Part shown: positions 1 to 47,738 of the stretch, piece after piece
How the letters are laid out: the number at the start of each line of letters is the position of its first letter
How positions within the stretch are numbered: the first letter of the stretch is position 1
Source: a virus
Lineage: Duplodnaviria > Caudoviricetes
Virus record (IMG/VR): IMGVR_UViG_3300023283_000032
Coordinates: 1-47,738 of that record
Direction: 5' to 3' (one strand)
Length of the DNA: 47,738 bases
Notes under the pieces: model-generated
Seen by the model: the letters and a program-made list of their open reading frames with translations, nothing else
What the model was told of the DNA's origin: nothing
Database searches by the model: none
Position numbers and translations under genes: made by a program

Positions 1-196
1 TCACGAAATAGTCATTCCCGAGGGCATGATCGTCGTCACGGAATACCACACACCGAACGCCAGATGCGTGCCGGCCTGCCCGGACAGGATCGTCATCGAT
101 GCCCTGCCGCCCGGCATTGTCGCCGAGGTGCCGGAGATGACCGTGCCCGAGCGGGAAACCGGCGTGATCCGGCTCTTTAGATCTGTGGGGTTGTGA
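1..196 (+). CDS. Partial: C-terminus of a second allele of the exported protein at 46532..46870
   Basis: Reads HEIVIPEGMIVVTEYHTPNARCVPACPD..., stop TGA at 194-196. Confidence 0.8.
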   Translation, partial: HEIVIPEGMIVVTEYHTPNARCVPACPDRIVIDALPPGIVAEVPEMTVPERETGVIRLFRSVGL

Positions 197-429
197 TGGA
201 GCCTGTCGTTTTGAGGTGCGGCGACTTTCAAGTGAAGATTGGCTCGGATGTCGCCTGGTTCGCACTGAGTCAGGACGGAAAGAAGCTCACGCAATTCCAC
301 CGCGAGCCGCTGGCCGAGTGCCTCGCCGACATGCGCCAGCGGCTTTCCGACCCGGCGACGAAACCGGAGCGGCTGCCGGAGATCGAGGCGATCATAGAGG
401 CGGTAGAGGCGAGGATGGAGGGAATCTGA
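193..429 (+). CDS. Hypothetical protein (allele of 46867..47103)
   Basis: Coupled to upstream stop; many differences between the copies are synonymous, supporting this frame. Confidence 0.8.
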   Translation: MMEPVVLRCGDFQVKIGSDVAWFALSQDGKKLTQFHREPLAECLADMRQRLSDPATKPERLPEIEAIIEAVEARMEGI

Positions 430-430
430 A

Positions 431-712
431 ATGCACGTATCCATTTCGATAAGGTTGCTCGGCAATCGGGCAGAGGTGATCGCGGACTATGAGCAGGATG
501 GCCAGCCCTGCCAGCTTCGCGAGGAGGGCGCCACCGGCGCTGTCGCGCTGTCGCGCCTCATGCGCCGGGCGGTCGCCGCCGGCCTTAAAGGGGCAACCTA
601 CGAGGCGCCGTACGGGTTGCAGGGAACCATCGCCCCCCCGGCGGCGCGCCCAAGGCCGCGCAAGCCCGTGCCACCCGATCCTCTGAGCGAATGGGGCCCG
701 TATCATGGATGA
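431..712 (+). CDS. Hypothetical protein
   Basis: RBS GGAGGG, operon spacing. Confidence 0.65.
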   Translation: MHVSISIRLLGNRAEVIADYEQDGQPCQLREEGATGAVALSRLMRRAVAAGLKGATYEAPYGLQGTIAPPAARPRPRKPVPPDPLSEWGPYHG

Positions 713-905
713 TGGCATGACCCTCCACGACCGCATCAAGCGCCTGCTCCGGCAGGCCAACGCGCTGACCCTGACGGAAATCGCGATGGAAGTCGGCGCC
801 CATAGAGTCGATACAGTGCAGGCGCTGCACGAATTGCAGGACGCCGACGAGGTGATTTTGCGGGACGGGTTCTGCAGGATTGCGGAGAAGGCGCGCGAGA
901 AATGA
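705..905 (+). CDS. Small winged-helix-like DNA-binding protein
   Basis: LTLTEIAMEVG...TVQALHELQDADEV pattern. Confidence 0.6.
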   Translation: MDDGMTLHDRIKRLLRQANALTLTEIAMEVGAHRVDTVQALHELQDADEVILRDGFCRIAEKAREK

Positions 906-1180
906 GGGAAGGAATCTCGGACAACTGGGTGAAGCTGTCATGCTTCAACTGCGAAAAAGTGAGGTATTATCCTGCAAGTGCGGCGCGCCGGTATGAAGAA
1001 AAGAAATAACGTTGCAATAAGTGCCGGCATACCCTGAAGGGCCGGACGCTCAAGAAGCTCAACCGTCAATCCGAGGTGCGCGCATTGCGCGCCAAAGGGC
1101 TGACGCAAAGGCAGATCGCTGAAAAGCTGGGCTGTCCGCTCAGCACGGTCAGAAAGGATTGTGTGGATATGGGGATATGA
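902..1180 (+). pseudogene. Zn-finger (CxxC...CxxC) plus HTH protein interrupted by in-frame TAA at 1007-1009
   Basis: Reads MREG...SCFNCEK...EEKK*RCNKCRH...GLTQRQIAEKLGCPLSTVRKD in one frame; ATGA overlaps at both ends. Confidence 0.75.
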
Positions 1181-1683
1181 CCGAGCCCGTCACCTTCGTC
1201 GTGCCCGGCAAGCCCTACGCGCAAAAGCGCCCGCGCGCCTACGCCCGTGGCGGCAAGGCCGGCACCTACAACCCGGCCGAAAACCGCAGCTTCGCCGAGA
1301 CCATTGGCGTCATCGCGCGGGTGCACTTTCCTGAGCCGCGGACCGGCCCGGTGCGGGTGGAGATTGAGGCGGTGTTCGAGCCTGCCCGCTCATGGAGCAA
1401 GAGGCGCCGGGAGAGCGCCATGGGCACCTACCACACGCAAAAGCCCGACCGCGACAACGTAGAAAAAGCCGTGCTCGACGGGCTGTCCCGCATTGCCTGG
1501 GCGGACGACGCGCAGGTCGCCGACGGCCGCTGTGTGAAGCGCTGGGGGCCGGTGGCGCAGACGACAGTGACGGTCGAGCCGCTGCCGGCCGAGATCGGCG
1601 CGCCCGACAACTGGCGCAGCATCGGTGACATCGCGAGCGGAATGGTGGATCGCCATGGAAAAGCAGCCGAGCAACCAGACTGA
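1177..1683 (+). CDS. rusA: RusA-family Holliday junction resolvase
   Basis: KPDRDNVEKAVLDGL and WADDAQV motifs. Confidence 0.9.
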   Translation: MTEPVTFVVPGKPYAQKRPRAYARGGKAGTYNPAENRSFAETIGVIARVHFPEPRTGPVRVEIEAVFEPARSWSKRRRESAMGTYHTQKPDRDNVEKAVLDGLSRIAWADDAQVADGRCVKRWGPVAQTTVTVEPLPAEIGAPDNWRSIGDIASGMVDRHGKAAEQPD

Positions 1684-3052
1684 GGGCGCATCCCTCGTCA
1701 ACGTCGCGGCCGAGCAGCACGTGCTGGGCACGCTGCTGCTGCATGAGCAGGCGTTCGCGGTCATGGGATCGCGCGCCCGCGATGACCTTTTCGGCGATCC
1801 CGTGCATCGTGCCATCTTCGGCGAGATCCGGCGCCGCCGGCGGGCGGAGGAGTATGTCTCGCCCGTGTCGCTCCGCCTGTGGGCGGAAGGCCACGAGGGG
1901 CTGCGCGAACTGGGCGGTGCGCGCTACCTAGTCCACCTGTCGCAGTTCTGTTCCGACACAACTTTCCCGCACCTCTTGCCGATCCTTGATGAGCTGCGTG
2001 CCAAGCGCGAACTGGCCAACGCCATGGAGCGGGCGCAAGAGAAGCTGGCCGACGAGGACACGACCGCAACGGAGATTGCCGGCGAGCTGGAGAACGCGCT
2101 GTGCGCCGGAGTGGCCGACGTCGACCGCGGCCCGACCAGCCTCATGGCGGCCAGCACACGGGCACTGGAGCGGATCAGGGACGCGCAGAACGGCGTGGCG
2201 CCGCCGGGCGTCACGACGGGGCTGAGGGCGCTGGACGATCTCGTGCCGCGATTCGCGCCCGGGCACCTGATCGTGCTGGGCGGGCGCCCGTCGATGGGCA
2301 AGAGTGCGCTGGCGATTGAGGTGGCGGTGAACGTCGCCCGCGCCGGATCCCCGGTCTGCTTCTGCAGTCTGGAGATGCCCGAGGACGAAATCGCCATGCG
2401 GGTGCTGTCGTCACAGATGAGCGTGGACGGCAACGCCGTCGAGTATGCCCGTCTCGACAGCGGCGAGCTGAGCGACAGCCAGTATCGGCAGTCGGCGGCT
2501 TCCGCCAACGCGGTTGCTGACCTGCCGCTGTTTTTCCTAGACGAGACCTATCGGGAGATCGGCGCGCTGTTCGCGGGCGCGAAGCAGGTGCATGCGCGGC
2601 AGGGCCAGCTGGGCCTGGTCGTGGTTGACTACCTGCAGCTCCTGCGCAGCTCCGGCAAGTCGCGCTACGAGCAGATCACGGAGATCAGCATCGGCCTCAA
2701 GATGCTCGCCCGGCAGCTCAACGCGCCGGTGCTCGCGCTGGCGCAGCTGTCGAGGCAGGTGGAGCAGCGGGCGCCGCAGGACCGCCGGCCGCAGCTCTCG
2801 GACCTGCGCGAGTCCGGGCAGATCGAGCAGGACGCCGACAAGGTGCTCTTCTGCTACCGCGACGAGTACTACCTAGAGCGCGCCGAGCCCGACCCGAGCG
2901 AGGCCGATGCGCACGACGCATGGCAGCGCGCCATGGAGCGCGCGCGCGGCAAGATGGAAGTCATCGTCGCCAAGCAGCGCCAGGGCCGCATCGGCACGGC
3001 CACGGTGAATTTCGCCCCCGCCATGAACCGGTTCTGGGAGTGGGGGATTTGA
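1655..3052 (+). CDS. dnaB: Replicative DnaB-like helicase
   Basis: Walker A GRPSMGKS, SLEM, VVDYLQL, AQLSR, DLRESGQIEQDAD. Confidence 0.95.
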   Translation: MEKQPSNQTEGASLVNVAAEQHVLGTLLLHEQAFAVMGSRARDDLFGDPVHRAIFGEIRRRRRAEEYVSPVSLRLWAEGHEGLRELGGARYLVHLSQFCSDTTFPHLLPILDELRAKRELANAMERAQEKLADEDTTATEIAGELENALCAGVADVDRGPTSLMAASTRALERIRDAQNGVAPPGVTTGLRALDDLVPRFAPGHLIVLGGRPSMGKSALAIEVAVNVARAGSPVCFCSLEMPEDEIAMRVLSSQMSVDGNAVEYARLDSGELSDSQYRQSAASANAVADLPLFFLDETYREIGALFAGAKQVHARQGQLGLVVVDYLQLLRSSGKSRYEQITEISIGLKMLARQLNAPVLALAQLSRQVEQRAPQDRRPQLSDLRESGQIEQDADKVLFCYRDEYYLERAEPDPSEADAHDAWQRAMERARGKMEVIVAKQRQGRIGTATVNFAPAMNRFWEWGI

Positions 3053-3843
3053 ACGGGCTGCCCTACTACAAGGCGTACCCCAGAGACTTCATCGAAGGCA
3101 CCGTCGGGATGTCCTTCGAGCTGAAAGGCGCATACCGCCTCGTTCTCGACCTGATCTACATGCAGGGCGGTCAGCTTCCAGATGACGCTCGATACATTGC
3201 CGGCCTGCTCGGCTGCTCCGTCAGGGCGTGGCGAAAGTACCGCGAGCAACTGCTGAGCGAAGGCAAGATCTACGCTGATGCAGGAGTTATCTCCAACTTT
3301 CGCGCAGATAAAGAGCTAGAAACTGTAAGAACACTTCAGGAAAACCAGTCCAAAAATCGCTCCAGACCGAACAAAAACAAGGACTTACCATCACCAAAGA
3401 AACACCAAACGCCGACCATACAGAATCAGAGTCAGAATCAGCAGCTGCAGCCGCGCAAGGCTGAGACTGCACAGGCTTCACAGACTGACGAGCCGACCCC
3501 GAGAGACCGCTATCTGGCCGCCCTCGGCTTGGATCACTCGGGCCTCACCGGACACGGCTCAGCGCGTCTCGGGACCGAAACCGACATGGCCACCGCCCGA
3601 CGATGGACGGCACCCGAAAGCGACGGCGGGCTCGGGCTCACCGTCGAGGAGTGCACCCGCGTCATCGCCGAGTTGAGGCAACGCATGAGTTCGCCGCCCA
3701 GGCGGTTCTCGTACTTCGACGGAGCGATGGCCGATCTGGCAGCGGCAAAGGCCGCGCCGGCCCATCGGGCCCGTGACGGGCCGAAGTCGCCGCAGTCGCC
3801 GCACAGCAACACGGACTGGTTCAGGAAGATCGCGAAGGGATGA
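3049..3843 (+). CDS. Replication initiator (DUF1376/YdaU-like), TTG start
   Basis: N-terminus LPYYKAYPRDF...GAYRLVLDLIY...LPDD; internal A-rich linker typical of ori-containing initiators. Confidence 0.8.
   Translation: MNGLPYYKAYPRDFIEGTVGMSFELKGAYRLVLDLIYMQGGQLPDDARYIAGLLGCSVRAWRKYREQLLSEGKIYADAGVISNFRADKELETVRTLQENQSKNRSRPNKNKDLPSPKKHQTPTIQNQSQNQQLQPRKAETAQASQTDEPTPRDRYLAALGLDHSGLTGHGSARLGTETDMATARRWTAPESDGGLGLTVEECTRVIAELRQRMSSPPRRFSYFDGAMADLAAAKAAPAHRARDGPKSPQSPHSNTDWFRKIAKG
3300..3445. other. Putative replication origin inside the initiator gene
   Basis: A-rich, lower-GC tract, CAGAATCAG repeats and IHF-like AACAAGGACTTA; lambdoid precedent. Confidence 0.4.
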
Positions 3844-4172
3844 CGATGATGACCGAGGACGAATACGGCCAGAAGCTGGCCACCATTGCCGAAGTCGAGA
3901 AGGCCCGAACCGAGCAGCGCGACGGCCCCGCCCGCGCCCGCTCCTCGGAACACAGCAGCGCTGCGCAACGCCGCCCCGACAGCCGTGTGAGCCGCGTCGC
4001 CGATTTGCTCGCCGACGGCGAACCCCACACCCGCAGCGAGCTGATGCGCCACATCGGTGTGTCCACCCGGCAGGCTCTGTCCGACGCGCTGACCAACGCC
4101 CGTGTCGCCCGCGGGCTGCGCATCGAGCGGACGACGATGGGCGGCGAGATCGCATGGAGGGCCAAGACATGA
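3840..4172 (+). CDS. Hypothetical protein, possible C-terminal HTH
   Basis: ATGA coupling; LLADGEPHTRSELMRHIGVS. Confidence 0.65.
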   Translation: MTMMTEDEYGQKLATIAEVEKARTEQRDGPARARSSEHSSAAQRRPDSRVSRVADLLADGEPHTRSELMRHIGVSTRQALSDALTNARVARGLRIERTTMGGEIAWRAKT

Positions 4173-4475
4173 CGCTGGTGGTCGAATTAGACGAGGCGCC
4201 GTTCCGAGAATACGGCCAGGAGACCACAGCACCCCGTGCGCGGTGTGCGGGGGGTCGAAGAAATCGGGCGAGGTGACGTTGAGGGTAGGGTATGCCGCCG
4301 GATGATAGATGCCGGCTATAGCCCCGATACCGCGGTACGCATACAGCGTGCCGGGGTGGACGTGTTCAAGCCGTCCACGCTCGGCAACCGCGCCGCGGTG
4401 ACCACAACCGAAGGCACCCGGAAAAGCGTGCGGTTTGCCAAGTGGAAGCCGCATCCGATGGTGGGGAAGCTATGA
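4169..4475 (+). pseudogene. Phage hypothetical gene apparently split by one extra G in a G6 tract (4249-4254)
   Basis: GGAGG plus ATGA start at 4169; removing one G joins MTLVVELDE...ARCAG to VEEIGRGD...RFAKWKPHP (101 aa). Confidence 0.6.
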
Positions 4476-4673
4476 GGGCCAAGACATGAGCAGCGCGACG
4501 AGATCATCGGTTTGCTAGTGCAAATTCGACATGCACTGGAGGATGCGCAGACGGTAGGTTGGACTGGCCAGCCATGAGGGCAGTTTCACCGGCGTGCCCA
4601 GGCCTAAGCCCCGGCGGTGGCTTGCCGCTGTTGCATCGCGGCAGCCGTATGGCTCGGGGCGGATGGCAGGAGG

Positions 4674-4865
4674 CTACTCGTAGGGCTCCAGTTCCTCCAG
4701 CAGCGCGCGGCAGGCCAGCGAGACATGGTAGGGCGCAGGCCGAATTTTCCAGTTGGTCACGCTGTTCTTGTCTGCGCCCAGCTTTTCAGCGATCTCGGCC
4801 TGGGACGAGGCAAGGCCGGCCGATTTCATCTCGGCCAGCCAGCGGCGGAAGGCGTCGGGGGTCAT
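4674..4865 (-). CDS. Small XRE/Cro-type HTH protein (moron gene 2)
   Basis: SQAEIAEKLGADKNSVTNWK; ATGA overlap with upstream gene. Confidence 0.8.
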   Translation of the reverse strand: MTPDAFRRWLAEMKSAGLASSQAEIAEKLGADKNSVTNWKIRPAPYHVSLACRALLEELEPYE

Positions 4866-5053
4866 GCGGCGTCGTCGGCCCACCAATCCTCGTTTTCCCA
4901 GATGCGGGTGAAATCGTCGGCATCCGTGGCGGCTTGGCCGATGCGAGCAATCTCGTCACGGCTGATTTCCAGCCCAGGGCAGTGGATTTCGACTGCCATG
5001 CAGAAACCCTGCGAGCCCGGAGTGAATTCGGCGAAGATATCGGTGATGGTCAT
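4862..5053 (-). CDS. Small acidic hypothetical protein (moron gene 1)
   Basis: RBS GAGGGAG; TATATT -10 at 5081-5086 on the minus strand. Confidence 0.75.
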   Translation of the reverse strand: MTITDIFAEFTPGSQGFCMAVEIHCPGLEISRDEIARIGQAATDADDFTRIWENEDWWADDAA

Positions 5054-5172
5054 CTGTCGTCTCCCTCTGTCTGTATCCTAAATATAGGACATCAGACGGG
5101 CCGGAGAAAGGAAAAAATCACACGAGATGGGAAAAATCAGGGGGCAGGGAGCAAAGAGGAGTGGATAGCGGC

Positions 5173-5736
5173 ATGAGCAAGGCAAACCGGACGTCTGAGA
5201 AAAAGAGGCAGGCCAAGGCGCGGCGCCAGCAGCGCAAGCGAGACATGCGCCGCGAGAGTGTCCGTGCGCTGTGGGATGATCGAGAGCACCAGGCGAGGCC
5301 CACCAAGGAGCGCATCGGACACGGCGTATTCGCGCTGGAGGAAACCGACGCAGCCGGCGTCCGATACGCCAAGGACAGAGCCGCCACCATGCTTGATCGC
5401 TTGCAATTGGAGGGCCGTATAACGCCAGAGCAGTGCCAGGGTGGACAGGACTTTGCCGCGCTTTTGGAGCGCACGCGGCTGGTATCGAAGGGCCGCTCGT
5501 GCATTGACTTCGAGGTGGTCGGGCATGAGGGGGATGACGATGCGCCGTCACCGCAGGAGCTTACCGACAATCGTGATCGCGAAGAGCTTTACCTTGCCTG
5601 CGGTATGTTTACGTGGGCCGAGCTGCGCCGGGTCTGCGACGAAGGACAAAAGCCCAGCGATATGGAGCGGCTGCGCAAGGGGCTGAATCTGTGCGTGGAG
5701 TTCTGGGGAAAGGGTTTGACGCGGCGCTCAAAGTAG
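5173..5736 (+). CDS. Putative late-gene activator/antiterminator (DUF6456-like, Q position)
   Basis: MLDRLQLEGRITPEQCQGGQDF resembles DUF6456 proteins; last early gene before the packaging genes. Confidence 0.55.
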   Translation: MSKANRTSEKKRQAKARRQQRKRDMRRESVRALWDDREHQARPTKERIGHGVFALEETDAAGVRYAKDRAATMLDRLQLEGRITPEQCQGGQDFAALLERTRLVSKGRSCIDFEVVGHEGDDDAPSPQELTDNRDREELYLACGMFTWAELRRVCDEGQKPSDMERLRKGLNLCVEFWGKGLTRRSK

Positions 5737-5744
5737 TCTACTTA
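5716..5744 (+). promoter_or_regulatory. Putative late promoter TTGACG-N17-TACTTA with palindrome AAGTAG-T-CTACTT
   Basis: Near-consensus -35 at the end of the Q-position gene; perfect inverted repeat 5731-5743. Confidence 0.5.
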
Positions 5745-5853
5745 CTTTTGTGACGGACTGTGTCCAGCGGGTAGTGGCGCAAAGGCTTTGGCGCCTTCGC
5801 TACTGGAAACCCCTACCGTGGCGCCGCGCCGCTCCGTCACCATATTGGACGGC

Positions 5854-6168
5854 ATGAAACAGACGATCCTCGCAGCGGCCGTGATTGCCGCCCCGCTTAC
5901 CGCTTCGGCATTTGAGGCCGACCCAGAAATTCAGGTAGTCAGGTGGTATGCCGACGATTATCTGGGATGGGTCATTTACGACGTAGTCGCGCCTCCAGCA
6001 GAGGCGAGATCGCCCAAAGCGTTGTGCGTCGCGATCAACACATCGGGCGAGCCTATCGCATCAAGCATCGCCTACCTCCAATCTGGGGCGGGGAAGTTCG
6101 CCAATATGGCCCACGATGTTGAGCGCATTCACGACATCAAGTGCCGCCGCACGAATTACGGCGGGTAG
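5854..6168 (+). CDS. Small exported protein (moron)
   Basis: Sec-type signal MKQTILAAAVIAAPLTASA; two Cys. Confidence 0.7.
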   Translation: MKQTILAAAVIAAPLTASAFEADPEIQVVRWYADDYLGWVIYDVVAPPAEARSPKALCVAINTSGEPIASSIAYLQSGAGKFANMAHDVERIHDIKCRRTNYGG

Positions 6169-6199
6169 GGCGCTTCCGGTATAAGTGCGAGGTGATGTG

Positions 6200-6742
6200 A
6201 TGGAAGGTCGGGACGAAGCCGGGCGCTTCGCCGCCGGCAACCGCTTCTGGGAAGCGCGTAGCAGCGCAGGTCCGAAGCCCAAGTTCGACGGACCCGAAAA
6301 ACTATGGGCCGCGTGCTGCGAGTATTTCGAGTGGGTGGAGGCTAACCCACTGCGGGAAGATCGGCTCGTCACTTTCCAAGGCATGGCGACCCATGAGCCC
6401 GTCGCGAAGATGCGAGCCATGACAATCACGGGGTTGTGCAACTTCCTCGATGTGACCCTCAGCACATGGGACGAGTGGAGAAATAGCCGCCCCGATTTGT
6501 CGGAGGTCATCACGCGAACCGAGGCGATCATCTACCAGCAGAAGTTCGAGGGTGCGTCGGCGGAGCTGTTGAACAGCAACATCATTGCCCGCGATCTTGG
6601 GCTCAAGGATCAGGCGTCGCACGAGATCACGGGTAAGGGCGGCGGGCCGGTCGAGACGGTAGACTGGTCCAAGCTGGACATGGACACGCTCACGAAACTC
6701 AACGCGGCACGGAATGCAGCACCCGACGCCAACGGCGGCTGA
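6200..6742 (+). CDS. terS: Terminase small subunit (P22 gp3-like)
   Basis: [44 protein letters not shown]. Confidence 0.9.
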
Positions 6743-8156
6743 CTGGCTCGCGTTCGATAGGGAGATCAGCCGCCGGTCTCTGGCGGAGTTCGCCAAGCTG
6801 GCATGGCACGTTCTGGAGCCGGCAACTCCGCTCAAGTGGGGCTGGGCTCTGGACGCGATATGCGAGCACCTGGAGGCGGTCACGGCGGGAGATCTGACCC
6901 GGCTGCTTATGAACGTGCCGCCGGGCTCGATGAAGTCGCTTCTCTGCGGCGTGATCTGGCCTGCGTATGAATGGGGGCCGCGCGGGCTGCCGCACCACAG
7001 GTTCATCGGCACCGCGCACAGTCAGAACCTCGCGGTGCGGGACAGCATGAAGTGCCGCCGGCTGATCCAGTCGCAGTGGTATCAGGATCGGTGGCCGGTT
7101 GCCCTGACGGACGACCAGAACGCCAAGACGAAATTCGAGAACGACAAAACCGGCTTTCGGGAGGCAATGGCATTCACGAGCATGACGGGCTCGCGCGGCG
7201 ATCGCGTGATCCTCGATGACCCGATCAGCGCGGATAACGCCAACTCGGATGCGGAACTGGAAAACGCCCGGATCACGTTCACGGAGACACTGCCGAGCCG
7301 GGTTAATAACGAGCGATCCGCAATCGTGGTGATCATGCAGAGGCTCAACGAGCGGGACACGTCGGGGGTCATTCTCGACAAGGGCTTGCCCTATGAGCAC
7401 CTGTGCATCCCGATGCGGTTTGAGGTTGAGCGGCGTTGCGTCACTGGCATCGGTTGGAGCGATCCGCGCTCGGAGGACGGGGAGTTGATGTTCGCCGACC
7501 GCTTCCCGGAGGCGTCGGTTGCGGAGCTTGAGGCAACACTGGGAAGCTACGCCAGCGCTGGACAGCTACAGCAGCGGCCCGCGCCGCGCGGTGGCGGGAT
7601 GTTTCCGGTGGATCGGTTCGAGGTTACGGACTTTCCACCGGAGCCGAAGCAGATCCTTCGCAGCGTGCGGTATTGGGACAAGGCCGGGACGCAGGGCGGC
7701 GGCGCCTATACAGCCGGGGTGCTGATGCACAAGCTCAAGGACGGGCGGTTTTGCGTTGAGGATGTGCGGCGCGGCCAGTGGGCGGCTCTGAACCGTGAGC
7801 AGAAGATCACACAGACGGCGGCATCAGACGGCTATGGCGTGAAGATATGGGTCGAGCAGGAGCCCGGCTCGGGGGGCAAGGAAAGCGCGGAATCAACTGT
7901 GCGCAGCCTCTCGGGATACACCGCCCATGCCGATCGAGTGACGGGTGATAAGCAGACCCGTGCCGACCCGTATGCGGCGCAGGTGCAGGCAGGCAATGTG
8001 CTGTTGGTGCGGGGGGCGTGGAACATGGAGTTCATGGATGAGCACGAGGTTTTCCCGTCCGGCAAATACAAGGACCAGGTGGACGCGGCGGCGGGCGCGT
8101 TCATGAAACTCGCCAGCGTGACGACGGCCGATTACGCCGTTCTCGGGGCGCTCTGA
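6714..8156 (+). CDS. terL: Terminase large subunit
   Basis: [35 protein letters not shown]. Confidence 0.95.
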
Positions 8157-8159
8157 GGC

Positions 8160-9479
8160 ATGGCAAAACCGCACTACCGGGCCGGGGGCGCCGGCCCGCA
8201 ACTCGTGCGCGAGGATGGCTTTGCCAACGTTCTCACGGGACTGGCGACCAATCGCGATCCAACGAACAAGGGGCACTATCAGCGCGACCCGCTGCTAACT
8301 GAGCACGAGGTTGAGGCGATCTTCACCGGCGACGGGTTGGGCCGGAAGATCGTGGAATTGCCTGCCGAGGAGGCAACAAGCAAGTGGCTAACGGTCGAGG
8401 GCGACGAAGGCGGCGCGGTCGGTGACGTGATGGAAGTCATGGGCACGCAAGCGGCACTGACCAACGCCTATGTCTGGTCGCGTCTCTATGGCGGGGCCGT
8501 TATCCTGCGGCTCATCAACGACGGTGGCGATCTGGATCAGCCGCTCAACCGAAACGGCATACAGGAGATTATCGGCTACCGGGTGTTTCACCGGCACCGG
8601 GTGCAGTGGACGCAGGCCGACATTGACCCTAACCCGAACTCGCCGGGGTTTGGCGGGCCGCAGTTCTACACGATCCAGCCGATCAACGGCACGCCGTTCC
8701 GGGTGCACGTGTCGCGCCTGTGCATTCTGGACGGTCTTCGCCTGCCGGACAACGAGAGCCAGCGAAACAACGGCTGGGGTGCCTCGGCACTGCAAGGCGT
8801 CTACACCTATCTGCGCCGCGTGGGCGAAGGGCTGGGCTACAGCAACAGCATCATGCGCGACTTCGTGCAGTCGGTTCTGGGCGTGAAGGGACTGACGGAA
8901 ATGCTCGCTGCCGGCCAGGATGAGCAGGTGCGCAACCGGCTCAAGCTGCTGGACCTGTCCCGATCGGTCATCAACGGCATGGTGCTGGACGCGGAAAGCG
9001 AGACCTACAGCAAGCAGGCATCGTCCGTGGCGGGGCTGGCGGACCTTCTGGACCGCAACGCCGAGGCGCTATCGGCGGTTGCGCGGATGCCCATGACAAA
9101 GCTGTTCGGGCGATCTCCGGCGGGCATGAACGCTACCGGCGATAGCGACATGCGCAATTGGTATGACGCGCTGGAAGCGGATCAGAGCCGTTATCTTTCG
9201 CCGGTGATGGAAAGCCTGGTCAGGGATATTTACCTGTCCAAGAAAGGTCCGACGCGGGGCCGCGAGCCGGGCGAGTGGTCAATTAAGTGGAACGCGCTGT
9301 GGCAGCCGACCGATAAGGAAACGGCCGACCTGCGCAAGACCGTGGCCGAGGCCGACCAGATCTACATGCAGTGGGGCGCGCTCAACGCTGATGAAGTGGC
9401 CGAAAGTCGGTTTGGTCAGGGCGAGTGGTCCATGAATACGATTCTCAACGAGGGCGACCGTGGCGAAACGGTTTCCTAA
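8160..9479 (+). CDS. Portal protein (DUF1073-like)
   Basis: SRLYGGA, PMTKLFGRSPAGMNATGDSD; position after terL. Confidence 0.9.
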   Translation: MAKPHYRAGGAGPQLVREDGFANVLTGLATNRDPTNKGHYQRDPLLTEHEVEAIFTGDGLGRKIVELPAEEATSKWLTVEGDEGGAVGDVMEVMGTQAALTNAYVWSRLYGGAVILRLINDGGDLDQPLNRNGIQEIIGYRVFHRHRVQWTQADIDPNPNSPGFGGPQFYTIQPINGTPFRVHVSRLCILDGLRLPDNESQRNNGWGASALQGVYTYLRRVGEGLGYSNSIMRDFVQSVLGVKGLTEMLAAGQDEQVRNRLKLLDLSRSVINGMVLDAESETYSKQASSVAGLADLLDRNAEALSAVARMPMTKLFGRSPAGMNATGDSDMRNWYDALEADQSRYLSPVMESLVRDIYLSKKGPTRGREPGEWSIKWNALWQPTDKETADLRKTVAEADQIYMQWGALNADEVAESRFGQGEWSMNTILNEGDRGETVS

Positions 9480-10281
9480 GTGGCCAACGCCAGACGCCAT
9501 TGAGCGGAAGTATCGGGGGCGTCTGCGGGAGATCGTCGCCAAGTTGCGTGAGCGTGTAGAGGACGAGTTGATCGCGCGCCTGCCCATGCTCGTGGCGGAA
9601 CACGGCGTTAGAGCGGATAGCTGGGTTGATGATATTGAGCGGGCGGTTACTGCCATGTCCATGTCGCTGGACAAGGATCTGAGGGACGCGCAGCGTGAGG
9701 CGCTGGACATTGGCAACGAGGTTTCGGAGTTCAACAAGCGCCAGATGCGCGAGATCATGCGGCGGGCAGTCGGCGTGAACGTCATGCGATCAGAGCCGTG
9801 GCTGGAGGATGAACTTCGATCCTTCGCGAGCGAGAATGCGAAGTTGATCAAGTCCCTGCCTGAAAGTTCGTTGTCGGAAATCGAAGGGCTGGCGCAGCGC
9901 GGCGTTCGGAGCGGGCAGAGTGCGTCGGAGATATCGAAGGCGATCCGCGACAAGCTGGGCGCAACGCAAGCGCGGGCGGACCTTATCGCCCGTGATCAGG
10001 TGTCCAAGCTGAACGGGCAACTTACGAAGAAGCGGCAAGAAGCGGTCGGCATAGCCACCTATCAGTGGCTCACCAGCCGGGATGAGCGGGTGCGTGCGAG
10101 CCACCGGGCCATGGGCGGCAAGTTGTGCAGGTGGGACGATGATAGCGTCTATTCCGACGACGGCGGCAAGACGTGGAAAAGCCGGTCCAGCATCGGCGGG
10201 TATGTTGGGCATCCAGGCGATGATTATCAGTGCCGGTGCGTGGGCACGCCGAACACCGACGCGATACTGCAAGAGGCCTAG
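9460..10281 (+). CDS. Head morphogenesis protein (SPP1 gp7/Mu gpF-like)
   Basis: IARDQVSKLN, DERVRASH, PGDDYQCRC. Confidence 0.9.
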   Translation: MAKRFPKWPTPDAIERKYRGRLREIVAKLRERVEDELIARLPMLVAEHGVRADSWVDDIERAVTAMSMSLDKDLRDAQREALDIGNEVSEFNKRQMREIMRRAVGVNVMRSEPWLEDELRSFASENAKLIKSLPESSLSEIEGLAQRGVRSGQSASEISKAIRDKLGATQARADLIARDQVSKLNGQLTKKRQEAVGIATYQWLTSRDERVRASHRAMGGKLCRWDDDSVYSDDGGKTWKSRSSIGGYVGHPGDDYQCRCVGTPNTDAILQEA

Positions 10282-10284
10282 GAG

Positions 10285-11397
10285 ATGAGCATGGAGCAGG
10301 ACGTGATCCGGGTTGACCGGATGACGGCGCCCAGCCTGTCGCGCACCGATGAAGGCGGTTTGCGAGGCGATGCCGTCGTGTCTCGGATCGGGGTGTTCTC
10401 CTATCGCAATGCGGACGGGACGGAGCGTCGGGAGCTGCGCCACCCTGACGACGTATTTCGATCCGACAGTCTGGATACGCTGCGGGGCATCCCAGTCACG
10501 ATTGACCACCCGGCGGAACTCGTGACGGCCGACACGGCCAAGGACTTGCAGGTCGGCAGTGTTCTGGAAAACTACCGGATCGACGGCCGACATATCGTGG
10601 CGCCGATGACGGTCACGACGCGGGACGGCGTTGAGGCGGTGCAGGACGGTCGGCGTGAACTGAGCCTCGGCTACCGCGTCGATCTGGTCGAAGAAGAAGG
10701 CACCTACAACGGCGAGGCATACACGCACCGCCAAACGAACGTCCGCTATAACCACCTTGCCTTGGTGGCGGCGGGGCGCGCGGGCTCGGCCCGCATCAAC
10801 CTGGACGGCGCGTCCGTCTGTCAATCCCCAGAGCAGGAGATCGCAATGAGCGACAAGACCCTGGAACGGGTGACTCTGGACGGCATCTCTTACGACGCCG
10901 CCCCGGAAGTCGCCAAGGCGCTTGAAAAGGCGCAGAAGGCCGAAGCGAAAGCGCGGGCCGATGCCGACGAGCAGCGGGCCGACATGCAAAAGCAGATCGA
11001 CACCAAGCAGGCGGAAGTCGATGAACTGAAAGCCAAGGTCAAGGACATGGAGGACAAGCGCGGTGATGCCGCGATTGACGCCATGGTCAAGGACCGCGTG
11101 GCGCTGTTGGCTGAGGCGGGCAAGGTCGTCACCGACGACCTGTCGGAACTGACCCCGCGCCAAATTCGCGAGAAGGTCATTGCCGCACGTCACGACGGGA
11201 TCAACCTGTCGGAGAAGTCGGACGACTACGTGGCCGCGCGTTATGATGCCGTGATTGAGGCCGTGAAGGCCGACAAGGCAGGCGATCAGGTGCGCAAGTC
11301 TACTCCCTCGCGTGCTGACTCGCCGACTGATCATCGCGCCGACATGCTGGGCGCGTTTCAGGCGATGTCGAAGCCCAAGAGCAAGGAGGCTCACTGA
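10285..11397 (+). CDS. Prohead protease/scaffold (DUF2213-like)
   Basis: PVTIDHP, ELSLGY, YNHLALVAAGRAG, coiled-coil C-terminus. Confidence 0.9.
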   Translation: MSMEQDVIRVDRMTAPSLSRTDEGGLRGDAVVSRIGVFSYRNADGTERRELRHPDDVFRSDSLDTLRGIPVTIDHPAELVTADTAKDLQVGSVLENYRIDGRHIVAPMTVTTRDGVEAVQDGRRELSLGYRVDLVEEEGTYNGEAYTHRQTNVRYNHLALVAAGRAGSARINLDGASVCQSPEQEIAMSDKTLERVTLDGISYDAAPEVAKALEKAQKAEAKARADADEQRADMQKQIDTKQAEVDELKAKVKDMEDKRGDAAIDAMVKDRVALLAEAGKVVTDDLSELTPRQIREKVIAARHDGINLSEKSDDYVAARYDAVIEAVKADKAGDQVRKSTPSRADSPTDHRADMLGAFQAMSKPKSKEAH

Positions 11398-11840
11398 TGG
11401 CACAGACGAGCGGTTACGTTTTTCGGTCTGACGCGGCGCAAGCCGGTCAGATCTACGACATTCGCCCGTGCACGGTGATGTCCTTCGCGGCAGAGGCGGC
11501 GCTGGACTTCGGCGCCCCGGTCATGCGTGGCGCCAATCCCGAGACGCAGGTCGTGCTCAGTGATGCGTCGGTGTTCCTCGGCGTGGCGGTGTTCACGCAC
11601 GCCAAGGAACAGGCGCTCGCCGGGGGTGGCAGCTATGCCATCGGCGACGCGGTGTCGGTCATGACGGACGGCGCCGTGTGGGTCACGTCTGCGGTGGACA
11701 GCGTGGTTGCCGGCACGGCGGCCTACGTCACCCCAGCGGGAGCCTACACCAATACCGCAGGCGGCGGGTCGAACATTGAGGTCGGCACGTTCCTGACGGG
11801 CGGCGACACGGGCGAGCTTGTCGCCCTCGAACTGGCATAA
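11397..11840 (+). CDS. Capsid decoration/cement protein
   Basis: Size, position before the capsid gene, VSVMTDGAVWV. Confidence 0.75.
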   Translation: MAQTSGYVFRSDAAQAGQIYDIRPCTVMSFAAEAALDFGAPVMRGANPETQVVLSDASVFLGVAVFTHAKEQALAGGGSYAIGDAVSVMTDGAVWVTSAVDSVVAGTAAYVTPAGAYTNTAGGGSNIEVGTFLTGGDTGELVALELA

Positions 11841-11851
11841 GGAGCTTCGCG

Positions 11852-12790
11852 ATGGAATTCGTGAACATGGACGCGGGGGAGACGATGTTCTTCGCTCGCG
11901 AGCTGGAGCATCGCAAGTCGCGGACTTACGATGTCATCAAGGCGCCGCTCAAGGCGTTCGAGCTGATCCCGGTGGACAGCACGGCAGGGGCGGGTGCGGA
12001 AAGCATCGTCTACGAGCAATACGATTCAACGGCGGTTGCCAAGATCATCTCTAACTACGCCAATGACCTGCCGCGCGCCTCGGTGAAGGGCAAGGAGTTC
12101 ACCGCGCGGGTGCAATCGGTCGGCAACAGCTACGGCTACAACCTTCAAGAAGTCCGGGCGGCGCAGATGGCCCAGAAGCCCCTGACACAGCGGCAGGCGG
12201 ACTCGGCGGCGCGCGGGCATCGGGAGAACTGGAACCGCGTCGCGTTCTACGGCGACGCAGAGTTCAACATGCCGGGCCTGCTGACCAACGCGAACGTGCC
12301 GTCGTCCAGTGCGCCGAACGGCACGGCCGGCACATCGGAGTGGTCAACCAAGACCCGAGACGAGATTTTGGCCGACATGAACGCGCTGGCCAACGGGATC
12401 GTGTCGCTGACCAACGGTGCCGAGGTGCCTGATACTTTGGTACTGCCGGTGGAGCAATATTCGCTGATCGCCAGCACGCCGCGCTCCCAAACCACGGACA
12501 CGACAATCCTTCAGTTCTTCCTCGCCAATAACCCGTATATTTCGGCGGTGGAGTGGGCGAACGAACTGACGGCGGCGCAGCTTGCGGCCAATGGCGTGAC
12601 CAGCTTCACGGGCGACGTGATGATGGCCTATCGCCGGGCGCCGGAGGTTCTGACCTTCGAGATGCCGCAGACGTTTGAGCAGCTCCCCGTCCAGGAGCGC
12701 GGTCTGGAATACGTGGTCCCGTGCCACAGCCGGGTCGCCGGAACGCTGGTCTACTACCCGCTGGCAATCGCGTTCATGGATTCAATCTGA
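11852..12790 (+). CDS. Major capsid protein (DUF2184-like)
   Basis: FFARELEH, AFYGD...GLL, PDTLVLP, YYPLA. Confidence 0.9.
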   Translation: MEFVNMDAGETMFFARELEHRKSRTYDVIKAPLKAFELIPVDSTAGAGAESIVYEQYDSTAVAKIISNYANDLPRASVKGKEFTARVQSVGNSYGYNLQEVRAAQMAQKPLTQRQADSAARGHRENWNRVAFYGDAEFNMPGLLTNANVPSSSAPNGTAGTSEWSTKTRDEILADMNALANGIVSLTNGAEVPDTLVLPVEQYSLIASTPRSQTTDTTILQFFLANNPYISAVEWANELTAAQLAANGVTSFTGDVMMAYRRAPEVLTFEMPQTFEQLPVQERGLEYVVPCHSRVAGTLVYYPLAIAFMDSI

Positions 12791-13092
12791 TGCGCGTGTT
12801 CTACCACGGGGCGAACGTCTACACAGTAGCTGGGGTCCGGCTCATGCCGGGCCTCAACGAGGTGGAGGACTACAGGATGGCCGCGTTTGAGGCCAACGCG
12901 GGCGTCAAGGATCGCATCGCGAAGGGCGTCATCACCATTGAGCGCGGGCAGCGCGACCTGACCACAGCGGACGTCGCCGGTATGACGGACGTGGCCCGCC
13001 TGCGCGAGATGGCTGAGGGCGACAAGCGGTCGAGCATCACCAAGGCGGCGATCAGTCGGCTTGAGGAAATCGACGCGCAAGGGGCGGAATGA
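12790..13092 (+). CDS. Hypothetical head-associated protein
   Basis: TGATG coupling to the capsid gene. Confidence 0.7.
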   Translation: MRVFYHGANVYTVAGVRLMPGLNEVEDYRMAAFEANAGVKDRIAKGVITIERGQRDLTTADVAGMTDVARLREMAEGDKRSSITKAAISRLEEIDAQGAE

Positions 13093-13095
13093 CCC

Positions 13096-13419
13096 ATGGC
13101 GGCAGCGGATTTGATCCCAGTGATCGCGCCGGAATTCGCCGGCAGTCTGGACATCATTACCGCGATTGAGATCGTGGACGGTGAGGTTGCCGCGACGCAT
13201 CCTTATAGGGATCGCGTTGTGGCGAACATGGCCGCGCACGTCCTGACACTAGCCGCACGCGGCGGTGCAGGCGGGGCGGTGACGGGTGAAAGTGAAGGCA
13301 GCCTGTCCCGGTCCTTCGGGGCCATGAGCGGCGCCACACGGCTGGACAGCACGTCCTACGGGCAAGAGGCGATGCGCCTCAACCGGCTGGCCTATGGCAT
13401 GAGCGCGAGAACGGCATGA
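13096..13419 (+). CDS. Head-tail adaptor (DUF4054-like)
   Basis: AAHVL, SEGSLSRSF, TSYGQ. Confidence 0.8.
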   Translation: MAAADLIPVIAPEFAGSLDIITAIEIVDGEVAATHPYRDRVVANMAAHVLTLAARGGAGGAVTGESEGSLSRSFGAMSGATRLDSTSYGQEAMRLNRLAYGMSARTA

Positions 13420-13907
13420 ACCGGGTTGAGGACATCGACAAGGGCTGGGATCGCATCCGGCGCGAGACGGAAGCCCTTGGTGACAAGATGGTCAAGGTGG
13501 GCATTCAGAGCGACGCGGGCGCTTATTCCGATGATGATGACGAGGACGCGCCGACGCTGGTCGAGATTGCGTTCTGGAATGAATATGGCACTGAGGGTGG
13601 TGCATCTGGTGGCGGCTGGGGCGGCCCCGTTCCCGAGCGCCCGTTCATGCGGAACAGCTTTGACGACAACAAGTCGGACTTGCAGGACTTCAAGGGCAGG
13701 CTGTGGGATCGCGTGATCCGCGGCACGGTGGACGCGCGGCAAGCGGCCGAGCTGCTTGGCCAGCGCCACGAGGGGCAGGTCAAGGAAACGATCACCAGCC
13801 TCGCCACGCCGCCTAACGCGCCCGCAACCATCGCGCTGAAGGGCAGCTCCAACCCGCTGATTGACAGCGGACAGATGCGGCAGAGCGTGCGCTACGAGGT
13901 AGAGTGA
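13416..13907 (+). CDS. Neck/tail completion protein
   Basis: NEYGT, PERPFMR, NPLIDSGQMRQSV. Confidence 0.8.
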   Translation: MNRVEDIDKGWDRIRRETEALGDKMVKVGIQSDAGAYSDDDDEDAPTLVEIAFWNEYGTEGGASGGGWGGPVPERPFMRNSFDDNKSDLQDFKGRLWDRVIRGTVDARQAAELLGQRHEGQVKETITSLATPPNAPATIALKGSSNPLIDSGQMRQSVRYEVE

Positions 13908-14227
13908 TGGCGTTCGCGCAGTTCAACCAGTCCCTCAGCGTCACGCGCGAGCCGGGCGGCTCCTACGTTGACGGTGTGTGGGCGCCGGGCAGTCCGGTCA
14001 CTGTCCAGATATCCGGCAGTGTCCAGCCCGCCAGCGAGAACGAGTTGAAGCTACTCCCCGAGGGCAGGCGCGAAGATGGGGCCTATGCCATCCGGTCCTT
14101 GCAGGAGCTTCGCGCAGGAGACGTGGTGCCGATCGGCGGCGAGGATCACGAGGTTGTTCGCCGGCAGGTCTGGCAGAATGGCGTGATCCCGCACTACGTC
14201 GGCATCGCGGTGCGCGTGCAGCCGTGA
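13904..14227 (+). CDS. Head closure protein
   Basis: SVQP...LLPEG; synteny. Confidence 0.7.
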   Translation: MMAFAQFNQSLSVTREPGGSYVDGVWAPGSPVTVQISGSVQPASENELKLLPEGRREDGAYAIRSLQELRAGDVVPIGGEDHEVVRRQVWQNGVIPHYVGIAVRVQP

Positions 14228-14715
14228 TCGGGGTCTACAATTGGGCCTCAAGCGCCACGGGTCGCCCCGTGATCTGGGCCTATCAGGACGGGCCGCAACC
14301 GACGCCGCCATACCTCACGCTGCATGTCCGGGCGACGGCGCGCGAGGGGATGGCCGATATCGGCCCTATTAGTGACGAGGGCATTGCCACCATACAACAG
14401 GGGCAGTTGCTCACGGTGTCCGTGAACAGCTACGGCAACGGGGCGCTCGACACGCTGCAAGACCTGCGCAACGCGCTCATCAAGCCGTCCGTGCAGCGGG
14501 CGCTGAGGGCAGACGGGCTCGCCTATGTGGACGTGCTGAGCCTGACCGACCTGCCGGTCATCACGGGCACGACTTGGCAAGCACGCGCGGTTCTGGACGT
14601 CGAGTTCCGGGCCGCGGTCAGCATCAGTGACGACCTAGGCGTGATCGAAACCGTCGCCTTCAATGGCGATGATGGAAACGCTTCGCCGGCTGGCGATACT
14701 GTGGAAAGGGACTGA
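14224..14715 (+). CDS. Tail terminator/neck protein
   Basis: GTGA coupling; QDGPQPTPPY; position before sheath. Confidence 0.7.
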   Translation: MIGVYNWASSATGRPVIWAYQDGPQPTPPYLTLHVRATAREGMADIGPISDEGIATIQQGQLLTVSVNSYGNGALDTLQDLRNALIKPSVQRALRADGLAYVDVLSLTDLPVITGTTWQARAVLDVEFRAAVSISDDLGVIETVAFNGDDGNASPAGDTVERD

Positions 14716-14716
14716 C

Positions 14717-15754
14717 ATGGCACTGAAAGATGTGGTCGATGTGCAGATTTCGCTGGCTGTCAGCGGTCTCACGCGCGTCGGCTTTGGGACATTGCTCTTC
14801 ATCGAGGAATACACGTCGGGCTCTGAGCCTTCGGCGCGGGTTCTTGAATTCGCGGACGCTGACGAGGCGAGCCAGAACGCCGAAATCGGGCAGAACACCA
14901 AGGCTGCGATCACGGCTTACTTCGGTGGCGATCTGCAATCCCCTCGCGTGAAAGCAGGCTACAAGCTCGACACGGAGACGTGGACCGAGGCACTGAACGC
15001 CTGCGAGGCGGTCGACAAGGACTGGTATGCGTTCGCTCTGGACACCGCCACGGCGGCGGACCTCACCGAGGGGGCTGCGTGGGCACAGCCCCGTGCCAAG
15101 CTCTACATCGCCAAGTCGGCGGATGCGGACATTCTGGACCCGCTGGACGACACCGACATCGGCAGCACCCTGCTGGCGGCGGAATACGACAGCGTGGGGC
15201 TGATCTACCACAGCGCCGCCGCAACAGCGTATCCCGACATGGCATGGGCCGGCGGGCAGCTTCCCGAAAACCCCGGCTCGACTACTTGGGCGTTCAAGCG
15301 CGTGCCCGGCATTCCGGCGGACGATTTCAGCGGCTCGGAGATCACGGCGCTGGAAGACAAGCGGGTCACGCGGGTCGAGAATATCCAGGGCGTGTCGCGC
15401 ACACTCGGCGGCTACGTCTCGCGGGCGGCCGTGTTCATCGACGTGCGCCGGGGGCTTGACTATCACGCTCAGCGCACTGCCGAGGATATCTTCATCCTGC
15501 TCACCACCGAAAAGAAAGTGCCCGGCGATAATCGCGGCTCCCTCATGGTCGAGAATGTCATTCGCGGGCGGCTCCGGCAGTCGGTGCAGGAGGACATCTT
15601 CATTGACGACAACTTCCTCGACGTGTTCGTCCCGAACTTCGATGAGCGGGACGTGGCCGATCGCGAAGCGCGGTTTCTCGACGGCTGCACGTTCCAGGCC
15701 AATCTGGTCGGCGCGATCCACAAGGTCGCCGTCCGCGGCGAAGTCCGGGCATAA
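14717..15754 (+). CDS. Tail sheath protein (DUF3383-like)
   Basis: VVDVQIS...GFG, PGSTTWAFK, FIDVRRGLD, GAIHKV. Confidence 0.9.
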   Translation: MALKDVVDVQISLAVSGLTRVGFGTLLFIEEYTSGSEPSARVLEFADADEASQNAEIGQNTKAAITAYFGGDLQSPRVKAGYKLDTETWTEALNACEAVDKDWYAFALDTATAADLTEGAAWAQPRAKLYIAKSADADILDPLDDTDIGSTLLAAEYDSVGLIYHSAAATAYPDMAWAGGQLPENPGSTTWAFKRVPGIPADDFSGSEITALEDKRVTRVENIQGVSRTLGGYVSRAAVFIDVRRGLDYHAQRTAEDIFILLTTEKKVPGDNRGSLMVENVIRGRLRQSVQEDIFIDDNFLDVFVPNFDERDVADREARFLDGCTFQANLVGAIHKVAVRGEVRA

Positions 15755-15765
15755 GGAGCTAGACG

Positions 15766-16200
15766 ATGGCATACGCACAATACGACCCCGGACAGGTGAT
15801 CGTCATCATCGGCGGCGCGCCGATCAGCGGCTTCGCGGACGGGACGTTCGTGTCAGTCAGCTTCGATGAGCAGCAGTGGAACAAGGTCACCGGCGCGGAC
15901 GGGCTGACGCAGCGCAGCAAGTCCAACAACTACGCCGGGAGCATCACCATCACCCTGCTCAACAGCTCGCGCTCCAACGATGCGCTGTCGCAGCTCTGGA
16001 CGGACGATCGTGAGCGCAACGATGGCGCGGTCCCGGTGCTCATCAAGGATCTGTCGGGGCGAACGATCTGGCAGGCGGAAAATGGCTGGGTTCAGCAAAT
16101 GCCGGATCAGGGGTTCGCGAAGAGCGCCGAAAACCGGGAATGGATCATTGACTGCGACAGCCTGCGCGGGCGCGCGGGTGGCAACCAAGCGCTGGCGTAA
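15766..16200 (+). CDS. Tail tube protein (DUF3277-like)
   Basis: YDPGQV, ISGFADG, GADG, ITITL, REWII. Confidence 0.85.
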   Translation: MAYAQYDPGQVIVIIGGAPISGFADGTFVSVSFDEQQWNKVTGADGLTQRSKSNNYAGSITITLLNSSRSNDALSQLWTDDRERNDGAVPVLIKDLSGRTIWQAENGWVQQMPDQGFAKSAENREWIIDCDSLRGRAGGNQALA

Positions 16201-16203
16201 TCC

Positions 16204-16650
16204 ATGCCCCTTGAAACCGAAAAGACCCAGATCGACGGCCTGACCGTCACCGTTCAGCAGTTCGCCGGCCGCAAGAACTTCGATGTGCTGATGGAGCTTG
16301 CGCAGGTGGCGGGGCCGACGCTCGGCTCCGCCGCAGGCAATGCCAAGGGCGGCAACCTGATGGACATGGACATTGACATTTCCAAGGTGGCCGACACGCT
16401 GTTTCGGTCGATGGACAGCGCGCGCGTGCGCAAGCTAGTGCGCGACATGCTGGAAAGCACGTACGTGGACGATCGGTGCCTTTCTGAGGATGTCGAGTTC
16501 GACCGGGTATTCGCCGGGCCCCATATCTGGCGCTTGCCGAAAATTTTGGCCTTTGTGGTGCGGGTGAACTTCGGAAATTTTTCCGAGTTGGCCGGGAGCG
16601 TTTCAAGCCTGCCAGGCGGATCGCAGGCGGATCAAGCCCCGGTCAACTGA
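16204..16650 (+). CDS. Tail assembly chaperone (short form)
   Basis: Between tube and tape measure; VNFGNF end motif. Confidence 0.8.
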   Translation: MPLETEKTQIDGLTVTVQQFAGRKNFDVLMELAQVAGPTLGSAAGNAKGGNLMDMDIDISKVADTLFRSMDSARVRKLVRDMLESTYVDDRCLSEDVEFDRVFAGPHIWRLPKILAFVVRVNFGNFSELAGSVSSLPGGSQADQAPVN

Positions 16651-16811
16651 CCCCGGAGATTGAGCGCCACTGGCCCGTCTGGCGGCTGGTGGCAGCGAAG
16701 ATCGCGACGCTGACCGAGATCGAAACGCACTGGTCGATTGACGACATTCTGGACGCGGGGGCCGTTCTCGATATGCAACACCACGCACAGCACCAGGCGC
16801 AGTCCAAGTGA
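16575..16811 (+). CDS. Tail assembly chaperone -1 frameshift extension (slippery A AAT TTT at 16575-16581)
   Basis: In-frame X XXY YYZ heptamer; -1 frame open to TGA at 16809-16811, reading WPVWRLVAAKIATLTEIETHWSIDDILDA. Confidence 0.8.
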   Translation, partial: KFFRVGRERFKPARRIAGGSSPGQLTPEIERHWPVWRLVAAKIATLTEIETHWSIDDILDAGAVLDMQHHAQHQAQSK

Positions 16812-18448
16812 TCGTCCGTGAGCTGGTTACCCGGCTTGGGTTCCAAGCCGACGACCGGGCCGTGAACCGCTACGAGCAGCGGATGCGGCAGCTGCGCCAG
16901 ACGATGCTGGCCGCTGCTTCGGCGTCTGCGGCTGTCGCTACGGCTGTGGGTAAGTTCGCCCATGAGACGGCGAGGGCTGGCGACAACATTGCCAAGGCGT
17001 CCCAGCGGCTCGGTGTGGGCACTCAGGCCCTACAGGAGCTGCGGTTCGCAGCGGAGAGGTCCGGGGTCGCACAGCGGACGCTTGACATGGCGCTGCAACG
17101 GATGGTCCGCAGGCTGTCCGAGGCGGCGCAAGGCTCTGGCGAGGCGCAGGGGGCGATAAAGGAGCTTGGGCTGGACGCGCAGGCGCTGGCCAACATGGCT
17201 CCTGACGAAGCGATGAACGTCCTTGCGGACGCGCTGAGCGGGGTGGAAAACCAAACCGACCAGGTCCGCCTCGCGTTCAAGTTCTTCGACAGCGAAGGCG
17301 TGTCGCTCTTGCAGATGCTCGACGGCGGGTCCGAGAACCTGCGGGAGCTGCGTGAGGAGTTCCGGGCGCTCGGCGGGGGCATCACCGAGGAAGGCGTCGA
17401 GTCCGCGGTGGCGTTCACGGACGCCATGACCGATCTGCGGATCGGGCTGCGGTCGTTGCGTTTCATGCTGGGCGAGCAGCTTCTTCCGACGCTGACGGCC
17501 ACCACACACGGCATCATCGCGTGGTATAAGGAGAACCAGGTCCTCATCCGGCAGCGGCTTGACGAGGCTGTAGCGCGGATCAGCGGCGTGATGCGCACAC
17601 TGAGCGTGGTGATCGGCGGTGCTTTGGACCGCGTGGAGGACATGGTAGATCTGTTCGGCGGGTGGGAGAACGTTGCCGTTCCGCTGTCTGTGGCGATTGG
17701 CGCGCTGGCGTGGCGGTTTGGCCTCTTTCGCAAGGCGATCATGTTTGCGGGGCTGCTCGCTGCGCTAGACGACATTCGGGCATGGATGGAGGGACAGGCG
17801 TCCCTGATCGAACGCATCCTTGGCCCTTATGAGGAATTTGCCGAAAAGGTGCGAGAAGTTCAGAAGGCCATTTCGGATTTCTTTGAGACGCTGGGGGTTT
17901 CGGAAGAGAATGCCGAACGGCTGAGCAATCTTGCTCTTTCGCTCGGCGGAATGATCGCCCTGACTGCAGGGCTACGCGGGTTCTCAGCGGCGCTCCACGG
18001 CCTCGGCGGCGCGTTAGCGTTCCTTGGCGGTGGCGCCGTTGCCGGGGGCGTTGGTCTTCTTTCGCGACTGGCTGGTGTTCTTCGCCTTGGGCCGCTCGGC
18101 GGAGTCATCGCTGGCATGGGCGCGAAAGGAGCTGGTGACGGCACCACTAGCGGCATGGTTGAAAGTCAGATTGACCCGTCGCTGGAGCCCGGCTCGCCGG
18201 AGTGGCAGCGAGAAAGGCGCCGACTTCAAGATCAACTTCTCCGCGACGCACTCCCCACACCAGAGAACGCTCCCGCACCTGGAGGCGGGAGCGTAAACAA
18301 CAGCCGCTTTGAGTTCAACTTCCAGCTCCCGCCGGGGACGCCGTCATCGCAGGCTGAATACTTGCGGCAAGAGGCAGAGCCGATGTTTCGTAGGGTGATG
18401 GAAGAAGAGTTCAGCAATGCGACGCGGCAGTATCCCAGGGCAGAGTGA
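16808..18448 (+). CDS. Tape measure protein
   Basis: MIVRELVTRLGF start, helical Ala/Leu-rich, hydrophobic segments. Confidence 0.9.
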   Translation: MIVRELVTRLGFQADDRAVNRYEQRMRQLRQTMLAAASASAAVATAVGKFAHETARAGDNIAKASQRLGVGTQALQELRFAAERSGVAQRTLDMALQRMVRRLSEAAQGSGEAQGAIKELGLDAQALANMAPDEAMNVLADALSGVENQTDQVRLAFKFFDSEGVSLLQMLDGGSENLRELREEFRALGGGITEEGVESAVAFTDAMTDLRIGLRSLRFMLGEQLLPTLTATTHGIIAWYKENQVLIRQRLDEAVARISGVMRTLSVVIGGALDRVEDMVDLFGGWENVAVPLSVAIGALAWRFGLFRKAIMFAGLLAALDDIRAWMEGQASLIERILGPYEEFAEKVREVQKAISDFFETLGVSEENAERLSNLALSLGGMIALTAGLRGFSAALHGLGGALAFLGGGAVAGGVGLLSRLAGVLRLGPLGGVIAGMGAKGAGDGTTSGMVESQIDPSLEPGSPEWQRERRRLQDQLLRDALPTPENAPAPGGGSVNNSRFEFNFQLPPGTPSSQAEYLRQEAEPMFRRVMEEEFSNATRQYPRAE

Positions 18449-19036
18449 ATGCCGCTCCTGAGCATCTTCTTTCGCCAGCTCGGGTTCCGCAACCGGGTCG
18501 GGCTTCTGCGGCTCGATGCCACGCTGCAAGAGGTCCACGAGCGCACGAGCAGAGTGACCGATCATCCGATCGAGGGCGGATCCACGATACAGGATCACAT
18601 CGTGCGCAATCCGCGCCGGCTGACCATGGAGGGGTATATCACCGACACGCCGCTTTCTGGCGGCTCGGTGGGCGTCACTACGGCATATGACATTCTTGAC
18701 CTGACATGGGCGTCGGGCATCCCCTTCACGGTCATTTCGGGATTTCGGATCTATCCGCTCATGGCCTTTGAGCAACTTACCATGCCCAATGTGCGCGCGT
18801 CCGAGATGCGCTTCACGGCGCAGATGAAGGAACTGACAATCACGTTCGGACGCACGGTAGGTGTTTCGGGAACGTCGCTATCGGAAGATAGCGTAAGCAA
18901 TGCACCGGCGCAGGCGGCGGGGTCTGAGGCCGGGCGACAGCCCACATCCGATGCGGGGCCATTGCCGGAAGACACGCCGTCGAGCACTCAGTCGTCGGGC
19001 AGCGCGGACGGCAGCATCTTGTCGCAGATATTCTGA
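18449..19036 (+). CDS. Baseplate/tube initiator protein
   Basis: LDAT..E.H, VTDHPIEGGSTIQDH. Confidence 0.8.
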   Translation: MPLLSIFFRQLGFRNRVGLLRLDATLQEVHERTSRVTDHPIEGGSTIQDHIVRNPRRLTMEGYITDTPLSGGSVGVTTAYDILDLTWASGIPFTVISGFRIYPLMAFEQLTMPNVRASEMRFTAQMKELTITFGRTVGVSGTSLSEDSVSNAPAQAAGSEAGRQPTSDAGPLPEDTPSSTQSSGSADGSILSQIF

Positions 19037-19344
19037 TGCGCCGGATTGTGTGGCCGTCCGGGCCGGAGTGGACACAGAGCGTCCAGTTGGAGGGGAAAAC
19101 ATATAGGCTGCGAGCGCGCTGGAATGTCATCTCAGAGAGATGGTCCATGGACCTTCTCACGAGCGACCGCGCACTGATCCTGGCAGGTATGCGGCTTGTG
19201 CCCGGTGCGCGACTGCTGGGGCAGTTTAGGGACGCACGCCTGCCGCCGGGTGACATGGCCGTGACGGGAGAAGAGCCGGGCTACAATAGCTTTGCAGATG
19301 GGCGGTCGCGTCTGCTATACGTAGAGGCGGCGGAGTATGACTAA
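19036..19344 (+). CDS. Small baseplate protein
   Basis: LRARWN...WSMD; synteny. Confidence 0.7.
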   Translation: MRRIVWPSGPEWTQSVQLEGKTYRLRARWNVISERWSMDLLTSDRALILAGMRLVPGARLLGQFRDARLPPGDMAVTGEEPGYNSFADGRSRLLYVEAAEYD

Positions 19345-20173
19345 CTTCGGGCGCTTCGCGCGCGTGACTGTCGGCGCACCCGGTAGTGACGGGGTGCTGA
19401 TAGATGGCAACCGCATTGAGTTTGCGGTTCGGAAAACGGACGATCCCGAGGCCAATTCTCTTTCAGTCTCCATTACCAACCTTGCGCCGTCGTCGCGGCG
19501 GGCGATGGAGACGACGGACAACCGGATCATCCTAGAAGCGGGCTATGCCCTAGATGTCCGGCAGGTGGCGGTGGGCGACATCACTACGGGGCGGACGGAA
19601 TACCTGCCGCCGGATCAGGTAACGACGGCGAAATGCGGGGATGGGCTCAAGGCCTTGGCCAACACGCGGGTGAGCCTGTCCTACTCCGGGGCAATCGCGG
19701 CACAGAAGGTCATTGACGACATCGCCCGGTCGATGGGTCTCAATCTGCGGGAAACGGCGGCCGATCTGAGCGGATCTTACAGCGATGGGTGGGCTTTTGG
19801 AGGCCCGGCACGCACAGCCCTAGATAAGGTCACGCGCCGGTTTGGCCTGTCGTGGTCAATACAGGATGAAGAGTTGCAGATCGTGGATCGACGCGGGGTC
19901 AACACGCGCGAGGCGGTGTTCATCTCCCCGAGCACAGGGCTGATCGGATCGCCGCTGCCGGTCGATGACCTGCGGGACAACTTGGAAGGCGACAAGGAAC
20001 AGCCCGGAGTGCAGATCACGACGCTGCTCAACCCTCTGATTGAGCCTGGCGGGGTGATCGTTGTGGACAGCCGAGAGTATCGCGAGGCGGAGATGCGTGT
20101 GAAGACCGTGACCCATATCGGCGACACGCGCGGCGATGCGTGGCAGACCGTGGCTGAGGTGGTTGAGCGGTGA
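19337..20173 (+). CDS. Baseplate hub protein
   Basis: ITNL, LEAGY, WSIQD, TGLIGSP, LLNP, GDTRG. Confidence 0.85.
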   Translation: MTNFGRFARVTVGAPGSDGVLIDGNRIEFAVRKTDDPEANSLSVSITNLAPSSRRAMETTDNRIILEAGYALDVRQVAVGDITTGRTEYLPPDQVTTAKCGDGLKALANTRVSLSYSGAIAAQKVIDDIARSMGLNLRETAADLSGSYSDGWAFGGPARTALDKVTRRFGLSWSIQDEELQIVDRRGVNTREAVFISPSTGLIGSPLPVDDLRDNLEGDKEQPGVQITTLLNPLIEPGGVIVVDSREYREAEMRVKTVTHIGDTRGDAWQTVAEVVER

Positions 20174-20766
20174 TCGTGGAGCTTCTTGAGGCGGCTATCG
20201 CCTCGCACCTAGAGGACACGCACACGGCCGTTCCAGGGCGTGTGGAGGGCGTTTCAGGGGGGAGATGCACCGTCAAGCCGCTAGTCAACCGCACGCTGAG
20301 AGATGGGCGCACGGAGGAACTGCCGGTCGTGGCGAATGTCCCGATTTGGTTTCCCCGCGGCGGGGGCGCCTCGATCACATGGCCGGTCGCCGCGGGCGAT
20401 GGGTGCCTGCTGGTATTTTCTGAGCGGTCGCTGGACGCATGGAAGGCAGGCGGAGCTAACCCTGCGGACCCGCGAAAGCATGACTTGACGGACGCAGTGG
20501 CGTTCGTGGGGTTGTCCCCATCGGGCGGACCCAGCGACGTGATAGAGCTCAAAATGGGCAATGTGACGTTCGCGGTGTCGGGCAGTGAGGTCAAGGTCAC
20601 AGGCGGGCCGCTGGTCGTGGAAAACGGGATACAATCCGTTGGCGGGGGCGGCATGGAAATCACCGGCGGGACCGTCTCGCACAATGGAACGAACATCGGA
20701 GACGATCACGTCCACCCGATCAACGGCGGTTCAAGCGCTCCCGGCCCGACCGGAAATCCGCAATGA
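20170..20766 (+). CDS. Baseplate spike (Gp138/gpV-like)
   Basis: GDGCLLVFSER, RKHDLTDA, C-terminal HxH metal motif HVHP. Confidence 0.9.
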   Translation: MIVELLEAAIASHLEDTHTAVPGRVEGVSGGRCTVKPLVNRTLRDGRTEELPVVANVPIWFPRGGGASITWPVAAGDGCLLVFSERSLDAWKAGGANPADPRKHDLTDAVAFVGLSPSGGPSDVIELKMGNVTFAVSGSEVKVTGGPLVVENGIQSVGGGGMEITGGTVSHNGTNIGDDHVHPINGGSSAPGPTGNPQ

Positions 20767-21119
20767 GAGACCTGCTGCTGAGCGATGATCACGATCTGGT
20801 TTTTGAGGGGCGCGATCTGGCGACCGTGAGCGACCCGAAAGCCATTCCGCAGAACATCAGACAGCGCCTTCTGCACTTCACGCGCGAATGGTTTCTGGAT
20901 TTGGATGCAGGCACGCCGTGGATTGAGGACATCCTGACCAAAGGCAGCCGCCAGTCCGCAGTGGAGGATATTCTCAAGGCGCGCATTCGTGAAGCACCTG
21001 GCGTTGAGGAGCTGACCGCATTGGAATTGTTCGAGGCGGGCGAGCGCGGCATTCGGGTGCAGTTTTCGGCCCGGACAGCGGCCGGCGTTGTGTCTGAGGC
21101 GGTAGAGGTGAGCTTGTGA
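20763..21119 (+). CDS. Baseplate wedge/sheath initiator (gp25-like)
   Basis: EWFLDLDAGTPW. Confidence 0.8.
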   Translation: MRDLLLSDDHDLVFEGRDLATVSDPKAIPQNIRQRLLHFTREWFLDLDAGTPWIEDILTKGSRQSAVEDILKARIREAPGVEELTALELFEAGERGIRVQFSARTAAGVVSEAVEVSL

Positions 21120-22504
21120 CCCTGACCCCAGAAGGCTTTACCGGCAAGCGCCTGCCGCAGATCAAGGCGGAGCTTGAGCAGGCTCTACAGGAGGAGTTCG
21201 GCGTTGACTTGAATTTCGCGCCGGAGACTGTGATCGGTCAAATCGTCGGTCTGGAAAGCGAAGCCCGTGCGATCACATGGGCGGACCTAGAGGACGTCTA
21301 CCAGTCGCAATATCCGTCCACCGCGTCTGGCGTCGCTTTGGATCGAGTGGTCAATCTTAACGGGGTCACGCGCCTCCCGGCGCTGCCCACCACGGTCACA
21401 GCGATTGTGGGGCTTGCGCTTGGCACGACGCTGACAGCGGGGCGGAAAGCCCGCGATGGGACGGAGACCTACAGCCTGACCGATCAGGTCGTGGCGAACG
21501 CGTCGCAAGCCGACGGCGGGATCGTTTCGGTCGCGACAGTTACGGACGGCGGAACCTATACCGTCACCATTGACGGAACAGACGCCAGCATCACGGCACA
21601 GACCCCAGCGACAGTGCAGAACATCCTGACCGATCTGGCGGCGGCATTGTCGCAGGATACGGACGTCGGCGATGGTGAATTGTCCATCCGCTACGACGGG
21701 CCACTGCCCATCGCGGTGTCCAGCAATATGACGCTGGATGGCGTGTTCATGTCTGCGCCATTTCAGGCCGACACGACTGGCCCCAAGGCACTGCCAGCCG
21801 GCGCCCTGAGCGAGATCGAGACGCCGGTTGCGGGATGGCTGACCGTCACGAACGACGCTGCCGGAACCGCAGGGCGGGATGTTGAGACGGACGCAGCTCT
21901 GCGCGTGCGGCGCGAGCAATCGGTGCGGATCAGGGCGACAAATACCTTGGAGGGGATTACGGCCAATCTGCTTGCCATTGAGGGGGTTCTTGACGCGGTG
22001 GTGCGGGAAAACACTGGGACGGCAACGGATGGTGATGGCTTGCCGCCACAGCACATATGGGCAATCGTGGAGGGTGGCGACGCGGCGGATATCGGGCGGG
22101 TTATATACGACCGCAAGGCAGCGGGGATCGGGACATTCGGTGCGAAATCGGTTGATGTCCAGTCCGAGGTGACCGGCCAGCTATATTCCATTCGCTACGA
22201 GCGCCCGACCATCACGACTATCTTCGTGCGGGTGACGATAGAGGACAGCCCGTCGCTTCCGTCCGACTATGTGGCGCGCGTCCGAAATGCGTTGGTTGCC
22301 TATGCCGACACGCTCAAGATCGGGGAAGATCTGATCCGAAATCGCCTGTTCGGGCCGATCTATGGCGCGATCGACGGTCAATCTTTTGTGACGGAGGTGC
22401 TGATTGACACGTCCTCGCCCCCGGCCGGCACGGCGAACATTGCGGCGGGAACAGCGGAGCGCGTAAGCATTACCGCCGAAGATGTCGATGTCCTACTCGC
22501 CTAG
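21116..22504 (+). CDS. Baseplate J-like wedge protein
   Basis: ASGVALD, GRDVETDAALR, IVEGG, AAGIGTFG. Confidence 0.9.
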   Translation: MTLTPEGFTGKRLPQIKAELEQALQEEFGVDLNFAPETVIGQIVGLESEARAITWADLEDVYQSQYPSTASGVALDRVVNLNGVTRLPALPTTVTAIVGLALGTTLTAGRKARDGTETYSLTDQVVANASQADGGIVSVATVTDGGTYTVTIDGTDASITAQTPATVQNILTDLAAALSQDTDVGDGELSIRYDGPLPIAVSSNMTLDGVFMSAPFQADTTGPKALPAGALSEIETPVAGWLTVTNDAAGTAGRDVETDAALRVRREQSVRIRATNTLEGITANLLAIEGVLDAVVRENTGTATDGDGLPPQHIWAIVEGGDAADIGRVIYDRKAAGIGTFGAKSVDVQSEVTGQLYSIRYERPTITTIFVRVTIEDSPSLPSDYVARVRNALVAYADTLKIGEDLIRNRLFGPIYGAIDGQSFVTEVLIDTSSPPAGTANIAAGTAERVSITAEDVDVLLA

Positions 22505-23231
22505 GCTAGATCGGCTTCTCTATCAGTATCGCCACAGCCCTAATATCCAGGCGCTGCTGCGGGCGCTGCTAGCGGAGTATCAGGTATTCGGCGAAGTGTC
22601 CGACGATCTGCGCTCGCGCCTTGATATCGCGCTGTCGGAGGGCGTGCAGCTTGACGGGATCGGGGAGATTGTTGACCGTCCTCGCCCTAGGACGGTGCAG
22701 ATCGCGGCCGAGGATGCGTTCGCATTATCAGGCGGGCCTGGGTCCGGGCTTTCCAGTCTGGCCGAGCCCACTCAAGGAGGCCGGTTCGTCGGGATTGACG
22801 GTTTGCTTGTTGGGGACATGCCGGATGAAGAATACCGAACCCTACTGAGAGCAACGATCTTCGCAAACTACGCTCGGAGCACGATCGACAACCTCGCGCA
22901 ATACGGCGATTTCGTGATCGGAGAAGAGGTGAACGTTGTAGCGGCGGTTGGATGGGCGGACCTTTCATCACCGCGCCCTCTTCAATCGTGGGAAATCAAA
23001 ATAATTCGGCAGACGTTTCCAGTTGCGGCGGGAGTACGGCTGGGCGATATCACATACGGAAACGATCCGGCACCGTTTGGCTGCGAACGCGATGCGAGAA
23101 ATACCGGATTTGGAGCGCTAGACGGCACGGCGGTGTGGGAAGATAACGATATCTGGGACGATGATGATTTCTGGAATGAAAGCGCCTTGGGCGATCCGCC
23201 TCATCGCGGCGGCTTCGTAGCACTGGTGTAA
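22488..23231 (+). CDS. Baseplate wedge protein (DUF2612-like)
   Basis: QYRHSP, GVQLDGIGEIV, DEEYRTLL. Confidence 0.85.
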   Translation: MSYSPRLDRLLYQYRHSPNIQALLRALLAEYQVFGEVSDDLRSRLDIALSEGVQLDGIGEIVDRPRPRTVQIAAEDAFALSGGPGSGLSSLAEPTQGGRFVGIDGLLVGDMPDEEYRTLLRATIFANYARSTIDNLAQYGDFVIGEEVNVVAAVGWADLSSPRPLQSWEIKIIRQTFPVAAGVRLGDITYGNDPAPFGCERDARNTGFGALDGTAVWEDNDIWDDDDFWNESALGDPPHRGGFVALV

Positions 23232-23240
23232 GGAGAGATA

Positions 23241-23825
23241 ATGGCCAATGAAATCGGATCCAGCAGGCTCCTGGATACGTGGGGAAGTAGTGGTAACCGC
23301 GTAGAGCCCGGTCTTTCCAAGAAAGAGCAAGGTTGGCTTGAAGGCGAACGGCCGGCTCACGAATATATGAACTGGATACAGTCTGAATTTGGCCAAAAGC
23401 TAAATCATCTTCTCAAGAATGGCGTTCCGAAATGGAATGCTGTGACGGAATATGACCCTGGCAGTATAGTCAATTATGGTGGCGAACTGTGGAAGGCGGC
23501 CGCACCAAACGTAAACTCGGCCCCAAGCGCGGCTAATTCAGATTGGAAGGCGGCGTCGTTTGAGCCAAAGATCGAGGGCGGACCTAGCGATCAATATGTT
23601 ATATTGCCCAACGGAAAAATTTTCCAGTGGGGCTCGGGCAGCGGAACATCGGCCGTGTTTCCCATTACGTTTCCTAACGCTGTTGATATAGTCATCATTG
23701 GCGATCGGAGCGGCACTCCAACGCCGCACGCATGGAATGTTGCCCCCACCACAACGTCGGTTGTTCAGGTTTACAATGAAGATGTAAGCGATCAGACATG
23801 GACATATTTTGCGGTAGGGTCGTGA
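23241..23825 (+). CDS. Short tail fibre
   Basis: GW..GERP...YMNW anchor; LPNGKIFQWG...FPITFPN...AVG tip. Confidence 0.8.
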   Translation: MANEIGSSRLLDTWGSSGNRVEPGLSKKEQGWLEGERPAHEYMNWIQSEFGQKLNHLLKNGVPKWNAVTEYDPGSIVNYGGELWKAAAPNVNSAPSAANSDWKAASFEPKIEGGPSDQYVILPNGKIFQWGSGSGTSAVFPITFPNAVDIVIIGDRSGTPTPHAWNVAPTTTSVVQVYNEDVSDQTWTYFAVGS

Positions 23826-23826
23826 A

Positions 23827-24309
23827 ATGATTTATTATAGCAAATCAACCGGAGGTTTTCATGATCCCAGCTTGGGTGAGTTGCCAAGTGACGCGGTGGA
23901 GATTAGCCGGTCAACACATAAGGAACTTTTGGCAGGTCAGGCTGAAGGAAAGCAGATAGCTGCTGGCCCTGATGGGTTTCCTGTTCTTGAAAGTCTGCCG
24001 CAACCAACGGATGCAGAGCGCCGTGCGCGCTTCCGTGAGATCGGCACGGCGTCGCGTATTGACATTACGGAAGCGCTGATCGCCGAGGGCATTCTGACAG
24101 AAACCGAGGCCGAGGCGTTCGCAGGGCACGAGCTGCCCCAGCCGCTACTGGACATGGTAGATCAGATGCCTGCCGAAATGCAGCGCCCCGCCCGGCGGAG
24201 GCTCAAGGCCGCAAGTACGTTCCATCGCTCCGAGCCCATGTGGTCCGAGGTGCCGGAAGCGATCATGACGCCTGAGCAGATTGACCGCTTGCACGGCTTC
24301 ACCGGTTAG
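23827..24309 (+). CDS. Tail fibre assembly protein
   Basis: YYSKSTGGF...DAVEIS...LLAGQAEGKQI...DGFPVL. Confidence 0.8.
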   Translation: MIYYSKSTGGFHDPSLGELPSDAVEISRSTHKELLAGQAEGKQIAAGPDGFPVLESLPQPTDAERRARFREIGTASRIDITEALIAEGILTETEAEAFAGHELPQPLLDMVDQMPAEMQRPARRRLKAASTFHRSEPMWSEVPEAIMTPEQIDRLHGFTG

Positions 24310-24373
24310 AATCGTTAGACGGTTCGGAATGACCACCCCGCGCTTTACGGGTTTCTTTGCATGAGGTTGATAG

Positions 24374-25993
24374 ATGGCGACACCGTTTAATAACGGCGAC
24401 CCGCTTGATGTTGTCCGCGCAAAACTGAACGAGGCGATTGTTCAGGCGGAAAGCGCGTTGCAGCCGGGTGACAACATCCCGTGGGACGACATCATTGGCG
24501 AACCTCCGGTTGGCAATTCGGTGTTTGTGGACTCAGCATCAGGCAGCGATGGCAGAGACGGGCGGAATCTTTCCGACGCCGTCGCGACCATCGAGCAGGC
24601 CGTCACGGCCGCGTCGGGGCTGTCCGGGCGCAAGGCCATCATTGTCTATCCCGGCAATGGCTACGACAGCGATGGCCACATCGACCTGCCGGCGGATACC
24701 TGCGTGGTCGGCGCGGGCAGTGCGCGAGCCACGCCTATCCGCCCGACGAGCGGCAACGAGCAGAAGAACGTCTTCCGCGCCGACAGCGGCTGCTATGTGA
24801 CCGGCTTCTCCTTCGAGGGGTGGCAGGTCGACAGCCTCACCAATCCGACCGAGGGCGCAGCGCTCGCGTTCAAGCCCGGCGCGGTCATCTTCCGCGCGCC
24901 CTACATCTTCAACTGCACGGTCTACCGGCCACAGCCGACACCAGTGACCCCGCCGCCCATGGATCCCGCCAACGGCAACCCACTCGTGGGAAACGGGCCT
25001 GCCGTCATCATTGCGGACGGGTCGGTCATCTCGCAGTACTCGCCCGTTCCGAACATCATGGCGTGGGGAGCGACGCCTTCGACGCCGAACGGTCTCGGCT
25101 ATGTCGCCAAGAACGGCGCATTCATCAACGCGGTGAACGCCATCGCACTCTCGTGTCACAAGGCCTACTTGGCGCTGTCAGGCGGCCAGATCACGCTTAG
25201 CGGTTGCTCGACACAGTTCGGCGACTATTCGATCTGGTCGGAAGGCTCGTGCGAGTTCGTCGTGCCCGCAAATACGTCGGCAGCTACCGGCGTCTTCACC
25301 GCCGATGCGGCGCTTGTGGAGAGCAACGAGCAGGCAATCACGGATTACGTCTGGACAGATCTGGTCTCGCAGGGCCTGACCAGCGGCTGGACCACCGGCA
25401 ACACGGTTGGCACTGACGAGTACTTCACTCGCCGCGACACCAAGCAGCTTCTCTTGGCGATCCGCTACGCCTTGCAGTCCGGGCAGGCGCGACCCGTGGA
25501 GCGCTTTTCGACCGGCATGTTCGGCTTGACCGGCGCCAAGGTCTACGAGCTCGCCAAGGAGCCGGCTTTCCTTCGTGCCTGGGACACGGTTGCCAACCAG
25601 ATCGCGGCCATCCCGGTCTCCTCGGGCGCTCAAACGATGGTGGACGGCATGATCGCCGCCCTCAAGACCACCGTGCAGGCGCCGGACAAGCGCAAGCAGT
25701 TCTCGCTGGTGACCGCGATCAACACGCAGGTCAGCTACCCGACCGCCGGCGTCACGATCGACGCGCTGCCGGTGACGTTCCGCGGCACAGGTCGCCTGGC
25801 AAATCGCATGGAGCAGGCGCTGGTTCGCAAAGATGGCGGCCGGATCGTGTTCTCCGGTCAGGACGACGCCTCCAACGCGATCCTCACCGAAGGCCTCGTC
25901 ATTGACGCCAGCACTGGAACCATTCGCGGCCCGGCGTTCGAGCGCTCTATCGAAGACAAGGCCCTTGAGGCCGCCATTGCGGGGAGCTTCTGA
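24374..25993 (+). CDS. Virion fibre/spike with predicted beta-helix
   Basis: FVDSASGSDGRDG...ATIEQA...IIVYPG is a typical beta-helix entry; N-terminal FNNGD..VRAKLN anchor. Confidence 0.65.
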   Translation: MATPFNNGDPLDVVRAKLNEAIVQAESALQPGDNIPWDDIIGEPPVGNSVFVDSASGSDGRDGRNLSDAVATIEQAVTAASGLSGRKAIIVYPGNGYDSDGHIDLPADTCVVGAGSARATPIRPTSGNEQKNVFRADSGCYVTGFSFEGWQVDSLTNPTEGAALAFKPGAVIFRAPYIFNCTVYRPQPTPVTPPPMDPANGNPLVGNGPAVIIADGSVISQYSPVPNIMAWGATPSTPNGLGYVAKNGAFINAVNAIALSCHKAYLALSGGQITLSGCSTQFGDYSIWSEGSCEFVVPANTSAATGVFTADAALVESNEQAITDYVWTDLVSQGLTSGWTTGNTVGTDEYFTRRDTKQLLLAIRYALQSGQARPVERFSTGMFGLTGAKVYELAKEPAFLRAWDTVANQIAAIPVSSGAQTMVDGMIAALKTTVQAPDKRKQFSLVTAINTQVSYPTAGVTIDALPVTFRGTGRLANRMEQALVRKDGGRIVFSGQDDASNAILTEGLVIDASTGTIRGPAFERSIEDKALEAAIAGSF

Positions 25994-26475
25994 TGCCCAC
26001 CAAAATTCTTACGGATCAACCGCAAAGCAAGGGCAAGTCTTATCGAGCTTCGTCCATTCCGGCGACTGCCTTCACGCTCATCGAGGCGCCGTATTTCAGC
26101 CGCACTGGTCGGGCCAACGACGCGCTTCCCGTGGACCCGAGCGACAACAATCGCACCCTGCTGCCCGGCGAGGTGTTTCTTCGCACTCCGCTCCACATCA
26201 CCAATGTTGCGGGGTCTGGCACAGTGACCGTCACCGTGACAATCGCGCACGAAGATGGTGGGACGACCACGCTCGCCCAGGATCAGCCTGTGGAGGTGAA
26301 AGACACGCTTTACGTGCCGGCGCAGAACTCGTCGCTCTTCAAGCGCGATTTGGCGAGTCCGGGGAATGCCGGAGATCGGCTTCGCGTGACGGCGGGCACG
26401 GCCGGCGCTCTCGATCTGTTCGTGATGGGCAACGAGCGACTCGCCCTTGACCATGACCCCGACACAGGAAGCTGA
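25993..26475 (+). CDS. Small beta-rich virion structural protein
   Basis: TGATG coupling; HITN...TVTVTI...GDRLRVTA...LD. Confidence 0.6.
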   Translation: MPTKILTDQPQSKGKSYRASSIPATAFTLIEAPYFSRTGRANDALPVDPSDNNRTLLPGEVFLRTPLHITNVAGSGTVTVTVTIAHEDGGTTTLAQDQPVEVKDTLYVPAQNSSLFKRDLASPGNAGDRLRVTAGTAGALDLFVMGNERLALDHDPDTGS

Positions 26476-26478
26476 CGC

Positions 26479-27861
26479 ATGGCAATGAAACGGCTTTCAG
26501 GCGCCCAAAAATTCGTCGGCAAGGGGCTCAAGCAGGTTCTCGAAGAGATTGCGGCGCAGGATCACGTCGGCGCGGTTGGCTATTTCGGAGATGGCGACTC
26601 CACCGGGCTCCCTTCGGATGTAGGTGTGCCTCCCGATGTCCGCGTGGCGCACGGGGATCAGTGGTGGCGCATCCCGGTGGTGCCGGCGACGCAGAAAGCG
26701 GATGTCAACCGGATCATTTCGGCGCCATTCACGATCACGGTGCATCACGACCCTGCCGAGGGCGCGGACTACCTTTCGATCAAGGAGGCTCTGCGGTTTC
26801 TGGCCGGGTTCTGGAAGCCGCCCGAGTTCACCGAAGTCTACGTTACAGTGCTGATCAAGAGCGGGCATCGGGTGAAAGATCAGACCTTCCTGTCCGGCGT
26901 GGATATGTCGTGGGTTATCCTCTTGTCGGAAGACAACGACGTTGTTGTCGAGGATGCGGCCCTGACGCAAGACCCGTTTGGTGGTGGCGGGACAGGCGTT
27001 TTCGAGTTCTCCAACCTCTACTTACCGATCATTGAAGCGCATTTTGTGTCTGACGGTTCTGTTCAGCCTAACGGCGCATCCACTTTCGGCTTGTCCACAG
27101 GCGCCAACTCACGCTGGACTTTTCATCCCAGCAAGAGCCGGCACGACCTCGACCTGAACGGAACACCCGGCAAGCGCTACGGGTTTTCGGGGTTTGATCG
27201 CAACGTAAATGTTGGCAGCTGGACATCGGCATTTGTCACAAACGCCTTCAAATGCACCGACTCATATCGAGACGGAAATGTGAGCATAGGCAGTTATGCT
27301 GGCATGGCGATGACTGGCGGCGATTACACGGGATACCGGGCGCAAATGGGTATCCTAGTATCTGGCCAGCTATCCATCGGCGGCATCCAGGGCGGCACAC
27401 AGCGGCCGGGAGAGACATACGGACCCGGCGGGCAAGACCCGGCTACGCAAACAGCGTGGTTCGCCCCCGATTGCCGCAAAGACGCGGCAGGAGATCGCAG
27501 CGGTCCTCATGACATTCGCGTTCAGGGAAACGGGCTTTTCACGCAACGTGTTGGCTTTATCGGCACCTGCAACCTTGCGCCGAATGAGACGCGGGTCGGC
27601 TGGGGAACGCGGCTGTGGCGCGAGCGGGCAACGCCTTCCGAGGCCTCAAGCGACATGCTTTCGTTGCGCCCTTATCTTAAGCCAGAAAACCTGCCTTCGG
27701 CAGAGCTCTATCCGCACAGCTTCGCGCGCGTGGTGGATGGCGGTGACGGCAAGCCTCTTTTGCTCATGTCGGACAATGGCGAGTGGGTGCCGATTGCAAC
27801 GGGCGCCCTTTCGACACCGACCTATACCGACAATGGCGACGGCACCTATACGATAGGCTAA
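26479..27861 (+). CDS. Tailspike-like protein
   Basis: ITVH...DYLSIKEAL entry motif, Gly/Asn-rich body. Confidence 0.55.
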   Translation: MAMKRLSGAQKFVGKGLKQVLEEIAAQDHVGAVGYFGDGDSTGLPSDVGVPPDVRVAHGDQWWRIPVVPATQKADVNRIISAPFTITVHHDPAEGADYLSIKEALRFLAGFWKPPEFTEVYVTVLIKSGHRVKDQTFLSGVDMSWVILLSEDNDVVVEDAALTQDPFGGGGTGVFEFSNLYLPIIEAHFVSDGSVQPNGASTFGLSTGANSRWTFHPSKSRHDLDLNGTPGKRYGFSGFDRNVNVGSWTSAFVTNAFKCTDSYRDGNVSIGSYAGMAMTGGDYTGYRAQMGILVSGQLSIGGIQGGTQRPGETYGPGGQDPATQTAWFAPDCRKDAAGDRSGPHDIRVQGNGLFTQRVGFIGTCNLAPNETRVGWGTRLWRERATPSEASSDMLSLRPYLKPENLPSAELYPHSFARVVDGGDGKPLLLMSDNGEWVPIATGALSTPTYTDNGDGTYTIG

Positions 27862-27865
27862 CGGA

Positions 27866-28240
27866 ATGGCATTTACGCAGACTCCGCACTTTCTCGAATA
27901 CCGGTTGCGCCTCACGGGCTCGACCTTTGCGGCGCCCGAGGCGTCGGCCGTGTTTCGCGAGTTGCTGATCGCTCACGTCTACGAGGACGACCAAAGGCCT
28001 GCCCGCGACAGCGAGCGCGAGGCGCCGATGGCGTTTGTGTGGGATGCCGAAGCTGAGCCCGGCGTGTCTGTGCTCGGCCTGCTTCCTTATCCCGAGGTTT
28101 CCTACATGATCTACGGCGTGGCGCAGGATTACGACGGCAAAACCTCTTCGGCACTCTCCGACACGGTGGGCCTGTCCAATGCCGACCTGACGGCGCTCAA
28201 GGCGCTGGTTGATGGTGAGAAGACTGCGAGGGGAATCTGA
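27866..28240 (+). CDS. Hypothetical protein (apparent paralogue of 28240..28617)
   Basis: Operon spacing; shared termini with the next gene. Confidence 0.65.
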   Translation: MAFTQTPHFLEYRLRLTGSTFAAPEASAVFRELLIAHVYEDDQRPARDSEREAPMAFVWDAEAEPGVSVLGLLPYPEVSYMIYGVAQDYDGKTSSALSDTVGLSNADLTALKALVDGEKTARGI

Positions 28241-28617
28241 TGGCGGTGAACTCGCGCACGACCCACTTCGACCTGATCACGGTGAGACTGGCTGACTCCA
28301 ATTCTGGCAACCCAGACGGCGATGAGATCGGCCACCAGGTTCAGGTGCGGGACAAGTATGACGTGGATGGCACTTTGAAGTGTGCCCACGCTGATCCGCT
28401 CGAAATCAACTGGGCGCGGGGGATTTCGCAAAGCACGGCAGCCCTCAGCATCGTGGATCTCCTGCCTGCCTCGGAGTTCACGGCAATTCTGGCGGGGCTG
28501 GCGCAGGACTGGAACGGCAACACCGCGGCGGCTCTGGGATGGTGGTGGCTGTCAGACAGCATCGTCACGGATTTCAGCGCCCTGATTGATGCTGAACACG
28601 CGGCGCGGGGGCTCTGA
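28240..28617 (+). CDS. Hypothetical protein (apparent paralogue of 27866..28240)
   Basis: TGATG coupling at both ends. Confidence 0.65.
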   Translation: MAVNSRTTHFDLITVRLADSNSGNPDGDEIGHQVQVRDKYDVDGTLKCAHADPLEINWARGISQSTAALSIVDLLPASEFTAILAGLAQDWNGNTAAALGWWWLSDSIVTDFSALIDAEHAARGL

Positions 28618-29129
28618 TGTCGCTCTACGAGGCCACGCGCGACCTGCACCACGCCGCCGAGGCGCATCCCTTCGCCAAGGCGATGATGGCCGGCGATATC
28701 TCGCGGCAGGCGTGGGCGGACTGGTGTGGGGCCATGGCGCGCATCCATGGGCGCATTGACCCGCACGCGCCGCCACCGCTGCGTCGGCTCAATGAGCTGC
28801 AGGCGGATCTCGTGAACCTACTGCCTGTCACGCCGCGCCACTGCGCCAGCGTCACCGAATACCTGCGCGAGATGACGGAGCCGGAGACGATTGGCGGGGC
28901 CATCTACATCTTCGCCGGCGCCCACCTTCGCGGTGGCGCGGTGCTGCGCAAGCGCCTCGCACCGACCGGACTGCCCTGCCGGCATCTTCACTTCGACAGC
29001 GGCGCTCGCGAGGCCAACGAGGCCCTCACAGAACTGCGAAGCGAAACGGCCTATGCCAACGGCGCTCGCCGCGCGTTTCACGCCACCGTGGCGCTGATGG
29101 ACGAGATCGAGGAGGCTCGACATGCCTGA
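28617..29129 (+). CDS. Heme oxygenase-like protein
   Basis: EATRDLHHAAEAHPF matches the HO proximal-His helix; YIFAGAHLRGGAVLRK matches the distal GG helix. Confidence 0.8.
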   Translation: MSLYEATRDLHHAAEAHPFAKAMMAGDISRQAWADWCGAMARIHGRIDPHAPPPLRRLNELQADLVNLLPVTPRHCASVTEYLREMTEPETIGGAIYIFAGAHLRGGAVLRKRLAPTGLPCRHLHFDSGAREANEALTELRSETAYANGARRAFHATVALMDEIEEARHA

Positions 29130-29343
29130 CTACCTGGTCGTATATCCGGGCGGGGAGTTGCAGCGCGTTTCCGGGGACCCGCCGCTTCAAAGTATGAAGC
29201 TGAATGGCGTGGACCCAACAACGCTCATTCCGCTCGCGGTGGACGCCAAATTAACCCTGACCGATCCTAATGTGGTCACGTTTCAAGGGGAGGTCGTGAC
29301 CTTCCAAGGAAAGCACGTGACGTTCCAAGCGGAGTGGACCTGA
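29122..29343 (+). CDS. Small protein with three VTFQ repeats
   Basis: RBS GAGGAGG; VVTFQGEVVTFQGKHVTFQ. Confidence 0.7.
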   Translation: MPDYLVVYPGGELQRVSGDPPLQSMKLNGVDPTTLIPLAVDAKLTLTDPNVVTFQGEVVTFQGKHVTFQAEWT

Positions 29344-29636
29344 TGGCCGAACTTGATCCTGACGATAGTGCTGCAAACCTCAACGAGGCACTTCTGGACG
29401 CGGTGCGTATAGAGGGGGGGGTTAAGCGATACACCGAGGCCGTTGGCGACGGTGCCGCTACCTCCATCGCGGTGACGCATAGCTTGGGCACGCGAGACGT
29501 GACCGTCCATGCCTACGATGCTTCGACTTACGAGGAGGTAATCCCGGACGTCGAGCGGACCGACGTGAATACGGTGACGCTCACTTTCGGATCGGCGCCG
29601 ACGACCGGGCAGTATCAAGTTGTGGTGGTGGGCTGA
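29343..29636 (+). CDS. Small fibre-associated protein
   Basis: VGDG...VTHSLGTRDV.V...NTVTLTF...YQVVV domain seen in phage fibres. Confidence 0.7.
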   Translation: MAELDPDDSAANLNEALLDAVRIEGGVKRYTEAVGDGAATSIAVTHSLGTRDVTVHAYDASTYEEVIPDVERTDVNTVTLTFGSAPTTGQYQVVVVG

Positions 29637-32185
29637 TGGCTGGGCGTTACGTCGGGGCTGCCGGCCTCGCATCCAGATACGTCGGGGCCAACCCGGCGGG
29701 GCGCTATGTGGGATCGGCCGACCAAGCGGCGTGGGACGCGCTTAGCGGAAGCGCTACAGCCACCGTCGCCGACTTCTCCCAAGACCAGATGCCCTTCGAC
29801 AGCGGCGCGGCTGCGGGCACCAATTCGGCCGACATCCCCCTGAGCGGCACCACCGACGCTTCCGATGGCGCCCAGATCGAGGCGCGTGTGGTGCGGGCGG
29901 ACAACGGCGCCGCGGTCCAGGGCTGGACGGCCGTCGCCACGGCCGCCGGCGGGGCATGGTCCGGCAGCTATGCGGGGGCGCAGCGCAGCGTGCACTGGCT
30001 GAAACCCGAGGTGCGGGTGCAGGGCTCGCCCGAGACCGCCACGACCGCCAACCGCTTCGGCGTGGGCCACATCCTTGCCATCTGGGGGCAGTCCGAATGG
30101 CACCAGTGGATTCAGGACGCCATGGCCGAGCTCGGCAACGCCGAGCCGCTCGTGGACGAGGACATGATGCAGATCGTCTATCGCAAGCAGTTCGCGGAAG
30201 ACGGTGCGGCGCCCTCGGACTTCTTCCACGAGGTGATCACCGACGCCAACCCCATCTCCCGTCACGTTGTCGCCATGGCCAACACGCTGGCCGCGATCCG
30301 GCCGGGCGAGAAGTTCGCGATGGTCTTTCACACCCGGTCGGGCACCTCGTTCGCCGCGCTCGGTGACGACACCAACGACGCGCGGAACTGGGCCGACGAG
30401 AAGGCCATGCACGACTTTATCACCGACAACGGGGCCACGAAGGTGGGGACGGGCTTCATGTCGTGGCACTCCGCCCCGGCTGGCCTCGGCGACAAATACG
30501 ACGACTACCTGTTCGCGCTGCTGTTCGGGACGCGCTTCGACGGCCGCCCGCTTGATCCCGGCCCGGTGGAGCCGGTCACGGGCAAGCCGGTCGATCACGA
30601 CCTCAGCGAGTTCTACGACTGGACGCATACCCGCATGGTCCTGTCCGGCCCGCATCGCTTCGACTTCAAGGGCATGGACAGCCAGTTCAAGCAGGACGAC
30701 GGGACGAACCTGTTCCAGGCCATCAATCTGGGGAAGGTGCGCCGGTCGCTGCGGCGCATGGTGGCCAACCCGGTGGCGGACGGCGCGCTTCTCTGGGGGG
30801 CAGACCTGACCAACTACCGCAACGGCGAGGACGACGGCGCGGGCGGCGTCACGGACATCATCCACCCCTCTCAAGAGGATGAAGACGGCATGCCGCTGCT
30901 GGCGCGCATGACGGCGCATTGCATCGCGCAGGCCATTGGCTGGGAAAGCTGGGAAGTGCCCGTCTTCAACAACTGGACCATCGCGGGCGACGGGTCCTAC
31001 ATTGAGGCATGGTTCACCGACAGCCAGGGCGTGGAGCATTCTATCACCACGACCCGCAAGCTCAACGGTGAGACGCCGCCGGCGACGACGCAGACCCACC
31101 AGACCGACGTGTTCGGCTTCGAGATCAACAACACGCCGCTGCGCAACACCGCCATCGTGGACGGAAACGGCGATCCCGCCACTGCCGGGCGCGTGCGCAT
31201 CTATCCTAACTCGGGCACCTTCGGCAGCGCCGGGGTGTACAGCTACCGCAAGGGCGGCGGCGGGGTTCTCGAGGCCGATGACGACATTCCCTACGGCCTC
31301 TACAAGGACGAGCCCATCGTAGATTACGGCCTTGCGAGGTCCGGCGTGGATACCGGCGAGAGAGTCCTGCCCCTCTACGGCGCGCCGGTTCGCCCCGACC
31401 CGCGCGCCCACGAAATCCCCAACACCCTGGCCACCGAGACGGCGCCGGATGTGCCTGCGGACCTCGCGGCCGCGCCGGACGACCGGGAGATCACGCTGAC
31501 ATGGACGGCGCCGAGCGACGGCGGCGACAACCTCGGGATCGCGCATTACCGCGTGGAGTTCTCCGAGGACGGCGGGGCGACTTGGACGGAGGTGCCGTCG
31601 CCGGATTTCCTCACGGCCACGACGCTGACGCACTACGCCCTGACCAACGGGCAGACCTACACCTACCGGCTGCGAGCGGAAAACCGGTTCGGCGCCAGCG
31701 CCTACACCGCCACCCTGGACGCCGTGCCGGCCGTGCCGCCGCCGCTCGACGACCAGCTCGCCGCGCTGGTGGCCGATCCCGCCGCCTGGGTGCCGCGCGA
31801 CGGGGACGTCTTCACCCATGACGGCGGCGATCCGCCCACGATCACCCTGGAAGAGGGCGGCGCCCGCCCGCGCGCGCACATCGACCTCATGGACGTGCTC
31901 GACCCGGTGGAACACCAGGGCGCCACGGTCACGGTCACGCTGCAGCACACCAACGCCTCCACCCCGGCGATCCGTGCCACCAAGGGCCTGCAGACCAACA
32001 ACGACGTCGGCGGTGCCAACAAGCTCGGCCCCGGCACCGCGGACGGCGGATCGCCGGAGACCGTCGCCCTGTCCTTCGACTGGACCCAGGACGGCACCGG
32101 CAACCCGCACCGCTACGTGTTCATCCAGGGCCTCGACGCCACCACCACCGTCAGCGACGTTGCCGTCTCGGTCGCGCTTCCGTAG
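29636..32185 (+). CDS. Large virion protein: SGNH/sialate O-acetylesterase-like domain plus fibronectin type III domain
   Basis: IWGQSE (block I Ser), DIIHP (DxxH), LTWTAPSDGG...HYRVE...LTNGQTYTYRLRAEN (Fn3). Confidence 0.75.
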   Translation: MAGRYVGAAGLASRYVGANPAGRYVGSADQAAWDALSGSATATVADFSQDQMPFDSGAAAGTNSADIPLSGTTDASDGAQIEARVVRADNGAAVQGWTAVATAAGGAWSGSYAGAQRSVHWLKPEVRVQGSPETATTANRFGVGHILAIWGQSEWHQWIQDAMAELGNAEPLVDEDMMQIVYRKQFAEDGAAPSDFFHEVITDANPISRHVVAMANTLAAIRPGEKFAMVFHTRSGTSFAALGDDTNDARNWADEKAMHDFITDNGATKVGTGFMSWHSAPAGLGDKYDDYLFALLFGTRFDGRPLDPGPVEPVTGKPVDHDLSEFYDWTHTRMVLSGPHRFDFKGMDSQFKQDDGTNLFQAINLGKVRRSLRRMVANPVADGALLWGADLTNYRNGEDDGAGGVTDIIHPSQEDEDGMPLLARMTAHCIAQAIGWESWEVPVFNNWTIAGDGSYIEAWFTDSQGVEHSITTTRKLNGETPPATTQTHQTDVFGFEINNTPLRNTAIVDGNGDPATAGRVRIYPNSGTFGSAGVYSYRKGGGGVLEADDDIPYGLYKDEPIVDYGLARSGVDTGERVLPLYGAPVRPDPRAHEIPNTLATETAPDVPADLAAAPDDREITLTWTAPSDGGDNLGIAHYRVEFSEDGGATWTEVPSPDFLTATTLTHYALTNGQTYTYRLRAENRFGASAYTATLDAVPAVPPPLDDQLAALVADPAAWVPRDGDVFTHDGGDPPTITLEEGGARPRAHIDLMDVLDPVEHQGATVTVTLQHTNASTPAIRATKGLQTNNDVGGANKLGPGTADGGSPETVALSFDWTQDGTGNPHRYVFIQGLDATTTVSDVAVSVALP

Positions 32186-32190
32186 CCGGA

Positions 32191-34152
32191 ATGGACCCGG
32201 CTCTGTCCGGCAAGCCGGGCTATGACGGGCCGCACAAGTTGGCGGTGCTCGGCTCGGGCAAGATCCAGGTGGGGGGCGTCAACTACGACACCGCCGGTGC
32301 CCCAACGGAGACTTTCACCGACCCGCACACGGGGGTGCAGCACACCTATTTCGTGTTCGACTTCGACTGGGACGCCTCCAATGGAAACGACCTCCAGATC
32401 AACGTGAAGGACATGGACGAGAGCCAAGCCATTGGCGATCCAGCCAGCGGCATGGCAGACGATGCAGGCCATCTACGCCAGTTCCAGTTCGTCCACGCGG
32501 ATCATTGGGAGGACTACAAGGCGGGGCAGATTTTCGACCCCAACGCCGTAGCCGAGGCCGCGCGGTTTGCCGTTATCCGGTTGATGAATCAGGGAAACCC
32601 CAACCTCCTCGCCCATAAGCAAGACCAATCCACCAACGAGATCATCTTCGCCGGAGACGGTGGAAGCGAGTTCAGCCCGGATTTCCGGTATCCGCCGGTT
32701 GATGCTTGGTCACTCAACTACCGGCTCGGGTTCGGCGGCCCCTACGACAACGGGGACGGGTTCAACTGGTTCTACGACGTCTCGTCCATTCCGTTTGAGT
32801 TCCAGATCGCGTTCTTCAACGCCGCTCACGACTACTGGGCCAACAACCTCCAGACGGAGGGCTACCCGGAACCCCGGCCGTGGTTCAACATTCCCTCTGA
32901 CGCGACCGACGCTCGTGTTTCGACAATCGCAGGAACTATCGGGAGCGACCTCAACGCGGGGGTGAAATTCTACGTCGAGTTCGGCAACGAGTGCTGGAAC
33001 GCCTCGACCGACAGCTACGCCTACTGCTTCCAGAAGGGCAAGGCGGTTTTGGATCAGGGCACCTACGGCCCGCTCGAAACGGCGGCTGGGTATGCCGCGC
33101 ACCGCGCATCGTTAATCTGGGACATCGTGGCGACGGATAGCGGCCGCTCGGCCGACATGGTGCCCGTGTTCGGAGGTTTCGCGAACGACACGAGCTACAT
33201 CAACGCGGCCTTCGATGATACGATTCAGAGTCAGTTCACTCCGTCGTCAACTGCGGTGGTCACGCAGCTGCAAAACCGCGGCGGGTCGCTCGCAATCGGC
33301 ACCTATGTCGGCCGTCGAATGGGCGACGACGGGCTTGATCTTCATCTCATTCGGGACCGTGTGCTGGGCAATTCCGCCTATACCACGGTTGCGGAACAGG
33401 CCGAGGCGCTTGACCGGATCTTCCGGTTCGGGCTTGACGATGCGAAGCTCTACGATCTGGGCACTGGCGCCAAGACGACGCCGGTTACCGGAATCGTCTA
33501 TCAGCCCGCAATGGCGATTTCGCTCCATCAGATATTTTGGGCTGACAGTCCGGGGTTCGAGAACAACAACGCCTACGAGTTGCCCAATCAGGAGTTCCTG
33601 GACCGGGTGCGCGTCAACGGCGCCGACCTGGAATACCGTGTCTCGACAGGCGATCCGTGGGTGAAGGTCGGGGAGTTTACCACGGACCTCACGGCGGCCG
33701 GCGTTGATGCTCGCCAGCTCTTCGATGACGTGCAGATCACGGGCACGTCTTCGTCGTCCTACGGCGTGTGGTATCCGATGGGATTTGCCACGCTGGCCAA
33801 TGAAAGCTCGCGCCGCCTTCAGCACGTCGCGGTCGCCAATTCCAACAGCATCGGGATTGTCGGCTACGAGGGCGGGCTGTCCTTTAACAACGTGCCGGAC
33901 GTGACCGGGGCCGATGCGCTCTACGACTACTACGTCTACGGCTCGTCACTCGCGGCTGATCTGGAGCAGGAATATCGCGAAATCCTGCAAGCCAACAGCT
34001 TTGGCTTCGCCTGCCACTACAAGGGGCACTCGCGCTTCTATGGCGATAAGTGGGGCGCAGCTCGCTACACCGGCGCGTCCGCGGAAGGCAACGCGATGTG
34101 GCGGTTCCAGGCCATCGTGGACTGGAACAATACCGTCACGGGGTGGGTCTGA
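32191..34152 (+). CDS. Glycoside hydrolase-like (clan A TIM barrel-like) protein
   Basis: PWFNIP, FYVEFGNECWN, GYEGG, KWG motifs. Confidence 0.6.
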   Translation: MDPALSGKPGYDGPHKLAVLGSGKIQVGGVNYDTAGAPTETFTDPHTGVQHTYFVFDFDWDASNGNDLQINVKDMDESQAIGDPASGMADDAGHLRQFQFVHADHWEDYKAGQIFDPNAVAEAARFAVIRLMNQGNPNLLAHKQDQSTNEIIFAGDGGSEFSPDFRYPPVDAWSLNYRLGFGGPYDNGDGFNWFYDVSSIPFEFQIAFFNAAHDYWANNLQTEGYPEPRPWFNIPSDATDARVSTIAGTIGSDLNAGVKFYVEFGNECWNASTDSYAYCFQKGKAVLDQGTYGPLETAAGYAAHRASLIWDIVATDSGRSADMVPVFGGFANDTSYINAAFDDTIQSQFTPSSTAVVTQLQNRGGSLAIGTYVGRRMGDDGLDLHLIRDRVLGNSAYTTVAEQAEALDRIFRFGLDDAKLYDLGTGAKTTPVTGIVYQPAMAISLHQIFWADSPGFENNNAYELPNQEFLDRVRVNGADLEYRVSTGDPWVKVGEFTTDLTAAGVDARQLFDDVQITGTSSSSYGVWYPMGFATLANESSRRLQHVAVANSNSIGIVGYEGGLSFNNVPDVTGADALYDYYVYGSSLAADLEQEYREILQANSFGFACHYKGHSRFYGDKWGAARYTGASAEGNAMWRFQAIVDWNNTVTGWV

Positions 34153-34210
34153 TGGCCGGGCAGAATGCGCGCCGCAGCACGGAGACGGCGGGTGTGGGCA
34201 GGGAGGCAGC

Positions 34211-34525
34211 GTGACGTGGATCGACCGGGTAACCAGCAGTAGCGCCGCAGCCATTGCCGCAGCGCTTTTCACCGGAGCCATGACCGTGTTTGCTGGAATG
34301 TTCATTCGCGGTCGGAGCAATTCGCACAAGCTAGACCTGATCGAACAGGAGCAGAAACACGCGGCCCGGATGCGCGACGAAGATCGCCAAAGGATAACCA
34401 CGCTGGAAAAGCATCTTGATGACGGATTCAAGACAATGCGGGAAGAGCAGCAGGCGGGGTTTCGTGAAATTCGCAGCGAGATACGCGACATTGCTTCGCA
34501 GCTTGGTCACAAGAGGGATAAGTGA
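34211..34525 (+). CDS. Membrane protein with coiled coil (holin/antiholin candidate)
   Basis: RBS GGAGG, GTG start, one TM helix, directly before the endolysin. Confidence 0.6.
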   Translation: MTWIDRVTSSSAAAIAAALFTGAMTVFAGMFIRGRSNSHKLDLIEQEQKHAARMRDEDRQRITTLEKHLDDGFKTMREEQQAGFREIRSEIRDIASQLGHKRDK

Positions 34526-35073
34526 AGCGCATCATCATCCACTGGACGGCAGGGACGCACCTCGCCAGTTCGTCCGATCTCGACCACTACCACGTGCTGG
34601 TCGAAGGTGACGGCAAGATCCGACAGGGTCGGCGGAACCCTGAAGCCAACCGCAGCACCTCGGATGGCGACTACGCGGCGCATACGCGGGCGCTGAACAC
34701 GGGCTCCATCGGCGTGGCCCTCTGCGCCATGCACGGAGCGCGTGAGGGGCCTTTCCGGGCGGGCACCCACGCCATCACGAGCGAGCAGGTCGAGGCTCTC
34801 GCGCGCGTCTGCGCCGACCTGTGCCAGACCTACAACATCCCCGTCACGCGCGAGACTGTGCTCACCCACGCCGAGGTCGAGCCGACGCTGGGCGTCCGGC
34901 AGCGCGCCAAGTGGGACATCACGTGGCTGCCCGGCATGTCCGAGCCCGACGACGCGGTCGTCGTGGGAGACACGCTGCGCAGTATGGTCCGAGCACAAGG
35001 CGCTGCCGAGCCTCGCGGGTGGCTCGCGCGTCTCATCTCGGTACTCACCCGCATGGTCAGGAGATCAACATGA
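34522..35073 (+). CDS. Endolysin, N-acetylmuramoyl-L-alanine amidase (Amidase_2)
   Basis: IIIHWTAG, YH, AHT..LNTGSIG, THAE, KWDI. Confidence 0.9.
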   Translation: MKRIIIHWTAGTHLASSSDLDHYHVLVEGDGKIRQGRRNPEANRSTSDGDYAAHTRALNTGSIGVALCAMHGAREGPFRAGTHAITSEQVEALARVCADLCQTYNIPVTRETVLTHAEVEPTLGVRQRAKWDITWLPGMSEPDDAVVVGDTLRSMVRAQGAAEPRGWLARLISVLTRMVRRST

Positions 35074-35285
35074 CACCGTGGATACGGATCGGGCTCTACG
35101 CCCTTGCAGCGATGATGGCCAACTCGGTCGGCTTCGTGACGTGGGACCCAGAGTCCGCACGCCTTTCGGTTGACGTGGCCGCGCTGTCGGCGCTGCTCGG
35201 GACGCCGGGCCTGATCGCTGGCGCCATCGGTGGCCCCGCACTGGCGTGGTGGCGATGGGCCAAGCGTAAGGGGCTGCCGACATGA
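35070..35285 (+). CDS. Holin candidate
   Basis: Two hydrophobic segments, basic tail WWRWAKRKG. Confidence 0.65.
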   Translation: MTPWIRIGLYALAAMMANSVGFVTWDPESARLSVDVAALSALLGTPGLIAGAIGGPALAWWRWAKRKGLPT

Positions 35286-35542
35286 GCGCGCTCATTGATC
35301 TCGCCACCGGGCCGCTGGGTGCGATGCTGTTGGCCATCCTCGGCGCCCTAGGCGTCTGGGCGCGGGGCGCTCAGCAGCGGCGCAAGGGGCGCTCTGAGGG
35401 GCGCGACGAAATCCGTCAGGAGCAAGTGCAGGATGACATGGAAACGATCCAACGTGTCCGTGACGCGCAGGACGCTAGCCGCAATGGCGATGATGATTGG
35501 CACGGGCGGCTCAATGTGCACCGGGCCAAGCGCGACGACTGA
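35282..35542 (+). CDS. Inner-membrane spanin (Rz-like)
   Basis: N-terminal TM plus charged helix; overlaps next gene. Confidence 0.7.
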   Translation: MSALIDLATGPLGAMLLAILGALGVWARGAQQRRKGRSEGRDEIRQEQVQDDMETIQRVRDAQDASRNGDDDWHGRLNVHRAKRDD

Positions 35543-35678
35543 CGGGCTCTGCACTGCCCTTAAGCGCGATGTGCAACGGCTGTCCGATGCGCTCGCCACT
35601 CACCCCGAGACGCCGCGGCCGGTCGGCGAGGCAGGGACCGACGTGGTGATCGGCTTCCAGGGAGGCTGCGATGTGTAG
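35433..35678 (+). CDS. Outer-membrane spanin (Rz1-like)
   Basis: Overlaps Rz in another frame; hydrophobic leader then Cys; lipobox atypical. Confidence 0.55.
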   Translation: MTWKRSNVSVTRRTLAAMAMMIGTGGSMCTGPSATTDGLCTALKRDVQRLSDALATHPETPRPVGEAGTDVVIGFQGGCDV

Positions 35679-35742
35679 CGTGCTGCTTGGCATCTTGGCT
35701 CTGGCCGCAGTCTGGGTCGTGTGGCGGAGCTATTCGATCTGA
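35671..35742 (+). CDS. 23-aa membrane micropeptide
   Basis: RBS GGAGG; MCSVLLGILALAAVWVVWRSYSI. Confidence 0.45.
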   Translation: MCSVLLGILALAAVWVVWRSYSI

Positions 35743-35849
35743 TGGCTGTCTTCGCAGACCCCGGCCTCGGGCAGGCGTTCGCGGATCACGCCATGGTCGC
35801 AGCCGTCGTGGTGGCGGTCGTTATGGCCGTCGTGGTCGCCCTGCGATGA
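35742..35849 (+). CDS. 35-aa membrane micropeptide
   Basis: TGATG coupling; AMVAAVVVAVVMAVVVALR. Confidence 0.45.
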   Translation: MAVFADPGLGQAFADHAMVAAVVVAVVMAVVVALR

Positions 35850-35853
35850 CCGC

Positions 35854-36075
35854 ATGCGCCGCATAGGACGCCTGCCCGTCACGGCGCTCATGTGGGCGCT
35901 GACGGCGGTGTCCGTTGGCTTGTGCTTGCTGCTATTCCGCGAGCTGCGGCCGCTCTGTGCCCTGGCTCACGAGCGACGACATGCGCCGGTGTGGCGGGTG
36001 TGGGTGGCTGTCTGGGATAGGGTGCTGCGGCGAGCGGAAAGCGACCATTGTAGGCGCTGTCACGGGAGGTGGTGA
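35854..36075 (+). CDS. Small membrane protein
   Basis: TM segment; DHCRRC tail. Confidence 0.55.
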   Translation: MRRIGRLPVTALMWALTAVSVGLCLLLFRELRPLCALAHERRHAPVWRVWVAVWDRVLRRAESDHCRRCHGRW

Positions 36076-36157
36076 GGGCCGCCCGCCACTCCCCGCGGCG
36101 CTTATCCCCCATTATCTGCGCCGGAGTCTGTCCGACGACTTACGAGCGGTATGGCCA

Positions 36158-36799
36158 TCATCCTCTCTTCCCGATAATCTGATCTTCCCCTATAGAGAAG
36201 CCCTCCTTCCCGTCGTGAACCCACATATCGCCGGTGCCGGCTTGCCACCCGAGAACAGTTACGATGCGCTCGGCGCCGTCATGGTCGCGGATGCGAATGG
36301 AGTCACCCGCCGTCAGGTCTTTCGGGAAATGCAACCCCAAGCGTCGCATGACGCTGCCACAGCAGGACGGTCGATGAGTGCTCGTCTCGGTCGCCCCACA
36401 CACCCGGCAGCCGTATACCACTAGATTCATCTGCGTCTCCCGCCTCGCTAGATCGGCCGTTCGAGTAGTCCGCGCGACCGCGTTCCTGATTGCGTCGTAT
36501 GTCTCCAGCGTCGGCGGTCCCTTCGGCATGCCTTCAAGAACCCGAAGACACGCCGCCAGCAAATCCGGTGCGGCGGCGATGAGCATTTCGTCGTCCCGAG
36601 AGCCGAACGCGAAGCCTAGATCCATGTCCCACTGCAAAACGGCATCACCATGGCCGTCGATTAGCTGGTGGTCGGGCCATTCATGCTGCTCCCGCTCCCA
36701 CGTCCATGGCGCGGGGCTGTGATTTCGTGGTCGGCGGCTACAATCTACCTCATGCCCAGCACGAAGGTCACGTTCACACTCGGTGCACTCAATTCTCAT
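36158..36799 (-). CDS. Hypothetical protein, probably a fusion (internal RBS and ATG at 36430)
   Basis: CxxC, HSPAPW...LIAAAPDLL domain, then a second CxxC/CC module after GGGAG-N7-ATG. Confidence 0.6.
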   Translation of the reverse strand: MRIECTECERDLRAGHEVDCSRRPRNHSPAPWTWEREQHEWPDHQLIDGHGDAVLQWDMDLGFAFGSRDDEMLIAAAPDLLAACLRVLEGMPKGPPTLETYDAIRNAVARTTRTADLARRETQMNLVVYGCRVCGATETSTHRPSCCGSVMRRLGLHFPKDLTAGDSIRIRDHDGAERIVTVLGWQAGTGDMWVHDGKEGFSIGEDQIIGKRG

Positions 36800-37203
36800 C
36801 CTTCACCCTCCTGCGTAAACGGCTTTAGGGCGGCGGCAAGATCGCGAAAGGCGTCAATATGAAGAATATTGAGGCGCGCGCCCGTAGAGTCGTCGGCTAG
36901 AGAAACAAGCTCTGGCGGATCAGGATAGCGGCTAAGAGCTGAATCAAACGCCCTCGCCGCCTCCGCCAGCTCCCGCACCTCCGGGCAGCCCATCGCCTCG
37001 GAGACGGTCGGAGGAACGCGGCGGTTCCATGCTTGCACGCCTATGGCGCTAGCGCCGCAACGCTGCTCCATCACGCCCGGAATCCCGACCAACACTGTCG
37101 GGCACGACAAAAACTCCTCTCCAGGGGGAAAGGGCGCTTTAGAAGGTCCAAAGTCAATCTCAGGCATTGCGCCACAGAAAGGGCATGGCTTGACCTCCAG
37201 CAT
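36796..37203 (-). CDS. Lar-like zinc-ribbon protein
   Basis: KPCPFCG...AWNRR. Confidence 0.65.
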   Translation of the reverse strand: MLEVKPCPFCGAMPEIDFGPSKAPFPPGEEFLSCPTVLVGIPGVMEQRCGASAIGVQAWNRRVPPTVSEAMGCPEVRELAEAARAFDSALSRYPDPPELVSLADDSTGARLNILHIDAFRDLAAALKPFTQEGEG

Positions 37204-37208
37204 CTCGC

Positions 37209-37598
37209 TTATTCCCCGTCCCCCTGTTCGATCATGGCGCGGATGTAGGCGGCCGGTCCGCCATTGCCGAACTGACGCTGTTCGTCCGTAGCCCACTGGT
37301 CGGCCGCCGTCGCCGCATCTTCCAGCGCCTTCCGCCGCGCGGCCTTCACCTCATCCTCCAGCTGCTTGATGCGACGCCGCGCGGCCTTCACCTCATCCTC
37401 CAGCTGCTTGATGCGACGCCGCGCCACCCAAAGTTCGGTGACCGTGAAGGCAACACTTGATGCATCGTGCCTGTCAGATCGCCAAAGTGCATCCGCTATC
37501 TTTGCGGCGTGCCGCGATGCGGGACACGTGACGTGCGGGGCAGTGCGAGCCCGGTTCATGCGGGCGAAGGCGTCGGGTGCTTCAGGCTGGTCAGCCAT
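37209..37598 (-). CDS. Hypothetical coiled-coil protein
   Basis: RBS GGGGAG; RKALEDAA motif. Confidence 0.7.
   Translation of the reverse strand: MADQPEAPDAFARMNRARTAPHVTCPASRHAAKIADALWRSDRHDASSVAFTVTELWVARRRIKQLEDEVKAARRRIKQLEDEVKAARRKALEDAATAADQWATDEQRQFGNGGPAAYIRAMIEQGDGE
37333..37424. repeat. Perfect 42-bp tandem duplication (about 2.2 copies)
   Basis: 37333-37374 equals 37375-37416; encodes ARRRIKQLEDEVKA twice. Confidence 0.95.
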
Positions 37599-37723
37599 GC
37601 TCTCCCCATTCTATATCCGACAACTCGCGCGGGGTGATACGGCGCTCACACGTTGCATCCCCGTTCTCGCTATGTCCGTGTGGTTGGAACATCCGAACCC
37701 CCTGAGATTTCTCACTATCGGCA

Positions 37724-37779
37724 GGATTCAAAATCCCCCGCCGCAAGGCGTGCCGGTTCGAATCCGGCCTCGGGCACCA
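37724..37779 (+). other. attP core: 3' half of a tRNA-Leu(CAA) gene
   Basis: GGA-TTCAAAA-TCC anticodon arm, long variable arm, GTTCGAATCC T-arm, CACCA end; no 5' half; 65 bp from the integrase stop. Confidence 0.9.
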
Positions 37780-37844
37780 ATGACTTAGGCGGTGCCGGCC
37801 GGTACCGGCCGTGGCGCGCTCACACATGCGACTCACACACCCCA

Positions 37845-38885
37845 TCACGTTCTCCTCTGCTGTGCCGCGCGGGACAGGCGGCGGCGGGAGGCCTGCGCCC
37901 GGTAGTAGGCGACCATCTGCGCGCTCTGGCCCGTGACCGCCTGGATCTCCGCGTCGGTCGCGCCGGCCTCGGCGAGCTCCACAATCGCCAACTTGCGCAA
38001 CCCGTGCAGGACGTAGCTCTCCGCCCGGCTCCCGAGGCCCGCGCGCCACGTCCGAAACGCCCGCTCGACGGCATCGTAGCCCAGCGGCTCGCGCAGGGTC
38101 TTGGCGACGATGTGCGCGCCGCGCTTCGGCACGCCCGCGAGGAAGTCGCGGAGCGGCTGCGGGCAGTAGACGACGAGCTCCGCGTCGCCCTTCTCGTCCA
38201 CGACCGTCATCCACTCGCCGTCGATCTGATCCCACCGCATGGCGATGGCCGCGCCGGGCCGCTGGCCGCTGTAGCGGATCAGGTTGACCACGATCCGCAC
38301 CGTCTCCGGGGCGGTGTCGGCGGCCGTTACCATCCACTCGGGCCACGGCGCGAACGACCGAGCCGGCTTGTAGCTGCCCAGCCCCTTGGCCGGGTTTTCG
38401 CCCAGCGGCCAATCCAGCTCCGCGCTGGCGTAGCCCCACAGCAGCGAGACCGTCTGCGCATAGCGGGCGGCCTTGCGCGGCGTGTCCGCCATCGTGCCCA
38501 GCGCCGCGCGGACGGCTTGGCGCGTCGTGCGCCGCATGTCCTTGTCGCCGTTCTTTTCCAGGATCGCGTCCATCGGGCGGCGGTAGCTGCGCTTGGTGCT
38601 CTCCGCGAGCCCGCGCTGGACGTTCCGATCGGCTCGCCACGCGCGGATGCACTCGCCCCAGGTGTACGACGCCGGGCGGCGCTGGGCGTCGTGGTCGCCG
38701 CTCTGGGCGCGCCAGTAGAGCCGGTCGAGCTCCTGCGGGTCACCCTTCCAGTCGAGCTTGATCTCGCGCGCCCGGCGCCGTCCGCCTTCCGTCCACGTCA
38801 CCCGGTGGTAGGGCACCCACGCGCCGCGCACCCACCGCCATTGCAGGTGCGGCTTCCGGATGCGCGGTTTCGGGGGTCGTCTCAC
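37845..38885 (-). CDS. int: Tyrosine integrase
   Basis: SGQRPG (R), LHGLRK (HxxR), TGQ, MVAYY (Y). Confidence 0.95.
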   Translation of the reverse strand: MRRPPKPRIRKPHLQWRWVRGAWVPYHRVTWTEGGRRRAREIKLDWKGDPQELDRLYWRAQSGDHDAQRRPASYTWGECIRAWRADRNVQRGLAESTKRSYRRPMDAILEKNGDKDMRRTTRQAVRAALGTMADTPRKAARYAQTVSLLWGYASAELDWPLGENPAKGLGSYKPARSFAPWPEWMVTAADTAPETVRIVVNLIRYSGQRPGAAIAMRWDQIDGEWMTVVDEKGDAELVVYCPQPLRDFLAGVPKRGAHIVAKTLREPLGYDAVERAFRTWRAGLGSRAESYVLHGLRKLAIVELAEAGATDAEIQAVTGQSAQMVAYYRAQASRRRLSRAAQQRRT

Positions 38886-39088
38886 AGCTCGAACTCGTCG
38901 CGTGGCCTGGCGGCGTCGCCGCGCAGAATGGCGTCGAGCTCGTCGACGCGCCAGCGTTCATCCGGCCCGATCCGGGCCGGCGGCGGCAGCGCCCCCTCCG
39001 CGACCAGCCGCCGGAAGCGCTCGACCGACATGTCGAGCAGCTTCGCGGCGGTGCAGTCTCGCACGGCGAGAGGGCGCAGGGAGGTCAC
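38882..39088 (-). CDS. xis: Excisionase-like HTH protein
   Basis: AAKLLDMSVERFRRLVAEGALPPP...RWRVDELD; coupled to int. Confidence 0.8.
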   Translation of the reverse strand: MTSLRPLAVRDCTAAKLLDMSVERFRRLVAEGALPPPARIGPDERWRVDELDAILRGDAARPRDEFEL

Positions 39089-39360
39089 GGGAGATCAGGC
39101 TCCGGCGGCGGTAATGTGGCCAGCCACGCGTTCACCTCCGCTGCCGTAATCGTGCACCAGACTTGTCGTTCGCGCCGGGCGCGGGCCGCGTAGCGCTCCT
39201 CCAGATCACTGCACTGCGCGGCCTCGATGTCGGCGATCAGCTTGGCCTTGGTGCCGGGCGGGTCTCTCAATCCGTCGCCGCAGATTTCCCACCACCACTT
39301 CAGCAGCACGCTCTTACTCTCGCGGCGAAGCGCCGTGAAGGTGAGGGTCGCAGCGCGCAT
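39085..39360 (-). CDS. Hypothetical protein
   Basis: Coupled at both ends. Confidence 0.65.
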   Translation of the reverse strand: MRAATLTFTALRRESKSVLLKWWWEICGDGLRDPPGTKAKLIADIEAAQCSDLEERYAARARRERQVWCTITAAEVNAWLATLPPPEPDLP

Positions 39361-39920
39361 CAGCCGGTTTCCTCCTTCCGCAGGTCGGGCGCGCAGTCCG
39401 GAGTGCGGCTTTCCACCATCGCCGCGGCGCGGTGCACATCAAGATGCCCGAACGCATCGAACGCCCGCGCCAGCGCATCAGCCGCGCCGGCGGGGTCGCG
39501 CAGCACATCCTCGAATCGCAGGATCTTCACGTCGCCCCGGCGGCGGGCCATGGCGAGGCCTCTAGTCCGATCCGCCCGGACGGACGCCACCCAGGCCCGC
39601 CGTTCCCGCCGCGAGAAACCGGGGCCGTGCCCGCCGAGGGACAGCAGCTTGAGCTGGCTGCGCGCCTGCTGCTCGGGGTCGCGGTCCATCCAGACGATGG
39701 GGCCATGATGGACGGCCGGCACGAAGGTTGCAGTCGGGTCGGTCCACTTCAAAACGTGGCCCTCCCGCCGGTAAAGCCACTGCACGTCGGTGTAGGCCGG
39801 CCGCAGGTGACGGTCCTCGTAGGACGGCGGCGGGCCGGCGACAGGAACTCCGCCCGCGTCGAGCATCTGCATGACCATGGTGGTCCCGCAGCGCCCGAGT
39901 CCGGTGACGAAGCCGATCAT
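39360..39920 (-). CDS. Sulfotransferase-family protein
   Basis: 5'-PSB-like VTGLGRCGTT, 3'-PB-like MDRDPEQQARSQ, LRFEDVLRDP. Confidence 0.75.
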   Translation of the reverse strand: MIGFVTGLGRCGTTMVMQMLDAGGVPVAGPPPSYEDRHLRPAYTDVQWLYRREGHVLKWTDPTATFVPAVHHGPIVWMDRDPEQQARSQLKLLSLGGHGPGFSRRERRAWVASVRADRTRGLAMARRRGDVKILRFEDVLRDPAGAADALARAFDAFGHLDVHRAAAMVESRTPDCAPDLRKEETG

Positions 39921-40012
39921 CGCGCGCACTCCCGATAAGCCCTGCCCGAGTAGCGCGGCCAGTCGCGCGCCGCGCCGGCGGCGACCAGTGAGCACGCGAG
40001 GTCGTCGCTCAT
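39917..40012 (-). CDS. 31-aa ORF resembling a thermonuclease C-terminal fragment
   Basis: ATGA coupling at both ends; DLACSLVAAGAARDWPRYS. Confidence 0.45.
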   Translation of the reverse strand: MSDDLACSLVAAGAARDWPRYSGRAYRECAR

Positions 40013-40167
40013 TCCTCCTCAACCTCCGTGACTTCGGCTTCAATCACGCCGTCCCATTTCTCGACCATCTCCTGGCACCGCTCCTCGGCGTGAGCCTCGT
40101 CACGGGCTTTCCAGCCCGTGAACTTGTGCTCCATGGTGAAGCGGACGGTAACGGTGAACTCAGGCAT
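40009..40167 (-). CDS. Small hypothetical protein
   Basis: RBS AAGGAGG. Confidence 0.65.
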   Translation of the reverse strand: MPEFTVTVRFTMEHKFTGWKARDEAHAEERCQEMVEKWDGVIEAEVTEVEEE

Positions 40168-40495
40168 CGCCCGTCGCCTCCTTGGTCTGATGGAACTGCG
40201 TGAACTTCGCGGCCGGCGGCTTGGGCGGCTCGGGATAGACCACGCCTTCCTGCGGGCCAAACACGAACACCGTCCGCTGCGTCGCCTGCGCGCGTTCGGC
40301 GGCGTAGGCGTCCCGTTCTTTCGCGCTGCGGAACCACTTCACGGTGCGCACCTTCGTCGTCTGGTCAACCGCGATGTAGTGCGGCTGGTCCGGCTCCATC
40401 GGTGGCAGGTCGGGCGTTTCGGTGCTCGGCTTGCGGCCCGGGCGCGCTTTCGCCTTCGCCGGCTCTTCGGTCGCTGTCGTTTCGTCTTTAGCCAT
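40160..40495 (-). CDS. Hypothetical protein
   Basis: RBS AAGGAG. Confidence 0.7.
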   Translation of the reverse strand: MAKDETTATEEPAKAKARPGRKPSTETPDLPPMEPDQPHYIAVDQTTKVRTVKWFRSAKERDAYAAERAQATQRTVFVFGPQEGVVYPEPPKPPAAKFTQFHQTKEATGDA

Positions 40496-40527
40496 GGGGA
40501 TCTCCTTTCTGGCTTTGGTGGTGGTCG

Positions 40528-41487
40528 TCAGCCGTTCGTCTTGAACAGGCCCTTCTCGGCGATCTCGCGCTCGGCGGACGCCTCGTCGTCTTGGGCGGCG
40601 GCTTCGGCCGCCTCGCGGGCGCGCGCCTCGGCCTCGGCCATTTCCTCGGCCGTGGGCGGCTGCCAGTCGTCGTCGCCCTGCGGCTGGCCTTCGTGGATCT
40701 CGTCGCGCTCTGGCCCAGGCGCCTGTGCGGGCGTGGCCTGCTTGTAGACCACGCCGCCGCGGCGGGGGGCTTTGTGCTCCGCCGGCGGGTTGCGCTCGAT
40801 GAGCTGCGTCTCCGCGGCTTCCTGATCCTCGCGGTAGATCACCTCTAGGTCGGTGCTCATTGGCAACCGCTTGGACAAGCGCCGGATGACGGTCTTGCGC
40901 GCCATCTCGCCATACCACTGCGACCACGGCCCGGAGTTGCCTGAGCGACCCACCTTGCGGACGCGCTCGATATCCTCGACGGTCATCACCTCTCGAACTC
41001 GAAAGCCGTCACGAAGCTCGGCGATCGCGTAGGCGGCGACGATCTTGCCGCGATCCGTCATCGCTGGCTTGTGGTAGATCTTCTCGTCGTCGCCGAGCAT
41101 GTAGTCAAACTCGTCGTTCTCGTGGACGACGTGCGCGGACAGCGACTTGATCTCGCCGGACTGGCGCACCTTCTTGAGAATGCCGGCGACCATCGGCATC
41201 CACTGCGCCTTGCCCTTGAAGGTCACGATGGCGCCCTCGCGGCCGTCCGGCATTAAGCCATCGGTCGCGGCATCAAGGCACGCGCCGAACAGCGACCGGC
41301 GCTCCGCGTTCAGCAGGTCAGGGTTGCGCTGGATCGCCGTGAGCGTGGTCCGCTCGAACTTCTCGGACGTGACGTGCTCCGGCAGTACCTTCTGGATCTC
41401 GGGCCGCATCCGCTCCAACCCGTGCCGAATTTCGGCGACAGGACTGGCGGCTCGGCCGTTGGTGGTCGTGCCGGCGTTCTCGGTCAT
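40528..41487 (-). CDS. recT: RecT single-strand annealing protein
   Basis: GLMPDGREG, VHENDEF, EMARKTVIRRLSKRLP. Confidence 0.95.
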   Translation of the reverse strand: MTENAGTTTNGRAASPVAEIRHGLERMRPEIQKVLPEHVTSEKFERTTLTAIQRNPDLLNAERRSLFGACLDAATDGLMPDGREGAIVTFKGKAQWMPMVAGILKKVRQSGEIKSLSAHVVHENDEFDYMLGDDEKIYHKPAMTDRGKIVAAYAIAELRDGFRVREVMTVEDIERVRKVGRSGNSGPWSQWYGEMARKTVIRRLSKRLPMSTDLEVIYREDQEAAETQLIERNPPAEHKAPRRGGVVYKQATPAQAPGPERDEIHEGQPQGDDDWQPPTAEEMAEAEARAREAAEAAAQDDEASAEREIAEKGLFKTNG

Positions 41488-42419
41488 ACATCCTCCATCG
41501 GGGCTTGCGCCTCGTAGGCCGCGCGCAGGGCGGCGGCGCTGGGCTTATCGTCGGTGTCGGGGGTCAGCTCGCGCGCCTCCCACTTGGCGCGGTGCCACGT
41601 GGGTGCGCCAATAACGGCCACGCCGGCCGGGTAGCCGGGCCATTCGCCGGTGGCGAGGCAGCGCTTCCAGATGCGCCGCGCTTCGGCCGCCTTGGACCGC
41701 GCGTCGAGCATCCAGTCGGCGGGATCGTCCGGGTCATCGTATAGCTCCACGACGCTGCACCCGTGCGGCGGCTCCTTCTCCACGCACACGAACCGGAACG
41801 CGCGGCGCTCGCCCGTCGCGGCTTCCCAAGCATCTAGGTAGTGGGCGGCCTGCACGTCGTAGCCGTAGTTCGCCACGGCGCGCACGCACGCCTCCGGCGA
41901 GGCGTCGGTCGTCGTCTTGAGGTCGTAGATGACAGGCGCATCGGCCGGCGCGTTGTCGATCATGGCCCGGATCCACACGCCGTCGCACTGGCCGATGGCA
42001 ACGCGCTCGCTGTGTTGCGGCTCCAACGCGAGGCCGCACGCTTCTAGGTGCGCCTCGACGGCCGCGGCCATGTTGTAGATCGCCTCTTCCGTCTCCGCCT
42101 TGATCGGCGTGACGCCTGCGGCGCGCTGCTCAGCCTCCCACGCCTTCGCAGCCTTCGTGGAGACGGCGCCGTTGGATGACAAAACATCGGGCGGGTAGAC
42201 GGCGAAGGGCTGCCCCTTGCCCAACACGACGCGATGCGCGGCGCGGCCCACGTCGAACGTGGATTTCTCGACCGGGTTATCGATCCAGTGACGCGCGTGC
42301 ATCGGCGTGTGTTGCAGCAACCAACGGCCGACCGTTGAGGACAGGGACCGCTCGGCCACCGGGTCGGCGTGGTATTCCTCGGGGCTCATGTCGTAGACGC
42401 CCGGCTCGGTGATGCTCAT
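41484..42419 (-). CDS. RecE/exonuclease VIII-like PD-(D/E)XK nuclease
   Basis: YHAD, GRAAH, DLKTT, YGYDVQAAHY, VEKEPP. Confidence 0.9.
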   Translation of the reverse strand: MSITEPGVYDMSPEEYHADPVAERSLSSTVGRWLLQHTPMHARHWIDNPVEKSTFDVGRAAHRVVLGKGQPFAVYPPDVLSSNGAVSTKAAKAWEAEQRAAGVTPIKAETEEAIYNMAAAVEAHLEACGLALEPQHSERVAIGQCDGVWIRAMIDNAPADAPVIYDLKTTTDASPEACVRAVANYGYDVQAAHYLDAWEAATGERRAFRFVCVEKEPPHGCSVVELYDDPDDPADWMLDARSKAAEARRIWKRCLATGEWPGYPAGVAVIGAPTWHRAKWEARELTPDTDDKPSAAALRAAYEAQAPMEDV

Positions 42420-42487
42420 TTCCCGCGGCTCCTGTCCCGCTCGCCGAGCAGGTCCGCAATCTCGTAGCAGTGGCGAGGGTGGGTCAC
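42416..42487 (-). CDS. 23-aa ORF
   Basis: RBS GGAGG; GTGA and ATGA coupling at the two ends. Confidence 0.4.
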   Translation of the reverse strand: MTHPRHCYEIADLLGERDRSRGK

Positions 42488-42675
42488 TGAATCCTCCTGG
42501 TTTCGTGCTGGTCGTGACATTCAGCGGCAACGCGCCGCCACATTCTGGCGTGGGCCTCGCTGGGAGATCGCGCCGCCAGCCATTCCGCAGCGGCGAACCG
42601 GGCGGCAGGAGTGCTACTGGCGCCGGTAACGATCCCGCTTAGGTAGTGGACGCCGTCAGTCTCAGGGAGTTGCAT
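42484..42675 (-). CDS. Hypothetical protein
   Basis: RBS GGGGAG. Confidence 0.55.
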   Translation of the reverse strand: MQLPETDGVHYLSGIVTGASSTPAARFAAAEWLAARSPSEAHARMWRRVAAECHDQHETRRIQ

Positions 42676-43408
42676 TGGGACTCCCCATAGAAAACGCACG
42701 TTCAACGCGCTGAGAAAATTCTTGTCTCGCAGATCTCCCCGCGGCGGACCACGCGGCGGCCCCCGCGGCGGCCCCCGCGGCGGACCACGCGGCGGCCCTC
42801 GCGGCGGCCCCCGCGGCGGACCACGCGGCGGCCCTCGCGGCGGCCCTCGCGGCGGACCACGCGGCGGACCACGCGGCAGCCTCCGCGGCAGCCTCCGCGG
42901 CGGCCCTCGCGGCGGACCACGCGGCGGACCACGCGGCAGCCTCCGCGGCAGCCTCCGCGGCGGACCACGCGGCAGCCTCCGCGGCAGCCTCCGCGGCAGC
43001 CTCCGTGGCGCTCCACGCAGCGGCCGCCGCGGAGGCCCGCTTTTTCGGTTCGAGATCGATCAGATACTCGCGCACGATATCGGGCGCGTCCCACAAGTGA
43101 GCGACCGACAGAGCCTTATCGGCGGCGAAGCGCCGGCACAGCGCATCGGCGTCAATGGTCGCGAGGATCGTGCGTTCGCGGCTGACGTGCCTGTCGGGGC
43201 GGCTTTCGACGGGCTCGCTACACGAGACGCGGTGCAGCTGTGGGCCCGGGGCGTATATGAGTGCGTCAAAGGGGTGTTCGCTCCAGTGGAAACCGGAGCG
43301 GAACATCTCAATGTCGCCCTTGAAGGTCAGGGTCTCGCCGATAGCCGGGATGGGCGAGCCATCGTGCAGGGTGTCGCCCGTGAAGTGGTAGCCGATGTAT
43401 TCGCCCAT
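42662..43408 (-). CDS. Phage protein with globular N-domain and Ala/Trp tetrapeptide repeats
   Basis: GFHWSEHPFDALIYAPG N-domain; AAWS/AAAE/AARA/AAGA repeats; RBS GGAG before ATG 43408 (43420 also possible). Confidence 0.8.
   Translation of the reverse strand: MGEYIGYHFTGDTLHDGSPIPAIGETLTFKGDIEMFRSGFHWSEHPFDALIYAPGPQLHRVSCSEPVESRPDRHVSRERTILATIDADALCRRFAADKALSVAHLWDAPDIVREYLIDLEPKKRASAAAAAWSATEAAAEAAAEAAAWSAAEAAAEAAAWSAAWSAARAAAEAAAEAAAWSAAWSAARAAARAAAWSAAGAAARAAAWSAAGAAAGAAAWSAAGRSARQEFSQRVERAFSMGSPNATP
42741..43032. repeat. Degenerate 12-bp tandem array (~24 units)
   Basis: Units such as GCGGCGGACCAC, GCGGCAGCCTCC, GCGGCGGCCCTC. Confidence 0.9.
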
Positions 43409-43423
43409 TTCAGTCTCCATCCT

Positions 43424-43529
43424 TGAAAAGGCCGGGGGCAGCGAAGGAGGCCACCGCCCCCGGCCAGTTGCCCGCCCTCACCCGAAACAAAGGGTCGCGC
43501 ACCGGGAGGATTGGCGCGCGCGGGCGGGG
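43424..43529 (-). ncRNA. Candidate structured RNA with anti-SD loops, ending in a terminator hairpin
   Basis: Hairpin loops AAUCCUCCC and GCCUCCUU; final 14-bp stem followed by UUUU. Confidence 0.55.
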
Positions 43530-43530
43530 T

Positions 43531-43869
43531 TTAGTAGTGCGGCACATCCTCGTTCACGATCTTGGTCAGGCACTCGTGCGCCCAGTCTGCGGCGTTCCAA
43601 GCATCCTCGCGGTCCTGCTCCGTATCGTTCGGATTACAGGCGAACTCGTCCATCTGCCGAAGAGCCGTGACCAGGTTGCCGAGGTTACTGTCGCCTTCGG
43701 TCTCTTCCAGCAGGCGGAGCAGCAGGCGGACCTTCACTTCACGGCGATACCATCCGTGGCTGTCGAGCTTGCGTGTCTCAGCGTTGAGGAACTGGTGAGC
43801 CGCGTCGAGAGCGGCGCTGAACTTGTCCACGCGCTCGGCGCGAGCGTCGGCAGGGGTTTGAAGGTTCAT
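43531..43869 (-). CDS. First gene of the left early operon, hypothetical
   Basis: RBS AGGGAG, directly after pL. Confidence 0.75.
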   Translation of the reverse strand: MNLQTPADARAERVDKFSAALDAAHQFLNAETRKLDSHGWYRREVKVRLLLRLLEETEGDSNLGNLVTALRQMDEFACNPNDTEQDREDAWNAADWAHECLTKIVNEDVPHY

Positions 43870-43913
43870 CCGTGTCTCCCTTGCTGGCCCTGGGGCCGGT
43901 GCGTCTGAGGAAG

Positions 43914-43997
43914 ACTATGCCGACAATTTGTCGGCGGCGCAAGGGGTATCCGACAAATTGTTGGATTAACCACGCTCGCCAGCCGACATGCAGTCGG
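43914..43997 (-). promoter_or_regulatory. pL (TTGCGC-N17-CATAGT) with three CCGACA-N3-TGTCGG-type operators
   Basis: Palindromes at 43920-43934 (perfect), 43950-43964 and 43983-43997 (one mismatch each). Confidence 0.8.
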
Positions 43998-44005
43998 TTA
44001 GATTT

Positions 44006-44044
44006 GTGCCAAACTGGCACCGCCTACTGCGAGGCACAGATAAT
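44006..44044 (+). promoter_or_regulatory. Putative promoter of the 57-aa ORF with palindrome GTGCCA-AAC-TGGCAC
   Basis: -10 GATAAT at 44039-44044; perfect palindrome 44006-44020. Confidence 0.5.
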
Positions 44045-44055
44045 GCGAGGTGACC

Positions 44056-44229
44056 ATGAGCATTGCAGACGAGCGCTTAGACGACATGATCCGCATCGCC
44101 GAGGCGACGGGCTACAGCCTGGATGATGTCCTGAAGGCTATCGGCAGAGCCGATCAGACGATCTTCGAGGCGGTTTCCGCCAACCCGTCTCTCCTGCCCC
44201 GATATATCCAGTCAAGGGACAGGCCGTAA
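44056..44229 (+). CDS. 57-aa putative antirepressor (repressor mimic), overlapping the repressor 3' end antisense
   Basis: RBS GAGGTG; MSIADERLDDMIRIAEATGYSLDDVLKAIG...; function is inferred. Confidence 0.6.
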   Translation: MSIADERLDDMIRIAEATGYSLDDVLKAIGRADQTIFEAVSANPSLLPRYIQSRDRP

Positions 44230-44408
44230 GCGTCGCAAAGCTGCTCCGCAGCTTCAACGGTGATTCGCCGCGCGCCACGCTCCCAACTGCCATATTGGTC
44301 TTCGTTGAAGCCGTGGCGTGCGGCGAACTCTGCCTGCGTCAGGTCTGGCGCAAAGGCAAGCCGGACCGAACGCACCCGCGCGCCTATGTCCGCCAACCTC
44401 TTGCTCAT
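44154..44408 (-). CDS. Immunity repressor, XRE HTH only (no S24 peptidase domain)
   Basis: LTQAEFAARHG...YGSWERG.R...LCDAYGLSLDWIYRG; divergent from cro. Confidence 0.85.
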   Translation of the reverse strand: MSKRLADIGARVRSVRLAFAPDLTQAEFAARHGFNEDQYGSWERGARRITVEAAEQLCDAYGLSLDWIYRGRRDGLAETASKIV

Positions 44409-44434
44409 CTCAACCCCACCCTAGCTCTACGTGA

Positions 44435-44508
44435 ATTCTGACGGCCTCGCGCTAGAGGGCCAAGCGCCAAGTTGGCGGCTTGACCTGCCCGACATATTGT
44501 CGGATAGT
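44435..44508. promoter_or_regulatory. Divergent pRM (TTGGCC-N17-CAGAAT, minus) and pR (TTGACC-N17-GATAGT, plus) with operators
   Basis: CCGACATATTGTCGG at 44489-44503 in the pR spacer; CGCCAA-G-TTGGCG at 44465-44477. Confidence 0.75.
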
Positions 44509-44514
44509 CGGGCC

Positions 44515-44745
44515 ATGAACAAAGCTCGCCACATAGCTGACGCGCTCGGGCGCAACGCCATAGCCGACACGCTGAATGTCAGCCCCGATGCCGTGAGCAT
44601 AAGTGTCCGCCGAACGAAGTTCCCGGCGAGCTGGTATCCGGCCATCAGGGATATGTGCAGCGCGAACGGGGCTGAGTGTCCCGAAGACGCCTTCAACTGG
44701 AAAGTCCCTCCGCAACCCGCCTCCGACCACGAGGCCACGCGATGA
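44515..44745 (+). CDS. Cro-like protein
   Basis: IADALGRNAIADTLNVSPDAVS...FPASWY; divergent from the repressor. Confidence 0.8.
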   Translation: MNKARHIADALGRNAIADTLNVSPDAVSISVRRTKFPASWYPAIRDMCSANGAECPEDAFNWKVPPQPASDHEATR

Positions 44746-44984
44746 CTGCCCGGATGCCTCTCGCAGGTCTGCCGCCCGCTGCGTCGCAGGCTGCCAAGAC
44801 CGCCGCCGGTGCGCGAGTCACGGAAACCCGACCCGCCGCCGCGCTGCTCTCCGACCTCGACCGCTGCGACAGCCACGCGGCTCTGCTTGCGCTCAAGGCC
44901 CGGCTGTCGCTCGCCGGCGTGCATTTGAGCCGGGCGGAGGAGGCAGCGCTGCGCGCGGCGGAGCTCAGGATGGAGGGCGCCTGA
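44742..44984 (+). CDS. Hypothetical protein
   Basis: ATGA and TGATG coupling. Confidence 0.6.
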   Translation: MTARMPLAGLPPAASQAAKTAAGARVTETRPAAALLSDLDRCDSHAALLALKARLSLAGVHLSRAEEAALRAAELRMEGA

Positions 44985-45229
44985 TGGGACATCGACCTAG
45001 GACCCGAGCTGACGACGAACGCGAGCTGCGCATCCTGCGCGCCTGCGCCGTGGAGGGACTGGGCGACGCGGCGCTGGCGGAACGCCACGGCGTTTCGCGC
45101 AATTCCGTCATCGGCCTCCGCAACCGCACCCGGACGGCCGACGTGGCCGAAAGCGGCGAGCCCGAAGGACAGGTGCGCGGCGCATACCTGCGCGGCAACT
45201 GCATAGTCGGGCCGGGTGCCATCTTCTGA
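44984..45229 (+). CDS. GcrA-like HTH protein
   Basis: LAERHGVSRNSVIGLRNR resembles the GcrA GVTRNAVIG motif. Confidence 0.6.
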   Translation: MGHRPRTRADDERELRILRACAVEGLGDAALAERHGVSRNSVIGLRNRTRTADVAESGEPEGQVRGAYLRGNCIVGPGAIF

Positions 45230-45441
45230 TGGACCCGCGCGAGTGCCTGATAACCGCGGCGATTGAGCACCTGGAGCAAGCGTGCTGGCACGCCAAGGCC
45301 ACGCACGCGCACTGCACCAACACCGGATACCTCAAGGACGGCATTCCTGGCCGGCCGGAGTGGTGGCCGTTCCTGTCCATCGCCGAGCGCGGCATGGCCG
45401 AGGCGGCGATCCGCATGGGCGCGTGGGAGATACCGGCGTGA
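45229..45441 (+). CDS. Hypothetical protein
   Basis: Coupled at both ends. Confidence 0.65.
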   Translation: MDPRECLITAAIEHLEQACWHAKATHAHCTNTGYLKDGIPGRPEWWPFLSIAERGMAEAAIRMGAWEIPA

Positions 45442-45770
45442 TTCTTAGGCTCGTTATAGGGGTCACCTTCGCCGCCGGCGTTGTCTGGGGCTGGGTGGCC
45501 AACGACCTGATGACGGCCCGCCCCGCCAGCTACCTGGGCGACCTGTCCGACCCTATCGTGGTGCCTGACCCCGGCGTGCGGCTGGTGCCGGTCAACACCC
45601 ACCTGCGCCCCGAGGACGCCGCGCCGCACCACTGGCCCAACGAGCACGCCGGCTGCGTGTCCGGGCCGCGGGATTGTGAGCCCTACGTCGCGCCGGTGCC
45701 GCTGCCGCCGGGTTTGTGGATCACCTTTTCGGCCCTAGCGGCGTTGTGGGTCGTTGGGAGGCAGAAATGA
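45438..45770 (+). CDS. Exported protein with VPLPA-CTERM-like sorting signal
   Basis: N-terminal hydrophobic segment; C-terminus APVPLPPGLWITFSALAALWVVGRQK. Confidence 0.7.
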   Translation: MILRLVIGVTFAAGVVWGWVANDLMTARPASYLGDLSDPIVVPDPGVRLVPVNTHLRPEDAAPHHWPNEHAGCVSGPRDCEPYVAPVPLPPGLWITFSALAALWVVGRQK

Positions 45771-46006
45771 CCGACAAACCTGTTTCACTCGCGGAAGCCT
45801 TGCCGCAGGAGATCGCCCGCGTCTCGGCGAAGAAAGAGCGCTGGCAGAGCTTCATGCGCGACCACGCGATGGTGTCAGGCATGCAATTCAGCATCAACAT
45901 TATGCAGGCCGAGATTGAGGAAGCTGTGAACGCGCTCGCGTCCGGTGACTTGGCTCGGATGCTGACAGCACACGAAAGCCTGAAAGGGTATAACGATGAC
46001 GACTGA
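45767..46006 (+). CDS. Hypothetical protein
   Basis: RBS GGGAGG, ATGA coupling. Confidence 0.7.
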   Translation: MTDKPVSLAEALPQEIARVSAKKERWQSFMRDHAMVSGMQFSINIMQAEIEEAVNALASGDLARMLTAHESLKGYNDDD

Positions 46007-46535
46007 CCCGAATGACCTGATCGCACAGGCGGATGCGGCGCTGGAAGGGGTGACCGAGGGGCCTTGGACTGTTGAGCACGAAACCGGAGAAACACTGGCA
46101 TGGGAGGTCGGCGATACATGCCTAATAATGGAGGGCTTCAACGATAAATGGCAAAAATGCCAAATGTGCAACACGGAATTCTACCCCTGGGTTCCCGAAA
46201 ATTTGAGGGATTGGGATTTCATTGCCGCTAGCCGCAGCCTTGTACCCGCTCTCCGCGACACCCTTGCCGCCGCCCTTGCCGAGCGGGACGCGCTCAAGGC
46301 GGATAATGAGCGGCTGACACGCCCGTACGAAGATATCTGTCGGGCTGAACGCGCTCGCATTGCTGCTGCGCTCCGCCAAAATGCCGAACGGGCTGAAAAG
46401 GAGCCGCCGGGCATCACTATTGAATGCGTCGATCCGCAAGACGTGGCGAAGATTCTTCGAGCGTCCGCTGATGTGATGGAGCGTGAAGATCGCGCTTCAA
46501 CCCTTGCAGCACTGATTGACAAGTCAAACGCATGA
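45996..46535 (+). CDS. Ead/Ea22-like protein
   Basis: TEGPW...DFIAASR plus coiled coil. Confidence 0.55.
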   Translation: MTTDPNDLIAQADAALEGVTEGPWTVEHETGETLAWEVGDTCLIMEGFNDKWQKCQMCNTEFYPWVPENLRDWDFIAASRSLVPALRDTLAAALAERDALKADNERLTRPYEDICRAERARIAAALRQNAERAEKEPPGITIECVDPQDVAKILRASADVMEREDRASTLAALIDKSNA

Positions 46536-46870
46536 TCCGCCTCACTCTCACCGCCTTTCTAATCGCCACCCCCGCCACCGCCGACGTGGAGCTGCGCGAG
46601 GTCCACGGCGAGAATCACGTCGCCGAGGTAGTGTTAATAAACCGGGTCGGCGCAAACGGCGGAATTGTGGAGCGTCACGAAATAGTCATTCCCGAGGGCA
46701 TGATCGTCGTCACGGAATACCACACACCGAACGCCAGATGCGTGCCGGCCTGCCCGGACAGGATCGTCATCGACGCCCTGCCGCCCGGCATTGTCGCCGA
46801 GGTGCCGGAGCTTACCGTGCCGGAACAGAAAACCGGCGTGATCCGTCTCTTTAGATTTGCGGGGTCGTGA
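46532..46870 (+). CDS. Small exported protein
   Basis: Signal MIRLTLTAFLIATPATA; CVPAC motif. Confidence 0.7.
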   Translation: MIRLTLTAFLIATPATADVELREVHGENHVAEVVLINRVGANGGIVERHEIVIPEGMIVVTEYHTPNARCVPACPDRIVIDALPPGIVAEVPELTVPEQKTGVIRLFRFAGS

Positions 46871-47738
46871 TGGAGCCTGTCGTTCTGAAATGCGGCGACT
46901 TCCAATTGAAGATTGGCTCGGATGTCGCTTGGTTCGCGCTGAGCCAAGACGGAAAGAAGCTTTCGCAATTCCACCGCGAGCCGCTGGCCGAGTGCCTCGC
47001 CTACATGCGCCGTCGGCTTTCGGACCCGGCGACCAAGCCGGAGCGGGTTCCGGAAATTGAAGCGATCATCAAGGCGATAAAGGCGAGGATGGAGGGGATC
47101 TGAAATGCACGTATCCATTTCGATAAGGTTGCTCGGCAATCGGGCAGAGGCGATCGCGGACTATGAGCAGGATGGCCAGCCCTGCCAGCTTTGCGAGGAG
47201 GGCGCCACCGGCGCTGGCGCGCTGTCGCGCCTCATGCGCCGGGCGGTCGCCGCCGGCCTTAAAGGGGCAACCTACGAGGCGCCGTACGGGTTGCAGGGAA
47301 CCATCGCCCCCCCGGCGGCGCGCCCAAGGCCGCGCAAGCCCGTGCCACCCGATCCTCTGAGCGAATGGGGCCCGTATCATGGATGATGGCATGACCCTCC
47401 ACGACCGCATCAAGCGCCTGCTCCGGCAGGCCAACGCGCTGACCCTGACGGAAATCGCGATGGAAGTCGGCGCCCATAGAGTCGATACAGTGCAGGCGCT
47501 GCACGAATTGCAGGACGCCGACGAGGTGATTTTGCGGGACGGGTTCTGCAGGATTGCGGAGAAGGCGCGCGAGAAATGAGGGAAGGAATCTCGGACAACT
47601 GGGTGAAGCTGTCATGCTTCAACTGCGAAAAAGTGAGGTATTATCCTGCAAGTGCGGCGCGCCGGTATGAAGAAAAGAAATAACGTTGCAATAAGTGCCG
47701 GCATACCCTGAAGGGCCGGACGCTCAAGAAGCTCAACC
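46675..47738 (+). repeat. Terminal direct repeat, copy B (includes second copies of ORFs 46867..47103, 47105..47386, 47379..47579)
   Basis: Matches 1..1064. Confidence 0.95.

Follow-up and report, generated by a model that had tools for sequence, protein, structure and literature searches.

The module AimX-AimC-AimL of the extended arbitrium phages of Bacillus is the described system closest in design to the locus reported here, and heterodimer formation has been shown for it (bioRxiv 10.1101/2025.11.23.689978). According to this preprint, the overlap could be recoded without significant effect, while the response was lost when the start codon was mutated to a stop. LexA-controlled antirepressors are described for Gifsy (GfoA/GftA), 186 (Tum) and N15 (AntC), where a small protein inactivates a non-cleavable repressor; the Gifsy genes are placed outside the immunity region (PMC3121763). 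SinI of Bacillus subtilis is described as a small helical protein without a DNA-binding helix, which mimics part of the repressor SinR and forms a heterodimer with it (10.1101/2025.11.23.689978). Small non-proteolytic antirepressors under SOS-independent control are reported from the TF-smORF modules of Vibrio and Aeromonas phages (PMC10432266).

Here we describe a 57-aa open reading frame (ORF) that overlaps a phage repressor gene antisense. It is a conserved protein-coding gene under purifying selection outside the overlap and, judged from its sequence and setting, it probably encodes an antirepressor, which would act on the non-cleavable repressor and so induce this phage family. A comparison with the published description of AimX-AimC shows a common layout: a short non-cleavable HTH repressor (80–140 aa there) with a divergent cro-like gene, a small convergent ORF (29–80 aa in AimX) antisense over the repressor 3' end, an upstream LexA site that some members have and many lack, and a helical protein proposed to block repressor oligomerisation. 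However, the aimR-aimP pair lies upstream in those phages while no AimR-like match is found upstream of the 57-aa ORF, so the locus is not a member of the AimX-AimC system. The overlap is 76 nt here and 30 nt in phi106, and the relatives of the 57-aa ORF are found in Alphaproteobacteria. In AimC, oligomerisation is the task of a separate C-terminal domain, which AimX covers, whereas the repressor studied here has only a short sixth helix. Compared by description, AimX proteins are highly divergent, whereas the 57-aa family is conserved and bears a weak likeness to helices 4–5 of the HTH domain itself. SinI differs in the same respect, as the part that it mimics is a separate C-terminal oligomerisation domain; its gene is also chromosomal and is not known to overlap sinR. 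In contrast to Tum, the Gifsy proteins and AntC, a LexA box at the promoter is found here only in relatives. The TF-smORF modules, as far as they are described, offer a possible model for copies without LexA box such as the present one, but those smORFs lie beside a dedicated activator gene and away from cI, and no such activator gene was identified here.

The window analysed (47,738 bases) comprises an entire virus record. It contains genes for terminase, portal, capsid, tail sheath, baseplate, endolysin, integrase and an excisionase-like protein; the phage is temperate and contractile-tailed. Positions 1–1064 and 46675–47738 form a 1064-base end repeat with 96% ungapped identity, likely an assembly overlap or a terminal redundancy; the record itself is classed as having no end repeats. 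The immunity region is lambda-like, with leftward RecE/RecT-like genes, three operator-like sites, the small ORF, the repressor, a fourth site and the cro-like gene in this order (Table 1). On the 5' side of the 57-aa ORF, the operators are followed by a leftward 112-aa gene, a 252-aa DUF7666 protein and the RecE/RecT-like genes. The DUF7666 protein (42662–43420, minus strand) has a long Ala/Trp-Ser-Ala repeat, and a sulfotransferase-family gene is found in the early left operon (39360–40043, minus strand). The cro-like ATG lies 7 bases past the -10 element of the rightward promoter (44480–44515), which suggests a leaderless mRNA. Most close relatives have the same layout with TCCACA-N3-TGTGGA-like sites, and the named relatives of the locus are mostly Paracoccaceae and Roseobacteraceae. 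An Rfam search gave a single weak match, below threshold and outside the small gene.

Table 1. Features of the immunity region and the integration genes, in window coordinates.
Feature	Position	Strand	Remark
Integrase	37845..38885	-	marks the phage as temperate
Excisionase-like gene	38885–39088		beside integrase
Candidate leftward early promoter TTGCGC-17-CATAGT	43914..43942	-	by eye, 7/12 consensus bases; under promoter-scan threshold
Operator-like palindrome CCGACA-N3-TGTCGG	43920..43934	.	inside spacer of candidate leftward promoter
Operator-like site, one mismatch	43950..43964	.	
Candidate small-gene promoter TCGCCA-17-TAGATT	43976..44004	+	by eye, 8/12; under promoter-scan threshold
Operator-like site, one mismatch	43983..43997	.	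inside spacer of the small gene's candidate promoter
Palindrome GTGCCA-N3-TGGCAC	44006..44020	.	only perfect copy in window; about where relatives have the LexA box
GATAAT and GAGGTG	44039–44044 and 44047–44052	+	alternative: inferred leaderless start at GTG 44050
57-aa small gene, likely antirepressor	44056..44229	+	predicted helices 3–18, 22–29, 34–42, 44–52
Dual-coding overlap, 76 nt	44154..44229	.	third codon positions of both genes coincide
XRE repressor, 84 aa, HTH and short sixth helix	44154..44408	-	HTH_31, HTH_3 matches
Rare ATA codon, repressor Ile68	44205..44207	-	ATC/ATT here is a stop in the small gene
Rightward promoter TTGACC-17-GATAGT	44480..44508	+	promoter scan
Operator-like palindrome	44489..44503	.	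inside rightward promoter spacer
Cro-like gene, 76 aa	44515..44745	+	weak HTH matches; divergent from repressor

The initial annotation had described the repressor as lacking an S24 autocleavage domain, which is confirmed by our family searches: only HTH families are matched, and no peptidase family. Short repressor tails are common to the whole family, with medians of 15 and 23 aa past the anchor tyrosine. As such a repressor is unable to cleave itself, another way out is needed. The recognition-helix region of the window repressor reads EDQYGSW and goes with CCGACA-N3-TGTCGG sites, while most relatives have xTQYNNW and TCCACA-N3-TGTGGA; from these motifs it appears to be a matched change of specificity. 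A scan for viral loci with the window repressor as single protein found none.

The 57-aa ORF starting at ATG 44056, convergent on the repressor gene and overlapping its last 76 nt, was located correctly in the initial annotation. An in-frame GTG at 44050 would extend it to 59 aa. The proposed ribosome binding site GAGGTG and -10 element GATAAT are both present, but by their spacing they would not easily serve together: a transcript starting 6–8 nt past GATAAT would lose most of GAGGTG. Because the third codon positions of the two genes coincide in the overlap, conservation of the last 25 residues of the ORF proves nothing, and only the non-overlap part was tested. A repressor-relative alignment yielded 165 loci (48, 42 and 75), or 166 with the window, of which 165 have a repressor profile match; 162 were anchored (3 dropped) and formed 128 clusters at 90% DNA identity. 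A model of ORF columns 1–32, seeded by four sequences that had been found without using the repressor, matched 50 of the 128 dereplicated loci in the expected frame and none of 630 control-frame reads. We distinguish a close subfamily of 48 loci (score of at least 15 bits), a second subfamily of 21 loci, whose motif was picked after seeing the data, and 59 ORF-less loci, a class that holds a few degraded or truncated cases. An ORF of the family thus runs antisense to the repressor in 69 of the 128 dereplicated loci, mainly in Rhodobacterales. Profiles of the two subfamilies align at 98.7% probability, partly via the overlap.

Selection was examined on the non-overlap part of 40 in-register loci of the close subfamily, taken as 20 disjoint pairs. 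The pN/pS is 0.27, and the corrected ratio of 0.12 is rough because silent sites are near saturation. Differences at codon positions 1, 2 and 3 number 140, 83 and 302 (302/525 at third positions, 20 pairs). The ORF frame has no stop in any of the 40 loci, while each of the other five frames has stops in 21–39 of them. In 32 of the 48 close relatives the position of the start codon is unchanged, and an SD-like word accompanies it in 29 of these. Conservation beside short XRE repressors, left as a check by the initial annotation, is therefore seen at the protein level, outside the overlap and in many relatives. These results bear on the explanation that the ORF is a shadow, an artefact of repressor conservation or of read-through extension on the repressor strand. 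The coinciding third positions conserve the last 25 residues for free, and the read-through frame of the repressor strand is open in 19/46 loci of one subfamily and 14/18 of the other, with a pN/pS of 0.40. However, the 32 conserved residues are not part of the overlap. Stops interrupt the mirror frame in 22 of 40 loci and the ORF frame in none, and in the window the mirror frame closes after 13 codons. The start codon, the SD-like words and the LexA boxes all point towards the ORF strand. For the subfamily of the window the shadow explanation is largely refuted, and we regard it as extremely improbable.

The overlap leaves its mark on repressor codon usage. The isoleucine before Tyr69 is encoded by ATA in 35/47 loci of the close subfamily and in all 21 of the second, against 26/133 and 13/70 for the other repressor isoleucines; in 12 window genes, ATA makes up 7 of 225 isoleucine codons. 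ATC or ATT is used at this codon in 46 of 59 ORF-less loci. Overall, the deciding repressor codon leaves the overlap open in 63/68 ORF-bearing loci versus 13/59 others. A quick tree places the ORF-bearing loci mostly in two clades, so the codon counts are not independent and show maintenance, not many independent origins. Five ORF-bearing loci have a stop at the anchor codon yet keep the rest of the ORF; the last 8 residues are thus dispensable.

The coupling to the repressor also holds in searches that start from the ORF. All 24 viral loci found by its N-terminal motif alone overlap such a repressor antisense. Among 401 sampled genomes of the order, 11 have a match, in 12 places that are all beside a repressor, four of them matching via the overlap only. 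A further viral scan gave 19 loci, most on contigs already known, and the two examined overlap a repressor; with the same alignment, five of the 401 genomes were hit; four of these were known, and the fifth does not match the ORF profile. When 1.84 billion representatives were searched by profile, 60 proteins were returned. In 13 of them the N-terminal module is present and the overlap tail is missing, so the module is not tied to the overlap and can be a protein in its own right. Six proteins (P0079, P0080, P0082, P0083, P0087 and P0089) are 137–187 aa long, with the module at the N-terminus and an unrelated C-terminal part, most ending in GGEV. At about 204,700–208,000 of one contig (G198:C283, loci L224/L229), four or five repressor homologues stand in tandem on the same strand, and the N-terminal part of the small ORF is missing there.

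Known members at the same position are gp64 of EBPR podovirus 2 (AEI70959) and WP_317388970 of Sulfitobacter sp. LC.270.F.C4, both annotated as hypothetical. Locus L254 (NZ_CP136687.1) lies on a 46-kb circular molecule filed as a Sulfitobacter plasmid; with its integrase, helicase and terminase genes it resembles an excised prophage. The small ORF is included in its gene table, from which the overlapping repressor is absent. For the window ORF, no family was found in Pfam or PHROGs at E<=1, and NCBIfam gave one irrelevant row with E 0.09. For 46 members the best E was 0.004 in Pfam and 0.013 in PHROGs, and no family was common to more than six of them. None of the window ORFs scanned matched a named antirepressor family. 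The largely open-access literature searched describes no such ORF family. The family is real and so far unnamed, and the overall switch design is already known from AimX-AimC.

The reported LexA box of Alphaproteobacteria is GTTC-N7-GTTC (PMC8565304). Its absence upstream of the window copy had been noted before and holds for the whole window, in which neither GTTC-N7-GTTC nor GAAC-N7-GAAC occurs; no box with up to 2 mismatches is present in 43870–44060. The relatives differ from the window copy. A scan of up to 110 nt upstream of the start, in 46 of the 48 close relatives (two were too short), found a perfect box in 16/46 (shuffle mean 0.15, maximum 2) and a box with up to one mismatch in 26/46 (3.0 in shuffles), versus 1/56 and 4/56 in ORF-less loci. 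Relatives with a box include loci of Phaeobacter, Thioclava and Pacificibacter (L052, L063, L071). Perfect boxes in the second subfamily number 0/20 in one set and 4/25 in another. Most boxes begin 27–45 nt before the start codon, often just 3' of a -35-like word, and are closer to the ORF than the left operators (about -100 to -200). The suggestion of an SOS-independent trigger is thus not supported as a general claim, with LexA boxes in a third to half of the close relatives, but may hold for the window copy. Non-cleavable repressor and LexA boxes in relatives together point to an SOS-controlled antirepressor.

For the window copy other inputs can be considered. A repressor operator lies in the spacer of the small gene's candidate promoter, the same as in both early promoters (by eye); if this promoter is right, the two regulators, repressor and antirepressor, would switch each other off. 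The palindrome GTGCCA-N3-TGGCAC is a possible site of another regulator. Perfect palindromes of at least 6 bp occur in 9 of 22 close relatives without LexA box near the start, the window included (2.3 expected). Two loci without LexA box (L014 and L111) have the palindrome TGACGC-N6-GCGTCA in common, about 55–65 nt upstream of the ORF, possibly the site of a regulator common to both. The word TGGCAC at 44015 was compared by eye with the sigma-54 consensus and rejected, its spacing being one base too long.

The ORF occupies the interval between the repressor and the left operator, a frequent place for morons, and this also fits an SOS- or stress-induced accessory protein, either a co-repressor or stabiliser comparable to 434 Hex, or a factor for exclusion or directed at the host, as is found at the lambda rex position. 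Hex overlaps a repressor gene and, as reported, can favour lysogeny (PMC3564112). But Hex guards a cleavable repressor, whereas the window repressor has nothing to cleave; the constant antisense coupling to one repressor family is not moron-like, and LexA control suits induction more than stabilisation. An accessory role is therefore rather unlikely.

How the protein would act on the repressor was approached through its likeness to repressor helices 4–5, which the initial annotation had seen by eye. BLASTP of the ORF against the repressor does not recover this alignment, while profiles give the same register (hhalign probability 8%, P 0.004). In six of six profile pairings ORF residues 13–26 fall on helices 4–5 in one register. 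Column shuffles, a lenient control for amphipathic helices, score as high in 0–1 of 60 cases in the six pairings, and in a separate shuffle test in 3/150 for the subfamily of the window and 0/150 in a second comparison. The invariant Leu22-Asp23 of the ORF faces repressor Leu65 (98%)-Asp66 (100%), followed by Gly-Arg in both. The match to the cognate repressor is no better than to ORF-less ones (16.5 vs 20.5), and the window ORF matches no HTH family. Mimicry thus gains from the constant register and the invariant Leu-Asp pair, and loses from low scores and the lack of cognate preference.

The structural models agree with helical proteins. The ORF is predicted with four helices (mean pLDDT 84) and the repressor with six (94). 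The repressor model resembles ClgR, C.AhdI, C.BclI and C.Esp1396I, all with E above 0.001. Proteins of the ClgR/C.AhdI type dimerise via C-terminal helices, and by analogy with known XRE structures helices 4–5 would be the dimer surface of this repressor as well. The ORF model was not clearly matched in fold searches, neither in Foldseek (best E 6.2) nor in VIA-align (best Z 5.4, MLLE domains); the XRE domain of HigA2 is at rank 15 in VIA-align (Z 3.8, rmsd 2.6, 47 aligned), where it ties with unrelated small helical domains. A PDB sequence search with the ORF found one designed repeat protein only, and the ESM Atlas gave no usable match.

The protein could instead bind by a surface of its own, for example to the recognition or the sixth helix, and the likeness to helices 4–5 would then be a chance property of short amphipathic helices. 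The antirepressor claim is common to both explanations and the mode alone differs. Binding by an own surface agrees with the low profile scores, with the cognate repressor not being preferred, and with the sequence diversity described for known small antirepressors (10.1101/2025.11.23.689978, PMC10432266). It does not account for the recurrence of the register in two divergent ORF subfamilies, with the Leu-Asp pairs facing each other and Gly-Arg next. We consider it a tentative alternative, well short of an even chance. Given that the protein is an antirepressor, mimicry has about even odds by the profile evidence; overall, displacement of the second subunit by ORF helices 1–2 through helix mimicry is possible, though doubts prevail.

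The convergent transcript itself might act, by antisense pairing or by polymerase collision, with the peptide as by-product or minor helper. The 76-nt overlap is in line with this, and a terminator-like site on the plus strand was not found in 43400–44800, so an RNA could cross the whole repressor gene. But purifying selection acts on the protein outside the overlap, proteins with the module and without overlap tail exist, and in AimX-AimC, as far as described, the effects of recoding and of the start mutation point to the protein. This explanation is very unlikely. The initial annotation had proposed a double-acting switch of peptide and antisense mRNA; the antisense half is weakened by the AimX-AimC result, and a meaningful antisense-RNA effect is unlikely here. 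The active agent is likely the protein.

The best combined explanation, a conserved antisense-overlapping gene whose product is an antirepressor acting by displacement through helices 1–2, is reasonably likely on the sequence evidence. In lysogeny, the promoter of the small gene would be kept off, by host LexA in many relatives, and in the window copy by the repressor's own operator and possibly also by a factor at the second palindrome. Our prediction is that the small helical protein, when produced, binds the repressor; its helices 1–2 would most likely replace helices 4–5 of the repressor's second subunit. As a result, the operators of the left and right promoters would be vacated by the repressor, and the lytic genes would be switched on. 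We infer expression, binding, dimer displacement and induction alike.

A bolder form of this mechanism is doubtful: that the antirepressor is a copy of repressor helices 4–5 read antisense, which poisons dimers, has a swappable input and reached the AimX-AimC design independently. If true, the LexA box, other palindromes or, in the window phage, the repressor's own operator would be exchangeable inputs, and the window phage would have an SOS-independent double-negative switch.

Prophages of Rhodobacterales are many and little studied; 173 were predicted in 79 genomes, according to one survey (PMC8224337). In the literature searched, induction of Rhodobacterales prophages with short non-cleavable repressors is not described. 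The 57-aa family is a candidate inducer family that is easily missed in annotation, because only one of two overlapping genes may be called. It appears from our comparison that this layout of the switch has arisen in two distant phyla and that LexA and other inputs are exchangeable as its trigger.
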